60,898 bases of DNA from Candidatus Aminicenantes bacterium. GTDB taxonomy: Bacteria > Acidobacteriota > Aminicenantia > JAMOAD01. The position numbers and the translations under genes are program-made. How positions within the stretch are numbered: the stretch's first letter is position 1; each line of letters starts with the position of its first letter. The notes under the pieces are model-generated. The model was not told the origin of the DNA. It saw only the letters and a list, made by a program, of their open reading frames with translations, and ran no database searches. The stretch spans positions 1 through 60,898 of the forward strand of contig JALVQI010000229.1 in assembly GCA_027031485.1 (NCBI GenBank). The letters run 5' to 3'. Below are positions 1-60,898 of the stretch, piece by piece.

Positions 1-620
1 TTAAAATATGAATTTCTTCCTCTTTCATATCTGTCTGCAGGTATCACAACAAATTTCCCTTCCACACCTATGCACCAGAATTTTCCGTCTTTTTTTATAC
101 TTGCTAAGGTTCTTCCACTCATACCCGCACAATATATATCACCAAAAAACGGCTTTATCCCTTTATCATCCTTTATAAGAAGCCTACCGGTAAGAACACT
201 TCCTAATACAAGTTTAATTGTTAAATAATATTCTTTTCCCGCCTCAATATCAATAAAATATTTCCATTTCTCAGGCACATATGCAACTATTGTCCCCTCT
301 CTATTTAGAACAAATGTACTTACATAATATCTTCTTCCCGCCCGCAGTTTCTCAAAAGTAATAATTCCTTCTTTATTCGTAAAACCCTCCTTTCTTAATC
401 CACTCTCAAGATCAATCACATCAACATGAAAATTTGAAACAGGTTCTTTTTCACTTCCTTTAACTACTTTCACCCTGAGTCTTCCATAGCTCCTACAATA
501 AAGACTCATACTAAGCATAAACATAAACACCAAAACAACTAAAACCCCTCTGATAAAGGGTTTCCCGATGGATCGGGAGTTTGTCCCCCGTTTGAAACGG
601 GAGTTTGTTCCTCTTAACAT
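1..620 (-). CDS. Secreted protein with a carboxypeptidase-regulatory-like (prealbumin-type) beta domain; partial, runs off the left edge
   Basis: Not in the ORF track. Manual translation from ATG at 620 (GGAGG RBS upstream) gives MLRGTNSRFKRGTNSRSIGKPFIRGVLVVLVFMFMLSMSLYCRSYGRLRVKVVKGSEKEPVSNFHVDV...GFTNKEGIITFEKLRAGRRY, open to base 1. It has a signal peptide followed by a G-x-T-x-x-x-G-x-x-x-F-x-x-L-x-x-G-x-Y pattern. Confidence 0.7.
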   Translation of the reverse strand, partial: MLRGTNSRFKRGTNSRSIGKPFIRGVLVVLVFMFMLSMSLYCRSYGRLRVKVVKGSEKEPVSNFHVDVIDLESGLRKEGFTNKEGIITFEKLRAGRRYYVSTFVLNREGTIVAYVPEKWKYFIDIEAGKEYYLTIKLVLGSVLTGRLLIKDDKGIKPFFGDIYCAGMSGRTLASIKKDGKFWCIGVEGKFVVIPADRYERGRNSYF

Positions 621-745
621 ACTAACCTCCTATATATATTTTTTTTGTTAAATGTCATTTTAAATTCCAACAGCCCCAATTCACGATTAACGATTCACTA
701 TTCACAATTACCTCTTTCTCTTAACATACTAACCTCCTATATATA
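611..745. repeat. 28-bp exact direct repeat containing an RBS and start codon (copies at 611-638 and 718-745)
   Basis: CTCTTAACATACTAACCTCCTATATATA occurs twice. On the minus strand each copy contains GGAGG-TTAGT-ATG. Confidence 0.9.
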
Positions 746-1316
746 ATTTTTTATGATTAAATTCTTTTTCTGTTTATTATTATAATATTTTATATTATTA
801 AATTTTTCCTACCAGGTCAAAATCATTTTAAAACCGGGGAAAGCATTGAGGTGAATCGTGAATGGTTAATCGGAGTTGTTAGTGTTCGGTTTTTTGTTTT
901 TCTATTGGAAAGTAGCCTGTCCCGCACTTTCTTTCCAGTGGTAAATGAAAAGATGCATCAATTAAAGATTAATGTTAAAAGAAATCTTCACCAAAGTATC
1001 GCTAATCAAAAAAGATAGTGCGGGATGAATCGGAGTTGTTAGTGTTTGGTTTGTTGCTGTCTGCTGTTTTTTATAATTAACCGTAGGGGAAAGGTTAGCT
1101 TTGTGGTGAATTGTGAATTGGTGTTGTTAGTGGGTGGTTCATTGGTGTTTGTTGTTTTTTTATTTAATTTATAAAAAAAATAAAGAAAATAATTAATTAC
1201 AAGAAACTAACAACTTTCCTTCGTAGTCTGCTCAAGGCTCAAAGCTCAAGGCTCAATGCTATCATGTATTGCCCTGCAATAAATCCCCGATTTACGATTC
1301 ACGATTTACAATTCAC
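678..1316. repeat. Clusters of degenerate heptamer tandem repeats and a three-copy dispersed repeat
   Basis: TCACGAT/TCACAAT-type arrays at about 678-709 and 1288-1316, and reverse copies at about 851-870 and 1105-1120. A GCTCAAG/GCTCAAA array lies at about 1230-1260. AATCGGAGTTGTTAGTGTT occurs at 868 and 1028, with a degenerate copy at about 1116. Confidence 0.8.
920..1025. mobile_element. Possible MITE-like element bounded by 15-bp inverted repeats
   Basis: TCCCGCACTTTCTTT (920-934) and AAAGATAGTGCGGGA (1011-1025) are complementary at 14 of 15 positions. The interior is non-coding. Confidence 0.35.
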
Positions 1317-1319
1317 TTC

Positions 1320-2426
1320 TTATCTTACTTTCAATGATAACAAGGAGATTACTGTTAGTATTATTGCGATAATCCAGAGTCTTATCACTGCTTTGGGTTC
1401 TGCAATTCCCTCATGGGTCAAAGAGTGATGAAGCGGAGCTCTGTAAACAAGACGCCTACCCACTCTGTTCCCGATCTTTTCCTGTAGAAAGGATGTGAAA
1501 ATTTCAGCAATAAATACTCCTCCGCTTATTACAAATAAAAATTCCTGTTTTGTTAGAAATAGCATTAAAGCTATTGCTCCACCTATGGCAAGAGAGCCTG
1601 TATCTCCCATAAAAACTTCAGCTGGATAACTATTATACCAGAGAAACCCCATTATGGAGCCTATCAAAGCCGCCCCGAAAACAGTAATCTCCCCGCTTCC
1701 CTCAATGTATGGGAATAAATAGTGGGAAGCTGCAACAGAATTTCCTATTATATAAGCAAATATAGAATAAACTAGTATGGTTAAACTCGAAACTCCGCTT
1801 AAAAGCCCGTCCATTCCATCTGTTATGTTTATTGCATTTATAACAGAAAACATTACAAAGATTATAAAAACAACAAAACCAATCTCTCCGAGATTGAGAA
1901 TAGGGTTTTTATAAAAAGGAATGTATATCAGAGTCTTTATTTTCTGAGGCACAGGGCAGAGAGGCGATATATAGTATAAAGAAAATGGTATTATATAAAG
2001 TAGCATTAATATTGTTTTCCCCCATTGGCTTAATCCTGAAAGGGAAGATTTAAACCTTGATTTTTGAAAATCATCAAGAAAACCTACAAAACCAAAGTAT
2101 AAAAAGGCTGACAAAAGGATATAAAGAAAAGAATTTGTAAAATCTCCCCACAAAATCAAAGAGAAGAGAGTTGAGCTTATAATTAAGATTCCACCACCTG
2201 TGGGAGTTCCCCTTTTTGAGTAGGCATTGATTGAGAGCATCTCACCTGATGTGTCTCTGAACTTTTTCCTGTACAAAAAAAGTATGAATTTGAATCCGAA
2301 AATCAATGAGAATATAATGGATGTTCCCATTCCCATTATTGCCCTGAAAGTTATATAGTCCATTAATCTGAAAAAACCGTAGTTAATACCCGAAAGCTTT
2401 AAAAGTGCAATTATTAGTTCAATCAT
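1320..2426 (-). CDS. mraY: Phospho-N-acetylmuramoyl-pentapeptide transferase (MraY, divergent)
   Basis: Motifs GTPTGGG, GFLDD, NAINITDGMDGL, YPAEVFMGDTGSLAIGG and APLHH. The N-terminal YITFR motif and about 10 TM helices are present. Confidence 0.9.
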   Translation of the reverse strand: MIELIIALLKLSGINYGFFRLMDYITFRAIMGMGTSIIFSLIFGFKFILFLYRKKFRDTSGEMLSINAYSKRGTPTGGGILIISSTLFSLILWGDFTNSFLYILLSAFLYFGFVGFLDDFQKSRFKSSLSGLSQWGKTILMLLYIIPFSLYYISPLCPVPQKIKTLIYIPFYKNPILNLGEIGFVVFIIFVMFSVINAINITDGMDGLLSGVSSLTILVYSIFAYIIGNSVAASHYLFPYIEGSGEITVFGAALIGSIMGFLWYNSYPAEVFMGDTGSLAIGGAIALMLFLTKQEFLFVISGGVFIAEIFTSFLQEKIGNRVGRRLVYRAPLHHSLTHEGIAEPKAVIRLWIIAIILTVISLLSLKVR

Positions 2427-5400
2427 TCTTTATATCCTTCTAATATTTTAACAACTTTCATATATTTTTCCCTGACTCTGAATTCGGGTTTGAATTCAGA
2501 GGTTGTTATTAACATCTGTTTTATAAAATTCTTAACCTTCGTAAGATCTTCAAACTTCTTATTAATCAAGCCGCATTCTATACTTTCCAGCAGAGCTTCC
2601 CTTATTCTTATGTTTCTTGAAGAAAGATACTGTCTGTTAAATCTAAAAAACTCATCTTCACTTAAAAATAATACTCCCGCTCTTATTGCCTCGGCTTTCA
2701 CTTCAAAACTCTCGCTCTTTTTTGATAATTTTTCCATTATCTTATTTTTTATGGTTTGATCATCTTTTAAATTTTCATAAAATCTCCTGTAAAGTGAAAT
2801 GGCTTCTCTTCTAACCTCATAGTAAGAATCATCGAGAGCTCTTTCAATAATCTCTTTGAAAAAATCAAAGTATTTTTCAGATTTTCCGAATGCTATAAGG
2901 GAGTTTCTCCTTAAAAAGCCTTTGAAGTCCGAAAAGTTTTCATATATCCAGGGGTAAAGGTCTTCCCTTCTCAAACTTCCAATCAATTTAATAGCTTTGT
3001 TCACAACAAGATAATTATCTGATCTCATATATTCCCGAATCTTGTTATTGTACAACTTCACATAAAGGTTATCCTTACCTTTTTCTTGGACTGTTTTATC
3101 AAGGTATCTGATCAAACTATCAAAAAGTCTCCTAAACCTGACAAAACGAGGCTCTACAATTTCAATGAGAAAATCAAGAGGTTCGTCATTAAAGAGTTTT
3201 TTTACGGTATCCGCGATAATTTTATCAGAATTTTTAATTGAAAATTTTCCTATGTGCTGACTAAAGGATTTCAATTTTTCACTATCTTTTAACAGAGAAT
3301 AGATAAGTCCAATAAATTCCTTTTTATCTATATAATCAATACCTGTTTCAAAATCAAGTTTCTCAAAAATGATTTCAGCAGCTTTGCTTTCCACTATATT
3401 AATCGCATTTAATTCCTGATGATCTCCCGGAAGCCCTCTTTTGGGTACCAACACGGATGGTTTCCTTAAAGCTGCGATTTCAGATATGGCACCTGCTCCT
3501 GCTCTGCTGATAATCAAATCAGCCGCCTTTTGATAATTTACGATATCATGGATATATTTTATGCCTTTATAATAAAAGCCCTCCTTTGTTTTAACCTCAA
3601 AGTTTTTATCATCAAAGTCTTTACCAAGTTCGTTTTTAAGAATCGCTTTTGTGTCTTTATGGGAATCGTATTCCTCACTTTTCGCCAGACCGAGAGAATG
3701 GTAGATATACAATTTACTATTTTTCATCAATTCTTTCATTGAGTTGGCTGCTACTCTGTTTATACTCCTTGAACCGAGAGAACCTCCGGTTATAAGTATA
3801 AAAAACTTTTCTTCTGGTATCCCTAACTTTCTTTTCATCTCAGCTTTATCATATTCCCTATAATAATCCTCTCTCAGCGGATATCCACACAAAACACATC
3901 GGTTAGACCAGATAAAGTATGAGGTTTCCCTGTAATTAACCAACACAACATCAGCCATAAGTGAAGCAAACTTGTTTAAAAGTCCCGGAACAAAGTTTTG
4001 CTCCTCTATTACAATTTTTAATTTTAAAAATGGTTTTAAAAGAAATCCCGCAAAGACAACGGGAGCGGAAACATATCCACCGGTAGCAACAATAAGATGA
4101 GGTTTGAATTTCAAAATTTTAAGACCTGCTTGCAGTGTGCCTTTTATTATTTTAATTAAAACTTTAACCTTGTTTCCTGAAAATGGAGAAGAGGTTATAA
4201 ATTCAAGCTTTATGCCCTTCTTCTTTTTAATGATTTTTTCTTCAGCCCTTCCTCTGATGCCAAGATATAGAACATCACCGACAAACCCCTCCTTTTTTAA
4301 TATATTGTAAATTGAGAGAGACGGATAAACATGGCCACCTGTTCCTCCCCCTGTTAAAATCACTCTCTTTTTAGTGGAGTATCTCTTTCTCCAGAAACCA
4401 TATACTATTATCCCATAGGCAACAAATGATACTAAAAAAGCAAAACCAAGGTAAAAAAGCATTGACAAAAACCCGTGAATCTTATTGGAAAACAATTTAA
4501 AGATTAATAGAATCGGGACAAAGAAAAATGAAGCAAAAATAAGTTTGGCACTTGTTAATATAAACCTTTTGTATTCAATTTTTATTTTGAATTTTGAAAG
4601 ATATACAAGCAATATTATTGATTGGATAAAAATTGCTATAGCTGTTGCAAGGGCAATTCCTCCCTGTTTAAGAGATGTCCTGTAAAGAATAAAATCAAGA
4701 ACAATATTAATCAATCCCCCCCAGAAAGCAGCATAAAGCGGTAACTTATTATCTTCAAGAGCAGAATATACCCTGTTAAACAGAGCCACAAAACCACTCG
4801 GTAAAAGGGAAAGAGAATAATAAAAAAATGCAAGAGAAGTTTCGGAAACAGCAACACTGTCAAAGGCTCCTCTTTTATAGAAGAGAATTATTATCTCTTT
4901 TGAAAAAAGGAGAAAAAACAGTGTAATCGGGAAAAGGATAATCAGAATCAAATCAATTCCTGTACTTGTCATCTCTGAAAATTTTTTCATTTCTTTTTTC
5001 CCTCTTGATTTTGAAAGCTCCGGTGCAATGGTCCTTGATAGAGAAAGAGGTATTACTGAGATTGGAAGATTTATTATTCTGAAACTATACCAGAGAGATG
5101 AAATTGCTCCGCTTCCTATCAAAGATGCCACTATTCTATCTACAATCTGTGTGCTTTTTGTGATGAGTGATGATATTAATATCTTGGCGCCCTCCCTGAA
5201 GGATTTGCCTACACGAGCCGATTCCTTTGTTTTTTTCGATTCCATAAGATTTCTACCGATTTTTAAAAGTGCCGGAATCTGATAAAAGATAAAAGCTCCC
5301 GCACCAAGAAGATAGGCAAAAGCCATTGATTTTATACCGACTCTGGAATGAAAGAGAATCATAATAAAAATAATCGTGAGATTCATAAAAGCGGGAGCTG

Positions 5401-5890
5401 TGCTATAAATTAACTCTTTTCCGCTGAAAAGTAATATTGCTCCGAAGAAGGTTGAAATTGCTATCAATACCATGAACGGAGCAACTATTTTTGCAAGTTC
5501 AATTGTAAGCAAAAAGGTGTCGTGATCCATTCCGGGAGCGAGAATCTTAATAATAAACGGAAGAAAAATATAAATAATCGCTAAAAGCAAAATTGACACG
5601 ACAAAGGATATTAGAAAGGTTTTGATTAAAAATTTTCTTGCCTTCTCCTTTTTCCCTTCCTCAAACATTCTTTTGAATGGCGGAAGAAATGCTCTTTCGA
5701 ACATCTCCTCTCCCAAAACACGTCTGAATAAGTTGGGAACAGAGAAAGCTATGATAAAAGCATCATAGAGTTTACCACTACCGAAAAAGGCAGCTGCAAG
5801 GATCTCCCTTAAAAAGCCCAGAATCCTTGTAATCAATGTACCCCCGGCAATTAAAGAAGAACCTTTTAAAATTTCTTTCAAATTTTTCAT
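2423..5890 (-). CDS. murJ: MurJ (lipid II flippase)-MurG (GT28)-HEAT-like repeat triple fusion
   Basis: aa 1-500: TRILGFLRE, DAFIIAFSVPNLFRR, GGIALAT (MurJ). aa about 510-900: TGGGTGGHVYP, TGGYVSAP, EQN, GGSLGS, SRAGA, DHQELNA (MurG). C-terminus: ALDDSYYEVRREAI, ESFEVKAEAI, NIRIREAL (HEAT-like). Confidence 0.88.
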   Translation of the reverse strand: MKNLKEILKGSSLIAGGTLITRILGFLREILAAAFFGSGKLYDAFIIAFSVPNLFRRVLGEEMFERAFLPPFKRMFEEGKKEKARKFLIKTFLISFVVSILLLAIIYIFLPFIIKILAPGMDHDTFLLTIELAKIVAPFMVLIAISTFFGAILLFSGKELIYSTAPAFMNLTIIFIMILFHSRVGIKSMAFAYLLGAGAFIFYQIPALLKIGRNLMESKKTKESARVGKSFREGAKILISSLITKSTQIVDRIVASLIGSGAISSLWYSFRIINLPISVIPLSLSRTIAPELSKSRGKKEMKKFSEMTSTGIDLILIILFPITLFFLLFSKEIIILFYKRGAFDSVAVSETSLAFFYYSLSLLPSGFVALFNRVYSALEDNKLPLYAAFWGGLINIVLDFILYRTSLKQGGIALATAIAIFIQSIILLVYLSKFKIKIEYKRFILTSAKLIFASFFFVPILLIFKLFSNKIHGFLSMLFYLGFAFLVSFVAYGIIVYGFWRKRYSTKKRVILTGGGTGGHVYPSLSIYNILKKEGFVGDVLYLGIRGRAEEKIIKKKKGIKLEFITSSPFSGNKVKVLIKIIKGTLQAGLKILKFKPHLIVATGGYVSAPVVFAGFLLKPFLKLKIVIEEQNFVPGLLNKFASLMADVVLVNYRETSYFIWSNRCVLCGYPLREDYYREYDKAEMKRKLGIPEEKFFILITGGSLGSRSINRVAANSMKELMKNSKLYIYHSLGLAKSEEYDSHKDTKAILKNELGKDFDDKNFEVKTKEGFYYKGIKYIHDIVNYQKAADLIISRAGAGAISEIAALRKPSVLVPKRGLPGDHQELNAINIVESKAAEIIFEKLDFETGIDYIDKKEFIGLIYSLLKDSEKLKSFSQHIGKFSIKNSDKIIADTVKKLFNDEPLDFLIEIVEPRFVRFRRLFDSLIRYLDKTVQEKGKDNLYVKLYNNKIREYMRSDNYLVVNKAIKLIGSLRREDLYPWIYENFSDFKGFLRRNSLIAFGKSEKYFDFFKEIIERALDDSYYEVRREAISLYRRFYENLKDDQTIKNKIMEKLSKKSESFEVKAEAIRAGVLFLSEDEFFRFNRQYLSSRNIRIREALLESIECGLINKKFEDLTKVKNFIKQMLITTSEFKPEFRVREKYMKVVKILEGYKE

Positions 5891-6120
5891 CGCTTTCTCT
5901 CAAAATCCCCTTTTAACAGGATTATAAAAAAACTTTTTACCATAATTGCGATAATTTTTCAATCTCTTTAAAACTTCTTGAAGCTGCGATTTTATTAATT
6001 TCGTAAGCTATATCAAGTCTCATTTTCTAAGATCATTATCTAATTATCTAAAGGAGAGGTTAAAGCTTCTAAATATCAATGGAAAAACAAACAGAGTTTT
6101 TCTCAACATCATTCCTTTTA

Positions 6121-6816
6121 TTAATTTCCCAAAGAAAATTGAAAGCTTTTTCTTATGTGAATTTCCGTGGAATTAAAAACATGTACGGGAGAATCTTCCT
6201 GAGAGATGATTAAAGGTAATTCCGTACAACCTAAAATCACTCCCTTTGCTCCTTTCTCCCTCATTTTATTAATTATTGATTTTATAGCCTCTTTTGACTC
6301 CTTTTTTATTATATTCTTTGTAAGTTCATTATAGATAATTTCATCTATTTTCCTTCTATCCTCTTTCTCAGGGATTAGAATATCCGCACCCGATTTTTCT
6401 CCAAGCTCTTTCCTGTAAAAATCCTCCTCCATTGTAAAACGGGTACCAAAAAGAGCAACCCTCTCAATCCTCTTTCCTTTTATCTCTTCCGCAATCGCAT
6501 CAATTATGCTAATAAAGGGAATTTTTAGATTACCTTTTATTTTCGGTAAAATTTTATGAATTGTATTTGATGCAATTATTAGAAAATCTGCACCAGCTTT
6601 TTCAAGATTTAAAGCAGCTGATAGAACTCTTTCCTTAACTCCTTCCCAATCACCTTTACTCTGTAATTTTTCAATTTCATTAAAATTAATAGAGTATAAT
6701 ATTATATCCACTGTACTAAACCCGTTTCCGTATGCTTCCGATAATTCATTGAGACCAATGTAATACTCAACCGATGACTGCCAGCTCATGCCGCCTATAA
6801 TTCCGATTGTTTTCAT
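6121..6816 (-). CDS. Aspartate/glutamate racemase family protein (YgeA/RacX-like)
   Basis: MKTIGIIGGMSWQSS, ASNTIH, GTRFTM and ILGCTELP. Confidence 0.9.
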   Translation of the reverse strand: MKTIGIIGGMSWQSSVEYYIGLNELSEAYGNGFSTVDIILYSINFNEIEKLQSKGDWEGVKERVLSAALNLEKAGADFLIIASNTIHKILPKIKGNLKIPFISIIDAIAEEIKGKRIERVALFGTRFTMEEDFYRKELGEKSGADILIPEKEDRRKIDEIIYNELTKNIIKKESKEAIKSIINKMREKGAKGVILGCTELPLIISQEDSPVHVFNSTEIHIRKSFQFSLGN

Positions 6817-6922
6817 ATTTCAGTATTACAAAAACCTGAGAAAAAATCAATATCTTTCTCCAAAATTATTTTAATTTTTCCCATAATCTTCCAATAAAAT
6901 CATTAAGATGATATTATAGGAT

Positions 6923-7017
6923 ACTCCGAGCTGGAAAGGCTAAGGCAATCAGGCTATGTCTTCCAGCCGACAGGGTAAAGCCGGAAACAGCTTTGCCTCC
7001 CAATCCCGGAAAGGAGG
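6923..7017 (+). ncRNA. Moco/Tuco (molybdenum/tungsten cofactor) riboswitch-type leader
   Basis: CTCC(6924)...GGAG(7016) closing stem; GCTGGAA/TTCCAGC stem with internal CTAAG/TATG receptor; GGGTAAAGC-CGGAAACA-GCTTTGCCT stem; terminal GGAAAGGAG overlapping the RBS. It lies directly upstream of wtpA. Confidence 0.85.
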
Positions 7018-7022
7018 TTTTA

Positions 7023-7928
7023 ATGAAAAAGATTTTTTCAGTTTTATCAAGTCTGGTTTTAGTCAGTGGCTTTTTATTTCCCGAGCAAAAGTCAATCACG
7101 ATTTATCATGCGGGTTCTCTGTCCTATCCTTTTAAAATCATTGCCAAAAGATTTACTGAAAAGACGAAGATTAAAGTTTTTACAGAATCCGGAGGTTCAA
7201 GAGGTATAATCAGAAGAGTAACTGAGTTGGGAAAGAGAGCCGATATGGTTGCATCAGCCGATTATAGACTGATCAAAACAATGATGTTCCCGAAATTTGC
7301 GGATTTTTTGTATGAATTTGCAACAAATGAAATTGTCATAACTCTGAGTCCCGAATCAAAGTGGCTCGGAAAGATTAATACTTATAATTGGTATAAAATT
7401 GTTCAGAACAAGGATTTTATAATAGGGTACTCAGATCCTGAGCTTGATCCCTGTGGTTATAGATCACTTATGGTTATGCAGCTTGCGGAAAAATATTATA
7501 AAGAAAAAGGCTTTTACAATAGGATAAGAAAAAAGATCGGGGATAAATGGGTCAGGCCCAAATCGGTTGAACTTTTAGCCCTTCTTGAAACCGGTGAAAT
7601 GGATGCTGCTTTTGAGTATAAATCCGTGGCATTACAGCACAAACTTCCTTTTATATCATTACCTGAAAAGATTAATCTTAGTTCTCCGAAATATGAGAGT
7701 TTTTACAAAACAGCAAAGGTTTATTTAACTAAAAAAGGCGGTAAAAAGGTTGTAATTTATGGAAAATCCATTGTATACGGAATCACAATAGTAAAAAATT
7801 CTCCGAACAGAGAAGGAGCGGAAAAGTTTTTAAAGTTTCTATTATCAAAAGAGGGTCAGGAACTTTTGAAAAAAGCCTATCAGAGTCCGCTTATTCCACC
7901 TATCCTCTTAAAATACAAAGGAAAATAG
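7023..7928 (+). CDS. wtpA: Tungstate/molybdate ABC transporter substrate-binding protein
   Basis: HAGSL, ESGGS, DMVASADY, FATNEIV, SDPELDPCGYRS, RPKS, AFEYKSVALQH and IVYGITI. Start moved to ATG 7023 (GGAGG RBS, signal peptide). Confidence 0.9.
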   Translation: MKKIFSVLSSLVLVSGFLFPEQKSITIYHAGSLSYPFKIIAKRFTEKTKIKVFTESGGSRGIIRRVTELGKRADMVASADYRLIKTMMFPKFADFLYEFATNEIVITLSPESKWLGKINTYNWYKIVQNKDFIIGYSDPELDPCGYRSLMVMQLAEKYYKEKGFYNRIRKKIGDKWVRPKSVELLALLETGEMDAAFEYKSVALQHKLPFISLPEKINLSSPKYESFYKTAKVYLTKKGGKKVVIYGKSIVYGITIVKNSPNREGAEKFLKFLLSKEGQELLKKAYQSPLIPPILLKYKGK

Positions 7929-9475
7929 AAAAAGGGAAAGAGAAAAGAAAAAATATAAAAGAATATGCTAACACTATAAAAAGAAAAAACTATCGCCAAT
8001 CCTATTGAAAACAGAGAAAAGCTCAAAAGTCTTACCTTCGAAGGATTCAAATTATCTAAAATTAAGAGGGATAGAAAATATGGGAATAAAATCAAGAATA
8101 ACGATAGAGTGGTAAAAGAGTAAATTCTGTCTGATAAGAATGAAAAAAGCTTTAAGGATAAAATAAAGTTTAAAACAAAGGAAACAATAAGAAATAAAAT
8201 AGTAGTGGTTTTTCCCCTCTTAAACAAAAAAGGCGGAGTAAGAATTATTAAAACAATCAGAAAGATTTCTATCAAAGTGTAAATTATATTAAAAGCTTTT
8301 TCCCTTTTCGCAGAGGAGAAAATTTTTACCCTTTTTTTTGAAGCGGTAAGGAAAATATATCCACCTTTTTTTATGTGTTTGTTTAATAAATTCAAATATT
8401 TCATATTATAAAAATCCAAACCTTTCACAGAGTCTTCTCTCTTTATAATAAGCTCAAATTTTAATTTTGAGTTTTTTAAAAAGGTTTCTCCATTCGTTTT
8501 CAAAATATTAATATTAGCCTTCCTCATGTATAAAATAATTGAAGGATAATCATAGTAAATTCTATCCTTTAACCCCTCATCCTCAAATGAGTAAAATATT
8601 TTAAAAAGCCCATTCTCTAAAAAAATATCAATAATCTTAGGGTTTTCTCCTGAAATAAATATTTTACCAAATTTAATCCCCTTCTCTTTTAAAATCCTCT
8701 TTATTCTTTCTTCTAAAAATTCATTTTTATAAGGAAATGAGAAAAGAGGATAAAGATTTTTATAAAAAAACACCTCCTTTTTACCGAAGGCAACCATATA
8801 TGCACCTTTATCCGTTTCAAAACAGATATTGGGCTTTAAGGGAGTGGATACTTTCTTTAAAATGGTTTTATAGCCCAAAATCATAAATGCAAAAACAGGA
8901 ATAACATATAAAATCGGTATAATCCTTCTTCTCCCCCTCTCAACAAAAACAATTAAAAAACCAAGATAAATAATTCCGAGTGTTCCACATATATACCAGC
9001 TATTTAATCTTTTGGCCAGAATAAAAAAGATAAAAAATGGAGAAAGGGAAAATGAAAATAGCGAAATTTTGAATGAGCTCCGGAGATTATCGGATTCTCT
9101 TAAAATCTTACCCAAGATCAACCCTGAAAATAAAAAGGGAAGAGGTAAAAAAAGGAAAGATAAAAAAAATAACCCTGATATTTGCCGGGAAGATGGAGTA
9201 AGCTTTAGATTTATACATAAGATATAATATACAAGATAACCACCCAAAAATGCCCAAAAAATATAATTTTTTGTATCTTCCATCTTGTTATAAGAGGACT
9301 TAAAAAAAACACCCATTACAAAAAACAAAAGGAGAACAAAGACAGAAAATCCGATCCTTAATAGATTAAAATGAGTTATCAAAACAAGATACTTCACTAT
9401 TATGCTTAGGAACCCAAAGCTCATAAATGAGAGTAAAAAATTGTAGAAATTAAGTTCGGTCTTTTTATCAATCAC
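7880..9475 (-). CDS. Polytopic membrane protein resembling a degenerate membrane-fused spermidine-synthase-like protein
   Basis: TM blocks flank a soluble domain with NGETFLKNSKLKFELII and NKHIKKGGYIF, similar to SAM-fold motifs. No Gly-rich SAM-binding loop is visible. Confidence 0.5.
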   Translation of the reverse strand: MIDKKTELNFYNFLLSFMSFGFLSIIVKYLVLITHFNLLRIGFSVFVLLLFFVMGVFFKSSYNKMEDTKNYIFWAFLGGYLVYYILCINLKLTPSSRQISGLFFLSFLFLPLPFLFSGLILGKILRESDNLRSSFKISLFSFSLSPFFIFFILAKRLNSWYICGTLGIIYLGFLIVFVERGRRRIIPILYVIPVFAFMILGYKTILKKVSTPLKPNICFETDKGAYMVAFGKKEVFFYKNLYPLFSFPYKNEFLEERIKRILKEKGIKFGKIFISGENPKIIDIFLENGLFKIFYSFEDEGLKDRIYYDYPSIILYMRKANINILKTNGETFLKNSKLKFELIIKREDSVKGLDFYNMKYLNLLNKHIKKGGYIFLTASKKRVKIFSSAKREKAFNIIYTLIEIFLIVLIILTPPFLFKRGKTTTILFLIVSFVLNFILSLKLFSFLSDRIYSFTTLSLFLILFPYFLSLLILDNLNPSKVRLLSFSLFSIGLAIVFSFYSVSIFFYIFSFLFPFFYFPLYFKRIGGISGL

Positions 9476-10356
9476 TTAGGTTTCCTATCTTTCAATACTT
9501 TTTTCGTAAAATAAGAAGAGATTCCTTTCAATGGATCACTATCAGTATAGAGATCAATTAACTCTATTCCTTTTGATAAAACCGATTTTTTAAATCTACT
9601 TAACATTGTATTATAAGTATTTTTATAAGTATAAAGAGCCTCTCTATCAGAAAAATCAACAGACTTGAACATATAGCTTTCGGGATCAAAAAAATTAAAA
9701 ATTCCGCTTTCAGGGGGATTCTCTTCAACCGGATCCCTTAACATTATAAAAAAGAGATTATTCTTTTTACTTAATCCCAAAAATTTATTTTCAAAATAGA
9801 AAGGTAAAAAATCAGAGACAACAAAAATCAGAGATCTCCTTTTTACCACATTTAAATAGAACTCTATCAAAGGGAGAAAATCCGTTTTTTTCTTTTCCTG
9901 ATTTTTATTCTTTAAAATAAGAGTGTAGTTTGAAAAAAGTCTTTTATCCCCTCTCAAAGGAGGAAGAAAATTCTCTATATCAGAAGAAAAAAGAGTCAAT
10001 GAAACAGGATCCCCATTCTTTAAAGCAATGGCACCTAAAATCGTTGAAATTTCCGCAGCATAATCTATCTTTTCCTTTCCCTTTATACCCACATTCATGG
10101 AGGAGCTAATATCAACAGCAATATAAACAGGAATGTTTCTTTCCTCCTTATACTCTTTAACAAACAATTTACCCATTCTTGAACTTGTATTCCACTCAAT
10201 ATTTTTATACTCATCAAAAAATGTATACTCTCTGATATTATCAAACTCAATCCCTTCTCCTTTGAATAGAGATTTATAAACTCCACTTAACTCACTTTCA
10301 CTCTTCTTCTTTAATTCTATAATTATCCTGTTCAATATTCTGTCATTAATAATCAT
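9472..10356 (-). CDS. DUF58 domain (VWA-like, MoxR-associated) protein
   Basis: GEGIEFDNIREY, IEWNTSSR, VKEYKEER, VDISSSM and VVSDF. Confidence 0.9.
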   Translation of the reverse strand: MIINDRILNRIIIELKKKSESELSGVYKSLFKGEGIEFDNIREYTFFDEYKNIEWNTSSRMGKLFVKEYKEERNIPVYIAVDISSSMNVGIKGKEKIDYAAEISTILGAIALKNGDPVSLTLFSSDIENFLPPLRGDKRLFSNYTLILKNKNQEKKKTDFLPLIEFYLNVVKRRSLIFVVSDFLPFYFENKFLGLSKKNNLFFIMLRDPVEENPPESGIFNFFDPESYMFKSVDFSDREALYTYKNTYNTMLSRFKKSVLSKGIELIDLYTDSDPLKGISSYFTKKVLKDRKPK

Positions 10357-10448
10357 AAAAAATTATATCTTATTGAAATACATATTACAAAAAAGTATTG
10401 AGCTATGAACGAATTCGGGGATTGTGAACAGGAAAGTAGGAGATATAA

Positions 10449-10477
10449 TGTAGGGCAATTCATGAATTGCCACTACA
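10449..10477. repeat. GTAG-type REP-like palindrome
   Basis: TGTAG-GGCAATTCATGAATTGCC-ACTACA has a perfect 18-bp palindromic core with GTAG/CTAC feet and lies in an intergenic position. Confidence 0.7.
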
Positions 10478-10554
10478 GGTGTTCAATGCTAACTTTTTAC
10501 CCAAGATGAAGTACACACATTTCAATAATCATTTTACAAGCAATAGTTAGAAAT

Positions 10555-11088
10555 TCACTGTTTTTTATTCTTACTTTTTTCTTTTGTGCTTTCCATATCT
10601 TTCAGAACTTTTTCCTCCATAACCTTCCAATCAAATTTTTTAAAAAGAGTCAGAGCCTTTTTATAATGAATTTTTTTAAATTCCATTATAAGTGCCCCGA
10701 ATATATTCTCTTTATTTTTAAAAGGGAGTATTATCTCCCCCTCTTTTTTATTTTTATTATAATAGATCCCGAAATTAAAACCCGAAATTTCTTCTGTTTT
10801 TCTCCAGGCAACATCTCTATCATAGCTCAGGTTTAAAGAATAAGGTTTCCACAAAGCGGAAACTCCGGGTCCTCCAAGTAAGATAATTTTGAAAGATTTT
10901 TCTCCGTTTGAATAACTTTTTTCAATTCTCAATGTATAAACCCTTTCAATATTTATTCTACCACCCACAGGCTCTTCAGCTTTCCAATCAGGGATATCAA
11001 TCAATAATTTATTAAATTCCTCAAAATTAACGGAAAACAGAAAGGATATAATGAGAATAATTGAGACAAAAAACAGGGTTTTTTTCAT
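10555..11088 (-). CDS. Secreted hypothetical protein
   Basis: 177-aa ORF with an N-terminal signal peptide; start overlaps the upstream stop. Confidence 0.7.
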   Translation of the reverse strand: MKKTLFFVSIILIISFLFSVNFEEFNKLLIDIPDWKAEEPVGGRINIERVYTLRIEKSYSNGEKSFKIILLGGPGVSALWKPYSLNLSYDRDVAWRKTEEISGFNFGIYYNKNKKEGEIILPFKNKENIFGALIMEFKKIHYKKALTLFKKFDWKVMEEKVLKDMESTKEKSKNKKQ

Positions 11089-11498
11089 TTCCCTTTTATT
11101 GAATAAAGTCCCTCTTTTTCAAGCTCTTTAACTATCTCTTTTAATATCTCAAATATATGTTCTCTTAAAAACTTTTCATGTTCGGGGATTCTCTGCTCTA
11201 AAACAAGTTCCGCAAATTCATCAAAATTCGGTTTGGGGTAAGTTTTATCATAGCTATCAAGTATTTCAAATATATGCTCCAATATCTCATCTGCAAAGGA
11301 ACCTACAAGCCAGACTCCCGGATGAATGGAACCAACCTCCTTGATATTAAATTTAATGGACTTTATTGCCCTGGGGATAAAATCAAAGTTTTCATCGGCA
11401 GGAAATCCGCAGTGGGGGCAAAGGCTTTTCTCCTTATAGGGTATGAATTTATAACCACACTTTTTGCAAATATACTCATATCCGATATGAAGTGTCAT
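11085..11498 (-). CDS. Zinc-ribbon hypothetical protein
   Basis: CKKCG...CPHCG near the N-terminus; AGGAG RBS. Confidence 0.7.
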   Translation of the reverse strand: MTLHIGYEYICKKCGYKFIPYKEKSLCPHCGFPADENFDFIPRAIKSIKFNIKEVGSIHPGVWLVGSFADEILEHIFEILDSYDKTYPKPNFDEFAELVLEQRIPEHEKFLREHIFEILKEIVKELEKEGLYSIKGK

Positions 11499-11613
11499 TT
11501 CTCTCCTTTTTGCATATTATATTAAAAATAGACAACTCATGCAATATTACTCTTGCCAAAATCGGAAAAAAAGGTATAAAATATACTACTTTAAAAAACA
11601 ATGGAGGAAAATA

Positions 11614-12174
11614 TTGAAGAAAGCTTTAATAACTACATTTTTACTTCTAACCCTTTTTTCATTTTCTTTTGGGAAAATTAACGGATTTTCAGAGATCTCT
11701 TTAAATCTTCTTCTTCCTGCTGATCAAAATTTCAAAGATGCCTATTCAAATACCGTATTTTTGCCCTCTCTTTACGCAGGTATTCACATATACAGGGATT
11801 TTTTTGTCTGGGCCGGTTATCGCCTCTTTACCCAAAAGGGAGAGACAACTGCTTTAAAGGATGAAATCAAATACACCGAATATGATACTGGAGTCGGTTT
11901 GGGTTATTCAAAAGAATTAAATGAAAGCCTCAGTGTTGCTATTTATTCAGGTTTTTATTTCATAGCCTTTAAAGAAGAATTAACAGGCTCGGAAAAGGTT
12001 TCAAGAGATTCCACATTGGCTCTGACAGCGGGAGTATCGGTAAAATACAAAATTAAAAATCCCTTTTATGTTTTAATTGGAGCGAATTACACAGGAGGCC
12101 AAAATAACTCCTACAATCCTCCCGCAAAATTAGGCGGAATAATTGCTAAGGCAGGCTTTGGAATTAACTTTTAA
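11614..12174 (+). CDS. Small outer-membrane beta-barrel protein
   Basis: Probable TTG start at 11614 after GGAGG; signal peptide; amphipathic beta strands; C-terminal AGFGINF (BAM-type signal). Confidence 0.75.
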   Translation: MKKALITTFLLLTLFSFSFGKINGFSEISLNLLLPADQNFKDAYSNTVFLPSLYAGIHIYRDFFVWAGYRLFTQKGETTALKDEIKYTEYDTGVGLGYSKELNESLSVAIYSGFYFIAFKEELTGSEKVSRDSTLALTAGVSVKYKIKNPFYVLIGANYTGGQNNSYNPPAKLGGIIAKAGFGINF

Positions 12175-12189
12175 ATAAAACCGTTCAAA

Positions 12190-12218
12190 TTGACTGCTTT
12201 TTTGCAATTATTTAGAAT
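12190..12218 (+). promoter_or_regulatory. Sigma70-type promoter, leaderless geometry
   Basis: TTGACT-17 nt-TAGAAT, 5 nt before ATG 12224, with no SD. Confidence 0.65.
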
Positions 12219-12223
12219 TCACA

Positions 12224-13864
12224 ATGAATCGTAAGTTTGTTCTTCTTCTTATACTATTTCTACTAACTATAATAATCAGAATCCCAAGGATTGAATCGGA
12301 TCCTCCTTCCATCGTTGCTTCAATATCAGGCAGCGCCAGTATATTCTGTGATGAGGGGATGTACCCTCATAATGCGAGGAATAAAATTCTTTTCAACAAA
12401 TGGGTTACAGATGATTGGAATCCATTTATTTACAACCCGATATTAACTATTCTATATTATCTGACATTTTTGATTTTCGGAGTAAAGATATTATTTGTAA
12501 AATTATGGAATCTTTTGTTTGCTTCCATTTCAGTTCTCTTATTCTTTTATATTGGGAATAAAAAGAAGATTAATATATGGTTACTCTTTCTCCTCTCTCT
12601 ACTCTTTTCATTTGATTTCTACTGGATTAATTATAGCAGAGTCGGACTTCTGGAAAATTTTTCAACTCTTTTTTTCATTCTCTCCTTTGTTTATTTTCTC
12701 AAGATTGAAGATAATCAGAAAAATGCATTTTTATCAGGAATGTTCGCTACCATTGCAATCCTATCAAAATATCTTTTCGCATACTTTTTATTTGCAACTT
12801 TTATTTCAATCCTTTTTTACACATTAAAGAAGAAAAATAAAAAGATCTTACTCTTTTTCACAGGAGGAGTGCTTACAACATTTTTACTCTGGTTGTTTAC
12901 AATATATTTACCAAATTTGAAATATTTTCACAAAATCGGAAATGCCTGGAGCTCTCAGAGTATTCCCCATACGACAAAAAGAATCTTTCATAATCTTATC
13001 AATAACTCCTTACCACGATACTTCTCAATTTCACCCCTAATCTTTTACATAGGGATTTTGTTCATTTCACTTATAATTGTGAAAGTCTTGCTGAGAATGG
13101 AAATAAAAGCTGATGAAGTTTATCTCTTTCTCTGGATCTCTTTTTCCTTTTTTCAAATCGGGATATTAAACTATCAGCCTTTAAGATACTATTTGCCTCT
13201 GATTCCCGCTTTGTTTCTGGCGTTTTCATACATTTTTTCCTATATTAATTCAGAGCAAAACAGACTAAAGTTTTCCTTTTTATCCATTTTTTTAAGTATG
13301 GCTTTTACTTTTATGTTTTTCCGCTCTTTTTCAAAACTTTTGCTTAAACCTCCGTCAGCTTTTTTTGTTTATCCCTTAATCTTCAGAATCACTCTCATAA
13401 TAGCCACACTGCTTTTTCTATACCTATTCATAGGAGGAATAAATAAATTTAAAATAAAAAAAACATTTATAACCATCTTAATTTTTGCTATTATTCTCTG
13501 GGGTGAAATATGGCTGCAATTCAGATTCGGATTCCAGACAAAATACAATTTGAAAAACATAAATACCTATATGGAAAAGAAATTAAATAGGGATAGCTTT
13601 ATAGTCGGACAATGTGCATTGAGAGCTGTTTTTGACACTAAATTAAAAGCAATCCCGGCATACAAAGGCTGGTTCAATGATAAAAACTTATTTCAAAGAT
13701 ATCCTATCACCCATCTTTTGATGTTAAAAAGATTCAACGAGCTCTCATGGATAGTTCATAGATATCCTCAAATCAAAAACAGATTAGAACTAATAAAAAC
13801 ATTCCCTATCTGGGATACAAAACTAATTTTCTATAAATTAAACAAAAAAAAGGAGGAAAAATGA
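12224..13864 (+). CDS. GT-C fold membrane glycosyltransferase (ArnT/PMT, GT39/GT83-like)
   Basis: DEG acidic motif after the first TM, then NP, SRVGLLE, AILSK and RYYLPLIP. Many TMs and a periplasmic C-terminal domain. Confidence 0.8.
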   Translation: MNRKFVLLLILFLLTIIIRIPRIESDPPSIVASISGSASIFCDEGMYPHNARNKILFNKWVTDDWNPFIYNPILTILYYLTFLIFGVKILFVKLWNLLFASISVLLFFYIGNKKKINIWLLFLLSLLFSFDFYWINYSRVGLLENFSTLFFILSFVYFLKIEDNQKNAFLSGMFATIAILSKYLFAYFLFATFISILFYTLKKKNKKILLFFTGGVLTTFLLWLFTIYLPNLKYFHKIGNAWSSQSIPHTTKRIFHNLINNSLPRYFSISPLIFYIGILFISLIIVKVLLRMEIKADEVYLFLWISFSFFQIGILNYQPLRYYLPLIPALFLAFSYIFSYINSEQNRLKFSFLSIFLSMAFTFMFFRSFSKLLLKPPSAFFVYPLIFRITLIIATLLFLYLFIGGINKFKIKKTFITILIFAIILWGEIWLQFRFGFQTKYNLKNINTYMEKKLNRDSFIVGQCALRAVFDTKLKAIPAYKGWFNDKNLFQRYPITHLLMLKRFNELSWIVHRYPQIKNRLELIKTFPIWDTKLIFYKLNKKKEEK

Positions 13865-15603
13865 TAAAAAGAAATCTTATTTTAACAATTCTTTTAAGTT
13901 TGTTATTAACTTTATCCGTTCAATCTCAGGAACTAAAGTTCAAAGATATAACCGCACAAGCCGGCTTATCATTGGTTGATCGATTGGGAGGACACGGAAC
14001 CGCCTGCGGAGATCTTAATAATGATGGCTGGATGGATTTTGTTATTACCAATTCATACAATCCTCAATTTGTATATATAAATCAAAAAAACGGTAAGTTC
14101 AGTCTTACAAAAATTGAAAATCATTATCTCAGCCATCAGGCATTGTTGGTGGATATAGACAATGACGGAGATCTTGACTTTGTAATAGCCAATGCTGGTA
14201 ACGGAGAGCCAAGTAAACTTTATCTTAATAATGGAAATGGCCAATTTACATTTAAAAATAGTGCATTAAAAACAAGTCCGGGAGGAACCAGGGGAACAAC
14301 TGCAAGCGACTTTAACAAAGACGGCTATCTGGACCTTTATACCGTAAATTTTTTATTTCCCAATCAACTTTTTATCAATCACGAAGGAAACTATTTTTCA
14401 GAAGAAGCGGAAAACTGGGATATACAGGATAAGGAAACCAATAAGGCGGGAAGTCAGGGGGTTGTTTCCGTAGACATTAATAATGATAAATTGCCCGATA
14501 TTTTTGTTTGCAAATACAAATACAATACAACCATAAACCAAAAACCACTTTTTTACATAAACCATGGAACATACTTTGTAAATGAAGCTCAAAAGAGAAA
14601 CATAAATGTAGAAAATCTCAATGGGGCAACTTTCGCAGACCTGGACAATGACGGAGATCTCGATTTAATATTAGCCAGACAATCTTCAAACAATTATCTT
14701 ACCATCTATAAAAACAATAACGGTTACTTTCAAAATATGACAAATGTTTTGAAAATTCCCCTAATACATAAACCGATATTTAGTATAATAACAGCAGATT
14801 TAAACAATGATGGATTGGAAGATATTTTCGTAGTTGGTTGGTATTCAACAAACAGATTATTTATAAATAAAGGAAATTGGAATTTTGAAAGTATAAATGC
14901 CTCAATTGAAGATTATTATTTGAACGGGAGATCGGGGTCCTTTATCGATTATGATAATGACGGAGACCTGGATATCCTAATAACAGGTTATATTGAACAC
15001 ACAAGACTTTATGAAAATTTGTACAGCGGGAATAATAAATCAATTCAACTGGATATTTTTGCCCCGAGCGGACAAAAAAGCCCTTTTGATTCAATAGTTT
15101 ATCTATATAAAAATTCATATGCTTACGGAACTCCATGGCAAACAAAACATTTAATATCAACTCAGGGCTATCTATCTCAGCCCTCAACAAGAATGCACTT
15201 CGGGGTTGCTCGGGAGAAAAATCTAAGCTGTAAAATTGAATACAATACGGGGGAAGTAAAATATCTTTTTAATATTCAACCTGAAGCTATTCTTTCGGTG
15301 GGGAATGTTCCGGATATTCAAATTTCAAACACTGAAAAAATTTATGACAGAGGTTTTCTTATAAAGAGAGTTATTGATAAGATAGATATTAGTATTACTG
15401 CCACTCAGCCAGTAAATAAAATTTATGTTTTCAGAAAAAGGACAGATGAAGATTCTTCAAACTATAAATTCATCAAAGAGTTTAATGGTAATACAAACAG
15501 CCTTTTGATTGAATCAGATGAAAATAGTTATGACTATGCAATTTATTATACGACAGAAAGCTCTCAAAGCTTTGTTAAATTTGCAAGTGTTTTGAAAAGA
15601 TAG
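13861..15603 (+). CDS. Secreted FG-GAP repeat / CRTAC1-ASPIC-UnbV family protein with an extra C-terminal beta domain
   Basis: Repeated DxxNDGxxD motifs (GDLNNDGWMD, DIDNDGDLD, DLDNDGDLD, DYDNDGDLD) and GYLSQ...HFG (UnbV). Confidence 0.88.
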   Translation: MIKRNLILTILLSLLLTLSVQSQELKFKDITAQAGLSLVDRLGGHGTACGDLNNDGWMDFVITNSYNPQFVYINQKNGKFSLTKIENHYLSHQALLVDIDNDGDLDFVIANAGNGEPSKLYLNNGNGQFTFKNSALKTSPGGTRGTTASDFNKDGYLDLYTVNFLFPNQLFINHEGNYFSEEAENWDIQDKETNKAGSQGVVSVDINNDKLPDIFVCKYKYNTTINQKPLFYINHGTYFVNEAQKRNINVENLNGATFADLDNDGDLDLILARQSSNNYLTIYKNNNGYFQNMTNVLKIPLIHKPIFSIITADLNNDGLEDIFVVGWYSTNRLFINKGNWNFESINASIEDYYLNGRSGSFIDYDNDGDLDILITGYIEHTRLYENLYSGNNKSIQLDIFAPSGQKSPFDSIVYLYKNSYAYGTPWQTKHLISTQGYLSQPSTRMHFGVAREKNLSCKIEYNTGEVKYLFNIQPEAILSVGNVPDIQISNTEKIYDRGFLIKRVIDKIDISITATQPVNKIYVFRKRTDEDSSNYKFIKEFNGNTNSLLIESDENSYDYAIYYTTESSQSFVKFASVLKR

Positions 15604-17538
15604 ATGAAAATCAGAGAGAGTCTTCTGATAATTTTATTTTTTTTTCTGAATATATTCATTTATACAAATATAAAAACTGCGCTTCTTTACTCTCTTTTCC
15701 TCCTTTTTATAATTTTATTAATAAATAAAATAGAAAAATTTTTTTATGAACCAAAAAATTTTTCCAGATTTGAAAGGCAAATAATAAATGCAATCATCGG
15801 ATTCGGGGTTTTCCAGTTCATCTGGCTTATTTTCTCTTTTTTCTCTGGGGGAATAACAAAAACTCTTTTGATTTTTTTTCTTCTTATAACCTTATTATTT
15901 TTTATCAAAAATAAAGAAGAAAAGACAAAAAGAGATGAAATAAAGCTCAACCTATTTATCCTCATTTTTCTTTCTTTGTTCATGTTTCTCATTCTTTACC
16001 CTCCTTTCTCACAATTAGGTAAACCAACTTCCCGTGGAATAGCATACAGAGCCTACTTTAGTTCTGATTATCTGAAACATTATAGTGTAATAAGAGTTCT
16101 TTCCGATTATAAGATTCCCCCTCCCAATCCATACTTTTACGGAGAAAAGCTACACTATTACTGGGTCCCCTATTCAATCCCATCGACAATTTTTCCCATT
16201 ACAAAGAATATAAAATATACTACAATCGGATGGTCTGTAATCTCCAATCTGATTTTTCTGATTCTTCTCTTCTACTTTACTTTAAACTATTTCTCATCAG
16301 ATAAATATAAACTCTTAAAAACTTCTTTCTGGAGTATTTCCGCAATTTTATTCGTCAGTTATGAAGGGTTATTTCTTATTTTCAGAAAAGGGCTCTCAAA
16401 TATCACCGATATTTTCCGAATTTCAAGAAATTATAATATAGATGCTCTGACAAGATGGCTCTGGCACATACCGGAAGTTAACACACTCCTGAGAAGCTTA
16501 TTTTATACACCCCAACACCTTTTTAGTTTAACCTTTCTCTTACTATATCTCCATCTGAAAAAGAAAAACAGATTAAAAAATTCAACAGTTAACCTTCTTT
16601 TAGCCTCCTCTTTAGTATCAAGTATTTTCATAGGTTTGGGCTTTCTTATCATAATCTTATTTGATTATTTTTTTAAATTATTTAAAGAAGAAAACAAAGC
16701 CAGAATTATTAAAGAATCCATTATAACAATAACCTTATCCCTATTTTTATTCTTCTTTTTCTATTTATTAAAAATAATCGTATTGGGTGAGAGAAATATT
16801 TTTATTAAAATTATTCCGATAAAGCTCTGGTTAGGTTTTTTCATTCTAAACTTCGGTTTATTTTTCTTCCTGAGCATACCTACCCTCATAAAAAATTTTA
16901 AGAAGAATTCCAACCTACTATCCGTTATCACCCTAACCTCAATAATTTTAATCTTTAGAATAGAAGGTTTTGAATCAGACATCTCATTAAAATTTTCCCT
17001 TGTACTTTTTCTACTTTTATTCTTATCTTCTCTTGAATTCATAGCTTCCTTCGGAGAAAAAAAGCCCATCTTCCATTTAATACTTATTCTATTACTATTA
17101 CCTTCAGTCTTAACAAGCATAATTGATATCAAAAACAGTTCCGATATTTCCAATAAAAACTTTACATTCTATATCCCCAAAGAAGAGTTTATAATGCTCA
17201 GATGGATTGATAAAAATATCCCAAAAAGTAAAGTGATACAGACATATCCACCTGTAAGAGCTCCTTTTGTCTCTATAATACCTTCCTTTACCGGTTGTCA
17301 AATGTATGTGGGAGACAAAATGCACGGAAGAATCTTCCTTGTAAAAGAGAAACTCTACAAAGATAGAATTAATAGATTAACATTCTTACTGAATAACCCG
17401 GAAGATTTAAAAAATAAGTGTAATAATATTGATTATCTCTTCTGGGGATTAAAAGAGGGAAATTATTTTCATAAAATACCGAAATTAAAAGTCATTAAGA
17501 AAATAAAGAAGGTCTTCCTCTTTAAAATTAAAGAATAA
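15604..17538 (+). CDS. Polytopic membrane protein, probable GT-C glycosyltransferase
   Basis: SDYLKH and PPPNPYFYGEKLHYYW loop motifs, many TMs and a soluble C-terminal domain. Confidence 0.6.
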   Translation: MKIRESLLIILFFFLNIFIYTNIKTALLYSLFLLFIILLINKIEKFFYEPKNFSRFERQIINAIIGFGVFQFIWLIFSFFSGGITKTLLIFFLLITLLFFIKNKEEKTKRDEIKLNLFILIFLSLFMFLILYPPFSQLGKPTSRGIAYRAYFSSDYLKHYSVIRVLSDYKIPPPNPYFYGEKLHYYWVPYSIPSTIFPITKNIKYTTIGWSVISNLIFLILLFYFTLNYFSSDKYKLLKTSFWSISAILFVSYEGLFLIFRKGLSNITDIFRISRNYNIDALTRWLWHIPEVNTLLRSLFYTPQHLFSLTFLLLYLHLKKKNRLKNSTVNLLLASSLVSSIFIGLGFLIIILFDYFFKLFKEENKARIIKESIITITLSLFLFFFFYLLKIIVLGERNIFIKIIPIKLWLGFFILNFGLFFFLSIPTLIKNFKKNSNLLSVITLTSIILIFRIEGFESDISLKFSLVLFLLLFLSSLEFIASFGEKKPIFHLILILLLLPSVLTSIIDIKNSSDISNKNFTFYIPKEEFIMLRWIDKNIPKSKVIQTYPPVRAPFVSIIPSFTGCQMYVGDKMHGRIFLVKEKLYKDRINRLTFLLNNPEDLKNKCNNIDYLFWGLKEGNYFHKIPKLKVIKKIKKVFLFKIKE

Positions 17539-17540
17539 AT

Positions 17541-18611
17541 TTATTGCAAAAGATTATTTCTTTTTAAAAAGCTATAGATACAATTTGAAAATAACCTATA
17601 CCCAAATGGATTCGGATGTAAATTCACTGGATTCAGTCTCACCTCTTCTTCTTTGTATTTATCTACACAGGGAAAGAGGTCTAAAAAATAAAAACCATTC
17701 TCTTCTGAAATCTCTTTTATAATTTTAGCAGCATGGTAAAATCTGTAATTTTTAAAATCTTTCAATTCAGGAAATAGGACGATTAAAACAGGAATTTTGT
17801 AAGTGTCAGAAATATTTTTAAGTTCCTTAAATTTTTCCCGTAACCTTTTAACAACCTCTTTGTTATTGTACAATTCTTCCAGATAATTATGATAACCTTT
17901 TCTCAGAGCAATTATGGCATCTTTCGGTTTTTTAATTTTCTTAAAACTCCTGTTTGTCTTTTTCATGTATAATCTATTCTTAATAAACTGGAATAACCTT
18001 GACTTTGATAAAATTTTGTCAATTATCCCTATTCCTGTTTTCATAAAATCTCTGTAACCCTTGAAATAATTGATTTCAGTAAACTCCCTTGAAAAAATAC
18101 CCACATCATTAATACAATATCCGATAATTATCAAATCGGGTTTTGTTTTTATAACTTTCTCCCTGATATTTTCAATATTTTGAGTTAAGTCATAGCCCAT
18201 GACTCCAAAATTGAACACATGATATGGGGACACTCCCTTCTTTTGTTGATTTATTATTCTTTCAAGTTGTTTAGGCCATGTATCTTTCAACTCAACACCC
18301 AATCCAAAGGTAAAGGAATCTCCCACAGCAGCGATTTTATATCCTTTTTCAATATAAGGATTATGATCCGGATAATCTCTGATTCCATAAGAATTAATTT
18401 TATATCTTACATTATCCTGAAAAACAGAACTATTGGGAATAAGAGTATACTTCAGATTGGGGTTTGTGACTTTTTTGTGTATTTTAAGAGATAAAGGGAT
18501 TACTTTCCCGCTCGTTTTCCCCATATAGGATCGGAAAAAAAGTTCAAGCAAAAAAAGTGTAATAACAATAGTAAAAAAACTAATTAAGAAGTTTGTTAAA
18601 ATTTTTTTCAT
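17541..18611 (-). CDS. Membrane-anchored SGNH/GDSL hydrolase family protein
   Basis: INSYGIRD, VGDSFTFG, NFGVMGY, CIND and LHPNPFG. Confidence 0.88.
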   Translation of the reverse strand: MKKILTNFLISFFTIVITLFLLELFFRSYMGKTSGKVIPLSLKIHKKVTNPNLKYTLIPNSSVFQDNVRYKINSYGIRDYPDHNPYIEKGYKIAAVGDSFTFGLGVELKDTWPKQLERIINQQKKGVSPYHVFNFGVMGYDLTQNIENIREKVIKTKPDLIIIGYCINDVGIFSREFTEINYFKGYRDFMKTGIGIIDKILSKSRLFQFIKNRLYMKKTNRSFKKIKKPKDAIIALRKGYHNYLEELYNNKEVVKRLREKFKELKNISDTYKIPVLIVLFPELKDFKNYRFYHAAKIIKEISEENGFYFLDLFPCVDKYKEEEVRLNPVNLHPNPFGYRLFSNCIYSFLKRNNLLQ

Positions 18612-18766
18612 TAAAACAATGTATAAATAAATGGTGCAATAGCTGAACCCTCAGTTAATATAATAATCAATCCCAATAACAACAAAATCACAATAATGGG
18701 AATTATCCAGAACTTTTTCTTTTTCATTAAAAATTCAAAGATTTCTTTAACAATTGATAGTTTCAT
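18611..18766 (-). CDS. Small membrane protein, DUF5989/SxtK-like (51 aa)
   Basis: Not in the ORF track. Translation is MKLSIVKEIFEFLMKKKKFWIIPIIVILLLLGLIIILTEGSAIAPFIYTLF, with GAGG RBS and the characteristic KKFW..P and SAIAPFIYTLF motifs. Confidence 0.9.
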   Translation of the reverse strand: MKLSIVKEIFEFLMKKKKFWIIPIIVILLLLGLIIILTEGSAIAPFIYTLF

Positions 18767-18781
18767 TTTTACCTCTTTATC

Positions 18782-19168
18782 TTAAAACTGTTTTTTTATG
18801 TCCTCTGATTCCTGATAATCCTTATAATAAGAATCCATATTTTTATCTATCTTATGATCTAAAAAAACCTTACCTCTCAATCTCATAAATAAAGCTATGG
18901 GAGTAAGAATTAAATAAAAAACAATGGAAGAGATAAAAGAAAAAATAAGAGAACCTATTTTCTTTGTAATAGCTAAAACAAGATCAAAAACAGGAACAAG
19001 AACTTTTGATAACAAAATAAGAACAATATATGCCAGAAAAATCAATAGCAATACCGACAGTTTCAGGTTTTTTATCTCCATAACTCTTTTACGGAGGACA
19101 AAGATGAAAATCAACAACCAGTATAAAATGGTAAAAAAGATTGCTGTATCTCTAACCTTTTTCTTCAT
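18782..19168 (-). CDS. SxtJ family membrane protein
   Basis: VFYLILTPIALFMRLRGK...SYY...KKQF; lies between the carbamoyltransferase and the SxtK-like gene. ATG 19168 with GAGGA RBS is preferred. Confidence 0.8.
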   Translation of the reverse strand: MKKKVRDTAIFFTILYWLLIFIFVLRKRVMEIKNLKLSVLLLIFLAYIVLILLSKVLVPVFDLVLAITKKIGSLIFSFISSIVFYLILTPIALFMRLRGKVFLDHKIDKNMDSYYKDYQESEDIKKQF

Positions 19169-19176
19169 TTTAATCC

Positions 19177-20985
19177 TCAATCCAGTGGGAATTTTTTAAT
19201 CCAATTTTCATCAATTTCAATTTCCTCGGTCTTTTCAATCAAATAATTTTCCAGCAACAAAAAGTCCATATTAGTATTCTTAAAGCACTTATAGGCATCT
19301 TCAGGATTATTAACTATCGGTTCTCCCCTAACATTAAAAGAGGTATTAATTATTATCGGACATCCTGTTTTTTCATAAAAAGCTTTTATTATTTTGTAAA
19401 AGAATGGATTCGTTTCCTTATCAACACTGTGAACCCTTGCGGAAAAATCCACATGAGTAATCGCAGGCACATCTGATTTTTCAATTTCCAACTTTTTAAG
19501 CCCCCTTTGCTGTTTAACTATTTCCTCATCAACTTTTCTTTTCTCTTTCTTAATATTATAAACCAATAACATATATCTCGACGGATAATCAAAATCAAAA
19601 TAATCTCCAACTTTCTCTTCCAACACCGACGGAGCAAAGGGTCTGAATGATTCTCTGAATTTTATCTTTAAATTCATTATTCTTTGCATATCTTTCGAAC
19701 GGGCATCCCCTATGATACTCCTATGCCCGAGAGCACGGGGTCCAAACTCCATTCTCCCGTGAAAAACACCCACAACCTTTTGACTTTCTATTAAAGAAGC
19801 TATTTTATCCGGTATTTCCTCATCACTCAATTTTGTATACTTTATGCTGTTATTGTCCAGATATTTTTTTATATAATCATCTGAATAGGAAGGGCCTAAA
19901 AATGAACCCTTCTGGAAATCATTTAAATTATCTGCCTTTCGCTCTTTGTTCAGATAATTAAACCAGTAATAATAAGCAGCTCCAACAGAACCTCCCGCAT
20001 CTCCCGCTGCGGGTTGGATCCATATATTTTTAAAGATCTGCTTTTTCAAAATTTTCCCGTTTGCCACACAATTTAAGGCTACTCCTCCGGCTAACACCAA
20101 ATTATCACCGCCAACCGTTTCTTTGGTATAATTGACAATTTTTTCCATTATTTCTTCAAGAACAACCTGAACAGAGGCAGCTAAATCCATGTCTATTTGT
20201 CTGATTTTTGTTTCAGGTTTTCTCGGAGGAGCCCCAAAAAGTTTAGCAAATTTTTTATTGGTCATTGTTAATCCAATATGGAAATTAAAAAAATCAAGAT
20301 TTAACCTGAAAGAACCATCCTTTTTCACATCAATTAAATTATCATATATTTTATTAACATACAGAGGTTCTCCATATGGAGCTAATCCCATTAATTTATA
20401 CTCACCCGAATTAACCCTGAAACCCGTAAAATATGTAAAAGCAGAATACAACAGGCCCAAAGAATGTGGAAATTCTATTGTTTTATAAATCTCAATTTTA
20501 TTCCCTTCTCCCTTTCCTATGGTTAATGTATCCCATTCACCAACTCCGTCAACAGTTATTATTGCCGCCTTATTAAAGGGAGAAGGATAAAAAGCGGAGG
20601 CTGCGTGTGATTCATGATGTTTTACAAATACGATATTTTCATTTTTTGTTTTTTCCTGAATAAGATGTTTTATAAAGAGCTTTTCCTTAAACCAGACAGG
20701 CATAGCCTGAATAAAGCTCTTAACTCCACTGGGAGCAAACTGCATATAGGTGGATATCAAACGATCAAACTTCAGGAAAGGTTTTTCATAAAATACAACC
20801 ACATCAATATCATTAAAATCTATTTGAAGATAATCCACAGCATTTCTTAATGCTTTTTCCGGGAAAGAATGATCATGTTTTTTCCTTGAAAATCTTTCCT
20901 CCTGTGCAGCATAGATAACCTCACCATCTTTTAGGATAGCTACTGCACTATCATGATAAAAAGCAGAAATACCTAAAATAAGCAT
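19177..20985 (-). CDS. O-carbamoyltransferase (NodU/CmcH/SxtI family)
   Basis: ILGISAFYHDSA, QEERFSRKKH, HHESHAASAF, EYKLMGLAPYG, GGVALNC, EFGPRALG, KFRESFRPFAP and NTSFNVRGEP. Confidence 0.95.
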   Translation of the reverse strand: MLILGISAFYHDSAVAILKDGEVIYAAQEERFSRKKHDHSFPEKALRNAVDYLQIDFNDIDVVVFYEKPFLKFDRLISTYMQFAPSGVKSFIQAMPVWFKEKLFIKHLIQEKTKNENIVFVKHHESHAASAFYPSPFNKAAIITVDGVGEWDTLTIGKGEGNKIEIYKTIEFPHSLGLLYSAFTYFTGFRVNSGEYKLMGLAPYGEPLYVNKIYDNLIDVKKDGSFRLNLDFFNFHIGLTMTNKKFAKLFGAPPRKPETKIRQIDMDLAASVQVVLEEIMEKIVNYTKETVGGDNLVLAGGVALNCVANGKILKKQIFKNIWIQPAAGDAGGSVGAAYYYWFNYLNKERKADNLNDFQKGSFLGPSYSDDYIKKYLDNNSIKYTKLSDEEIPDKIASLIESQKVVGVFHGRMEFGPRALGHRSIIGDARSKDMQRIMNLKIKFRESFRPFAPSVLEEKVGDYFDFDYPSRYMLLVYNIKKEKRKVDEEIVKQQRGLKKLEIEKSDVPAITHVDFSARVHSVDKETNPFFYKIIKAFYEKTGCPIIINTSFNVRGEPIVNNPEDAYKCFKNTNMDFLLLENYLIEKTEEIEIDENWIKKFPLD

Positions 20986-20991
20986 TATGTT

Positions 20992-22503
20992 TTACTCTAT
21001 CTTGCTCTCACGGCCTTCACTATCCACACAGGTTACATAATAATCATATTTATAATCAGAAGTAATTGAATTGTCTGTATCTTCATAATACAGGGTATCT
21101 TTATCCAACTCAGCAATTTTCTTATATTCAGATATTGATTCTGTTTTTAATTTTCTATAAAGATTGTATTTAACCACATTGACTTTGTACTTTTCATTAT
21201 AAGGATTATTTTCCCAGGTTACATAATTAATATATTTTTCATAGAAAAAAGATCTTTCAACTTTTTTCTCCACTTTAACATTTACCGCCGATTTTATTGT
21301 AATAAACGGATAATCATATATGGAATAATAAACTGATGCTTCATCCTCCCTTGTGAACCAGGCACTCAAAATACCTATATTGGGGGCATAATATGTATCA
21401 AAAGTATAAGCGCTTGGCTGCTCTTCACATAAATCAATAGGGTCATCCATATTTATCCATTCTCCATCCTTATATTTAATCATTTTGATGGCAAACCCCG
21501 TATCTTTGTAAATTACAAGCAATTCTTCCGTCCCTCGTCTTAATACTTTTGAATGATATTCAAAATTGGGTCTTTGGGGCGCCTGAGCAAATATTTGATT
21601 ATCAAGGTTTGAATTATCAAATTTTACTTCATACTTTTTTGTTTTTTCATTATATACGACTTCAAATGGTTGATAAAAATATTTCTTCTTCTGAAACCAT
21701 GCAAAAGTCAACAATCCCTTTTTCTTCACAACTCCCACGGCAGGAAGCATATGCCAACCACCGTATTCCCATGTAAGCTCATTTACCCAATCAACCTTAT
21801 AATCATTATCCGGATTTATAACAGCCACTTTATCCATAATATCATCAGCTTCATTTAATTTATCCTGCTTATACGAAATATAAAGTACCCCATCTTCATC
21901 AAACGTTGCGAATTCATTAGTTGCAGAATATTTAAATCTTGATATGTTCACAGGCTCACTAAAAGTTTTGCTTCCCTTCTTTTTCACTCTGTAAATAACA
22001 TTTTTAGCCGTTCCGTTTCTATTGATCCATGTGATTACAACATCATCAGTAACAGGATTAACAACAAGCATCGGGCTCTCCACATATCCTAAAACAACCT
22101 TCTGGGGATTGGACCACTTCTTTGTTTTGGGGTCAAAGGTTGCATAATATCCTCCATGAATTCTCAAACTCCAGAAAGCATGAAAAACACCATCCGTAGT
22201 TGGTTCAACATCAGTCCACCAGATATTGGCATAGTCGGATTTAGGATAGTTCTGGTGAGGAATCTCCTTAGGTCCTTCCCATTTCCCGGAAGAATGATCT
22301 TTATAATAATAAACAACTCCTCTCTGACTGTTTCTATAAATTATCATTATATCTCCGTCTAAATTCGCACTGATAGAGGGAGATTCATTACTTCCTGATA
22401 AATCGGGAACTTTGTTAACTTCCTTAAGCCCCTCTCCCAAACTTATTGAAGCAATAATCAAAACAAAACCAATTACGAATAATAATAATTTATTCAATTT
22501 CAT
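20992..22503 (-). CDS. Secreted beta-propeller-like protein with a C-terminal Fn3-like domain
   Basis: Signal peptide, repeated W/F-S-x-P blade-like motifs, and a C-terminal TWENNP...YNLYRK...YYED...YDYYVTCVDSEGRES. Confidence 0.65.
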   Translation of the reverse strand: MKLNKLLLFVIGFVLIIASISLGEGLKEVNKVPDLSGSNESPSISANLDGDIMIIYRNSQRGVVYYYKDHSSGKWEGPKEIPHQNYPKSDYANIWWTDVEPTTDGVFHAFWSLRIHGGYYATFDPKTKKWSNPQKVVLGYVESPMLVVNPVTDDVVITWINRNGTAKNVIYRVKKKGSKTFSEPVNISRFKYSATNEFATFDEDGVLYISYKQDKLNEADDIMDKVAVINPDNDYKVDWVNELTWEYGGWHMLPAVGVVKKKGLLTFAWFQKKKYFYQPFEVVYNEKTKKYEVKFDNSNLDNQIFAQAPQRPNFEYHSKVLRRGTEELLVIYKDTGFAIKMIKYKDGEWINMDDPIDLCEEQPSAYTFDTYYAPNIGILSAWFTREDEASVYYSIYDYPFITIKSAVNVKVEKKVERSFFYEKYINYVTWENNPYNEKYKVNVVKYNLYRKLKTESISEYKKIAELDKDTLYYEDTDNSITSDYKYDYYVTCVDSEGRESKIE

Positions 22504-22988
22504 TTTCTTCTCCTTATTATTTTATTTACGCCGATTTGAGTATTAGCCTGATTTTGCTGTCTTTTTGAGACTACGGGATATCTGCTGTTTTTCCATTTTA
22601 CCAATCCTCCATTCAGATTATAAACCGTGTAACCTAATCCCTGTAAATTGTATGCACTTAAAATACCTCTTCTTCCTCTATAGCTAAAAACAACAATGGG
22701 AGTCCCTTTCCCAACATATCGCCCTATCTTAAACTCAATAACTCCTCTGGGTATATTGATAGCTCCGGGAATTGTCAATTTTTTATATTCACCGGGCTCA
22801 TCTACATCAATAAAGACAGCTTTTTTTTGTAAATACCATTGGTATGCCTGTGATACGGAAACTTTTTTAATCATTGCATTGGAAGCCCTTAACATTTTTT
22901 CTAATGTTGTCGCTTTCACATAAACACTCAGAGAAACAAAAACCAAAACAATTAATAAAACAATAAAATGTTTTTTCTTCATCTTCAT
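22500..22988 (-). CDS. Secreted rhodanese-like domain protein (catalytic Cys replaced by Ser)
   Basis: FIDVDEPGEY, IPGAINIPRG, VVFSYRGRRG and NLNGGLVKW; signal peptide. Confidence 0.8.
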   Translation of the reverse strand: MKMKKKHFIVLLIVLVFVSLSVYVKATTLEKMLRASNAMIKKVSVSQAYQWYLQKKAVFIDVDEPGEYKKLTIPGAINIPRGVIEFKIGRYVGKGTPIVVFSYRGRRGILSAYNLQGLGYTVYNLNGGLVKWKNSRYPVVSKRQQNQANTQIGVNKIIRRRK

Positions 22989-23008
22989 TACCTTTATTTT
23001 AAATTTAT

Positions 23009-24748
23009 TTAAAATCTTATACCAATTCCAAAGATCGTTTCAACTCCACTCATATCAAATTCTTTATTTCCCACCGTATCCTTTACACTATTATATTTAA
23101 CATGAATTATCCCTTCCACATATTTAATTCCGCCTCCAATGAAAAGACCAAAATCAAAAGCATATCCGCTTGCACTACCGGTAGTCACGAGCTCAGGGGT
23201 ATCCTCTTCATATGAGAACATATTCAAAGCAATACCTACAAATGGAGATGCATATTTATTTTTGTAAATTACATATCTAATTCCTATATTGTTGGGATGA
23301 ATAGTAAAGGTAGTTTTTTTCTTATAATAAGTTGTTGTAGAGTTATCCTCATACTTTTTAACTGTACCCCATATGTGAAAACCATACATTATTCTTATAT
23401 CCAATTCAGCACCAAGCAAATTTTTAGATCTTTCGTAAAAATTACCGAAATCTTCATCATTAATATTAAAATTACTACCAATTAAAAAAAGGCCAAAACG
23501 GTCTCCAAGAATTTTAATTTTTTCTCCCTGAATTTTTTTCTTTTCCTTCCTTTTTTTCTCCTTTACAGGTTTCTCCTTTTTTACCGGCTTTACTTCCTTT
23601 TTCTTTTTAACAATTTCTTTCTTTTCTTTTTTTACCTTTTTTTTCTTTTCGGCTTTTCTCAAACTTACTTTTCCAATTTTTTTCAATAGCTTTACTTCTA
23701 CTCCATCTTTAAGGCACATACAATGAGAAGGACTAACCTCTTTCATAGGAGAAATAATTACCTTAGTGATTAAAAGATCTTGCTCGGAAAACTTACTCTT
23801 TGGGTTAATCACATATTTCCCATCAATAAAATCATCAACCAAAATATTATATTTAATAGCAACTTTCTTTTTTAGCAAACCTAAAAATGTCTTTTTTTCT
23901 CCAAGAAGAAAAACAAAATACTTATTAGCACTCTTTTTAACAAAAGATTCAGGCAAAATCACAACATTCTTATACTCTTTTTCTTTTAATTTAAAACAAA
24001 AATCAAAAGGAGAATCAATTGTTAAACTTTCATTATTGAAGAATAAAACAATTTTTTCACCTGAAATATCCTTTATTTTGACGTTTAATTTTTTCTTATC
24101 CTCTATTGAAACAATCTCTATTTCTTCTTTCCCACTGAACAAACTCTTATCTTTTTCAGAAATATTAATAGAAGAAAACATATGTTTTTTAATTACTATT
24201 ATTCCTATAGTCTCACCTTCGTTTACTGTATCTCCCACTTTTACATAGAGCTTCTCAATTTCTCCGCCGACAGGTGTTTTTATTTTATATTTTTCAGCTT
24301 CCTGTTTTTTTAATTCCAGTAGATTTGTATACTTCTTAATGTTTCTTTCAGCTTGAGCTTCAGCTCTCGGACTTCTAACTTTCCAGTGTTTTCTTCTGTT
24401 CAATATTCTTTTCCACTTTTTAATATTTTTGTCAAGTTTATCAATCTCATCAGATAAACCATTATTAAGGATTAGCACAATCATATCTTTTGATACAACA
24501 TTATTCTCCGAAGCTTTAACTTCTGTTACGGTCCCTGAGACTGGAGAAACAATACTGACTCTTTCAAAATCAAAACTTCCAGTAAATTTTTTATATTTTG
24601 TAATATTTCCTTTTTTTATTTTGTCAACTTTCACAAGAAGTTTTTTAGGACACCTTACATTTCCCTTACTATTTTGAGCAAAGGAAAAAGAAAATATTAC
24701 CAATAACATCAGAGTTAGTACACCTATCTTTTTAATTTCTTGTTTCAT
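23009..24748 (-). CDS. Periplasmic adaptor (membrane fusion protein, HlyD/AcrA-like) fused to a C-terminal outer-membrane beta-barrel
   Basis: Split lipoyl halves IVSPVSGTVTEV and IKTPVGGEIEKLYVKVGDTV flank a helical hairpin. A Lys-rich linker leads to a barrel ending in FGIGIRF. Confidence 0.75.
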   Translation of the reverse strand: MKQEIKKIGVLTLMLLVIFSFSFAQNSKGNVRCPKKLLVKVDKIKKGNITKYKKFTGSFDFERVSIVSPVSGTVTEVKASENNVVSKDMIVLILNNGLSDEIDKLDKNIKKWKRILNRRKHWKVRSPRAEAQAERNIKKYTNLLELKKQEAEKYKIKTPVGGEIEKLYVKVGDTVNEGETIGIIVIKKHMFSSINISEKDKSLFSGKEEIEIVSIEDKKKLNVKIKDISGEKIVLFFNNESLTIDSPFDFCFKLKEKEYKNVVILPESFVKKSANKYFVFLLGEKKTFLGLLKKKVAIKYNILVDDFIDGKYVINPKSKFSEQDLLITKVIISPMKEVSPSHCMCLKDGVEVKLLKKIGKVSLRKAEKKKKVKKEKKEIVKKKKEVKPVKKEKPVKEKKRKEKKKIQGEKIKILGDRFGLFLIGSNFNINDEDFGNFYERSKNLLGAELDIRIMYGFHIWGTVKKYEDNSTTTYYKKKTTFTIHPNNIGIRYVIYKNKYASPFVGIALNMFSYEEDTPELVTTGSASGYAFDFGLFIGGGIKYVEGIIHVKYNSVKDTVGNKEFDMSGVETIFGIGIRF

Positions 24749-24780
24749 TTAAAAAAAACCTCCTTTTAATATGAGAAAGT

Positions 24781-24809
24781 ATTTTAATAAAAATTAATAA
24801 TCGTGTCAA
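24781..24809 (-). promoter_or_regulatory. Near-consensus sigma70 promoter for the 24748-17541 operon
   Basis: TTGACA-17 nt-TAAAAT on the minus strand, followed by a GGAGG RBS. Confidence 0.65.
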
Positions 24810-24890
24810 ACTTTTGAGATTCACCCTAAAAATCACTTATGGAGGACAGTTCACATAGGGAAAGAAACAATAGAAACTTAAATAATCAAT

Positions 24891-26090
24891 TTAAAGCAAA
24901 ATACCGGCTATGGATGCAGTCAGCATTGTGGCTAAAAAACCTGCTATCATGGATTTGAAAGCAAGCCTTGAAACGGTTGATTTGTGTCTGGGGGCCATGG
25001 TTCCTATCCCGGCTATTAATATCCCCATACTACCGAAGTTTGAAAATCCACATAGAGCATAGGTAGTAATATAAATAGTTCTCGGAGAAAGAGCACCCGA
25101 GGAAATATATGTTTTTAATTTTAGGAATGACAAAAATTCATTAAATACAGTCTTTACCCCTAAAAGTTTTCCTACCTCAAGGGCTTCCGATGGAGATATT
25201 CCTATTAAAATTGCAAATGGAGAAAAAATATATCCTAAAAGCTTTTCAAGTGTGATTCCCGAAATTCCGATTATGTCATTTAAAAGATAAATTAATGATA
25301 TGAAAGCTATTAACATGGCACCCACTTCAAGTGCTAATCTCAAACCATTGGAAGTTCCTGTTGCAATGGCCTCCACTATTGTAGAGCCTCCCTTATCCAC
25401 TTTTATATTATCTATAGTGTCTTTTTCACCTTTTTCAGTATCCGGAATCATGATTTTTGATATTAAAATTGCAGCGGGAGCACTCATTACAGAGGCTGTT
25501 AAAAGGTGGCCGGCCTTTGCTCCGAAGCTTACATAGGCAGCCATTACACTTCCCGCTATTGTTGACATGAAGGTGGTCATTATTGTAAAAAGCCTTGATT
25601 CATTCATACTCTCAAGATACTTTTTTATTCCTGTTAAAGCCTCTATACCCATAAAAATTAATAAAGAGGAGGTAAATGATTCAACACCCGTAATTTTCAT
25701 ACTATGATAAAAAAGTTTTGCAAACAATTTTACAAAAAATTGAATAACTCCAAGGTAAACAAGCAAATACATCAAAGCAGATACAAATACAATCAAGGGA
25801 AGAACCTGAAATGCAACCTGAGCTCCTATTTTCTGAGAATCAACAAGATTACCGAACAAGAACCTTGCTCCATAATTGCTATAATTTAATAAAAACAGAA
25901 AGCCTTTGTTTACACCTTCGAAGATCTTTACCCCTATGCTTGTCTTTAACATAAATAGTGCAATTGCAAATTGGATAACCAACCCCAATGCTACTAATTT
26001 ATAATCTATTCTCTTTTTGTCCCTTGACATTAAAAATGCAATCAAAAGAAAAACAAATATTCCTAAAACTGCCTGAAATTTTAATATCAT
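24891..26090 (-). CDS. Concentrative nucleoside transporter (NupC/CNT family)
   Basis: GARFLFG, AFQVLP, STIAGSV, MSAPAA, VFNEF and YALCGFSNFGS. Confidence 0.92.
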   Translation of the reverse strand: MILKFQAVLGIFVFLLIAFLMSRDKKRIDYKLVALGLVIQFAIALFMLKTSIGVKIFEGVNKGFLFLLNYSNYGARFLFGNLVDSQKIGAQVAFQVLPLIVFVSALMYLLVYLGVIQFFVKLFAKLFYHSMKITGVESFTSSLLIFMGIEALTGIKKYLESMNESRLFTIMTTFMSTIAGSVMAAYVSFGAKAGHLLTASVMSAPAAILISKIMIPDTEKGEKDTIDNIKVDKGGSTIVEAIATGTSNGLRLALEVGAMLIAFISLIYLLNDIIGISGITLEKLLGYIFSPFAILIGISPSEALEVGKLLGVKTVFNEFLSFLKLKTYISSGALSPRTIYITTYALCGFSNFGSMGILIAGIGTMAPRHKSTVSRLAFKSMIAGFLATMLTASIAGILL

Positions 26091-27581
26091 TTACTCCTCC
26101 ATACGAATTTTTTCAAGAAAATAGTATTCCCCTGAGGGGAAAATCTCTAAATCCTTTATTTTTTTACTATAAACAACAAGATTATCGGCAAACCATAGCG
26201 GAATAAAAGGAATATCCGACGAAATGATTTTTTCTACCTTACCATACGTATTTTTTAAAAAATTAATATCATAGGACTTTGAAGCATTATCTAATAGAGT
26301 ATCAACCTCCTGATTTTTGTAATGAGCTCTGTTAGCCCCATAGGGAGGAAAAAATCTGGAATGTGAGGTATAAATATAGATATCAGGTGAAAGAATCCCA
26401 ACCCATGCAAGCGGATAAACTTGAAAATTCCCTTTTATTATATCCCTATAAAATCTTGAGAACTCATAGATTTTAATATGAACTTTAATTCCTAACCTTT
26501 CCCAATAATACTTTAAAGCAACAGCAAGTCTTTTTGAAACCTTCTTGTTTGTACATTTAAATTCCAACTCAATATTTTTTAATCCTGATTCCTTTAACAA
26601 GGTTTTTGCTCTATTTGGAGAATAATGAAATTTCTTAATATCATCGGTATAAGCCCAATGATCAGGAGGTAAAAGCCCATAAGCTCTTCTTGCATAGCCT
26701 TTCATTATGAATTTTATCAACTCTTCATAATTAATCGAATAACTGAGAGCTTCCCTTAATTTTATATTTTTTAAATATCTATCATTTAAATTCAATCCAA
26801 GATAATACATTGTGTTTCCAGGAAGATTTAATACTTTTAACTCCTTGATTTTTTTTAAAGGCTTTACAAAGTCAGGAGGAATACAATTAATTGCTAGATC
26901 AGCGTTGCCCTTTTTAAAGGTCAAAACTCTTGTCACAGGATCTTTGATAACCCTTATATAAAGATTATCTATAAAAACCTTACCTTTAAAATATTTTGGG
27001 AATGCTTTAAACTTAAATCTATTATGGATGACACTTTGCAGCATAAATGGTCCAGTACCAACAGGCTGTTTAAAAAAATCCTTCCCTGCCCCATAGGGTA
27101 CGATGCCTATGACAAGATTATAAATCAATGAAGAATCAGGATATTTTAATTCAAATAATAATGTATATCTGTCTATAACATTTATCCTCTTTAAACTTTT
27201 AAAAGCACCTTTTCTCAAAGAATGAAACTCTTTTGATAATAATGATTCAAAAGTCCATTTAACATCTTTAGCTGTTAGCTCCTTTCCATTATGGAAGAGA
27301 ACGCCTTTTTTCAATTTAAATAAAATTTTCGTCGGAGAAAGAAATTTATAATCTTGAAGGAGATCCTTTTCAACATAAAAGTTTTTTGTTTTTTTAAAAA
27401 GGCCATTAAAAATAATCTGATGAATTCTCTGTGATGCCTGATCTGTTCCTATTCTCGGATCAAGATTCAAGGGCGTAGAATCTATTATCATCCTTAGCTC
27501 ACTTCCATATGACAGAGAAATTATTATAAATAAGAGAATTAGAAAAAAAGCCCTTTTATTCCAATTATTAATAGATAACAT
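26091..27581 (-). CDS. ABC transporter substrate-binding protein, family 5 (peptide/nickel type)
   Basis: LDPR, KGVLFHNGKELTAKDVKWT, PVGTGPF and NRAHYKNQEVD. Confidence 0.9.
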   Translation of the reverse strand: MLSINNWNKRAFFLILLFIIISLSYGSELRMIIDSTPLNLDPRIGTDQASQRIHQIIFNGLFKKTKNFYVEKDLLQDYKFLSPTKILFKLKKGVLFHNGKELTAKDVKWTFESLLSKEFHSLRKGAFKSLKRINVIDRYTLLFELKYPDSSLIYNLVIGIVPYGAGKDFFKQPVGTGPFMLQSVIHNRFKFKAFPKYFKGKVFIDNLYIRVIKDPVTRVLTFKKGNADLAINCIPPDFVKPLKKIKELKVLNLPGNTMYYLGLNLNDRYLKNIKLREALSYSINYEELIKFIMKGYARRAYGLLPPDHWAYTDDIKKFHYSPNRAKTLLKESGLKNIELEFKCTNKKVSKRLAVALKYYWERLGIKVHIKIYEFSRFYRDIIKGNFQVYPLAWVGILSPDIYIYTSHSRFFPPYGANRAHYKNQEVDTLLDNASKSYDINFLKNTYGKVEKIISSDIPFIPLWFADNLVVYSKKIKDLEIFPSGEYYFLEKIRMEE

Positions 27582-27586
27582 TCCCT

Positions 27587-27626
27587 AATATATGTATTTT
27601 ATGTCTTTAAGTCAATAAGACTTAAA
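27587..27626 (-). promoter_or_regulatory. Sigma70 promoter overlapped by an 8-5-8 inverted repeat (candidate operator)
   Basis: TTGACT-17-TATATT, 5 nt before ATG 27581. The palindrome TTTAAGTC-AATAA-GACTTAAA (27606-27626) covers the -35 box. Confidence 0.5.
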
Positions 27627-27700
27627 TGAATTCAAAAGTAAAAATTTGAAAAGAGCTCAAAAAGTTTATATTATATAAAATATTAAATCAGGAGGTTAAG

Positions 27701-27898
27701 ATGGAAGAGAGAGATTTACCTATAGACAAAGAGCTTCTGGATATACTTGCATGCCCTGTTTGTAAAACAGATGTGGTCTTAACAGAGGATAAGAAAGGGC
27801 TAAGATGTATAAACTGTGGAAGAGTTTATCCCATACGGGATGGAATTCCTGTTATGATTATTGAGGAAGCAACTCCCCCTACAAAAGAGGAATCATAA
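27701..27898 (+). CDS. Trm112 family protein
   Basis: LLDILACPVCK...LRCINCGRVYPIRDGIPVM. Confidence 0.92.
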   Translation: MEERDLPIDKELLDILACPVCKTDVVLTEDKKGLRCINCGRVYPIRDGIPVMIIEEATPPTKEES

Positions 27899-27928
27899 AC
27901 TAAAACAATAAAAAAATTAAGGAGGGGA

Positions 27929-30271
27929 ATGATGAAAAAACTTTATATAGTGCTTGTTTTAATATTCTTTACTTTTTTACCCCTTTTATCGCAAAATCCT
28001 CCTGTAAAAAAACCGTCTTTAAAAGAGGAATTATCAAATCCATTCTGTTTTTTTCTTGTACCTTCGGATGAACTGGGTTTTAAAAACTCTCCGAAAGGAA
28101 CTCAGTTAACATATGACGGAGCTTTTTTTACGGGGCATGGAGAGCTTGACCTTCTCATAGGTTCTGATTATAAACCGATAAATCAGAGAATAAGGACTCT
28201 TTACAAAGGTTATATACCTGTATATACCTATTATCAAAATAGAGACGGCGTAAAATACAGGGTAAGAGCCTTTGCAGCTCCTTTGAATTTAGAGCCCACA
28301 AATGCTTTAATAAATTTCATAGAAATCAGAGCGGAGAATATTACTGATAAGCCTCAAAATGCAGGTGTGGGCTTTTCCTTTGTTTCAGGAAAAGATAAAT
28401 TCAGAAGATGCAAAAGAATAAATTATAGAAACTGGTATGATAAAAAATTTATGGATTTTAAAATTTACAATAGCAAAAATCCTGAATACAATTTCTATTT
28501 TGAAAAGGCCTTTAAAAACAGGCACTTTATCTTTTCCTATTCTTACAATGGAGATGTAAAAGATTTTACAGTTAAAGGGAAAATCAAAAACAGACTCAGA
28601 ACAGAGTTCAACTTTATTTTAAGGCCAAAAGAAAAGGAAACATTTATTATTAAAATGCCCTATGTTCCAGTATTTGAAGAGAAAAAGGAGATTATTAATA
28701 AAATAATCAGTGCGGACTATTATGATTACTTAAATAAAGTAATTGAATTCTGGGAAAAAGAGCACTCAAAGGGTATGCAGATCGAAATTCCGGAAAAGAA
28801 GGTAAATGATACCATAAAAGCAGGTTTTACCTATCTTCTTATGGCAAGGGATACACTTAAAGACGGAAGAATTGAGCAGCATGTCAATCAATTTCAGTAT
28901 GATAAATTTTACCCGAGAGACGGAGCATATATGGCAAGGGTCTATGATATGTACAATAGAAAAGAGCTTGCCAGAGAAACAGTTGATAATTTTATCAGAT
29001 ATGATCAAAAGGGAAACCCAATTTCATTTGTAAGTATTTATCCTGATGATTGGGGACAAATTCTCTGGGCAATCGGAGCCTATTACAGAACATTTAATGA
29101 TATCAATTTTATTAAGAAGATTTACAAATTAATACCCACTCATTTTGATAAATTCATAAATCTCTGCAAAAAGGATCCTCTGGGCATTTGGCCTTCTGCA
29201 GGACCATATGACAATGAAGCTATAAACGGACACTACACAGGACACAGTTTCTGGGCAATTTTAGGGATGAAAGAGGCTATCAATATTGCAAAAACATTAA
29301 ATAAAACAGAAGATGAAAGATTTTATAAAAAAATATACGAAAAATACGAAGATGTTTTTAAAAAAATATTTTCCAATATTTTGAAAAAAACAGAGGGATA
29401 TGTACCCCCGGGACTTGATGTTCCAGAAGATGGTTATGATTGGGCAAATGCCTCAGCAGGGGTTTATCCTTTTGAAATCTTCTCTCCTTTTGAAAACTTT
29501 GTAAACTCCACTGTATCCCTTATGAGAAAGTATAAATACAGAGAGGGAATAATGACATACGGGTCCAATGCCTATGCAGTTTATCTTGCAAAAAAGAGAG
29601 GTAAGGATTTAAAACCCGGCTGGCTTCATCACTATGAAACATTTTATGTTACGGAAACTCTTCTTGCAATGGGAAAACAGAGGGAGGTTATAGAGGACCT
29701 TTACTCAATACTCGCCCACACAGGAAGTACAAATGATGGTTTTGAGTTTTCGGTAAAACCGTGGGATAACAGGGATACAGGACATAACTTTCCTCCCCAC
29801 GGATGGTTTGCAGCAAGATACAATGAGTTAATCAGGAATATGCTTTTAAGAGAATTCGGAAATGAACTTCATCTGTTTTCAGCTATTTCTCCGGAATGGA
29901 TTAAACCGGGGAAAACAATTAAACTTAGCAATGGCATAACCTATTTCGGGAAAATTTCCATGGAATACAGAGTGGAAAAAGATGGGGCTGAAATTGATCT
30001 GAAAACTCAGTTTGGAAAAAATCCTGAGAAAATTTATCTTCACATCCCCTATTTTGTCAAAATCAGTAAGGCTCTTGTTGATAATAAAATTATAAAAATC
30101 AAAAAACTAAAATATGATCAAGCAATAATCATTCCAAGTAGTGCCAAAAAAATCATATTCAAATGGAAGATTTTACCCGCAAAAAAAATGAATTTTAAAG
30201 AAGCGGCAAGATCTCTGCTAAAAAAATATCATTCAAGAAAGAAGAATTTTGATAAAAGATACCTTTTTTGA
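27929..30271 (+). CDS. Secreted six-hairpin (alpha/alpha)6 glycosidase-like protein
   Basis: Signal peptide, YDKFYPRDGAY, PPHGWFAA...IRNMLLRE and C-terminal TYFGKIS. The family is not assignable by eye. Confidence 0.65.
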   Translation: MMKKLYIVLVLIFFTFLPLLSQNPPVKKPSLKEELSNPFCFFLVPSDELGFKNSPKGTQLTYDGAFFTGHGELDLLIGSDYKPINQRIRTLYKGYIPVYTYYQNRDGVKYRVRAFAAPLNLEPTNALINFIEIRAENITDKPQNAGVGFSFVSGKDKFRRCKRINYRNWYDKKFMDFKIYNSKNPEYNFYFEKAFKNRHFIFSYSYNGDVKDFTVKGKIKNRLRTEFNFILRPKEKETFIIKMPYVPVFEEKKEIINKIISADYYDYLNKVIEFWEKEHSKGMQIEIPEKKVNDTIKAGFTYLLMARDTLKDGRIEQHVNQFQYDKFYPRDGAYMARVYDMYNRKELARETVDNFIRYDQKGNPISFVSIYPDDWGQILWAIGAYYRTFNDINFIKKIYKLIPTHFDKFINLCKKDPLGIWPSAGPYDNEAINGHYTGHSFWAILGMKEAINIAKTLNKTEDERFYKKIYEKYEDVFKKIFSNILKKTEGYVPPGLDVPEDGYDWANASAGVYPFEIFSPFENFVNSTVSLMRKYKYREGIMTYGSNAYAVYLAKKRGKDLKPGWLHHYETFYVTETLLAMGKQREVIEDLYSILAHTGSTNDGFEFSVKPWDNRDTGHNFPPHGWFAARYNELIRNMLLREFGNELHLFSAISPEWIKPGKTIKLSNGITYFGKISMEYRVEKDGAEIDLKTQFGKNPEKIYLHIPYFVKISKALVDNKIIKIKKLKYDQAIIIPSSAKKIIFKWKILPAKKMNFKEAARSLLKKYHSRKKNFDKRYLF

Positions 30272-30402
30272 AAAAGATCAGAAGGTTTGAAAATTTTTTA
30301 ATTTTAAATACAAATAAGTTGGAAAGTCAGATTATCTGTTGGTATTGATAATAATCAAATTCTCGTTTATTATATTCTCTTTGAGTTTACAAAGGAGGAG
30401 AG

Positions 30403-32736
30403 ATGAGCTTATCTAAAAAAATTTTCATTGTTTTTGTATTGATTTTAATAATCGTGCTTGCTGGAATCTTGATATTTCTTAAAAGCACTGCACCTGATTA
30501 TAAGGGAACTATACTATCAAAAGATGTTAAAGGAAGTATTTTAATTGAAAGAAACAGATGGGGAATACCTAAAATAGAGGCAGACAATCTGGAGGATCTG
30601 TTTTTTGCAATAGGATATTTACATGCTCAGGATAGACTTTTTCAAATGGACCTTTCAAGAAGATTGGCAAAAGGAGAGCTCTCTGAGGTTTTCGGAAAGG
30701 TTGCCTTTGAAACAGATAAATTTCATAAAGAACTTTTGCTTGATGAATCCATTGATGAGAACTATGAAACTTTGAAAAAAGATCAGAAAGTATATTCTTT
30801 GATAAAAAGCTATTGTAGAGGAGTCAACTATTTTATAAAAAACGAGAAATTACCGATAGAATTTAAGATTTTAAAATACAGACCTTCAACCTGGGAGGTT
30901 AAAGATGTTTTAGCTGTTTTAAAAAACATGGAGGTGGTTCTGGAAGATTCGGGAGCAGAGATTACAAATATGAATCTCATTAGAATTTTCGGGAAAGAGA
31001 GGGGCTCCAAGTTAATATACGGGAATTTCGGAAGTTCAATTGTTAATGAAAAGGAGTATGAAAAAATTTATGGGGGCAAAACTCTCTCAAAATTGATAGA
31101 GCTTGAAAAGAGAGTTAATGAAAAGGTTGTAGGAAGTAACAATTGGGTTGTCTCAGGAAGTAAAACTGATACGGGAAAGCCTTATCTTGCCAATGATCCC
31201 CATCTTCCAATTAAATTTCCAGGATACTTTTTTCAAATTGTGGCAAAGGTAAGAGGAACGGATATTAAACTTTCGGGAAATACGATTGCAGGTATTCCCC
31301 TTATAGTTATTGGAAGAAATCATTACCTTGGCTGGGGATTTACAAATGTCGGAACAGATGTAATAGATTATTTTATTTTAAAAACAAATCCTGATAATAA
31401 AAATCAATATCTTTTGGATGATAAATGGGTTGATTTTAAAATTATTGAAAAAAAGATAAAAGTTAAGGGTGAGGGAGAAAAAACAGTTAAGGTTAAAACC
31501 TCTGTATTTGGGCCTGTTATAGAAAAAAATGGAGTTTCTATGGCAAGACACTCCGTACTTCTATATCCTACCCATGCGTACAAGGGTATTTTCATTATGA
31601 ATTTTTCAAAAAATATAGATGAGTTTATAAAAGGAGTTTCCTATTTTACCGCACCAGCACAAAATATTGTTTTTGCCGATAGAAAAGGAAACATCGGATA
31701 CTATCCCTCGGGGGCAATCCCAAAAAGAAGCAAAGGAGACGGGGCCTTACCAGTGGAGGTTACAAAGCTCAGTGAATCATGGCAGGGATTCTATAAAGAG
31801 AGTGAAAAACCGCTTTTAATTAATCCTGATAAAGGCTATATTATCACCGCAAACAACCCTGTTTTACCTGAGGAAAAGCTACCTATTTTTTCAAAGAGAA
31901 ACTATGTCTCATTCAGAGCCGATAGGATAGAGGAGCTTTTTAAAAAGAAAAGAGTTTTTACAATTAATGATATGAAAGCAATTCAGCTTGATCCATTTTC
32001 AAAACCCGCAGAATTTTTAATAAGTTCTATCAAAAATTTTAATTACAAGGATGAAAAAGTTAACTTCATACTAAATAAGTTTAAAAACTGGGATTTTAAA
32101 ATGAATAAAGGAATAAGCCCCTTTTTATTCTACAGGTTTGAAAGATATCTTGCCAGAGAGATCTTTTCAGATGATATAAAAAGGGAAGAGGATAAAAAAT
32201 TTATCTCTGTTTTCTGGCTTTACAGGATAATGAAATATCCGAAATTTGAAAATGGCGAGAGTTTTAAATCCTGGGTTGATGATAAAAACACACCTAATAA
32301 AGAAAACTTTAAGGATATTGTTGAAAGAGCTCTTTTAAAAACGTACGAGGAATACAAAAGAGAAAGTGAAAAAAGAAGCTTGAAGTGGGAAGATATTCAC
32401 AAGATATTATACAGACATCCTCTCGGAAGAGTTAAACTCTTAGGATACTTTTTTAACAGAGGACCATTCCCAATAGAGGGAGGAAGATCAACTATTTTAA
32501 GAGAAGATTTTAATCCTTTTAAAAACTTTTATGTCACTGGCCTCTCAACCTTTCGAATGATATTGGATTTTTCCAATCTTTCGAAATCCATTCTTGTAAA
32601 TTCCACCGGCCAATCGGGAAACTTTTTAAGCCCTTTTTATGATGATCAGATCTCTCTTTATGTTAATTTGAAATATAGAAAAATGGATGACTTTTCGAAA
32701 ATAAAATATAGATTAAAAATTGTACCTAAGAGGTAA
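30403..32736 (+). CDS. Penicillin acylase family Ntn-hydrolase (peptidase S45)
   Basis: WGIPKI, AQDRLFQMD, GSNNWVV (catalytic Ser), ANDPHL and GQSGN..SPFYDDQ. Confidence 0.93.
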   Translation: MSLSKKIFIVFVLILIIVLAGILIFLKSTAPDYKGTILSKDVKGSILIERNRWGIPKIEADNLEDLFFAIGYLHAQDRLFQMDLSRRLAKGELSEVFGKVAFETDKFHKELLLDESIDENYETLKKDQKVYSLIKSYCRGVNYFIKNEKLPIEFKILKYRPSTWEVKDVLAVLKNMEVVLEDSGAEITNMNLIRIFGKERGSKLIYGNFGSSIVNEKEYEKIYGGKTLSKLIELEKRVNEKVVGSNNWVVSGSKTDTGKPYLANDPHLPIKFPGYFFQIVAKVRGTDIKLSGNTIAGIPLIVIGRNHYLGWGFTNVGTDVIDYFILKTNPDNKNQYLLDDKWVDFKIIEKKIKVKGEGEKTVKVKTSVFGPVIEKNGVSMARHSVLLYPTHAYKGIFIMNFSKNIDEFIKGVSYFTAPAQNIVFADRKGNIGYYPSGAIPKRSKGDGALPVEVTKLSESWQGFYKESEKPLLINPDKGYIITANNPVLPEEKLPIFSKRNYVSFRADRIEELFKKKRVFTINDMKAIQLDPFSKPAEFLISSIKNFNYKDEKVNFILNKFKNWDFKMNKGISPFLFYRFERYLAREIFSDDIKREEDKKFISVFWLYRIMKYPKFENGESFKSWVDDKNTPNKENFKDIVERALLKTYEEYKRESEKRSLKWEDIHKILYRHPLGRVKLLGYFFNRGPFPIEGGRSTILREDFNPFKNFYVTGLSTFRMILDFSNLSKSILVNSTGQSGNFLSPFYDDQISLYVNLKYRKMDDFSKIKYRLKIVPKR

Positions 32737-32738
32737 AA

Positions 32739-33851
32739 ATGAAAAAAATCACCATTGTTTTTTTTATTTTCTTTTTTAGTAATTGTCTGTTCTCAAATGG
32801 AAGAATAAGAGATTATGGTATAAAAATAGGTGTCCTTAAAACAGGAAAATACAATGCGATAACCGATGTAAAGGGTGTTTTGGTAGGGCAGAAAACAATA
32901 ATAAAAGGAAAGGATATAAGAACAGGCGTTACAGCTATTTTACCGCACTCAGGGAATATATTTATGGAAAAAGTCCCGGCTGCAATCTATGTTGGCAATG
33001 GTTTCGGAAAACTTGCAGGCTATACTCAGGTAAGAGAGTTAGGTAATATTGAAACACCGATTATTCTGACAAATACTTTAAGTGTACCAACAGCAGCAGA
33101 TGCCCTTATTGATTATATTTTATCATTCCCTGAAAATAAAAATATTCGTTCAATAAATCCGGTAGTGGGAGAGACAAATGATGGCTGGCTTAACAATATT
33201 CAAAAGAGAGCTGTTAAAAAAAGTGATGTGATAGAGGCAATAAAAAGTGCAAAAAGCGGACCTGTTAAAGAAGGTAATGTGGGAGCTGGCACAGGGACAA
33301 TCTGCTTTGGTTTTAAAGGAGGAATAGGTACATCTTCAAGGGTTCTTCCTGAAAATTTGGGAGGATATACTGTAGGAGTTCTGGTCCAAACCAATTTCGG
33401 AGGCATACTTCAGATAAAGGGATTTTCAGCAGGAATTTTCTTAAACAAATATTATTTAAACAAAAAACTAAACTATAGTCCTGATGGATCCTGTATGATT
33501 GTCATTGCAACGGATGCTCCTCTATCATCAAGAAATCTATACAGGCTTGCAAAAAGGGCAATGCTCGGTCTTGCAAGAACAGGAGGCATAAGCTCAAACG
33601 GGAGCGGAGATTATATGATAGCCTTTTCAACGGCAAAAAACCTTAGAATTAAATACAATTCAAAATCAAAACTAAGAGAAATAAAGGTCTTGAGAAACTC
33701 TGCCATAAGTCCTCTTTTTGAGGCTGTAATAGAGGCAACGGAGGAAGCTATTTTAAACTCTCTTTTCAAAGCTAAAACAATGGTTGGAAGAGATGGGCAT
33801 AAAATTGAAGCCTTGCCCGTATCAAAAATTATTTATAGAATAAGGAAATAA
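32739..33851 (+). CDS. DmpA/P1 (S58) aminopeptidase
   Basis: NAITDVKGV, RTGVTAILPH, NGFGKLAG, GETNDG, EGNVGAGTG and NGSGD. Confidence 0.93.
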   Translation: MKKITIVFFIFFFSNCLFSNGRIRDYGIKIGVLKTGKYNAITDVKGVLVGQKTIIKGKDIRTGVTAILPHSGNIFMEKVPAAIYVGNGFGKLAGYTQVRELGNIETPIILTNTLSVPTAADALIDYILSFPENKNIRSINPVVGETNDGWLNNIQKRAVKKSDVIEAIKSAKSGPVKEGNVGAGTGTICFGFKGGIGTSSRVLPENLGGYTVGVLVQTNFGGILQIKGFSAGIFLNKYYLNKKLNYSPDGSCMIVIATDAPLSSRNLYRLAKRAMLGLARTGGISSNGSGDYMIAFSTAKNLRIKYNSKSKLREIKVLRNSAISPLFEAVIEATEEAILNSLFKAKTMVGRDGHKIEALPVSKIIYRIRK

Positions 33852-34032
33852 CTCACATTAATCTTATAAACATAAAACCAATTTAAATTTTGCAGGAAAG
33901 AAAAAATTGTTTTTTACCTCTCAAACATATTACTTAAACGTATCTCTATTTTGTTATTAATATAAGATTGTGCTCAGCCGGAAGTTCTCTCAACCATCAT
34001 TTGGGGAAAGTTGATTTAAGCGGCTAAAAAAA

Positions 34033-34911
34033 CTACTTTCCCTCTAAAATAGCATATGTGTCCAGATTGTAAAATTCCTTTAAAAGTTCGTAAAGTTCCG
34101 GACTATGCTTTTTCAGAACAGAGGGAGCTTCAAAGAAATATTCTGTTGCAACTGCAAAAAACTCTGCTTCATTGGTCGCAGCATAATCCCTTATGTAAGG
34201 CTTTTCTCTAACTCTCTTCCACTCCTTATGAATAATTTTTCGCCATCTGTTAGCTTTTGTGGGCAAAATTCTTGAAAGCGGAACACCTGCAGCCTCTCCA
34301 TCTTCAAAATCAAAAAAGTGAGCTATCTCATGATAGATAACATTGTATCCATCTCTGTTGTTTGAAAAACTGTAGTCCAAGCCTCCCTCTGTCACAATGA
34401 GAGGGCCTCTCCTTGAAGCCATTCCCGTTATATTCCCCTTATTCATATTAAACTCTCTGTCAATCGTATTTGAAGGATATATAACTATACTATCCTTAAA
34501 CGGAGGCTCCCACTCAGGTCTTCCGTTTAACATTGAAGCCACTGCACCGGCGATAATCACTTTTTTATCCTCATCAATAGCTCTGCCCTTTGTTCCCTCT
34601 ATGGAAAAAGAAGAAAGAAAAATTTTAACATCATTTTCAAATCTCTTTTTTCTATCACCTGAAATGGCTTTGTAAAATAAAAGTCTTTTCCCAAGGAGGT
34701 CTCTCCACCTTTGAGGAAATTCAGTCTTAATAGCCTTTAACCTCTTAAAACTTTTTTTCAAACCAAAAAAGAGGTAAATTAATTCAATAATAAATCCCAT
34801 TAAGAAAATCCAGAAGCTTTCAAAAATCACATAAAATACAATTGTGAAGAAAAGAATCAGTAATGTATTTACAATAAGAAAGATTTTGTCTATTTTATAG
34901 ATTACCCGCAT
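34033..34911 (-). CDS. MtfA-like zinc-dependent peptidase (M90) with an N-terminal membrane anchor
   Basis: DGYNVIYHEIAH and YAATNEAEFFAVATEYFFEAP. The start could instead be 34923. Confidence 0.88.
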   Translation of the reverse strand: MRVIYKIDKIFLIVNTLLILFFTIVFYVIFESFWIFLMGFIIELIYLFFGLKKSFKRLKAIKTEFPQRWRDLLGKRLLFYKAISGDRKKRFENDVKIFLSSFSIEGTKGRAIDEDKKVIIAGAVASMLNGRPEWEPPFKDSIVIYPSNTIDREFNMNKGNITGMASRRGPLIVTEGGLDYSFSNNRDGYNVIYHEIAHFFDFEDGEAAGVPLSRILPTKANRWRKIIHKEWKRVREKPYIRDYAATNEAEFFAVATEYFFEAPSVLKKHSPELYELLKEFYNLDTYAILEGK

Positions 34912-35614
34912 TTTTAAAAGCATAAAGGAAAATTGACACTGAAACGGAGAGATTCAGAGATTCAAAACCTGTGGGAGATTCAATTTTTACCGAATAATCA
35001 CACTGTTTTTTAGGTTCGGAGGATATTCCCTTATCTTCTCTTCCGAAAAGAAGAATGAATTTCCCGATTCTTTTCATTTTCCTCAAAGGCATGGCTCCCC
35101 TACTCTCCGCACAGACAATTTTAAAACCATACTCTTTTGCTCTTTTCAAAAAAGAGGGAATACTCTTTACTCTGAAAGGTTTAATATATGATATGGCTCC
35201 GGCGGAGGTTTTGGAAACCGCTTCTGAAATTGCCGTAATTCTCTTAGAGGGAAGAACTATCGTGTTTATTCCGAAAAAATGTGAGCTTCTTATTATTGCC
35301 CCTAAATTTCTCGGATCCTGAATTCCGTCAAAAGCAAGAATAAGATCTTCATTCCTTAGTCTTTCTTTTAGCTCCTCCTCTCTTCCGAAAGTTATGATGT
35401 TGACCTCTGCTATAATTCCCTGAGAGTTTTTATACTTAGAAAAAAAAGCCGGTTTAACCCTTTGAACATTAATCCCGAATTTTTTCGCTCTTTTTATAAT
35501 ATCAAATATTCTCGGATTTAATTTTCTCTCATTTTTTACTATTATCTTGTGTATTTTCTCCGGTGAGCTTTTCAAAAGTTCATTAACAGAATTAATTCCC
35601 TTAATTATTTCCAT
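34895..35614 (-). CDS. rlmB: TrmH/SpoU family RNA 2'-O-methyltransferase (RlmB-like)
   Basis: QDPRNLGAIIRS, KTSAGA, GREDKGI and ESLNLSVS. Start at ATG 35614 after AGGAG. Confidence 0.8.
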   Translation of the reverse strand: MEIIKGINSVNELLKSSPEKIHKIIVKNERKLNPRIFDIIKRAKKFGINVQRVKPAFFSKYKNSQGIIAEVNIITFGREEELKERLRNEDLILAFDGIQDPRNLGAIIRSSHFFGINTIVLPSKRITAISEAVSKTSAGAISYIKPFRVKSIPSFLKRAKEYGFKIVCAESRGAMPLRKMKRIGKFILLFGREDKGISSEPKKQCDYSVKIESPTGFESLNLSVSVSIFLYAFKNAGNL

Positions 35615-36611
35615 TCTTTCTCCTTTCATAAAACAATGGGACAACGAATGTAAAAACAAGAAGGATTACAAAAAACACTAAAAAGAGTTTAAAATAACCC
35701 AGAGATAATATTACGGAAGAAACACCTGACAAAAATACAAGAAATCCGAAATAATATGTTGTTTTAACAGCACCAATCTTATCCCTTATGAAAAAAGACA
35801 GATGATGGGGAGAACCCTTCCACGGAGGTATTCCATGACAGACTCTTCTGATTATCGTAAAAACAATCTCTGCCAATGGTATGAAAAGCAAGATTAAGGG
35901 AATTATAACGGAAATTCGGTTAAGATATGAATAGTCAATGGCAAAAGACAAAACCCCTGCTATATATCCTAAAAGCATACTTCCCGAATCTCCCAAAAAT
36001 ATACCTGCTTCCGGAAAATTATGGTAAAGGAAAGAGAGATATGCCCCTAAGGATGCTGTTGAAACCAGGCTTATTACAAAATTACCCTCCAAAGACGAGT
36101 AAAATATAAAAAAAATCATTGAAGCAATAGCTACCATAGTGGAAAGTCCGTTCATCACATCCAAAAAATTAAAGGCATTTATTATGGTAAGAAGCCAGAA
36201 AAAGGTTAATAAATAATTTACATAATCGGGGAAAATCGCAAGCTTTATATAAATTCCTCCCCTTATAACTATGAGAATAGCAAGACTTTGAAGTAAAAAT
36301 TTCAGACCGGGCTTCATGGCTTTCAGGTCATCGACAAAACCTATTAAAACAATCATTGTTGCACCCAGAAAAAAGGATGTAACAAAGCGATTAAGAGGGA
36401 CAAGTATGCTTACGGAAAAGATAATTGCCATGTAAACAGCCATTCCTCCCATATAAGGTGTAGGCTTTTTATGTTTCTTTAACTCATTGTCAGGTATATC
36501 AAGAATATTTAGCTCCAACGCAGCTTTTTTCATTAATGGAATAAGATACTGCGCCAAAAAGAAAGAGAGAAGAGAAGAAAGAAGAATATTAATCAATAAT
36601 TTTTCATCCAT
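35601..36611 (-). CDS. Undecaprenyl-phosphate sugar-1-phosphate transferase (WecA/TagO family)
   Basis: HKKPTPYMGG, GFVDD, INAFNFLDVMNGL and IFLGDSGS. Confidence 0.9.
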   Translation of the reverse strand: MDEKLLINILLSSLLSFFLAQYLIPLMKKAALELNILDIPDNELKKHKKPTPYMGGMAVYMAIIFSVSILVPLNRFVTSFFLGATMIVLIGFVDDLKAMKPGLKFLLQSLAILIVIRGGIYIKLAIFPDYVNYLLTFFWLLTIINAFNFLDVMNGLSTMVAIASMIFFIFYSSLEGNFVISLVSTASLGAYLSFLYHNFPEAGIFLGDSGSMLLGYIAGVLSFAIDYSYLNRISVIIPLILLFIPLAEIVFTIIRRVCHGIPPWKGSPHHLSFFIRDKIGAVKTTYYFGFLVFLSGVSSVILSLGYFKLFLVFFVILLVFTFVVPLFYERRKNGNN

Positions 36612-37522
36612 ACCTTTTTCCTTTTTTTAAAAGCTTTTTTGAATATTTTAACTGAGCTTAAAAGTTTTTTCAAAATAGAGGGGTTTTTTACGATTACCAA
36701 TAAATAAACAATATCTCTGAAAAAGATAAAAGGAAAGTGAAGTATAAATTGAAACACTTTTACATTCTTTATAAGGGTAAGATATCTGTTTTTAATTATG
36801 TGATATTGAATAAAAGGTGATCTTTTAAAAGTAAGGAAAAGTTTTCCGCTCCCGCTTGCCGTACCTGACCTGAAATGATAGGCAATTGCATCACTTACAT
36901 ATATTCCCTTCCAGCCTCTAATATTCGCTCTCCAACCCATATCAATATCATCAAAAAACATAAAAAAGTCCTCATCAAAGTATTCATCATCAATTTTTAT
37001 ATCTTCAAGAGTTTTTCTTCTGTAAAATGCAACAGCGCCGCATACGGAAAAAATTTCCCTTTTCCTTTCAATATCAGAAGCTTTTTTATTATAATCCCTT
37101 TCAACGGGATAAAGGGAAAGGGATAAAAACTGACCGGTGGAATCAATTGTCTTTCTGTCAAACCTGAGTATTTTCCCGGAAACAAGCCCAACCTCTTTAT
37201 CCTCAAATCCTTTTAATGCTTTCTCTATAAAATCCTTTTCAAGATATGTATCCTGATTCAAAATCAGGATAAAATCCCCGGAAGAATTTCTTATTCCCGA
37301 ATTGACTCCACCGGTGTATCCTAAATTTTTTTCAGGCATCATTATCTTTAAAGGAAAATCTGAATTTTTCCCGAATTCGGAAATTATTTCAACCGTTTTA
37401 TCCTTTGAAGCATTATCCACAACAATAAGCTCAAGGTCCCTAAAAGTTTGCTCTGCTACCGATTTAATCAACCTTTCTATGAATTTTTCCCCGTTATAGG
37501 TAACAATAATTACAGATACCAT
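36593..37522 (-). CDS. Glycosyltransferase family 2
   Basis: VSVIIVTYN, VVDNASKD, NLGYTGGVN, LNQD and FFMFFDDIDMGWR. Confidence 0.92.
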   Translation of the reverse strand: MVSVIIVTYNGEKFIERLIKSVAEQTFRDLELIVVDNASKDKTVEIISEFGKNSDFPLKIMMPEKNLGYTGGVNSGIRNSSGDFILILNQDTYLEKDFIEKALKGFEDKEVGLVSGKILRFDRKTIDSTGQFLSLSLYPVERDYNKKASDIERKREIFSVCGAVAFYRRKTLEDIKIDDEYFDEDFFMFFDDIDMGWRANIRGWKGIYVSDAIAYHFRSGTASGSGKLFLTFKRSPFIQYHIIKNRYLTLIKNVKVFQFILHFPFIFFRDIVYLLVIVKNPSILKKLLSSVKIFKKAFKKRKKVWMKNY

Positions 37523-40299
37523 TAAAAAGTCTTTCCTATTCTGAAAAAGTATCGCGGAGTGAAATCATTAACATCAAGGGTTGAAAGTGCAATTCCTCCG
37601 CTTAAGGTAAATCTGAAAGATGACCATAAAGTCATATCAAAAGATAATTCAACCCCCACACTAAAAGGATAATTAACACTATCTCCTTTCCATTCAACCC
37701 TTGAAAAATCAACAAACATCGTTGTGTAGATCTGTGAAAGAAAAAGAGAATAAAACTTAAAACCTCTTTCAACCACAACCAATGGATCCCTTATCTCAAG
37801 ATTCATGGTTATTATCCTATCTCCGACAAAGGATGTTTGTGAGTATGCCCTTTGAAGTGAAACAGAAGGATTGGAAACAGAAGGGTATGAATAATATCCC
37901 TCTTCCCCACCTACAAAATGAGCAATTTTCAGATCACCGGACGAATTATAAAAGGCAAGATTAAAAGCAATAACCTGATTTTTGAACATACCTTTAAGGT
38001 AAGCCCTCAAATCCAAAAAAATCTCCGAAACATTATAATCACTGCCCAAAAGTCTCATATTCCTTCTATAGCCAGCAGATAGCAAAAAACCATTCTCTCT
38101 TCCAAGGGATAATGGATAAGTGTGAGATGTATCAGTATTAATGTTAAACTCCAAACCTGCAAGTTTATAGCCCAGAGGAGAACCGGTTATACTATTAAGA
38201 CTATAATAGAGGGAGGTAAATATTTTTTTATAATAGTCTCCATATGAATAAAAGGTTCCGATTTTTAACTCTCTTTCAGTATAGCTTCCGTAATAGGAAT
38301 TGTTTGAAAATATATTTTTAAAATAAACATTGAAAGGTAAATACCAGATATAGTGGATTAAGGAGAATTCTCCGGAAGGATACTTTGAAGCTCTCCAATT
38401 ATAGTAGAGAGTTCCGTAAAAAATATTTCTGAAATAGGGGTCAGTCGATAGAGTCATCCCCCCAAAAAGATACCTTCCGTCCACCTTTGTATATGTGGGA
38501 AGCCAGAAGGTGGGTTTGTAAAATTTCAAAAGACTGGCTTTTTTCATTCTAACATTTTCTAAATTTTTATCTACTGTATTGTCAACAGAATTCTTATTTC
38601 CTATCTCTTTGACATCAATCTCCTTTTCACTGCCTTTTTTCTCCTTATCCTTTAATATTTCCACTCCATCTTTAAATACCGAAAGGAAATAAACCGACTT
38701 ATTATTTATAACAAAGCTTTTTAAATCAATGGGAGGGGATAAGATAATTTCAGCTTTCTTAGTTTTGGGGTCAAAAGAAACCAAGCTTTTTTTCTCCTTT
38801 GAAACAGAGACATAGTAGAGCTTTCCGTTTTTAAAACTCAGATATCTTTCAATATCAGGATCAGAGGTTATTTTTAAAAGTTTTTCATTGGTAATATCAT
38901 AAGAATAAATATCCCAACTTTCTCCATTTTGAGCTGAAAAATAAAGTATTTCTCCCCCTTTATCAAAAACAGGAAAAGAAATTTGCTGGAATTTAAGAAA
39001 ACTCTTTATAATTTTTTTTCCGTTCAAATCAAAAAGAATAAAGTTTGAATTTTTTCTATTATTTTTAATCGCGAATATCTTATCATCCTTATATTCAACA
39101 GGATAAAAAAGGGATTGACCTTTTGACAATCTCTCAACTTTTTTCCCCTTCAAATCATATAAATAGAGATCACTTATATATGAATAATTTTCATAAGTGT
39201 TAACCGCTGAAAAATAAAGCTTACTTCCGTCCGATGAAACGGAAAGGCTGGATATTGCATAAAAGCTCAATAGCTTTTCCTCTTCCCTGTTTTTTAACGA
39301 ATACTTTGCTATGTATGGCATTTCAAAAGGAGTTATTCTATAATAGTAAAAATTACCCTCACCGTCACTTTTTAAGTAATACTTCCAGAATCCGCTGTCA
39401 GTAATTTGTTCTGATTCAATCTTTAAACTCTCAAACTTTTTCTTATAAAAAGATTTAAGATCCTTATAGTGAAACAGTGGGAATTTACCTGTTTCTTTCT
39501 TTAATCCGAATGCAGGACTATATACTATCGGTTCTTTCGAGGATTTTTCAATTGATTTTACTATTTTATCCCAGCCATATTTATCCGCTATATAATTAAC
39601 AAGATAAGAACCATAAATATAGATAATCTCAGGACCCGGGAAAACATGAGTTCCCCCGTAAACCCTATCATAGGGGGGAAAATTATTAAAAACGGCATTG
39701 TTCTTCAAATAAGAAAGGTAATCCGAAGAGTTTAATCTTCCGAAACCCGTCTTTTTACTCTCACTATAAACGGCAATGCCCTCTAAAAACGCAGGTGGGA
39801 TTGAAAATTCAGGAAAGGTTAAAATAAACGGAGCTCTTCCGAAAACTTTTCTCAAAATCCTTGTAAGCTTCCTTCCCTGATCAAGATGAAAAATATGAGC
39901 CAATTCATGGGTTACAGCGATATCAAGCCAATCATCGTAATTGGAGATAGAAGAGCCAGCATTCGGAGGAAAGACAATAATTCCTATCCAATTGTAAGGA
40001 CTTACTGTGGCAAAGCCATTGGGAAAATCATAATTATTGTACAAGGAAATGACAATTCTTTTATCAGGCTTCCAATGAAAATATTTTGAAAGCTCTTCAT
40101 ATCTTTTTTCAGCAAGATTTTTAACCCTGTAAGCCGTTGACCGGATTTCCTCGGGAAAATATATCTCAAAGTGTTCGGATTCAATCTTATGAATTTTCAA
40201 AGTTGGATTCAAACTTAAAACAGAATACTCCTGGCAAAAAACATTAATTACCGCTATGAAAGAAAATAAAATAATAACTCTAATACTTTTACTTTTCAT
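37522..40299 (-). CDS. Omp85-family protein with an N-terminal HExxH metallopeptidase-like domain and a TolB/WD40-like propeller
   Basis: ESEHFEIYF, THELAH and FLEGIAVYSES; propeller repeats (SSDGSKLYFS, SWDIYSYD); C-terminal barrel with QRAY...GD, FVDF and terminal FRIGKTF. Confidence 0.75.
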   Translation of the reverse strand: MKSKSIRVIILFSFIAVINVFCQEYSVLSLNPTLKIHKIESEHFEIYFPEEIRSTAYRVKNLAEKRYEELSKYFHWKPDKRIVISLYNNYDFPNGFATVSPYNWIGIIVFPPNAGSSISNYDDWLDIAVTHELAHIFHLDQGRKLTRILRKVFGRAPFILTFPEFSIPPAFLEGIAVYSESKKTGFGRLNSSDYLSYLKNNAVFNNFPPYDRVYGGTHVFPGPEIIYIYGSYLVNYIADKYGWDKIVKSIEKSSKEPIVYSPAFGLKKETGKFPLFHYKDLKSFYKKKFESLKIESEQITDSGFWKYYLKSDGEGNFYYYRITPFEMPYIAKYSLKNREEEKLLSFYAISSLSVSSDGSKLYFSAVNTYENYSYISDLYLYDLKGKKVERLSKGQSLFYPVEYKDDKIFAIKNNRKNSNFILFDLNGKKIIKSFLKFQQISFPVFDKGGEILYFSAQNGESWDIYSYDITNEKLLKITSDPDIERYLSFKNGKLYYVSVSKEKKSLVSFDPKTKKAEIILSPPIDLKSFVINNKSVYFLSVFKDGVEILKDKEKKGSEKEIDVKEIGNKNSVDNTVDKNLENVRMKKASLLKFYKPTFWLPTYTKVDGRYLFGGMTLSTDPYFRNIFYGTLYYNWRASKYPSGEFSLIHYIWYLPFNVYFKNIFSNNSYYGSYTERELKIGTFYSYGDYYKKIFTSLYYSLNSITGSPLGYKLAGLEFNINTDTSHTYPLSLGRENGFLLSAGYRRNMRLLGSDYNVSEIFLDLRAYLKGMFKNQVIAFNLAFYNSSGDLKIAHFVGGEEGYYSYPSVSNPSVSLQRAYSQTSFVGDRIITMNLEIRDPLVVVERGFKFYSLFLSQIYTTMFVDFSRVEWKGDSVNYPFSVGVELSFDMTLWSSFRFTLSGGIALSTLDVNDFTPRYFFRIGKTF

Positions 40300-40324
40300 A
40301 AAAAATTATAACACAAAATAAAAA

Positions 40325-40705
40325 TTATTCTGAATAACTTCTCACAATATCATCAGCAGTGTTAAAATATCTATCCATACCAGCCGAGATTATCTTGTAT
40401 GTATCGCCTTCCTTTTCATATTTATAATAGTTCCCCCATGGATCAACGGGAACACTTCTCAAATAATTCGGTACGAGTTCGGAAAGTGTTTCGGGTAAAA
40501 CTCCCTTTTCACTGTAATAAAGTGAAATTGCTTGCCGAATCATTGTAATATCAGTGGAGATGGCAGCATCGGAAGCCTTCTCCATTGAAGACTTTACAAT
40601 AGTTTTTTTCCCTTCCTCTTTTGAAGGTGAAAGGTAGAATTTGTAAACCACAAAAAGTATCAAAAGAGCCACCAATATTGAAATAAAACTCATCCTGATT
40701 TTCAT
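40325..40705 (-). CDS. Type II secretion GspG-like pseudopilin domain protein
   Basis: N-terminal TM; AISLYY...LPETLSELV, PVDPWGNYYKY and ISAGMD..FNTADDI. Confidence 0.8.
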   Translation of the reverse strand: MKIRMSFISILVALLILFVVYKFYLSPSKEEGKKTIVKSSMEKASDAAISTDITMIRQAISLYYSEKGVLPETLSELVPNYLRSVPVDPWGNYYKYEKEGDTYKIISAGMDRYFNTADDIVRSYSE

Positions 40706-41266
40706 TTACTCCTCCTTTTTTAAACTGATACCCCATTTCCCATGCTTTTCCCCGATGGAATAATATTCAGTCGTATGATAGGATGAAACTATCGGAGAAA
40801 TAGCATGAATATCTATTTTACCATTTTTCACATATTCTTCTTTCACAAAGATTTTCATAACCTCTCCGTAAACAAGATTATGGTCAAAAAGTTTTAACTC
40901 TCCTCTGTATTTCACTTCATAGCTTATGGGAGATTCAGCTATTCTCATAGACTTAATTGATGAGGAGTTTTCATATTTAAGGTTGACAATCTTTGACTTA
41001 TCATGTTTTTTGCCTGTTAAAAAGCCTGCTCTATCCGCTTCTTTTAAAATTTCTTCGGTAACAATATTAATTGTAAAATCTTCAAACTCCCTAATAAGTT
41101 TATATGTAAATCTCTTCTCCTTCATCCCCACACCGACTATCGGAGGATTATCATTTAACTGCCCGAAATATATATATGTTGAAGGATTCGGGGGATTGTT
41201 TCCGGAAACGACCAAAACCAAAGGGGTTACATGCGGCAAATGATTTGTTTTCACTTCAACCTTCAT
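40706..41266 (-). CDS. Flavin reductase family protein
   Basis: PLVLV, PPIVGV, DFTINI, IAESPISYE and DHNLVYGEV. Confidence 0.85.
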   Translation of the reverse strand: MKVEVKTNHLPHVTPLVLVVSGNNPPNPSTYIYFGQLNDNPPIVGVGMKEKRFTYKLIREFEDFTINIVTEEILKEADRAGFLTGKKHDKSKIVNLKYENSSSIKSMRIAESPISYEVKYRGELKLFDHNLVYGEVMKIFVKEEYVKNGKIDIHAISPIVSSYHTTEYYSIGEKHGKWGISLKKEE

Positions 41267-41438
41267 AAAAAAGTATAAACTTTTAAGATAGGTTTTTCAA
41301 GACAGTGAGATGAGTCAAAAATAATCATACCGAAAGGGATAAGTTTAATCAGAAAAAAATCATAAAAACTTCATTTATTATATTAAAAACAACACAATCT
41401 CTGATTGACAATCATAAAAAGCTGTGTTATTTTTAAAC

Positions 41439-42578
41439 ATGAATGAAAATTTTTTAAAAGAAGACACAAATTTGAACACCATCTTAGTAGTTGACGATGA
41501 ACCAAACATAAGAGAGTATGTAAAGGAACTTTTAGAGGAACAGGGGGGGTATGAAGCCATTACAGCTTCCAATGGTAAAGAAGCTCTTGATTTTTTCTTA
41601 AAAAACAGAGATAAAATCGCTATTATCATGTCTGACATAAAAATGCCGGTCATGGACGGCCTTGAATTCTTAAAAGAGGTAAAATTAATTGAACCTGATG
41701 CTGTTGTAATTATGATTTCCGCTTTAAATGACATAAAATCTGCAATTAATGCAATGGATAGAGGCGCATACACCTATATAACAAAACCATTTAAAATGTC
41801 CGAACTTTTAATAGTGGTAAAAAGAGCTATAGAAAAGAGAAAATTACTTATTGAAAATAAAAGATATCAGCTTCACCTTGAAGAATTAGTTAAAGAAAGA
41901 ACAAAAGAGCTTGAAAAAGCCTACAAAGAATTAGACGAAGTTTTTAATTCCACCCTTTTAACACTTGTTAATGCCCTTGATGCGAGAGATACTGAAACAG
42001 AAGGACATTCCGAGAGAGTTACCTATTACACTCTGGAACTTGCAAAAAACATGGGAATAAAGGATGAAAAGTTTTTAAAAACACTAAAAATAGCCGCACT
42101 TCTCCATGACATAGGGAAAATAGGTATCCCCGATGAAATATTAAGAAAACCCGGTAAACTTAGTGAAGAAGAGTGGCAGATAATGAAACAACATCCGATG
42201 TTAGGATACAAGATTTTAAAAAACATAAAACAATTAAACGATGTTGCTGAAATAGTTCTTCACCATCACGAGAGATTTGATGGCACAGGATATCCGGTAG
42301 GTTTAAGGGGAGAAGAAATTCCGTTAGGTTCAAGGATTTTTTCTGTTGCTGATACGATAGATGCGATGACTTCAGACAGGCCTTACAGAAAAGCTCTCAC
42401 CTTTGAAAAAACAGCAGAAGAACTAAAAAAATGGAGCGGGAAACAATTTGATCCGAAGGTTGTTGAAGCATTTTTCAAAAAACATTTAAATGAATGGAAA
42501 GAATTAAAAGAAAAATTAAAACAGGATTCTTTTTCAACCTTTGATGATATTGATTTTTATGACCCGGAAACAAAGTAA
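41439..42578 (+). CDS. Response regulator with an HD-GYP cyclic-di-GMP phosphodiesterase domain (RpfG-like)
   Basis: REC domain (VVDDE, SDIKMP, KP); GHSERV, LHDIGK, HHERFDGTGYP and DRPYR. ATG 41439 follows TTGACA-17-TATTTT. Confidence 0.93.
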   Translation: MNENFLKEDTNLNTILVVDDEPNIREYVKELLEEQGGYEAITASNGKEALDFFLKNRDKIAIIMSDIKMPVMDGLEFLKEVKLIEPDAVVIMISALNDIKSAINAMDRGAYTYITKPFKMSELLIVVKRAIEKRKLLIENKRYQLHLEELVKERTKELEKAYKELDEVFNSTLLTLVNALDARDTETEGHSERVTYYTLELAKNMGIKDEKFLKTLKIAALLHDIGKIGIPDEILRKPGKLSEEEWQIMKQHPMLGYKILKNIKQLNDVAEIVLHHHERFDGTGYPVGLRGEEIPLGSRIFSVADTIDAMTSDRPYRKALTFEKTAEELKKWSGKQFDPKVVEAFFKKHLNEWKELKEKLKQDSFSTFDDIDFYDPETK

Positions 42579-42663
42579 AAAGCCATTCCTTTGTTTATGA
42601 CTTCCAATGAAAAGGAAACAAAAATATGTTATAATGTGAGACTTTTCTGAAGAGGAGGTTTTA

Positions 42664-43704
42664 ATGAAACTGTTAGTCACAGGTGGTGCGGGTTTTTTAG
42701 GTTTTCACATTGTCAATGAATTTTATAAAAAAGGAATTAAGAATATTGCTATCCTGGACATTGCCGATTATATCAAAGAGGAATATCCGAAAGAGACAAT
42801 CTACTATAATGCGGATGTAAGAGACAGAGAAAAACTTGAGAATATTATAAAAAACGGAAATTATGATTACATAATTCATGCGGCGGCGGCTCTTCCTCTC
42901 TGGAGCAAAAAAGATATTTACACCACAACTGTTGACGGGACAAAAAATGTTCTGGAATTAGCTAAAAAACATGGAGTTAAAAGGGTTACATATATATCAT
43001 CAACAGCAGTTTACGGGGTTCCGAAATATCATCCGATTTATGAGGACAGTCCGAGAGTAGGAGTCGGAGCTTACGGAGAAGCAAAAATAAAAGCCGAAGA
43101 TATCTGTTTTGAAGCTCAAAAAGATATGGTTGTAGCCGTCATAAGGCCAAAAACATTTATCGGCACCGCAAGATTAGGAGTTTTTCAAATACTTTATGAC
43201 TGGGTTGAGAGTGGTAAAAGAATACCGGTTATAGGAAATGGTAAAAACAGGTATCAATTACTTGAAGTTGAGGATCTTGTAGAGGCCATATACCTAACTT
43301 TGACAGAAGATGAAAACAAGGTTAATGATGTATTCAATGTGGGAGCTGAAGAGTTCAAAACAGTCAGGGAAGATGTAGGAGCACTCTGCGAATATGCAAA
43401 AAGCGGAGCAAAGGTAATGCCTATACCTTCAATTCTTGTAAAACCTCCTTTAATGCTTTTTGAGGCATTGAAATTATCACCCCTTTACAAATGGGTTTAT
43501 GGCACGGCGGACAAAGAATCCTTTGTCTCAGTTGATAAAATAAAAAAAGCCCTCGGTTGGAAAGCAAAATATTCAAATGCTCAGGCCTTGATAAGATCCT
43601 ACCAATGGTATTTAGATAATAAAGATCAAATTAAAGATGTAGGTGTAACACACAGAGTTGGATGGGATCAGGGTATTTTAAAATTGTTTAAGAAATTTCT
43701 CTGA
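42664..43704 (+). CDS. NAD-dependent epimerase/dehydratase (extended SDR)
   Basis: TGGAGFLG, ISSTAVYG and YGEAK. Confidence 0.9.
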   Translation: MKLLVTGGAGFLGFHIVNEFYKKGIKNIAILDIADYIKEEYPKETIYYNADVRDREKLENIIKNGNYDYIIHAAAALPLWSKKDIYTTTVDGTKNVLELAKKHGVKRVTYISSTAVYGVPKYHPIYEDSPRVGVGAYGEAKIKAEDICFEAQKDMVVAVIRPKTFIGTARLGVFQILYDWVESGKRIPVIGNGKNRYQLLEVEDLVEAIYLTLTEDENKVNDVFNVGAEEFKTVREDVGALCEYAKSGAKVMPIPSILVKPPLMLFEALKLSPLYKWVYGTADKESFVSVDKIKKALGWKAKYSNAQALIRSYQWYLDNKDQIKDVGVTHRVGWDQGILKLFKKFL

Positions 43705-43705
43705 T

Positions 43706-44044
43706 CTACTCTTTCTCATCAAAAAATAACGGAATATTTTCTGTCTGAGTGAAAAAATTATCAAGATTTTTTCTTATGTTCTGAGTAACAGCAATTTTTT
43801 TCTTTAAAATTTCCGTTTTTTCTCTTAAACTATCTTCGACCCTTTTTCCAAATTCAAAAACCTCTTTTAGTAATTTTTCCTCTTCAGGTTTTTGAATTCT
43901 TATTTTTTCAATTTTTTTAAAAAGAGTATGATTGGATTTAATTAACCGTTCAATCTCACTCCAATTTTCTTCTTTTAAAGCAAGTTCTTCTTTCTCTAAA
44001 TTTTCCTTTATTTTTTTTAACAAATCAAGATTACTATCACCCAT
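43706..44044 (-). CDS. FliT-like flagellar chaperone
   Basis: Short helical protein directly after fliS, with WSEIERLI. The start is uncertain (44044 or 44092). Confidence 0.55.
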   Translation of the reverse strand: MGDSNLDLLKKIKENLEKEELALKEENWSEIERLIKSNHTLFKKIEKIRIQKPEEEKLLKEVFEFGKRVEDSLREKTEILKKKIAVTQNIRKNLDNFFTQTENIPLFFDEKE

Positions 44045-44489
44045 ATATTTCAAGCCTTTTCTCTTCTTTCTGCCCCATTGAAGAAATACCATTTACGGAA
44101 GCTTCTTCTTTATTTCCGTTTTTCTTCTTTTTAATCATCTCTTTCCATGTTGAATGAAGTTCCTTAAAAATATTTTCCACTGTTTCAAGCTTTTTAAGAT
44201 CATTGTTAAAATTAAATTCACTTAACTCTTTTGTTGAAAATAAATATAAATTATCCAGATTTTTTGCTATTATACCGCCCTTATCAAAATCTAAAATTGA
44301 TCTTAAATAGGAAATAATATCTATAACTCTGTTCACTTTCTCAACCTTTCCCTCAACATCCCCTTTTCTTAGATTTTCCTTAATTTCATTAATAAATCTT
44401 AAAGTTCCGCTGTAAATAAAAGCGATAAGTTCATCTCCATCCAAATTTGAAATTTCATTTTCAATATAACTTTTTGATTCAAAACTCAT
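44037..44489 (-). CDS. fliS: Flagellin export chaperone FliS
   Basis: LRSILDFDKGGIIAKNLDNLYLF...ELHSTW; located after fliD. Confidence 0.92.
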   Translation of the reverse strand: MSFESKSYIENEISNLDGDELIAFIYSGTLRFINEIKENLRKGDVEGKVEKVNRVIDIISYLRSILDFDKGGIIAKNLDNLYLFSTKELSEFNFNNDLKKLETVENIFKELHSTWKEMIKKKKNGNKEEASVNGISSMGQKEEKRLEIYG

Positions 44490-44503
44490 ACTAAAACCTC
44501 CCT

Positions 44504-46414
44504 TTATCTACTAATACCTGTAAAATTATTCTGAAGGCTCATTAACAATTGTTGCATTTGAGCCATCGCTCTGTTTGCAGCATCAAATTCCTGAAACAGT
44601 CTTTGTCTTTCATCTTCAAGGTCCTGTCTAAATTCTTCAATTCTCTCATTTAGATTTTTTATATTAGTGTCAAGATTATTGAGCTCCTTGGTAATGGGTC
44701 CCTCATTTCCTGTTTCAGTACTCAAGAGATCCTTCAATCTTTCGTTAAAATTTGAAATAACTCCATAAGTTAAACTCACATTCCCGAAAGAACCCGTACT
44801 TGTCATTGTCCCAAAGATCTTCAAACCTTCCACAGGTCCTTCAGAACCTGTCAAGACTCTCCCTTCACCTGTCGCAGCATATCCCCCTATTGTTCCTGCA
44901 ATATCAACACCCGTATCCGTAAGCTGAGTTGTTCCTATTCCTGTCCCGCCTGCATCCGCAGCAACATTTGAAACTATGGAGAAAGTTTCAGATGAGCCAT
45001 AGTTGTCCGTTTGAACAACAAGATAATTACCATTGCTCGTAGCACTTATAGGAACACTATTATTATCCATTACAGTATTAATCTTTTCTATAATATCATC
45101 CAAAGTATCATTTTGACTTAAATCCACACTATAATCATTTCCATCATAGGTTATTGTAAGGGTTTCATCCTGGGAAATTCCCCCGACCGGAACTTCGTAA
45201 GAACCCTGTATGGAAGCCCTCTCAGGCGCTGCTGTAATTTCCACGGCATATGTCCCGGCTTCTGTGCTGCTTGTTCTCGCAATATAAGACACATTCGTAT
45301 TTGATGTTGTTGCTATTTCCTCAAAGACTTTTTTAACTCCTTCATAATCATCCTCTATAGCATCCTCAAATTTTTCCGAGTCAAGATAGATAGTACCATC
45401 ATTGTTCATCCTTATACCTATATCAACCAGACTCTGATATGTGGCATCAGAATCAATACCTTCCACTTTCGATGAAATCATCTCCAACACAGCAGACTGA
45501 ACACTTCTTGCCGCACTGTTTCCGGAAAGAGGTCCTGCACTTTTTGTTTCCTCATTGTAAGAAAATTGTGAATTCAAATATGAAATAACATCATTATACT
45601 TTGAGACAAAATCATTTATTTTTGACTCTAAATTACTAAAATCATTATTAATAGTTAGAGTAACTGTCTTTGTTGCATCAGCCTGTTTTAAGTTTAAAGT
45701 AACTCCCTCTATCACATCATCTATTGTATTGGATGATCTTGTAATAGCATCCGAAACATCCGTTGTATTTACATTAATTAAAGCATCCTGAGCTGAGATC
45801 TTTTCAGTCATATTTGTTCCCACACCTGTATCATCAATGGTAAAAGCATAATCAGTCCCTGTTTCCGTTGCTGTTATCTGGAGTTTATACTCTGAGCCAT
45901 CATAAATCACAGTAGCTCTTACATCAAGACCGGAATTGTTTATTGCATCCCTGAGACCTGTCAAACTTCTTGTCTCACCAGTGATATCAATATCAACTGT
46001 TTGTCCGTTCTGAGTTATTGAAAAAGTTGTCCCGTCCGTAAGCACTTCGGAATCGGCGGAAGAAAATCCATCAGAGCTATCTGATTCAGCTCTTGCAAGT
46101 TGCCTTACAATTATATAATAATCTCCTGTTTGAGCTCCGCTTTGCGTTGTGGCGGTCAGGATATCTTCATCCGAAACAGCAGCACTTCCGGTTGATATCG
46201 AATCAAAATCGGATAATGTGGAAACAGCGGATTTCAGGGAGGAGACTTTTGTATTTAATGTTTGAAGAGCGGATTTCTCTGCCTCATAGGACTGAATTTC
46301 ATTTTGATAATTTCTGATAGGATAACTTTTTGCATATATAATCTTATTAACAATATCATTAACATCGAGTGGACCTGCGGCAAACATCCCACCATAGATA
46401 CTTGATGTATCCAT
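44504..46414 (-). CDS. fliD: Flagellar filament cap FliD
   Basis: LDVNDIVNKI, VRQLARA, AQDA, RSSNTIDDVIEGVTLNL, FVSKYNDV and a C-terminal coiled coil. Confidence 0.93.
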   Translation of the reverse strand: MDTSSIYGGMFAAGPLDVNDIVNKIIYAKSYPIRNYQNEIQSYEAEKSALQTLNTKVSSLKSAVSTLSDFDSISTGSAAVSDEDILTATTQSGAQTGDYYIIVRQLARAESDSSDGFSSADSEVLTDGTTFSITQNGQTVDIDITGETRSLTGLRDAINNSGLDVRATVIYDGSEYKLQITATETGTDYAFTIDDTGVGTNMTEKISAQDALINVNTTDVSDAITRSSNTIDDVIEGVTLNLKQADATKTVTLTINNDFSNLESKINDFVSKYNDVISYLNSQFSYNEETKSAGPLSGNSAARSVQSAVLEMISSKVEGIDSDATYQSLVDIGIRMNNDGTIYLDSEKFEDAIEDDYEGVKKVFEEIATTSNTNVSYIARTSSTEAGTYAVEITAAPERASIQGSYEVPVGGISQDETLTITYDGNDYSVDLSQNDTLDDIIEKINTVMDNNSVPISATSNGNYLVVQTDNYGSSETFSIVSNVAADAGGTGIGTTQLTDTGVDIAGTIGGYAATGEGRVLTGSEGPVEGLKIFGTMTSTGSFGNVSLTYGVISNFNERLKDLLSTETGNEGPITKELNNLDTNIKNLNERIEEFRQDLEDERQRLFQEFDAANRAMAQMQQLLMSLQNNFTGISR

Positions 46415-46453
46415 TTTTCTCCTCCAATACTATTTTTTATTTATATTACTATA

Positions 46454-46975
46454 CTAAATATTCCTGTTTAAGATCAAACCCTTTGTTTCCAGAGCACTTT
46501 TTCCGTCATAAAGATGGGATTTTGAGTTCTCTTTTCTCTCCATCTTCTCCTCATTCTTTTTGTTCTGCCTGTAAAGCTCCACTATAAACTTATAGAACTC
46601 TTTCGGTGGAATCTGTTTAATAACTTTTTTTGTTTTTTTGTCAAGAATTTTTATAATATCTCTTTTGGTCTCCTTGTCTCTCTCAAACTTGAGTTCCGTA
46701 TTTTCAAGTGTCTGAATTTGTTCTTTAATCTTCTCATAATTTTCTTTTATACTTTCCTTAATGGAATTTATGTCCATAAGCTCTTCTGCGGGAGGAGCAG
46801 TATGTTTGTCAACATTCTCTCCCTTATTTTCAGCTGTTTTTCCTTTTATACGAACACTATCTTCATAGGAACTTACTTTACTAACGGGAGGAGCAGAGTG
46901 AGGAGGGGATGAATACTCCCCTCCTTTATATGTCACACTCTTTATCTCATTTAAATTTACAGCTTCCACAGACAT
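46454..46975 (-). CDS. flaG: Flagellar protein FlaG
   Basis: LKFERDKET...ILDKKTKKVIKQIPPKE and a terminal GLILN; located between the flagellin gene and fliD. Confidence 0.88.
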   Translation of the reverse strand: MSVEAVNLNEIKSVTYKGGEYSSPPHSAPPVSKVSSYEDSVRIKGKTAENKGENVDKHTAPPAEELMDINSIKESIKENYEKIKEQIQTLENTELKFERDKETKRDIIKILDKKTKKVIKQIPPKEFYKFIVELYRQNKKNEEKMERKENSKSHLYDGKSALETKGLILNRNI

Positions 46976-47014
46976 TTTTCCCCCTCTTTAAAAAAGAGAG
47001 TTTAAAAATTATCC

Positions 47015-47848
47015 TTACCTGAACAATCCAAGGACCATCTGAGCGGAAGCGTTTGCCTGTCCCAAAGATGCCATACCGCTTTGCATCAAGATCTGGAATT
47101 TTGTTAAGTTAACCATCTCCTGAGCCATATTGGCATCTCTTATGATGGACTCTGCACCTCTTAGATTAATAGCCTGTGTGTTAATAATGGCTATTGAGTT
47201 TTGAAGTCTGTTTGACTGTGCTCCTAAGACACCTCTCCATCTTGAAATAGAAGCTATTGCATTTCTGATCTCTCCCAATGCAGATTGAGCATTACTTGCG
47301 GTAGTCAATGAGCTTGTAAGACCAAGGCTGGATGATGAAGCTGCTCCACCTATTGACAAGGTTATTGTACTCGCAATGTGAGTATCCCCGACATAAATAT
47401 CCTTTGTTACAGCGCCAGCTGAACTGAATAATCTCTCACCCTTAAAGTTAACCGAACTGAAGACTCTGTCAATTTCTGACTTAATCTGCTGGTATTCAAC
47501 ATCAATTGTCTGTCTTTCTGTAGCACCAACAGTGCCTGATGCAGCTTCTTCAGCAAGAGTAACAGCTCTGTTTAAGAGATCAGTAACCTTTGCCAATGCA
47601 CCGTCAGCAATCTGGATTATACCTGATGCATCGTTGGCATTTCTGTAAGCCTGATCCAGCGCATAGACATCAGCTTTTAAAAGATTTGCAATAGCAAGAC
47701 CTGCAGCATCGTCTCCGGCATCAACAATACGATAACCTGAAGAAATTCTTGCAATGGTCTTATTAAGACCAATGTTTGATGTGTAAAGATTTTGCTGAGC
47801 ATACATAGATGAAACATTTGTGATAACACTAAAAGATTGTGCTCCCAT
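47015..47848 (-). CDS. fliC: Flagellin (short, 277 aa)
   Basis: ISSGYRI..AGDDAAGLAIA, NANDA, LGAQSNRL and SIIRDANMAQEM..LTKFQIL. Confidence 0.95.
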   Translation of the reverse strand: MGAQSFSVITNVSSMYAQQNLYTSNIGLNKTIARISSGYRIVDAGDDAAGLAIANLLKADVYALDQAYRNANDASGIIQIADGALAKVTDLLNRAVTLAEEAASGTVGATERQTIDVEYQQIKSEIDRVFSSVNFKGERLFSSAGAVTKDIYVGDTHIASTITLSIGGAASSSSLGLTSSLTTASNAQSALGEIRNAIASISRWRGVLGAQSNRLQNSIAIINTQAINLRGAESIIRDANMAQEMVNLTKFQILMQSGMASLGQANASAQMVLGLFR

Positions 47849-47876
47849 AAAGCACCTCCTCCTTAAGGTTTTTTTC

Positions 47877-47890
47877 GGGCATCCTTGCCC
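47877..47890 (-). promoter_or_regulatory. CsrA-type binding hairpin in the flagellin leader
   Basis: The minus strand reads GGGCAAGGATGCCC, a stem with GGA in the loop, upstream of the AAGGAGGAGG RBS. Confidence 0.7.
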
Positions 47891-47910
47891 TGATTAAATT
47901 TACATTTATA

Positions 47911-47937
47911 TATTCGTAAAAAATAAAAAAAACTTTA
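47911..47937 (-). promoter_or_regulatory. Sigma28 (FliA)-type promoter
   Basis: TAAA-15 nt-TACGAATA upstream of the flagellin gene (consensus TAAA-N15-GCCGATAA). Confidence 0.6.
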
Positions 47938-48019
47938 TGGTATTTTAAAAAATTTCCTTAAAAAACCATATTTTCCACAGAGTTAAAAATAAAGATTTTA
48001 TATGATATAATTTAAGCCA

Positions 48020-49450
48020 ATGTATAAAAGTGTAATAGGACTGGAAATTCATGCACAATTGCTAACAAAGACAAAGCTCTTTTGCTCATGCTCAACAAAT
48101 TACGGAGAGCCACCTAATACAAATGTTTGTCCTGTATGTCTCGGGTATCCGGGAGCATTGCCGGTCCTTAACAAAGAGGCCGTTAATATGGCTGTAAAAG
48201 CTGCCCTTGTTTTGAATTGTAAAATAAACAGATTCTCTTCCTTTGATAGAAAAAACTATTTTTATCCTGACCTTCCCAAAGGTTATCAGATTACTCAATT
48301 TTTCAAACCATTCGCAGAAGATGGCTATCTTGAAATTAACCTAAGAGGGAAAAAGAAAAAGATAAGAATAGAGAGAATTCACATTGAAGAGGATGCCGGA
48401 AAATCAATACATAATAAGGAAACAAATAAAACATTCGTGGATTTTAACAGAAGCGGTGTTCCTTTAATTGAAATTGTCACAAAACCCGATATGGAAAGCC
48501 CTGAGGAAGCGGCGGAATTTTTAAAAACCCTCAGACAAACTCTTATGTATATTGATGTCAATGATGGAAATCTTGAAGAGGGAAGCTTAAGATGCGATGC
48601 AAATGTTTCCATCCATAAAGAAAATGAACCGCTCGGAACAAGGGTGGAAATAAAGAATCTGAACTCTTTCAGATTTATCCAGAAAGCCATAAAATATGAA
48701 ATAGAGGATCAAAGAAAAAAACTTGAATCCGGAGAGAAGGTATTCTTTGAAACAAAACTTTATGATTCAAGGAAGAATAAGACTTATACGATGAGATCAA
48801 AAGAGGAGCTTTTAGACTACAGATATTTTCCCGAACCAGATTTACAAATTCTTGAAATAAAAGAGGAAGAAATTGAAAATATAAAGAGTGAAATAGATGA
48901 ACTTCCCGTTCAAAAAGCTGAAAGATTTATGAGTGAATACAAACTCAGTTTTGATGATGCTTTTTTGCTGACATCTTCAAAATATCTTGCAAACTATTAT
49001 GAAAAAATTATCTCCCATAATAAACTCCCGAAAAAAACAGCAAATTGGCTTCTTTCAGAACTTTTAAGATATGTGAAGGATATTGATACTGAGTTTGTTA
49101 ACCCTCCTGTAAGTCCCGAAAACTTTGCAAAATTCATTGAAAAGATAGAGAAAAGAGAAATTACAGGCCCCATTGCAAAGGAGATTTTACCTGAACTTCT
49201 GAAGAGTAAAAAGGATGTTGAAACAATAATAAAAGAAAGAGGAATAAAGAGCATTAGCTCGGATGAGGAAATATTAAATATTATAAATCAGGTTCTTGAA
49301 GATAATCGCGAACAGGTAATCAGATATAAAGAAGGGAAAACAAAACTTTTCGGTTTTTTTGTAGGGCAAGTAATGAAAGCAACGAAGGGTGCCGCAGATC
49401 CTCAAAAAGTGAATACCTTGTTAAAGGAGGCTCTTAATGTATCTAAGTAA
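48020..49450 (+). CDS. gatB: Asp-tRNA(Asn)/Glu-tRNA(Gln) amidotransferase subunit B
   Basis: IGLEIHAQL, DRKNYFYPDLPKGYQITQ, EEDAGK, LRCDANVS and YRYFPEPDL. Confidence 0.97.
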   Translation: MYKSVIGLEIHAQLLTKTKLFCSCSTNYGEPPNTNVCPVCLGYPGALPVLNKEAVNMAVKAALVLNCKINRFSSFDRKNYFYPDLPKGYQITQFFKPFAEDGYLEINLRGKKKKIRIERIHIEEDAGKSIHNKETNKTFVDFNRSGVPLIEIVTKPDMESPEEAAEFLKTLRQTLMYIDVNDGNLEEGSLRCDANVSIHKENEPLGTRVEIKNLNSFRFIQKAIKYEIEDQRKKLESGEKVFFETKLYDSRKNKTYTMRSKEELLDYRYFPEPDLQILEIKEEEIENIKSEIDELPVQKAERFMSEYKLSFDDAFLLTSSKYLANYYEKIISHNKLPKKTANWLLSELLRYVKDIDTEFVNPPVSPENFAKFIEKIEKREITGPIAKEILPELLKSKKDVETIIKERGIKSISSDEEILNIINQVLEDNREQVIRYKEGKTKLFGFFVGQVMKATKGAADPQKVNTLLKEALNVSK

Positions 49451-50312
49451 TTTTACATCTGACGCAAAAGTGGAAAAAGGAGCATACCCTGAAGAATTGA
49501 TTGAAAAGTTAAAAAGTAAAGCAAGAAAGGTAAGAATTGAGATTGTCAAATCAATTTACAAAGCTCAGTCAGGACATCCGGGAGGCTCTTTATCAGCCAC
49601 TGATATTCTTGTTGCTCTCTTTTTCCACAAAATGCACTTTCATCCGAAAGATTTGCACTGGAAAGACAGAGATCTTTTTGTTCTTTCCAAAGGACATGGA
49701 GTTCCCGCTCTTTACGGTGTATTTTCAGAATTAGGGATTATTAAGGAAGAGGAGCTCTCCCATTTAAGACAGGTGGGAAGCATCCTCCAGGGTCATCCTG
49801 ACAGATTAAAAACCCCCGGAATAGAAGCTTCAACAGGTTCTTTAGGACAGGGACTTTCCATTGCGCTGGGAATGGCTCTTTCAATAAGATTAAACAAATC
49901 AAAGAGAAAGGTATATGTAATGATGGGAGACGGAGAAATGCAGGAGGGACAGATATGGGAAGCAATGCTCAAAGCGGGAAACGAACACCTTGATAATCTC
50001 GTTGGTATTATTGATTACAATGGCATACAGCTTGACGGAATGGTAAAAAAGATAGATGATCTTGCTCCCTTAAAAGATAAATGTAAAGCATTCAAATGGG
50101 AAACAGTCGAAATAGATGGTCACAATTTTAATGAGATCCTATGGGCTCTGGATGAAGCAGATAAGAATAAAGGCAAACCTTTTATGATAATAGCTCATAC
50201 TATTAAAGGTAAGGGAGTCTCCTATATGGAAAACAATCCGGCGTTTCACGGTAAAGCTCCCAATGAGGAACAGTACGAGCAAGCTTTAAAGGAGTTGGGA
50301 GCCACCGAATGA
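49437..50312 (+). CDS. Transketolase, N-terminal (ThDP-binding) subunit
   Basis: SGHPGGSLS, LSKGH, LQGHP, STGSLGQG, GDGEMQEGQIWEA and TIKGKG. Confidence 0.93.
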   Translation: MYLSNFTSDAKVEKGAYPEELIEKLKSKARKVRIEIVKSIYKAQSGHPGGSLSATDILVALFFHKMHFHPKDLHWKDRDLFVLSKGHGVPALYGVFSELGIIKEEELSHLRQVGSILQGHPDRLKTPGIEASTGSLGQGLSIALGMALSIRLNKSKRKVYVMMGDGEMQEGQIWEAMLKAGNEHLDNLVGIIDYNGIQLDGMVKKIDDLAPLKDKCKAFKWETVEIDGHNFNEILWALDEADKNKGKPFMIIAHTIKGKGVSYMENNPAFHGKAPNEEQYEQALKELGATE

Positions 50313-50998
50313 TTCAATTCTCCTCAGTTTACAAGAGCTATGTCAGAGGAGAGTATGCCCTTGAAGACATTTCATTTAAAATAAGAAAAGGAAAATTTTT
50401 CTTTATAACCGGCCACAGTGGTGCAGGGAAAACAACCCTACTAAAATTAATAACTAAAGAGATCAAACCGACAAAGGGTGCGATTCTGATTGAGGGAAAG
50501 AATATATCGGTTCTATCTGATAGTAAAATATATAAATTCAGGAGAGAAATAGGTATAGTTTTTCAGGATTTCAGATTGATGGAAAACAGATCCGTATTTG
50601 AAAATGTCGCTATTTCTTTAAAAATAAGGGGAATGTCAATAAGAAATATAAAAAAGGAGGTACTTGAAGCTTTGAGATGGGTGGGAATCCATCAAAAGAT
50701 CTGGAAACCAACAAAAACACTTTCCGGAGGAGAACAGCAGAGAGTTGCAATCGCAAGAGCAATAGTAAGCAATCCGAAGATTATCCTTGCGGATGAACCT
50801 ACTGGTAATCTTGATGAAGAAATTTCCTATGAAATAATGGAAATGTTTAAAAGGTTAAATTCAAGGGGAGCAACCATTGTAATAGCGACCCATGATAAGT
50901 TAATTCTTGAAAGATATGCAAAAAACAATAATATCCTTGTTCTGAAAAAGGGAAGGATTAAACAAATCATTAAAAGAGATGAAAGTCTTTTTGCTTAG
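50309..50998 (+). CDS. ftsE: Cell division ATP-binding protein FtsE
   Basis: [30 protein letters not shown] and ADEPTGNLD; upstream of ftsX. Confidence 0.93.
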
Positions 50999-51872
50999 AT
51001 ATATTTTGGAAGATAGTGTAGCAAGTTTTAAAAATCAGAAATATTTGAACATTCTCTCTCTCGTAACAATAATTTTCACATTTTTTATCATAAACATATT
51101 CTTTTTTCTTAATTATAATATCTCGGATTTTATAAAAAAGTTTGCCTCAAACTATAAAGCCGAAGTATATCTATTTGATAGGAAAGACTCCAACTTTGAT
51201 TTTGAAAAATTAATCGATAGGAATCTTATTAAGGAGTATACCTACATTAGCAGTCAAAAAGCAATGGAAATCTTCTTGAAAAATTTTCCTTCCTTGAAAT
51301 CAACAATAAAAGAAATCGGGGAAAATCCCTTTCCTCCATCAATAAGAATTGAGTTCAAAAGCAAAAACAAAAAAAAGATCACCGAATTTTTGAATAAAAT
51401 TAGAAATCACAGAGAAGTAAAAGAGATAAAAACCAATTTTGAGCTTCTGGATAAAATATCCGGTGTAAAGAAAATAGTTTTCTTGTTAGGTGTGTTTTTT
51501 GGCTCAATTCTTCTGTTTACATCATTTTTCACAATTGTCAATATAATAAAAATAGTTGCTTATTCAAGAAAAGAGGATGTGTTAATATTGAGGATGATAG
51601 GAGCTTCAAACTTTTATATTGAGGCACCCCTCATATTAAATGGTATTTTTTTAGGAATATTGGGAGCAATAGTTTCCATTTTATTATTTGAAATATCAGT
51701 TAAAATATTACCAATTTATCTAAAAAGCTTTTATCAATATTTAAAACCTGTACTCGCTACTTCCTCACTATCTTTAAAATATTATTCGTATCTTATCCTT
51801 TCAGCCATCTTAATCGGCGGACTTTCGGCCTATACATCGGTTTACAAATTCATTCATCTTGAAGAAGAGTAA
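50979..51872 (+). CDS. ftsX: Cell division permease FtsX
   Basis: Four-TM layout, ENPFPPS and RKEDVLILRMIGASNFYIEAP. Confidence 0.9.
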   Translation: MKVFLLRYILEDSVASFKNQKYLNILSLVTIIFTFFIINIFFFLNYNISDFIKKFASNYKAEVYLFDRKDSNFDFEKLIDRNLIKEYTYISSQKAMEIFLKNFPSLKSTIKEIGENPFPPSIRIEFKSKNKKKITEFLNKIRNHREVKEIKTNFELLDKISGVKKIVFLLGVFFGSILLFTSFFTIVNIIKIVAYSRKEDVLILRMIGASNFYIEAPLILNGIFLGILGAIVSILLFEISVKILPIYLKSFYQYLKPVLATSSLSLKYYSYLILSAILIGGLSAYTSVYKFIHLEEE

Positions 51873-51889
51873 GAAATTTAACATTAAAA

Positions 51890-52429
51890 CTAAAAAATCA
51901 TGAATTCATTGGTTCCGGAAAACTCACTCTCTGAAAAAAGGTCATAATAACTTTTGTTAATAAAATCCGATGGGGAAAAGCCGAGTCTCTTAGCATAAGT
52001 CTCAATGAACTCTTTGCTTCCCTCAATTTCAATAAAATTTCCTATCGGAGTTTTATCAAGGCAGATATGATTGAAGGAAAGCGAATAGGTCTTTCTATAC
52101 TTTTGATATCTGAAAAATACCTTCATCCCCATATTCTCAAGTATAAGCCGCATTCTCTTGAAATCATCAACAATAACCTCTGTCTCCTCTCTCTCTTTGA
52201 AAAGGCCATCCTTTTTCCTGACTTTACTTTTAAAAGTTAAAATAAATCTTTCTCCCTCCCCTCTTAATCTTAACAATTTACCACTCTTTTTTAATGAAAG
52301 ATTATCATAATCAAACACAAGGTTATCTTCAAAGATCCAATCACTCACAAGATCCCATTTAAAACCATTTAAAGTTTTTTCAATTTCTTCAAAATCCTCG
52401 ACCTTTATTTTAACCTCAATTTCTCTCAT
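51890..52429 (-). CDS. CYTH domain protein (class IV adenylate cyclase-like)
   Basis: EIEVK, LLRLR, LTFK, REETE, KYRKTY and FIEIEG. Confidence 0.9.
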   Translation of the reverse strand: MREIEVKIKVEDFEEIEKTLNGFKWDLVSDWIFEDNLVFDYDNLSLKKSGKLLRLRGEGERFILTFKSKVRKKDGLFKEREETEVIVDDFKRMRLILENMGMKVFFRYQKYRKTYSLSFNHICLDKTPIGNFIEIEGSKEFIETYAKRLGFSPSDFINKSYYDLFSESEFSGTNEFMIF

Positions 52430-52438
52430 TTTTTTATC

Positions 52439-53416
52439 TTAAGGATTTTCTATCAATTCCTTTAAAGTTTCTAAATCTCCTTTTCGCTCTATTTCTAAAA
52501 CTGATTTTAAAAGCTTTTTTGCATTAACAAAAAAAGTTTTTTTATCCCTTTTCTTACCTCTTTTTTTCCCAAAATACAATTTAACAAATGAAAACACTCT
52601 TTTATTGACACTTATGTCTTTAAAGAATACTTCGGGTATTATTTTCTGAACATCCTTATCCAACACCTCTTCCCCGACAAGATATTTAAGAAAAAGAGCC
52701 CCCATTAATCTTATCTTCATATTTTCCAAAAAAAGATATTTATCTTTAAGTCTATCCTTCACCTTTATGATAAAAAACTTATTATCAACAAAAAAGGGTC
52801 CCATTGCTGCGGAAATAATCTTACCTAAAGTATAAAATATGTAAATTTCACTATTTAACTTATCTTTATCATCATAAGAAAAAACAACAAAAGGTGTTTT
52901 CCAGTTCTCCTCATTTTTGATAAAAATGAATTTTTTATCACTGTTTAACAATTTTCCGCCAATTAAAGTCGGAGAAAAACCTTTTACTTTGAAATATCTA
53001 TCAATCCCCTCTTCTTTCAGAAAATCCTTATAAAATTTCAATCCTTTTACCAGTTTTTTATTCAGACTCTCTTTTTTGATCAAAACAGCTGTCTTAATTC
53101 CATTCTCTTTATCTCTAAAAAAAACAATACCATCATTTAACCCATTACCTGAAAAAAGAAGATAATTAATCTTTTGATAATCTTTGTTTTGAAGATTTTC
53201 AAGAAAACTATTTAAATATCTCTTTTCATTTTTATCTTTTATGTTTTTTGTTTTTAAAATCATATCCACATTAAAATTACCATTATTTACAGAGTCCGAG
53301 ATTTTTATCAATAGAGCAGTAAAAGCATTATCTCCGGACGAAAGTGTTTCCCCTCTGATTAGATTAAAAGATAGAAAAAAAACAGAAATAAAAAAAATGA
53401 TTTTGTATTTTTTCAC
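52439..53416 (-). CDS. Secreted hypothetical protein
   Basis: 325-aa ORF with a GTG start 6 nt after TATAAT; signal peptide. Confidence 0.65.
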   Translation of the reverse strand: MKKYKIIFFISVFFLSFNLIRGETLSSGDNAFTALLIKISDSVNNGNFNVDMILKTKNIKDKNEKRYLNSFLENLQNKDYQKINYLLFSGNGLNDGIVFFRDKENGIKTAVLIKKESLNKKLVKGLKFYKDFLKEEGIDRYFKVKGFSPTLIGGKLLNSDKKFIFIKNEENWKTPFVVFSYDDKDKLNSEIYIFYTLGKIISAAMGPFFVDNKFFIIKVKDRLKDKYLFLENMKIRLMGALFLKYLVGEEVLDKDVQKIIPEVFFKDISVNKRVFSFVKLYFGKKRGKKRDKKTFFVNAKKLLKSVLEIERKGDLETLKELIENP

Positions 53417-53485
53417 GAAAAAATTATATGTTAATTAATACGGTTTGTAAATAGAAAGCGAAAGTCGAAGGAAACAGAAGTTTCA

Positions 53486-54100
53486 CTATTCCTGTTTAAT
53501 AAAAACTCTTCTTCCCCTGATTTCAAGTTTTCCCTCAAAAAAAAGTCTGACAGCTTCAGGATAGATTCTATGCTCTTCGCGCAAAATCCTTTCGGAAAGA
53601 GACTCCTCAGTATCATCCTGATAGACAGGAACAACAGCCTGCAAAATAATAGGCCCATGGTCCATCTTTTCATCAACAAAATGAACCGTACAACCTGAAT
53701 ATCTGACACCGTATTTTAAAGCCTTTCTCTGGGCATGTAATCCGGGAAAAGAGGGTAAGAGAGCGGGGTGAATGTTCATTATTCTATTTTTAAAGGAGGA
53801 CACAAACTCTTCCCCGACAATTTTCATATATCCTGCGAGGAGAACAAGATCCACGGCTTTTCCCTTTAATATATCAATAATTTTCCTGTCATAATCTTTT
53901 CTTGAAGGAAAAGATTTGATATCAAGGGAAACAGTTTCTATCCCATTCTCTTTTGCAAACTCAAGCCCTTGTGCATCCGCATTATCAGAAATCACCACAA
54001 CTATTTCAGCCTTTATTTCTCCGCTTTTGACCTTTTCAAAGATTGCCTTAAAATTTGAACCTCTCCCAGATAAAAGAACTCCTATTTTACCTTTTTCCAA
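53486..54100 (-). CDS. purN: Phosphoribosylglycinamide formyltransferase
   Basis: LSGRGSNF, LAGYM, NIHPALLPSFPG and GCTVHFVDEKMDHGPII. TTG 54100 follows GAGGAGG. Confidence 0.95.
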   Translation of the reverse strand: MEKGKIGVLLSGRGSNFKAIFEKVKSGEIKAEIVVVISDNADAQGLEFAKENGIETVSLDIKSFPSRKDYDRKIIDILKGKAVDLVLLAGYMKIVGEEFVSSFKNRIMNIHPALLPSFPGLHAQRKALKYGVRYSGCTVHFVDEKMDHGPIILQAVVPVYQDDTEESLSERILREEHRIYPEAVRLFFEGKLEIRGRRVFIKQE

Positions 54101-54779
54101 GCTTTGCCTCCTCAACTATTTTGTCTATTATTTTTACTAATTTAAAAGGTTTGCCTTCCTTATAAAATTTTTCATAAATTCTCTTTGCAAATTCAAATTC
54201 ATCTTTACGGTCCACTGTAATACTTAGCTCCGGATGATTCAGCTCCTTTGGAACAGATGGATAGGCACACTTAAAAAGCCTTGGTTCTTCCTTCATAAAT
54301 AGTGTCACATGCTCTCTATGTCTGTCTTCAACAGATAATTTGTAGGAAAGCTCAAGGGCTTTGTCCGTGAAAATTTCAACGGCTCCCCCTCTTGGCATTC
54401 CCTTTTCAACAGCATAATCAAAATTATGTGTTAGCATAAAATTTATTAATCTTTCCGCTGACTCAAAATCAACAAGAGGATTATCTGCGGTTGCTCTTAT
54501 ATAAAAATGCGATGGATAAAGCTTTGAAACCATATAATATCTTCCAAGAACATCTAACTCAGAGCCTTTAACACAATCAACATCCAATTGTTTTGCTATT
54601 TTGCAAAGTTTTGAATCCTCTTCGGTGTCCGGAATAGCGAGAATAACCATAGAATTTTTTGCAAGTTTCAGCCTTTCAATAATATAGTAGAGCATCGGTT
54701 TTCCCAAAATTTCCATTAAAACCTTACCCGGTAATCTTGTGGAGCCTACCCTCGCCTGTAAAATTATAGGAACTTTCAA
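54087..54779 (-). CDS. SpsF-like sugar cytidylyltransferase
   Basis: QARVGSTRLPGKVL, GSELDVLGRY, RATADNPL, REHVT and TVD. Confidence 0.88.
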   Translation of the reverse strand: MKVPIILQARVGSTRLPGKVLMEILGKPMLYYIIERLKLAKNSMVILAIPDTEEDSKLCKIAKQLDVDCVKGSELDVLGRYYMVSKLYPSHFYIRATADNPLVDFESAERLINFMLTHNFDYAVEKGMPRGGAVEIFTDKALELSYKLSVEDRHREHVTLFMKEEPRLFKCAYPSVPKELNHPELSITVDRKDEFEFAKRIYEKFYKEGKPFKLVKIIDKIVEEAKLGKR

Positions 54780-55762
54780 TTTCTATCCTCTTTTTCCAAT
54801 TTAAAAAATACACTATCTTCAAAGCTTGACATATAGAGCCCTTCTTCAAATTTACCTATGAAAGGTTTTATCCTTTCTCCGTTAACAAGCCTCAGAAGAA
54901 TCTCCATAAAATTCACTCCTGCAGCCTTTGTAAGCTGAATTCCTCCGGAAAAACGGGGATTAATCTCCGTAAAATATAGCTTTGAATTATCAGTTAAAAA
55001 ACCCTGAATATTCGCCGGTCCTTTTATTTCAAGAGCTTCGGCTATCTTTCTGGAGCTTTCGATTATCTTTCTGTTATAAAAAGTTTGACCTCTGTCCGAT
55101 ATGCCCGCTCTCACAGTCAACCTTTTTCTCGGTACTATGCTTAAAACAGTGCCATCAAAATCAGAAATCAAATCCACCGTAAACTCCTGACCTTTTATAT
55201 ACTGTTGAATAACAGGCTCCTTTACCTTTTTCAAATAAAAGTAAAGCTCTTCCTTATCTTTGATTTTATGACAATTAATGCTTCCCCTCCCGTACCTTGG
55301 CTTTATGAATAACGGAAATTTCAGACTCTCAACGGGGGGAAGATTATCCTTTGTCCAGGTCTCAGGTGTTTTAATTGAAATACTCTTAAAAAACTCAAAA
55401 GTTTTTATCTTATCATTTGAGATTAAAGCTGTTTTTTCCCCTGAACAGGCAACTATCACTTCCTTTTGAAGATATTCACTTTTTCTGCTCCCCCATAAAG
55501 GAAGTTCCAGATCCATAGTCGGAATCACGAGTTTTATTTTCTCTTTTTCGATTATCTTATCAAGCTCATGAAAATATTGAGGATCCTCTATAAGAGGAAC
55601 AATATATTTTTTATCCGCAAATCTGAGAGCAGGAGACAAAGGGTCACAATCAACGGCAATAACCTTTCCCATAAAATCAAATTTTCTTTTTAATTCAACA
55701 AAACCTCTTAGAAGAGCCACCTTCCTTGAAGCAGCAGTAATCAAAACATTTATTTCAGACAT
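54776..55762 (-). CDS. ATP-grasp domain protein (polysaccharide-biosynthesis type)
   Basis: NVLITAA, DK..TF, FIKPRYGRGS, QQYIKGQEFTVD and EINPRFSGG. Confidence 0.88.
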   Translation of the reverse strand: MSEINVLITAASRKVALLRGFVELKRKFDFMGKVIAVDCDPLSPALRFADKKYIVPLIEDPQYFHELDKIIEKEKIKLVIPTMDLELPLWGSRKSEYLQKEVIVACSGEKTALISNDKIKTFEFFKSISIKTPETWTKDNLPPVESLKFPLFIKPRYGRGSINCHKIKDKEELYFYLKKVKEPVIQQYIKGQEFTVDLISDFDGTVLSIVPRKRLTVRAGISDRGQTFYNRKIIESSRKIAEALEIKGPANIQGFLTDNSKLYFTEINPRFSGGIQLTKAAGVNFMEILLRLVNGERIKPFIGKFEEGLYMSSFEDSVFFKLEKEDRN

Positions 55763-55931
55763 CTTTTATATTTTAAACCATAGTATCCGGCTTGTCCATA
55801 TTACCTGATTAGTAATTTTTAAGCCCGATTTATTTCTGTTGCTAATACATTTTAATAATGATAACATAAATATTAATAAGTATTAATTTTAATAACTGAC
55901 ATTTTTTACATTTATTGATTTAGGAGGAATA

Positions 55932-56954
55932 ATGGATAGAGAAACAACAAACCTTCAACACTTTTTAATTGAAAAACAGAGAGAGCATCCGGAAGCAACG
56001 GGAGAATTTACATCTCTGTTTGCAGAAATCCTACTTGCCTCTAAAATAATCGCAAGAGAGGTAAGAAAAGCAGGACTTGTTGAAATTTTAGGTTTAACGG
56101 GAGAGATCAATGTTCAGGGAGAGGAGGTAAAAAAATTAGATGAATACTCCCTTCAGGTTTTTGTGAGAGTTCTTCAGAGAGGGGGCTCACTCTGTGTAAT
56201 GGCATCCGAAGAAACCGAAGATATCATAAGAATCCCTGATAAATACCCGAAAGGCAAATATGTTCTTGTGTTTGATCCTCTTGACGGTTCATCAAACATT
56301 GAAGCGAATGTCAGTATTGGAACAATATTCGGAATTTATAAGAGAAGGTCCGAAGATGAGTGCGGCCATGATGGCAATTACGAGGATGTTCTTCAACCGG
56401 CAAAAAATCTTGTCGCCGCAGGATATGTAATCTATGGTTCTTCCACAATGTTTGTTTACACTACGGGGCAGGGGGTTCACGGTTTTACAATGGACCCATC
56501 GGTAGGTGAATTTTTGCTCTCCCACGAAAATATTCAGATTCCGAAAAGGGGGAAAATCTATTCTGTTAACGAAGGAAATTACAACAGCTGGAGTGAAGGT
56601 ATAAGAAGATACATTGACTACATAAAAAGTGACAAAAATAAAAATGGAAAACCCTATAAATCAAGATACATAGGCTCCCTTGTAGCTGATTTTCATAGAA
56701 ATCTCCTATATGGCGGAATTTTCCTTTATCCGAGAGATAAAAAGGCTAAAAACGGGAAATTAAGACTTCTCTATGAAGCAGGCCCTCTTGCAATGATTGT
56801 CCAGCAGGCAGGAGGTTATGCAAGCAACGGAGTTAAAAACATATTAGATATTGAACCAAAAGAGATACACCAGAGAACACCTCTTTTCATTGGAAGCGAA
56901 GATGATGTTTTAGAGGTGGAAGAATTCATTAAAAAGTATGGAGATGAAGTTTAG
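55932..56954 (+). CDS. fbp: Fructose-1,6-bisphosphatase class 1
   Basis: NVQGEEVKKLD, ASEE, FDPLDGSSN, RYIGSLVADFHR and KLRLLYE. Confidence 0.97.
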   Translation: MDRETTNLQHFLIEKQREHPEATGEFTSLFAEILLASKIIAREVRKAGLVEILGLTGEINVQGEEVKKLDEYSLQVFVRVLQRGGSLCVMASEETEDIIRIPDKYPKGKYVLVFDPLDGSSNIEANVSIGTIFGIYKRRSEDECGHDGNYEDVLQPAKNLVAAGYVIYGSSTMFVYTTGQGVHGFTMDPSVGEFLLSHENIQIPKRGKIYSVNEGNYNSWSEGIRRYIDYIKSDKNKNGKPYKSRYIGSLVADFHRNLLYGGIFLYPRDKKAKNGKLRLLYEAGPLAMIVQQAGGYASNGVKNILDIEPKEIHQRTPLFIGSEDDVLEVEEFIKKYGDEV

Positions 56955-56956
56955 GT

Positions 56957-57151
56957 ATGATTGTTGTATATAATGGGAAAGAATACGAAATAGAAGAAAA
57001 GATAAGTGTAAAAAAGCTTTTGAAAAAATTTAAGGCTGATGAGCTTTTTTATATTGTTATAGATAAGAGAAACAAAAAGCTTTTAACCTCCGATGAACAG
57101 CCCGAAAAAGACTCTATCATAGAAATAAAAAAGGTTATGTCAACGGGATGA
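56957..57151 (+). CDS. ThiS/MoaD-like sulfur carrier (TtuB-like)
   Basis: 64-aa ubiquitin-like pattern directly upstream of ttuA; ends in STG. Confidence 0.75.
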   Translation: MIVVYNGKEYEIEEKISVKKLLKKFKADELFYIVIDKRNKKLLTSDEQPEKDSIIEIKKVMSTG

Positions 57152-58059
57152 GATGTGCTATCTGTAAAAAGAAAGCTGAAGTTTATCTTCCGCATCACAA
57201 TCTTGCCCTTTGCAGGGAAGATTTTAAAAAATATTTCCTTAAAAGGGTTAAAAAGGCAATTGATGATTTTAAGATGTTTGAAAAGGGAGATAAAATTCTT
57301 CTTGCGGTATCAGGAGGGAAGGACAGTCTTTCCCTATGGCACGCTCTTTTAAAATTAGGATACGATGTAACCGGATTGTTTATTGCTCTTGGAATAGGAG
57401 AATTCTCTGAAAGAGCAAGGAAGATAGTTAAAGAGTTCTCCGATAAAAATAAAACAAATCTTATAACAGTAAAACTTGAAAATGAATTCGGGGGAAACAC
57501 TTTACCACAAATAGTGGAAAAAACAAGAGGTATTCCGTGTAAAGTTTGCGGTAAAATCAAAAGATACTATTTTGACAGAATAGCGGTAAAGGAAAACTTT
57601 GATGTGATTGCCACAGGTCATAATCTTGATGATGAATCAGCTTTTCTATTGGGAAATATTTTAAATTGGAATATTGAATATCTTGCAAAACAATTACCCG
57701 CCCTTCCGGAAGAGGATGGTTTTAAGAAAAAGGTTAAACCTCTTATTTATCTTACGGAAAGGGAGATTGCAATTTATGCTTTCTTTAATGAAATAAATTA
57801 CAATGAATTAAGTTGTCCCTTTTCAAAAAAGGCAAAGTCTCATTTTTACAAGGAGAGCCTTCATCAGATGGAATTATCTTATAAAGGTTTAAGAATAAAA
57901 TTTTTTAAAGGATTTTTAAGGAATCAGAAGATCTTCGGAAAAGCGGAAAAGAAATATAGTCTTTCCCCATGCAAAATATGCGGTTATCCCACAAGCAGTG
58001 AAATCTGCGGGGTTTGCAAAATAAAGATAAATTTGGGTTTAATAGAGGAGGAAAAATGA
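57148..58059 (+). CDS. ttuA: tRNA 2-thiouridine synthetase TtuA (Ncs6/TtcA family)
   Basis: Terminal Zn fingers, SGGKDS PP-loop, CKVC, TGHNLDDE and CPF. Confidence 0.88.
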   Translation: MRCAICKKKAEVYLPHHNLALCREDFKKYFLKRVKKAIDDFKMFEKGDKILLAVSGGKDSLSLWHALLKLGYDVTGLFIALGIGEFSERARKIVKEFSDKNKTNLITVKLENEFGGNTLPQIVEKTRGIPCKVCGKIKRYYFDRIAVKENFDVIATGHNLDDESAFLLGNILNWNIEYLAKQLPALPEEDGFKKKVKPLIYLTEREIAIYAFFNEINYNELSCPFSKKAKSHFYKESLHQMELSYKGLRIKFFKGFLRNQKIFGKAEKKYSLSPCKICGYPTSSEICGVCKIKINLGLIEEEK

Positions 58060-58925
58060 GAGTGGGAATTGCCCTGGGTTCCGGTGGAGCTAAGGGTTTA
58101 TCACACATAGGAGTCTTAAAGGTTTTGGAAGAGTTTGGAATTAAACCTGAGTTTGTTAGCGGGACAAGTATCGGAGCCATAATAGGTGCAATGTATTCAT
58201 ACGGAATGCCTGTTAAGGAAATTGAAAAAATCGCTCTTTCAATAAATAAGAAAAGACAAAAGGAAGTATTATCCTTAAAACCAACGCTCTCAGGTCTGAT
58301 TTCACAAGAAAAGATTTTTGATTTTTACTATAAAATTTTCGGAAATATTAAAATTGAAGATTTACCTAAAAAATTCGTTAGTATAGCAACAGATATCCAA
58401 ACCGGTGACGAGGTAGTTCATAGGAAAGGAGAGTTAACAAAAGCTGTTGTCTCAAGTGCATCCATCCCGATAATATTTCCTCCTGTAAAATATAAAAATA
58501 AATTTTTGGTTGACGGCGGGTTAGTTAATCCCATTCCTATAAAGCAGCTGATAAATATGGGAGCTGAGTTCATAATTGCTATTGATGTAACCAAACCATT
58601 GAAAAAAAAGGGAATGAAAAGAGAAACTCCAAAAATTGATGAAAAAAATATTATAAATAAGATTACAAATATATTCTCATCAATCTATGATAAAAACTTC
58701 AATGAATCCCCAAACCTTTTGAATATATTTCTGAATTCCATTGATATAATGGAAGAGCAGATTGTTAAAAACACTCTTTCCCTTTATCCCCCTGATATAC
58801 TCATTACCCCGGATATAAAAGATTTTAATACTTTTGATTTTTTCAGAGCAAAAGAAATTATCTACAAAGGAGAGGAAATTACAAGGACAGTTGCGGATTT
58901 TATAAATTACAAATTAAGTCATTGA
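58056..58925 (+). CDS. Patatin-like phospholipase
   Basis: GSGGAKG, GTSIG and VDGG. ATG 58056 follows GAGGAGG. Confidence 0.92.
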   Translation: MRVGIALGSGGAKGLSHIGVLKVLEEFGIKPEFVSGTSIGAIIGAMYSYGMPVKEIEKIALSINKKRQKEVLSLKPTLSGLISQEKIFDFYYKIFGNIKIEDLPKKFVSIATDIQTGDEVVHRKGELTKAVVSSASIPIIFPPVKYKNKFLVDGGLVNPIPIKQLINMGAEFIIAIDVTKPLKKKGMKRETPKIDEKNIINKITNIFSSIYDKNFNESPNLLNIFLNSIDIMEEQIVKNTLSLYPPDILITPDIKDFNTFDFFRAKEIIYKGEEITRTVADFINYKLSH

Positions 58926-59059
58926 CAAATAGTCATCTATGAAAACACCCAAGATTTCTTAAAAATCTTTTCTCCTTTAAAAAATCAAATTCTTCAATTT
59001 TTTATTAAAAATCTAATATGTTATAATACTCCATCATTTTATGAGAAACGGAGGTTTTG

Positions 59060-59743
59060 ATGAGTGAAGAAAAAAAGGATGATCTTACTCCTTTAAAATT
59101 GGGTAAAACAGTGATTGTCGGCGGTCACCCCCGCAGCGGAACATCTCTTGCCTGTCAGCTTCTTGAAAGTGCCGGAGTAAAGTTTTTATCAGATATAGGA
59201 AAAGATATGTACAACAAAGAGGGTTATTATGAATACTCCCTTGAAAAGGAGCTTTCAAAAAGATTAATAGATCAGGCAATGACAGAAGAGAATACGAGAG
59301 ATTTGAACAAAATCATAAAACTTCTGAATGAACATGAAGGCTGGAGCGGCTTAAAGGTGGTTCTAATACCTGCTATATTTTACTACCGACATGTGGGGAG
59401 AAAAAATCTGAAAGCTGTTTTTATTTTCAGAAACCCAGCTGATTCCAAAGCCAGTATGCTAAGAAGGGGGATCTCTCAATTCAAATTAAGCTGGTTTGAT
59501 AATAATAATGCGATAATTGCAGCTTATGAAAATATCCCTGAGAGCATAGTAATCAGCTATGAAACAGTTATGGAAAAAAAGCCCTGTGTGGAAAGAGCTT
59601 TCAGAAAATTGGGATTCAGAATAGATTTAAACAGAATAAAAAGCTTATACAGAACTCAGAAAAACAGTGGTATGATTGTTACCAAAGAGGAGATGGCTGT
59701 TTATAAAAAATTAAAAGAACTTGAAAAAAAGAGCTGTAAATAA
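59060..59743 (+). CDS. Sulfotransferase family protein
   Basis: PAPS-binding-type GHPRSGTS, N.EGYYE, FRNPAD..AS and SYE. Confidence 0.8.
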   Translation: MSEEKKDDLTPLKLGKTVIVGGHPRSGTSLACQLLESAGVKFLSDIGKDMYNKEGYYEYSLEKELSKRLIDQAMTEENTRDLNKIIKLLNEHEGWSGLKVVLIPAIFYYRHVGRKNLKAVFIFRNPADSKASMLRRGISQFKLSWFDNNNAIIAAYENIPESIVISYETVMEKKPCVERAFRKLGFRIDLNRIKSLYRTQKNSGMIVTKEEMAVYKKLKELEKKSCK

Positions 59744-60898
59744 TGGGTAAAAAGCTTGTCATTGTAGAATCTCCTTCAAAATCCAAAACAATAAACAAAT
59801 ATTTAGGTAAAGATTTTACGGTAAAAGCCTCAAAGGGACATATAAAGGATCTTCCGAAATCAAAGATGGGAATTGATATTGAAAATGATTTTCAACCTCA
59901 GTATCAAATAATAAAAAATAAAAAAACGGTAATTGAAGATATAAAAAAAGCCGCAAAAAAGGCTGACGAGATTTTTTTAGCAACAGACCCTGACAGGGAA
60001 GGAGAGGCAATCTCATACCATCTTTATCAGGAACTTTCCAATATAAATGCGAATATAAAAAGAGTTTTAATGAATGAAATAACAAAGAGAGGTATAGAGG
60101 AAGCCTTCAAAAACCCCACTGAGATTGATTTAAAAAAGGTTGACTCTCAGATAGCGAGAAGGGTTCTTGACAGATTGGTGGGATACAAGATATCTCCTCT
60201 TCTCTGGAAAAAGGTTAGCGGAGGGCTTTCCGCGGGAAGAGTTCAATCTATCGCATTAAAAATGATATGTGATAGGGAGAAGGAGATCAAAGCCTTTGTT
60301 CAAAAAGAGTACTGGACCATAAAGGCGGATCTTTCAAAAAAGAAAGAAAAGGATATTTTCACCGCAAAATTGGAGAAAAAAGGTAATAAAAAACTTGAAA
60401 TTCCTGATGAGAAGAGTGCAAAAGAGATAGAGACAGAGGTTAAAAATTCCCCGTTTGTAGTTGAAAATATAAAACTCAAAAAGAAAACAAGAAATCCACT
60501 GCCACCTTTTATAACATCCTCCCTTCAACAGGCTGCATATCAGACATACAGATTTTCAGTAAAAAAGACAATGATGATAGCTCAAAAGTTATATGAGGGA
60601 GTCTCAATAGGAGATAAGGGGCCAATGGGGCTTATAACCTATATGAGAACAGACTCGTGGAGGGTTTCGCCTGTTGCAAACAATGAATTGAGAGCTTTTA
60701 TTGAGAAAAATTTCGGAAAAGAGTATCTGGCGCCAAAACCAAGAGTTTACAAAAAAAAGAATAAAGCTCAGGATGCCCATGAAGCCATAAGGCCTACGGA
60801 TATAAATTTGACTCCCGATGAAGTTAAACCTTTTCTTTCAAGTGATGAATACAAACTTTATAAATTAATCTGGGAAAGATTTTTACAAACACAGATGG
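59743..60898 (+). CDS. topA: DNA topoisomerase I; partial, runs off the right edge
   Basis: Not in the ORF track. MGKKLVIVESPSKSKTINKYLG, ATDPDREGEAI, SAGRVQS, ITYMRTDS and QDAHEAIRP. Confidence 0.97.
   Translation, partial: MGKKLVIVESPSKSKTINKYLGKDFTVKASKGHIKDLPKSKMGIDIENDFQPQYQIIKNKKTVIEDIKKAAKKADEIFLATDPDREGEAISYHLYQELSNINANIKRVLMNEITKRGIEEAFKNPTEIDLKKVDSQIARRVLDRLVGYKISPLLWKKVSGGLSAGRVQSIALKMICDREKEIKAFVQKEYWTIKADLSKKKEKDIFTAKLEKKGNKKLEIPDEKSAKEIETEVKNSPFVVENIKLKKKTRNPLPPFITSSLQQAAYQTYRFSVKKTMMIAQKLYEGVSIGDKGPMGLITYMRTDSWRVSPVANNELRAFIEKNFGKEYLAPKPRVYKKKNKAQDAHEAIRPTDINLTPDEVKPFLSSDEYKLYKLIWERFLQTQM

Follow-up and report, generated by a model that had tools for sequence, protein, structure and literature searches.

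A MurJ–MurG–HEAT fusion overlapping mraY as the only predicted lipid II synthesis and flipping genes of a Candidatus Aminicenantes genome

MraY, MurG, and MurJ act in three consecutive steps of lipid II synthesis and flipping. Mycobacterial MviN/MurJ carries a cytoplasmic C-terminal pseudokinase domain, an extension with a regulatory role, whereas the one described below includes the enzyme acting just before MurJ. Natural chimeras of Mur proteins (MurE–MurF, MurG–MurC, MurC–MurB, MurC–Ddl, MurD–FtsW, and MraY–MurG), as given in the accessible part of a survey that excluded unidentified species, have been taken as a sign of multi-enzyme complexes (PMC10214165). No MurJ fusion was found in that part of the survey, and the name MurJ occurs once in the paper, in a figure legend (PMC10214165). 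The physical coupling of lipid II synthesis to flipping and the transfer route through MraY, MurG, and MurJ are debated, and one published view, as worded in the accessible part of its source, has the lipid transferred between separate enzymes along affinity gradients (PMC9046198).

In the window analyzed here, a stretch of 60,898 nucleotides from a Candidatus Aminicenantes bacterium, MurJ and MurG differ from the stand-alone proteins in being joined in one chain with an added HEAT domain, and the genes lie outside the dcw cluster (Table 1). An earlier note on this DNA had proposed a single MurJ–MurG–HEAT frame whose stop overlaps the start of mraY. The open reading frame, free of internal stops, together with the Pfam and NCBIfam profiles, bears out a complete MurJ and a complete GT28-type MurG, which are followed by a HEAT-type solenoid tail (see below), and direct reading of the sequence gives the ATGA overlap (...GAATGATTG...), which suggests translational coupling of the fusion and mraY. 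The AF2 model of the whole fusion has a mean pLDDT of 87.8 and a pTM of 0.62, and does not fix the inter-domain geometry. Consensus matching alone yielded 33 promoter-like sites in the region against 24.1 expected, one of them ~100 nt upstream of the fusion ATG. An Asp/Glu racemase gene (6121..6816) is located directly upstream of the fusion. As the note had also stated, no other mur, ftsW, or ddl gene was found nearby: the Mur-ligase, FtsW/RodA, and transpeptidase matches are all on other contigs, and the contig of the fusion has one weak ATP-grasp match (38 bits, 54884–55432).

Table 1. Positions in the window of the fusion gene, its predicted domains, and adjoining features
Feature	Position	Strand	Basis
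MurJ–MurG–HEAT fusion, single 1155-aa ORF, stop codon included	2423..5890	−	Reading frame, Pfam, NCBIfam
MurJ domain (residues 1–500), predicted lipid II flippase, MOP superfamily	4391..5890	−	TIGR01695
MurG (GT28) domain (residues 508–900)	3191..4369	−	Pfam GT28_N and GT28_C
HEAT-type α-solenoid tail (residues 915–1155)	2426..3148	−	Profile, AF2, Foldseek, homology
Stop/start overlap ATGA, fusion stop with mraY start	2423..2426	−	Direct sequence reading
mraY, unit-specific subfamily	1320..2426	−	TIGR00445
Promoter-like site TTGATA-16-TAAAAT (10/12)	5989..6016	−	Consensus match

Both enzymatic and transport domains, and the neighboring MraY, align over their full length with stand-alone counterparts of solved structure (MurJ, 7waw/6cc4/5t77; MurG, 1f0k; MraY, 8g01/4j72), with the catalytic and cavity motifs largely kept. 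The MurJ domain, the predicted flippase of the fusion, matches PF03023 over residues 33–471 (E, 1.6e-77) and TIGR01695 with 310.1 bits (cut-off, 235.55; model positions 2–494 of 506), and its residues 7–505 align with positions 3–507 of the 511 in 7waw. In the cavity, R22, R28, D43, R56, and the Arg of WYSFR align with Arg/Asp residues of the E. coli chain, which we take to be the essential R18, R24, D39, R52, and R270. The 14-helix fold of MurJ presumably places both the N- and C-terminus in the cytoplasm (in–in topology), and in the AF2 model the last MurJ helix (residues 474–500) is connected by a basic linker of ~7 residues to the first MurG strand (508–515). The MurG domain, the predicted lipid II synthase, consists of GT28_N (PF03033, residues 510–650) and GT28_C (PF04101, residues 698–844). 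It covers positions 4–352 of the 353 in TIGR01133 at 209.6 bits, below the equivalog cut-off of 250.25; the HEAT-tailed MurGs of all five other genomes compared (194.7–240.4 bits) and the scores in 5 of 14 control genomes are also below that value. Against E. coli MurG (1f0k), the domain aligns in two pieces, separated by an insert of ~40 aa in the C-domain (roughly residues 737–775), and the donor-side residues are kept. The motifs GGGTGGH, EQN, GGSLGS, RAGAG...E, and the Arg of G-x-P-x-R are present, with GGSLG replacing GGSQG, and GYPLR replacing GNPVR with the Arg retained and the Asn lost. MraY, the predicted lipid I synthase of the unit and a GT4/PNPT protein, scores 256.7 bits with TIGR00445 (equivalog cut-off, 192.05), and its residues 16–368 align with positions 13–360 of 8g01 (226 bits); it has the DD, NxxDGxDGL, MGD, and HH motifs, with YRAP-HHS in place of PLHHHFE and PTGGG in place of PTMGG.

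The assignment of the tail as HEAT-type draws on its homologs as well as on its own fold. The tail of the fusion itself scores 20.4 bits with HEAT_2 (gathering threshold, 27.7; E, 6.2e-4), and of the 12 homologs of the tail in the alignment, 11 give HEAT profile matches (PF13646/PF02985) at E values up to 1, the best being 4.2e-26; one homolog (locus L035) reaches 85.3 bits. The homology alignment starts at residue 896 (nt 3205), the length of the tail being given as 240–260 aa. Modeled alone by AF2 (pLDDT, 86.6; pTM, 0.82), the tail forms an α-solenoid of paired helices, 13 helices in all, for which the best Foldseek matches are a designed armadillo, alphaRep, importin, and PP2A-A, all weak (E ≥ 1.4e-3; TM ~0.5), and its Atlas neighbors are HEAT clusters. 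Eleven residues are invariant over 26 tails (N69, K73, L74, R100, N101, D126, Y128, E130, V131, R132, and R202, in tail numbering). The domain is probably a coupling scaffold.

Comparison of genomes recovered the fusion followed by mraY in all six genomes of the family (three genera; 51–93% identity), and a permuted order, MurG–MurJ–HEAT followed by mraY, at seven of seven loci of two further families of the same class; in six other families of the class, all nine loci keep the dcw order murF–mraY–murD–ftsW–murG–murC. The fusion is one form of a more widespread unit, in which MurG–HEAT is directly followed by mraY at 78 of 80 tail-bearing loci, the other two stopping at a contig edge. According to the submitters' labels, its carriers include Acidobacteriota, Desulfacinum, Syntrophobacterales, Gemmatimonadales, and others. 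The flanks of ~6 kb lack dcw genes in 78 of the 80 unit loci, and the HEAT-tailed MurG and the neighboring MraY are the sole copies in each of five diverse genomes tested. The murJ gene is fused or adjacent in many unit loci; where it is unfused, 3 loci have it upstream, 7 to 10 have it downstream of mraY, and the remainder have it elsewhere. A literature search found no description of the unit. This wider unit, the permuted sister fusion, and the emptied dcw cluster described below go beyond what the earlier note had seen.

In the MraY tree, the unit MraYs are separated from the dcw MraYs with 100% support, and the trees nest MurJ–MurG–HEAT among loci with unfused murJ, murG–HEAT, and mraY (95–98% support). 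A single origin of the two fusion orders is rejected for both MraY (p-AU, 2.9e-10) and MurG (p-AU, 1.0e-12). Judging from these trees, MurJ joined the unit twice, as MurJ–MurG–HEAT and, in the sister families, as MurG–MurJ–HEAT; the former would have originated from an adjacent upstream murJ that fused to MurG–HEAT through loss of the intergenic stop. It looks as if the dcw copies of mraY and murG in this lineage were replaced by the MurG–HEAT and mraY unit outside the dcw cluster. As the unit loci form one clade of non-independent kin, the adjacency of the tail to mraY may go back to one event that was then inherited.

On balance, we regard it as probable that the fusion gene and mraY form an operon encoding the sole, housekeeping apparatus with which the organism carries out the three membrane steps of peptidoglycan precursor synthesis, with the HEAT tail as a coupling scaffold. 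MraY would make lipid I, the MurG domain would add GlcNAc to convert it to lipid II, and the MurJ domain, on the same chain, would flip the product. The short basic linker after the last MurJ helix would pin the acceptor-binding N-domain of MurG at the cytoplasmic face of the membrane by the flippase, so that lipid II would be produced right at its site of uptake. The HEAT solenoid, acting as a protein-binding scaffold, would couple the fusion to MraY, or possibly to another partner. We infer the activities, the product hand-off, and the HEAT partner from comparison, and the channelled synthesis-and-flip machine proposed in the earlier note is consistent with the comparative genomics. More tentatively, a hitherto undescribed, phylum-spanning lipid II unit, made up of MurG–HEAT and a His-poor MraY and joined repeatedly by MurJ through adjacency and two separate fusions, might have replaced dcw mraY and murG and work as one physical complex, in which HEAT docks MraY and the lipid stays bound while it is passed from MraY to MurG to MurJ; if so, the fused forms would be natural single-chain synthase–flippases.

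The fusion could also be housekeeping but mechanistically neutral, providing equal dosage, co-localization, or stability of MurJ and MurG, while the tail binds a partner other than MraY, for example a regulator, the Mur ligases, or a protein of the cytoskeleton or divisome; we consider this possible, but not the favored explanation. Natural Mur chimeras join non-consecutive enzymes too, such as MurG–MurC and MurD–FtsW in the accessible part of the survey (PMC10214165). The matches of the tail are generic ARM/HEAT folds, and it is tied to no single enzyme domain because it follows MurG in one architecture and MurJ in the other. However, fusion has brought MurJ into the unit at least twice, and murJ is also found as a neighbor of the unit, on one side or the other, a pattern hard to account for unless MurG and MurJ are functionally linked; moreover, the tail is the last domain ahead of mraY in 78 of the 80 loci, and the unit MraY has substitutions of its own. 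By the gene-fusion argument, the two separate fusions of MurJ and MurG speak, on comparative grounds, for direct action of MurJ on the product of MurG, and they suggest that the synthesis and flipping steps are physically linked.

An altered precursor (in sugar donor, stem, or carrier lipid), made and flipped by the unit as the main wall pathway, with the changes in HHH, GNP, and GGSQG (to GGSLG) marking a new specificity, appears improbable, even though the substitutions are systematic. The four motif deviations listed in the earlier note (PTGGG and HHS in MraY; EEQN and GYP in MurG) are all found in the sequence, and as signs of altered specificity they differ in value. The third His of HHH is present in 0 of 77 unit MraYs (of 81, four did not fit the search pattern) versus nine of nine dcw MraYs of the same class, and the Asn of GNP in 0 of 65 unit MurGs versus nine of nine dcw MurGs of the class. 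These two losses are thus unit-wide hallmarks, whereas PTGGG is limited to the family of the fusion and its closest kin, and EEQN carries little weight because the same His is Leu or Met in seven of nine canonical dcw MurGs of the class. As read from these alignments, both enzymes of the unit changed together. The sub-cut-off MurG score and the C-domain insert could likewise be taken to favor an altered precursor. Against it, MurC, MurD, MurE (meso-DAP type, 530.8 bits), and MurF of the source genome are all above their own equivalog or subfamily cut-offs, implying a standard UDP-MurNAc-pentapeptide; FtsW, RodA, and the PBPs are of the usual kind; and MurG retains its donor-side residues.

That the unit is an accessory, second pathway serving a polymer other than peptidoglycan, the other option raised in the earlier note, might be read from the location outside the dcw cluster and the divergent motifs, but is highly unlikely. 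The source genome has no murG besides that of the fusion, and no murJ or mraY above cut-off besides those of the fusion and the adjoining gene; further profile matches are weak GT4 or MOP paralogs (34–74 bits). Because these are the only copies, the second-pathway reading fails, while the fusion itself stands, as the note had foreseen for this outcome. Since the assembly is fragmented (245 contigs) and 5.8% contaminated, "only copy" leans on its 97.8% completeness and on the same outcome in relatives: searches with a protein query found no other MurG in the five other genomes of the family, nor was one found in five distant carriers. On a separate contig, the dcw cluster of the genome reads ftsI–murE–murF–murD–ftsW–murC and lacks exactly mraY and murG; murF overlaps murD and ftsW overlaps murC, therefore leaving no space for either gene. 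The rest of the pathway is in place, with ftsQAZ, murA, murB, class B PBPs, rodA and PBP2 (contig C145), and a ddl split across contig ends. Finally, an assembly or frameshift artefact joining two genes, for which no supporting point was found, can be dismissed, since the junction singled out for checking in the note (4370–4400) is spanned by contigs of three studies (X1 record 3, possibly from the source sample; X3 record 15; and X5 record 19), all showing 0 differences and 0 indels, and the frame is colinear in the six family genomes and at full length in 32 protein clusters (41–93% identity).

With both proteins in a single chain, the fusion lends itself to structural studies of the hand-off, and cultured carriers of the unfused unit, e.g., Desulfacinum infernum DSM 9756 (as labelled), make the HEAT partner testable. 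Although the dcw cluster is supposed to be very stable, mraY and murG have disappeared from it in several lineages. The hallmarks defined here explain why unit MurGs score below annotation cut-offs. Compared with the stand-alone proteins, the unit MraY lacks the third His, and the MurG of the fusion has GYP, the insert, and a sub-cut-off score. The MurG–HEAT (~650–740 aa) and mraY units, including that of D. infernum, have the same MurG subfamily, tail, neighbor, and hallmarks as the fusion, but murJ as a separate gene. The MurG–MurJ–HEAT proteins of the sister families (1073–1330 aa) share with it the three domains, a homologous tail, the downstream mraY, and the MraY/MurG hallmarks, and differ in the permuted order, with MurJ between MurG and the tail, and in their separate origin on both trees. 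Like the known Mur chimeras, the present protein is a gene fusion of peptidoglycan-precursor proteins; it differs from them in uniting a predicted synthase with a predicted flippase, plus a non-enzymatic repeat domain.

The MurJ-MurG-HEAT fusion is a single open frame coupled to mraY, as the earlier note had claimed, with the fusion stop and the mraY start codon overlapping (ATGA) and a promoter-like hexamer pair located ~100 nt 5′ of the fusion. The one polypeptide contains three intact domains, of which the first two are assigned by Pfam (MurJ at residues 33–471, GT28_N at 510–650, and GT28_C at 698–844), and the third appears as stacked helices at residues 915–1151 in the AlphaFold2 model. 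With the NCBIfam models, the MurJ part scores 310.1 bits (cut-off, 235.55), the MurG part 209.6 bits with near-whole coverage of the model (under the cut-off of 250.25), and the neighbouring MraY 256.7 bits (cut-off, 192.05). The AlphaFold2 model of the full-length fusion (56 homologues used; mean pLDDT, 87.8; pTM, 0.62), read for confidence and secondary structure rather than for domain contacts, ends the final MurJ membrane helix (residues 474–500) shortly before the first MurG strand (residues 508–515), so that the two domains are joined by a Lys/Arg-rich linker of ~7 residues. The transmembrane topology of MurJ was taken from alignment to solved MurJ; a crude hydropathy scan could not count the helices.

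Features of the window and of other contigs (C numbers) of the same genome
Feature	Position	Strand	Length or match
MurJ-MurG-HEAT ORF	2423..5890	-	1155 aa
mraY ORF	1320..2426	-	368 aa
Gap downstream of mraY	620-1320		~700 bp
Asp/Glu racemase	6121-6816	-	TIGR00035, 200.5 bits
Moco riboswitch	6912-7032	+	Rfam RF01055, 77.1 bits, E 6.3e-17
Solute-binding protein ORF	6993..7928		SBP_bac_11
Weak MurJ-like MOP transporter	C218:35442-36803		34 bits
Weak MraY/WecA-like GT4	C218:45063-45947		74 bits
ddl, C-terminal piece	C230:6-170
ddl, N-terminal piece	C140:3-266

The Asp/Glu racemase just upstream of the fusion was rejected as a part of the unit, its sole recurrence being at L049, a locus of the same genus, with none at L051 or L052 (>3 kb of upstream flank); it is probably outside the unit and could supply D-amino acids. 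Farther upstream, the Moco (molybdenum/tungsten cofactor) riboswitch is directly 5′ of the solute-binding protein ORF and overlaps its listed TTG start, and this ORF is probably a riboswitch-controlled gene for molybdate or tungstate uptake. The gap downstream of mraY, unusually long for this compact genome, is free of Rfam matches at the gathering threshold and, on both strands, of ORFs of at least 60 aa.

A homologue search with the fusion, restricted by length, yielded 32 clusters of colinear full-length fusions (1152–1183 aa; 41–93% identity), whose named sources are Acidobacteria/Acidobacteriota MAGs, and 51 clusters of MurG plus tail without MurJ (636–741 aa), besides a small number of forms that are longer or more distantly related. 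The protein P0075 (1192 aa) has the colinear MurJ-MurG-HEAT architecture at just 30% identity and may represent a further, distant fusion lineage, and P0081 (674 aa) has GT28 domains together with FAD-oxidoreductase Pfam families. Among the window genome and 30 relatives (31 genomes), the colinear fusion is present in all six genomes of the window family (three genera), a one-frame MurG-MurJ-tail order in ten genomes from two other families of the same class (confirmed by Pfam on two proteins), and separate MurJ and MurG in 14 genomes of six further families. mraY is located directly 3′ of the fusion at 6 of 6 MurJ-MurG-HEAT loci and 7 of 7 MurG-MurJ-HEAT loci, and the unfused families have the textbook order murF-mraY-murD-ftsW-murG-murC at 9 of 9 loci. 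An eleventh genome from these two families (G029, family f2; 93% complete) is alone among the 31 in having no match to the fusion protein, through what may be incompleteness or genuine loss.

The wider unit was surveyed by a tail scan with one genome per species. By HMMs from alignments made in this analysis, the resulting 80 loci were classified as MurG-MurJ-tail followed by mraY (28), MurG-tail followed by mraY (26), MurG-tail, mraY, and murJ in this order (7), MurJ-MurG-tail followed by mraY (4), murJ, MurG-tail, and mraY in this order (3), and forms cut off at contig ends or disrupted by frameshifts (12). mraY is immediately 3′ of the tail at 78 loci, the other two stopping at a contig edge, and any gene of the division and cell wall (dcw) cluster is found in the flanks of just two. 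According to the submitters' record titles, which are approximate and in part unreliable, the carriers include Candidatus Aminicenantes, Acidobacteriota (Thermoanaerobaculaceae, Vicinamibacterales), Desulfacinum infernum DSM 9756, Syntrophobacterales, Gemmatimonadales, KSB1, Calditrichaeota, Delongbacteria, and others; at some MurG-MurJ-HEAT loci whose titles name Clostridia, Chrysiogenales, or Patescibacteria, the MraY matches that of window-class genomes exactly or nearly so. A 661-aa member of the unit is a RefSeq protein encoded on a 2.32-Mb contig. Five diverse carriers have no real MurG besides the HEAT-tailed one and no MraY above the cut-off besides the one adjoining it. At locus L067 (KSB1 single-cell genome; 2980–6648), murJ ends at 4626 and the murG-HEAT frame opens at 4630, in the same reading frame with one stop codon between them, which is one step short of the MurJ-MurG-HEAT fusion; murF and murC come after mraY at this locus. 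At L103, L106, and L110 (contigs of 141 kb to 1.5 Mb), MurG and the tail, and also MraY in L103, are in different or merged frames, which look like assembly frameshift errors rather than real architectures.

MraY trees (FastTree, 90 rows; IQ-TREE quick, 39 rows) split the unit from the dcw sequences with full support. The MurJ-MurG-tail family (96–98% support) is nested in them with loci L053 and L054, in which a separate murJ directly precedes MurG-tail, and with the MurG-tail loci L055–L057; the MurG-MurJ-tail forms are placed elsewhere. A single clade for both fusion orders was rejected with MraY (delta lnL, 139.9; p-AU, 2.9e-10) and with the MurG domain (delta lnL, 141.9; p-AU, 1.0e-12), in tests whose groups were named after viewing the first tree, with a quick search under LG+G4 and many composition-skewed rows. 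murJ has been recruited repeatedly. In the simplest reading, an ancestral MurG-HEAT and mraY operon would have been established outside the dcw cluster; the adjacent upstream murJ would then have been fused in the window family through loss of the intervening stop, and MurJ would have been inserted independently between MurG and the tail elsewhere. Both domain orders are topologically sound because both ends of MurJ are cytoplasmic (MurJ structure papers), as are MurG and the tail.

The tail (the final 240–260 residues) is a HEAT/ARM-type repeat domain, homologous across both fusion orders and with invariant motifs including VN-GIKL, GF-RRN, and D-YYEVR. By itself, the window tail is under the Pfam HEAT_2 threshold, and of 12 aligned tails, 11 have a HEAT_2 match at E up to 1 (best, 4.2e-26). 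Modelled separately (pLDDT, 86.6; pTM, 0.82), the tail is an alpha-solenoid, and its Atlas neighbours are HEAT clusters. Its best, weak neighbours in a Foldseek search against the PDB (designed armadillo, alphaRep, importins, and PP2A-A) are generic solenoids only, giving no clue to a specific partner. Searching 1.84 billion representatives with the tail profile gave 205 matches under 1e-30, which mix giant generic multi-HEAT proteins with the true family (one full-length stretch in proteins of ~650–740 and 1150–1270 aa, plus fragments) and were not used for counts.

HEAT/ARM repeat domains usually bind proteins or extended peptides, and the HEAT domain is a putative scaffold here. MraY would be its most economical partner because mraY always follows and a cytoplasmic motif of MraY is changed, and other partners are possible. 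A complex prediction for MraY and the tail, run without controls, scored 0.07 (mark, 0.32) and counts neither for nor against binding. The undecaprenyl tail is proposed to lie in a groove formed by the last helices of MurJ, and the short tether would hold the acceptor domain of MurG at the membrane beside these helices. Such tethering would make a direct hand-off of lipid II more likely. In one rival explanation, the fusion affects only dosage or stability.

Another rival is an altered precursor. Of the four motif deviations that the earlier note regarded as consistent with altered specificity, two, HHH>HHS in MraY and GNP>GYP in MurG, stand as parallel, unit-wide substitutions. The third His of HHH is replaced in all 77 pattern-matching unit MraYs (Thr 35, Gln 16, Ser 13, Ala 6, Asn 4, Gly 2, and Glu 1; 4 of 81 gave no pattern match), and the Asn of GNP is kept in none of 65 unit MurGs (GYP 54, GIP 8, GMP 2, and GLP 1); the dcw proteins of the class keep HHH-FE in 9 of 9 MraYs and GNP in 9 of 9 MurGs. 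The other two fared less well: PTMGG>PT(G/A)GG is confined to the window family and its nearest kin, and HEQN>EEQN carries little weight and was dropped as a marker of specificity, since 56 of 66 unit MurGs retain the His and several dcw MurGs of the class have Leu or Met in its place. All remaining catalytic motifs of MurJ, MurG, and MraY are present. The Mur ligases of the window genome score as standard, so that by default, the precursor is expected to be a standard one.

The proposal of a second pathway fails. In profile searches of the genome (2.97 Mb in 245 contigs; 97.8% complete, 5.8% contamination), the fusion provides the only murG match and the only murJ above the cut-off, and the neighbouring mraY is likewise the only one above it; a canonical dcw mraY/murG and a stand-alone murJ were sought and are absent above the cut-offs. 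Any other matches are to weak paralogues (GT4 and MOP), either on C218 or in another part of the window; the pair on C218, ~8 kb apart, probably belongs to a polysaccharide locus equipped with a dedicated flippase and initiating transferase. The remainder of the pathway is in place and ordinary: murA and murB were found, contig C4 encodes four Mur ligases, FtsW, and FtsI, and C145 encodes RodA and a second class B PBP. Good ddl matches are found only at two contig ends, and an assembly break, not the absence of the gene, seems to be the reason. On C4, the dcw cluster has the order rsmH, a small ORF, ftsI, murE, murF, murD, ftsW, murC, ftsQ, ftsA, and ftsZ; since the murF and murD ORFs overlap, as do those of ftsW and murC, mraY and murG are cleanly missing from their usual slots. 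Both genes are relocated, not duplicated. Finally, an artefact is dismissed by contigs from three runs of three studies (one run may be the source sample), which cross the junction that had raised concern (4370–4400) with no differing letters or indels, and the fusion is confirmed as real. The sequencing runs listed for this DNA include no RNA run.

In the databases, these proteins are labelled plainly as MurJ or MurG. No natural MurJ-MurG fusion or HEAT-tailed MurG was found in the full-text literature covered, which includes a 2023 survey of Mur chimeras (PMC10214165), whose supplementary information might list rarer chimeras, and lies outside subscription journals and supplements; the text searches turned up laboratory reporter fusions only. 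The broader unit around the fusion has apparently gone unreported, and all of its parts come from known families.

Follow-up and report, generated by a model that had tools for sequence, protein, structure and literature searches.

Periplasmic adaptors (MFPs) are understood as inner-membrane-anchored components of pump operons. The gene considered here, located in the 60,898-nt stretch of DNA that was analyzed (the window), encodes an adaptor which is joined by a tether to a C-terminal outer-membrane barrel. This raises the question of which task the adaptor fold serves when it is hung on a barrel and encoded apart from a pump.

Architecture of the fusion protein

The fusion gene encodes one exported polypeptide composed of an adaptor, a tether and a barrel (Table 1). 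Its signal peptide shows a basic n-region, a 16-residue hydrophobic core and the residues S-F-A preceding Q25, as read from the sequence. No inner-membrane anchor was recognized by reading the sequence, as the leader is of the cleavable type and an L-x-x-C lipobox is missing. Cys33 is located 9 residues past the predicted cleavage site. It was considered as a lipoprotein cysteine and rejected, given the missing lipobox and its paired co-variation with Cys345.

An AlphaFold2 model built from a 32-sequence alignment reached a mean pLDDT of 84.4, with values above 90 across most of residues 40–350. It consists of an N-terminal helix (residues 3–23), an MFP-like body (36–354) with the hairpin helices 95–120 and 127–154, and eight long strands at residues 418–578 as assigned by DSSP. 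The adaptor comprises the membrane-proximal, beta-barrel, lipoyl, and alpha-hairpin domains. In the PDB profile search, this part matched the TriAB fusion (6vej, E 5.5e-28), a MacA/MexA chimera (3.1e-27) and AcrA/MexA (about 1e-19). Foldseek likewise returned AcrA/MexA at E 9e-18 to 2e-16, and VIA-align superimposed MacA on model residues 35–352 with Z 15.6 over 292 aligned residues. Residues 431–571 matched AlkL, OmpW, OprG, and NspA at E 1e-6 to 2e-5, and in VIA-align OmpW reached Z 18.3 (rmsd 2.6, 161 aligned residues, model 415–579), followed by NspA (Z 17.9) and OprF-N (Z 17.1), with NspA, OprF-N, and OmpA at Z 16–18. Given the error of Z, OmpW (Z 18.3, E about 2e-6) is no closer to the barrel than NspA or OprF. 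The fusion of an MFP to a barrel, which the initial annotation had claimed from the letters of the DNA, is therefore borne out by the AlphaFold2 model, the PDB profile search, Foldseek, and VIA-align, with structure prediction and profile search finding the MFP fold in the N-terminal part and the barrel in the C-terminal part. The barrel has eight strands and ends with the phenylalanine described there, but spans about 166 rather than about 170 residues.

Matches to curated family models were mixed. Pfam gave only weak lipoyl/HlyD matches, in which the cut-offs were exceeded for PF13437 (24.6 vs. 22.2) and PF13533 (30.1 vs. 29.8), and scores remained below the cut-off for PF16576 (24.7 vs. 30) and TIGR01730 (42.4 bits vs. 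94.9). PF13505 (OMP_b-brl) had no match on the fusion protein at E ≤ 1 in Pfam; it is matched by the relatives P0003, P0004, P0006, and many others at 1e-5 to 1e-12. The C-terminal residue is F, L or I in most of the barrel-bearing relatives listed (untallied). The ESM Atlas returned only clusters of ordinary adaptors, at 0.80–0.81, which is under the level that counts. A PagL-like enzymatic barrel was considered and rejected, since the barrel of the fusion protein does not retain the motif with H and S that is present in barrel-only relatives.

A near-consensus promoter had been assigned to the gene. The match itself is present, but such sites are no commoner in the scan than in shuffled sequences (40 observed vs. 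42.4 expected), and the promoter-like site is a consensus match without statistical weight.

Table 1. Features of the fusion gene and of the two genes downstream of it.
Feature	Position	Strand	Description	Basis
Fusion gene, whole ORF	23009..24748	-	579 aa plus stop; signal peptide, MFP, tether, barrel	
Signal peptide, aa 1–24	24677..24748	-	Sec-type, without lipobox	by eye and model helix 3–23
Adaptor, aa 33–356	23681..24652	-	four-domain periplasmic adaptor bounded by invariant Cys33/Cys345	
Alpha-hairpin, aa 95–154	24287..24466	-		model and alignment
Hairpin tip, aa 110–133	24350..24421	-	conserved basic motif KKWKRIL..R.HWKVRS..AE.QA	
Tether, aa 357–413	23510..23680	-	disordered, Lys/Glu-rich, pLDDT <50	
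Barrel, aa 414–579	23012..23509	-	8-stranded outer-membrane barrel (predicted), C-terminal ...GIGIRF	
Shine-Dalgarno-like site	24759..24766	-	AAAGGAGG, GGAGG 10 nt 5′ of ATG	read from sequence
Sigma-70-like match	24781..24809	-	TTGACA-17 nt-TAAAAT upstream of the fusion gene, 11/12	pattern scan
Rhodanese-domain protein	22500..22988	-	162 aa, N-terminal hydrophobic leader; between fusion and propeller genes	
Propeller protein (c1)	20992..22503	-	503 aa; signal peptide, 7-bladed beta-propeller, C-terminal beta-sandwich	

The tether and the integrity of the reading frame

The tether contains 31 K/R and 9 D/E residues over 62 aa, and its net charge is about +22. Across 32 relatives the median is +9.5, and one of them (P0044) has a net negative tether (−13). 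The linker had been described as a Lys/Glu/Pro stretch of roughly 45 residues. Its richness in lysine and glutamate was confirmed, but it is about 57 residues long (nt 23510–23680) and contains only two prolines.

As the DNA encoding the tether contains runs of 7–8 A, two separate genes might have been joined by a frameshift or an assembly error in this A-rich linker, which was also the objection raised in the initial annotation. However, a copy in a second genome, 97% identical by BLASTP, has the same frame and architecture, with substitutions in the tether and a tether that is 2 aa longer. The open frame and the architecture recur in no fewer than 31 other relatives of the alignment (18–36% identity), and full-length, stop-free matches occur in at least 30 genomes. 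Because so many divergent relatives share both frame and architecture, a frameshift or assembly artefact is excluded; judged by these sequence comparisons, such a reading appears already refuted for practical purposes.

Conservation and distribution of the family

A phmmer search over 1.84 billion representatives gave 201 matches at E ≤ 1e-3 and 80 at E ≤ 1e-10, many of them 530–700 aa long and aligned over residues 1–579 of the query. Dozens of relatives with 20–45% identity retain the fusion architecture. Cys33 and Cys345 are invariant in 32 aligned full-length members, and the hairpin is 60–61 aa long in 28 of these 32. Its tip is conserved at W112 (24/32), L116 (30/32), R119 (28/32), W122 (27/32), K123 (30/32), R125 (26/32), A129 (28/32), and A133 (29/32). 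The known duct-binding motif of hairpin tips is R-x3-L-x6-S. The conserved tip of the present family, as read from the alignment, appears by eye to be a different one, L116-x2-R119-x2-W-K-x-R-S126.

Furthermore, some members of the family carry two or three MFP modules ahead of a single barrel. In these forms the cysteine pair is found about 285–305 residues apart in all 21 modules, and a regular expression for the tip is matched by 11 of them. Such chains would be compatible with a hexameric (or trimer-of-dimers) assembly.

Counting presence at a best E ≤ 1e-50, the fusion protein was found in all six genomes of one family of the class (f1, own genome included), in 56 of the 72 genomes of a second (f2), and in none of the 123 genomes of twelve other families. 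In a sample of the phylum, 14 of 401 genomes were positive, every one belonging to f1 or f2. Among the genomes sampled, the fusion family is restricted to two families of Aminicenantia. A related-locus search with a 7-row alignment yielded three loci, two of them labelled 'uncultured Clostridia'. One of these (L002) encodes the same set of proteins as L060, a locus of a same-genus genome, and the labels were therefore not counted as wider distribution. The source organism of the window is itself an uncultured MAG.

Pumps, ducts, and ordinary adaptors

No RND, MacB-type or MFS pump and no TolC/OEP gene was found among the scanned ORFs of at least 110 aa in the window, where the sole type-VII ABC pair is FtsE/FtsX (50309–51872). 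Among 104 neighbors within 6 kb in the loci of 20 relatives, a MacB-type permease was present at a single locus (L045), and this pump has two HlyD-type adaptors of its own. A pump is thus nearby in one of 21 loci, the window included, and the initial observation that pump and TolC genes are lacking in the vicinity applies to the window and to all but one of the 21 loci.

The own genome also encodes five ordinary adaptors next to RND pumps and three TolC-like genes, all on other contigs. In addition, it contains orphan MacB-type permeases on adaptor-less contigs (two on C200, and others on C16, C156, and C6), owing to which a distant pump partner is conceivable.

A propeller protein as genomic partner

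The third gene of the operon in the window encodes a secreted propeller protein, and its start overlaps the stop of the rhodanese gene by 4 nt. A rhodanese gene was not seen at the corresponding position in the loci of 20 relatives. The sequencing runs listed comprised nine holders of DNA, spread over three studies, and none of RNA. The propeller occupies residues 24–400 approximately and is followed by a beta-sandwich of about 100 aa; the class has many other, differing proteins that end in this domain. The propeller protein has no match in NCBIfam or Pfam, and a PDB profile search returned nothing below E 0.1.

Gene order was compared in 36 loci, a non-random set chosen from the top match lists and coming from related genomes. 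The propeller gene lies within two genes of the fusion gene in 19 of 21 loci, being directly adjacent in 15 and one gene off in 4; in the other two it was absent from the fetched stretch (up to 10 kb per side, shorter at contig ends). Where the fusion is missing, the propeller gene is directly adjoined in seven of eight loci by a barrel-only gene (206–267 aa), which matches the barrel HMM over its whole length (E 1e-29 to 1e-31). The barrel-only state is that of families f3, f11, and f12. At L053, L059, and L070, several copies of barrel-bearing and propeller genes alternate. The pairing is not obligatory, since propeller paralogues without a barrel neighbor exist (barrel in 0 of 5 such loci, contig C211 of the own genome included). 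The initial annotation had overlooked the propeller protein, although its genomic pairing with the barrel family is the main clue to this locus.

A quick FastTree phylogeny of 128 barrel domains, in which many forks are unsupported, placed the query barrel in a set of 32 rows with 99% support, comprising 20 MFP-fused barrels, 7 barrel-only proteins encoded next to a propeller gene, and 5 others. The AMIN-linked barrels fall outside this set. Over the whole tree, 6–9 gains or losses of the MFP label are required.

A complex of the MFP part (residues 30–356), the barrel (414–579), and the propeller protein (24–503, the scored partner) was predicted with scores of 0.59, 0.61, and 0.59. Swapping the partner gave 0.00 and 0.09, and a control with the MFP replaced by an unrelated protein gave 0.64, so that these values speak neither for nor against binding.

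Proposed role and alternative explanations

The reading preferred here, to which a probability of about one half is given, is that an outer-membrane barrel/propeller module gained a tethered periplasmic adaptor, and that the protein is not part of an operon-encoded drug pump. An ancestral pair of propeller protein and barrel would have been extended in two families of Aminicenantia, where the barrel acquired the adaptor. The 8-stranded barrel would insert into the outer membrane, and the MFP body would hang in the periplasm from the cationic disordered tether of about 57 residues, the usual inner-membrane anchoring being reversed. Anchoring from the outer membrane had already been put forward in the initial annotation, and the idea is supported by the fold, the profile matches, and the conservation within the family; the conduit or strut suggested there is a putative function. 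Barrel and propeller protein would cooperate at the outer membrane. Conservation suggests that the adaptor modules, each probably stapled by a Cys–Cys disulfide, form the usual ring-like oligomer and that the basic hairpin tip docks onto a conserved envelope partner encoded elsewhere, which may be an ABC machine of type VII, an RND machine, a duct of the TolC kind, or an anionic surface. Through this docking, the putative function of the adaptor part would be to couple the surface module to the periplasm or the inner membrane by physical contacts, and thereby possibly to pass a cargo or a signal.

A more far-reaching version, which is speculative and rather improbable, is a trans-envelope system without TolC or an operon-encoded pump. 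Here, a ring of barrel-hung adaptors would position barrel/propeller units, e.g., in an ordered surface array, or connect a surface-exposed propeller enzyme to an inner-membrane machine by passing on force or substrate. If this were true, the MFP fold would work 'upside-down', the invariant basic hairpin tip facing the inner membrane or the peptidoglycan.

The protein could instead be an ordinary adaptor of a tripartite pump that merely differs in its anchor, serving a pump (RND or MacB-type) and a TolC-like duct whose genes lie elsewhere, with the tether providing reach and the propeller being irrelevant. The complete four-domain fold, closest to RND/MacA-type adaptors, is in line with this, as are the pumps, TolC-like genes, and adaptor-less permeases on other contigs; a conserved tip would be expected for docking to a conserved duct, and the tandem modules recall the paired adaptors TriA/TriB, the top PDB match. 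However, in a family that has diverged to 20–40% identity, 20 of 21 loci lack a linked pump, whereas 19 have a linked propeller gene; where the adaptor is absent, this barrel is likewise found together with a propeller gene, and the tip motif is family-specific, the R-x3-L-x6-S spacing not being evident by eye. A pump adaptor is thus unlikely here, without being far-fetched. Tethers of the Lpp or OmpA type fix the periplasmic width, and the fusion protein might be a structural spacer of this kind, its barrel sitting in the outer membrane and its basic tether and tip binding either peptidoglycan or anionic lipids, the latter in the inner membrane or in the periplasm-facing leaflet of the outer membrane. 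The positive charge of the tether in the protein and in the median of its relatives would fit, as would the abundance of K, R, and W in the tip and the fusion of homologous barrels to an LpoB-like domain and to AMIN, whose annotation is that of a peptidoglycan-associated domain. A spacer would need less than a complete adaptor with its conserved tip, cysteine pair, and tandem modules, though, the tether of P0044 is negative, and the pairing with the propeller is left unexplained, which makes this explanation improbable.

Slightly more improbable still is an export or display device, in which the barrels and a ring of adaptors, the latter with an ABC partner in the inner membrane, would move the propeller protein to the surface or hold it there. 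The tight linkage of a secreted protein to a barrel-bearing one, often as alternating copies, agrees with this, and the recurrent C-terminal domain of about 100 aa resembles a sorting or docking domain. However, 8-stranded barrels are not known to form pores through which a polypeptide would fit. Moreover, the barrel-only form works without any adaptor, and no ABC partner is linked. The family is linked not to a pump but to a secreted propeller protein of the carbohydrate type. It is conserved and natural, with an adaptor that is probably anchored in the outer membrane, repeatable two- to threefold, putatively disulfide-stapled, and equipped with its own tip. This suggests that the MFP fold was recruited for another envelope task, a new use of the adaptor fold.

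Relation to known systems

The four-domain fold is common to the fusion protein and the RND/ABC-type adaptors AcrA, MexA, MacA, and TriA/TriB. In contrast to these, the fusion protein has no lipobox or N-terminal membrane anchor and a C-terminal barrel in its place, and it is not encoded together with a pump or duct. The hairpin-tip motif, the invariant cysteine pair, and the single chains with two or three modules are also peculiar to its family. Searches of openly available full texts, with passages of PMC8277102 and PMC10629564 among them, turned up no description of an adaptor fused to an outer-membrane barrel.

Like OmpW/AlkL/OprG, NspA, and the N-terminal barrels of OmpA/OprF, the barrel is built of eight long strands in antiparallel order and has an aromatic residue at its C-terminus. 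Unlike these small barrels, its lineage is paired with the gene of a secreted propeller protein. Compared to OmpA, the domain order is reversed, with a large N-terminal periplasmic domain attached via the disordered tether.

In two-partner secretion and Slam-type systems, the gene of the barrel adjoins that of the cargo. A barrel-bearing gene beside the gene of a secreted protein, often in repeated pairs, is found here as well, but the barrel has only eight strands and lacks POTRA or DUF560 domains; any translocation would be putative.

In the design of LpoB, an outer-membrane anchor and a long disordered linker allow a periplasmic effector domain to reach its inner-membrane partner. An anchor, a disordered linker of about 50–60 residues, and a folded periplasmic domain are common to LpoB and the fusion protein, whereas the anchor of LpoB is an N-terminal lipid and that of the fusion protein a C-terminal barrel with an MFP as effector. 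Related barrels carry further domains: AMIN was present in 14 of 41 scanned proteins, and fusions to PKD and to an LpoB-like domain (P0121) occur as well. From the AMIN and LpoB-like fusions it follows that the barrel module is probably used for hanging periplasmic domains off the outer membrane. Tether plus barrel thus appears, from these domain combinations, to be a reusable anchor of Aminicenantia for AMIN, LpoB-like, and MFP domains, which would do the job of lipid anchors in model bacteria.

Domain organization of the fusion protein

The N-terminus of the fusion protein (MKQEIKK-IGVLTLMLLVIFSFSF-A/Q) reads as a cleavable Sec leader in which no lipobox was seen. An AlphaFold2 model based on an alignment of 32 family members reached a mean pLDDT of 84.4. 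The family profile matches the solved adaptors TriA-TriB fusion (E 5.5e-28), MacA/MexA chimera (3.1e-27), a MexC-like adaptor (2.8e-25) and AcrA (about 1e-19), and its positions 431-571 match AlkL, OmpW, NspA and OprG (E 1e-6 to 2e-5). AcrA and MexA were the top Foldseek matches of the model (E 9e-18 to 2e-16). In a VIA-align comparison covering 48,161 chains, the barrel was matched by OmpW (Z 18.3, rmsd 2.6, 161 residues, model 415-579), NspA (17.9), OprF-N (17.1) and OmpA (16.1), and the adaptor by MacA (Z 15.6, 292 residues, model 35-352). The order of adaptor, linker and barrel proposed in the initial annotation is thus borne out by model, profile and both fold comparisons.

In this protein the linker is rich in lysine and glutamate, as had been stated, but comprises about 57 instead of about 45 residues and, with two prolines only, is not proline-rich. 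A GGAGG lies 10 nt upstream of the ATG. The near-consensus promoter claimed for the gene is present as TTGACA-17-TAAAAT, but it carries no statistical weight, since such matches as a class do not exceed shuffled sequence.

Coordinates of the fusion gene, its segments and further features
Feature	Position	Strand	Basis
Fusion ORF, 579 aa	23009..24748	minus	
N-terminal helix	aa 3-23		AlphaFold2 model
Adaptor-like body, hairpin helices 95-120 and 127-154	aa 36-354		AlphaFold2 model
Tether segment, pLDDT <50	aa 357-413		AlphaFold2 model
Barrel, eight long strands	aa 418-578		AlphaFold2 model
Tandem-adaptor chains ending in one barrel	P0009, P0013, P0015, P0032, G002:C6:35819-38803		
Companion propeller gene, 503 aa	20992..22503	minus	
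Rhodanese-domain protein	22500-22988	minus	
Barrel-only paralogue, 211 aa	11539-12174	plus	
C-terminal 268 aa of membrane protein	13058-13861		
FG-GAP protein	13861-15603		
MurJ-MurG ORF, 1155 aa	2423-5890	minus	
FliS, FliD, FlaG and flagellin genes	44037-47848	minus	

Distribution of the family

A word-index search returned six relatives, three of which have both an adaptor domain and a PF13505 barrel in their precomputed Pfam annotation. An exhaustive phmmer search brought up 201 representatives when cut at E≤1e-3 and 80 when cut at E≤1e-10, many of them 530-700 aa long and aligned across the entire query. The 32 aligned full-length members, with 18-36% identity to the query and one with 98%, all retain C33 and C345. 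A copy from another genome, titled 'Candidatus Aminicenantes bacterium', is 97% identical by BLASTP; its tether shows substitutions and an in-frame length gain of 2 aa. The linker DNA contains A-runs, which could have created an artificial fusion; since divergent relatives and this second copy keep the architecture in frame, the probability of an artefact is negligible.

The fusion is present once in the window genome (97.8% complete, 245 contigs). The class was sampled evenly with 201 genomes, and a best E≤1e-50 was counted as presence. The fusion was found in 6/6 genomes of family f1, which includes the window genome, and in 56/72 of family f2. None of the 123 genomes of twelve other families reached this threshold; they yielded ordinary adaptors only (E 1e-20 to 1e-39). 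Phylum-wide, 14 of 401 sampled genomes carry the fusion, all from f1 or f2. A single exported chain of adaptor, tether and barrel is thus conserved within a restricted lineage. Two contigs titled 'uncultured Clostridia bacterium' (L002, L003) bear the Aminicenantia fusion-propeller gene pair. They do not widen this distribution, because the proteins of L002 are those of a same-genus locus (L060) and L003 shares its neighbor genes with f2 loci; the Clostridia labels look wrong.

The tether and barrel as a probable membrane anchor

Tether length varies from 30 to 89 aa among the 32 fusion proteins, with a median of 61 over the segment measured, and the median net charge is +9.5; the query has about +22 and one relative -13. 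Fully extended, about 57 residues could reach up to about 20 nm, and much less as a coil. Among 41 scanned proteins, relatives of the barrel have other N-terminal domains, namely AMIN (14), an LpoB-like domain (one, P0121) and PKD (one), and a similar, K/E/P-rich linker. AMIN-tether-barrel and LpoB-like-tether-barrel proteins include P0099, P0144, P0091 and P0121. Tether and small barrel are therefore regarded as a putative reusable C-terminal outer-membrane anchor, also for peptidoglycan-related periplasmic domains.

In an even-stranded barrel both ends lie on the periplasmic side, so that the adaptor should be suspended from the outer membrane into the periplasm. That the barrel would insert in this membrane and anchor the chain, with the adaptor in the periplasm, is predicted with a probability of about 0.85.

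Another member of the barrel family is encoded in the window as a barrel-only paralogue (barrel HMM E 6.5e-12). After it come, in this order, a 546-aa membrane protein with a C-terminal part that clusters with PMT_2/GT-C Pfam-matching proteins, an FG-GAP protein and a 644-aa unknown.

The propeller companion and the gene neighborhood

For 20 relatives, up to 20 kb of surrounding sequence was fetched and the neighbors were clustered, with the window as 21st locus. One cluster was conspicuous, that of the 503-aa propeller protein, here called the companion. Its gene adjoins the fusion gene in 15/21 loci and is separated from it by one gene in four, including the window; in the other two, none was found in the sequence fetched. 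The intervening gene of the window, whose reading frame overlaps that of the propeller gene by 4 nt, encodes a rhodanese-domain protein that starts with a hydrophobic leader, has a weak NCBIfam 'rhoda_near_glyco' match and is probably periplasmic. This insertion was seen in the window genome only. Recurrent neighbors comprise sulfatases, epimerases, GT-C (PMT_2) and GT2 transferases, GDSL esterases, and methyl-, acetyl- and carbamoyl-transferases, a context of surface-glycan chemistry. Directly downstream of the gene pair in one relative locus lie two tandem BamE-domain proteins of about 270 aa (L042:11263-13058), and a BamB-like PQQ_2 protein is close to the pair in another (L053).

In the companion model (pLDDT 90.2) a signal peptide precedes a 7-bladed propeller (aa ~24-400), and a beta-sandwich of about 100 aa forms the C-terminus. 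Its fold matches (Foldseek E ~1e-10; Z 25-31) are rhamnosidase/GH145, rhamnose-glucuronate and ulvan lyases, fucose lectins, sialidases and generic propellers. No curated Pfam or NCBIfam family matched; relatives show added PKD domains and weak BNR_4 matches. Taken alone, the beta-sandwich (aa 401-503, profile ~398-498) matches the C-terminal ends of numerous, diverse proteins of 500-1000 aa from most of the class's families (E 1e-20 to 1e-27), which suggests a sorting or docking domain that these proteins have in common.

Full-length companion homologues also exist in families without the fusion. Fifteen companion loci, taken from the top of the homologue list and not at random, were scanned with four domain HMMs. 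In families f12, f11 and f3, which have no fusion, a barrel-only gene of 206-267 aa directly adjoins the propeller gene in 7/8 loci. It encodes a signal peptide and a barrel that covers the full barrel HMM (E 1e-29 to 1e-31), and the two frames overlap in at least two loci (L063, L064). In one f8 locus the propeller gene adjoins a gene for an N-terminal domain, AMIN-like by eye, with tether and barrel. Five propeller paralogues in f1/f2 genomes, including the window genome's second copy (C211), have no barrel neighbor; four of these genomes carry the fusion at E≤1e-50 and one does not.

When 128 barrel domains were placed on a quick tree, the query barrel grouped with 99% support in a set of 32 rows, made up of 20 adaptor-fused barrels, 7 barrel-only ones beside a propeller gene and 5 others, with the AMIN-linked barrels outside. 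The adaptor label requires 6-9 changes, which means either multiple gains or losses or an unresolved tree. Since barrel-only genes adjoin the propeller gene in lineages without the fusion, gene order identifies the secreted propeller protein and the small barrel as the conserved unit; the adaptor would have been added to the barrel in two families. Barrel and propeller protein probably act together at the outer membrane.

Adaptor modules, pumps and possible function

The hairpin measures 60-61 aa in 28/32 members and has at its tip a very basic, family-specific motif: W112 (24/32), L116 (30/32), R119 (28/32), W122 (27/32), K123 (30/32), R125 (26/32), S126 (23/32), A129 (28/32), E130 (26/32) and A133 (29/32). 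Tandem forms place two adaptor modules, or three in P0009 (1331 aa), before a single barrel. Each of their 21 modules has its own Cys pair, spaced ~285-305 residues, and 11 match the tip regex. A disulfide formed by the pair may staple the N-terminal strand onto the membrane-proximal domain, as would suit a protein of the periplasm. Because chains of two or of three modules could both add up to six, a ring-like oligomer is inferred.

All window ORFs ≥110 aa were scanned and none encodes an RND, MacB-type or MFS pump or a TolC-like protein, in agreement with the annotated lack of a pump or TolC nearby; FtsE/FtsX lie 26 kb from the fusion gene. The genome has five ordinary adaptors beside RND pumps and three TolC-like genes, all on other contigs, and MacB-type permeases on contigs without an adaptor. 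Among 104 other neighbors within 6 kb of the relatives' fusion genes, neither RND pump nor TolC was found, and the one locus with a MacB-type permease (L045) has two HlyD-type adaptors of its own. Cys pairs in every module, a near-invariant tip and tight propeller linkage occur in a family that is not linked to pumps.

The fold is that of an RND/MacA-type adaptor, but inner-membrane anchoring and pump linkage are both missing. Because of these two differences and a TIGR01730 score below threshold, the protein is regarded as a variant of the adaptor kind and not as a standard member. Its layout works like that of LpoB, which combines an outer-membrane anchor, a long disordered linker and a periplasmic effector. 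The cargo-adjacent barrel resembles the arrangement of two-partner and Slam systems, but has only eight strands. That the protein serves a pump in the ordinary way and differs only in its anchor is unlikely. A purely structural tether is less probable again, and a device dedicated to the display or export of the propeller protein is just as improbable, if not slightly more so. Beyond the outer-membrane anchoring preferred here, we tentatively propose that the modules could form a ring whose basic tip would dock a conserved partner encoded elsewhere and so couple the surface module to the periplasm or inner membrane. The full-text literature, as far as it was searched, gave no description of a fusion between an adaptor and an outer-membrane barrel.

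Other features of the window

A single ORF contains MurJ (aa 33-471) and both MurG glycosyltransferase-28 domains (510-844), and appears to fuse the lipid II flippase with MurG. Finally, a flagellar filament cluster with fliS, fliD, flaG and flagellin genes is present in this Aminicenantes genome.
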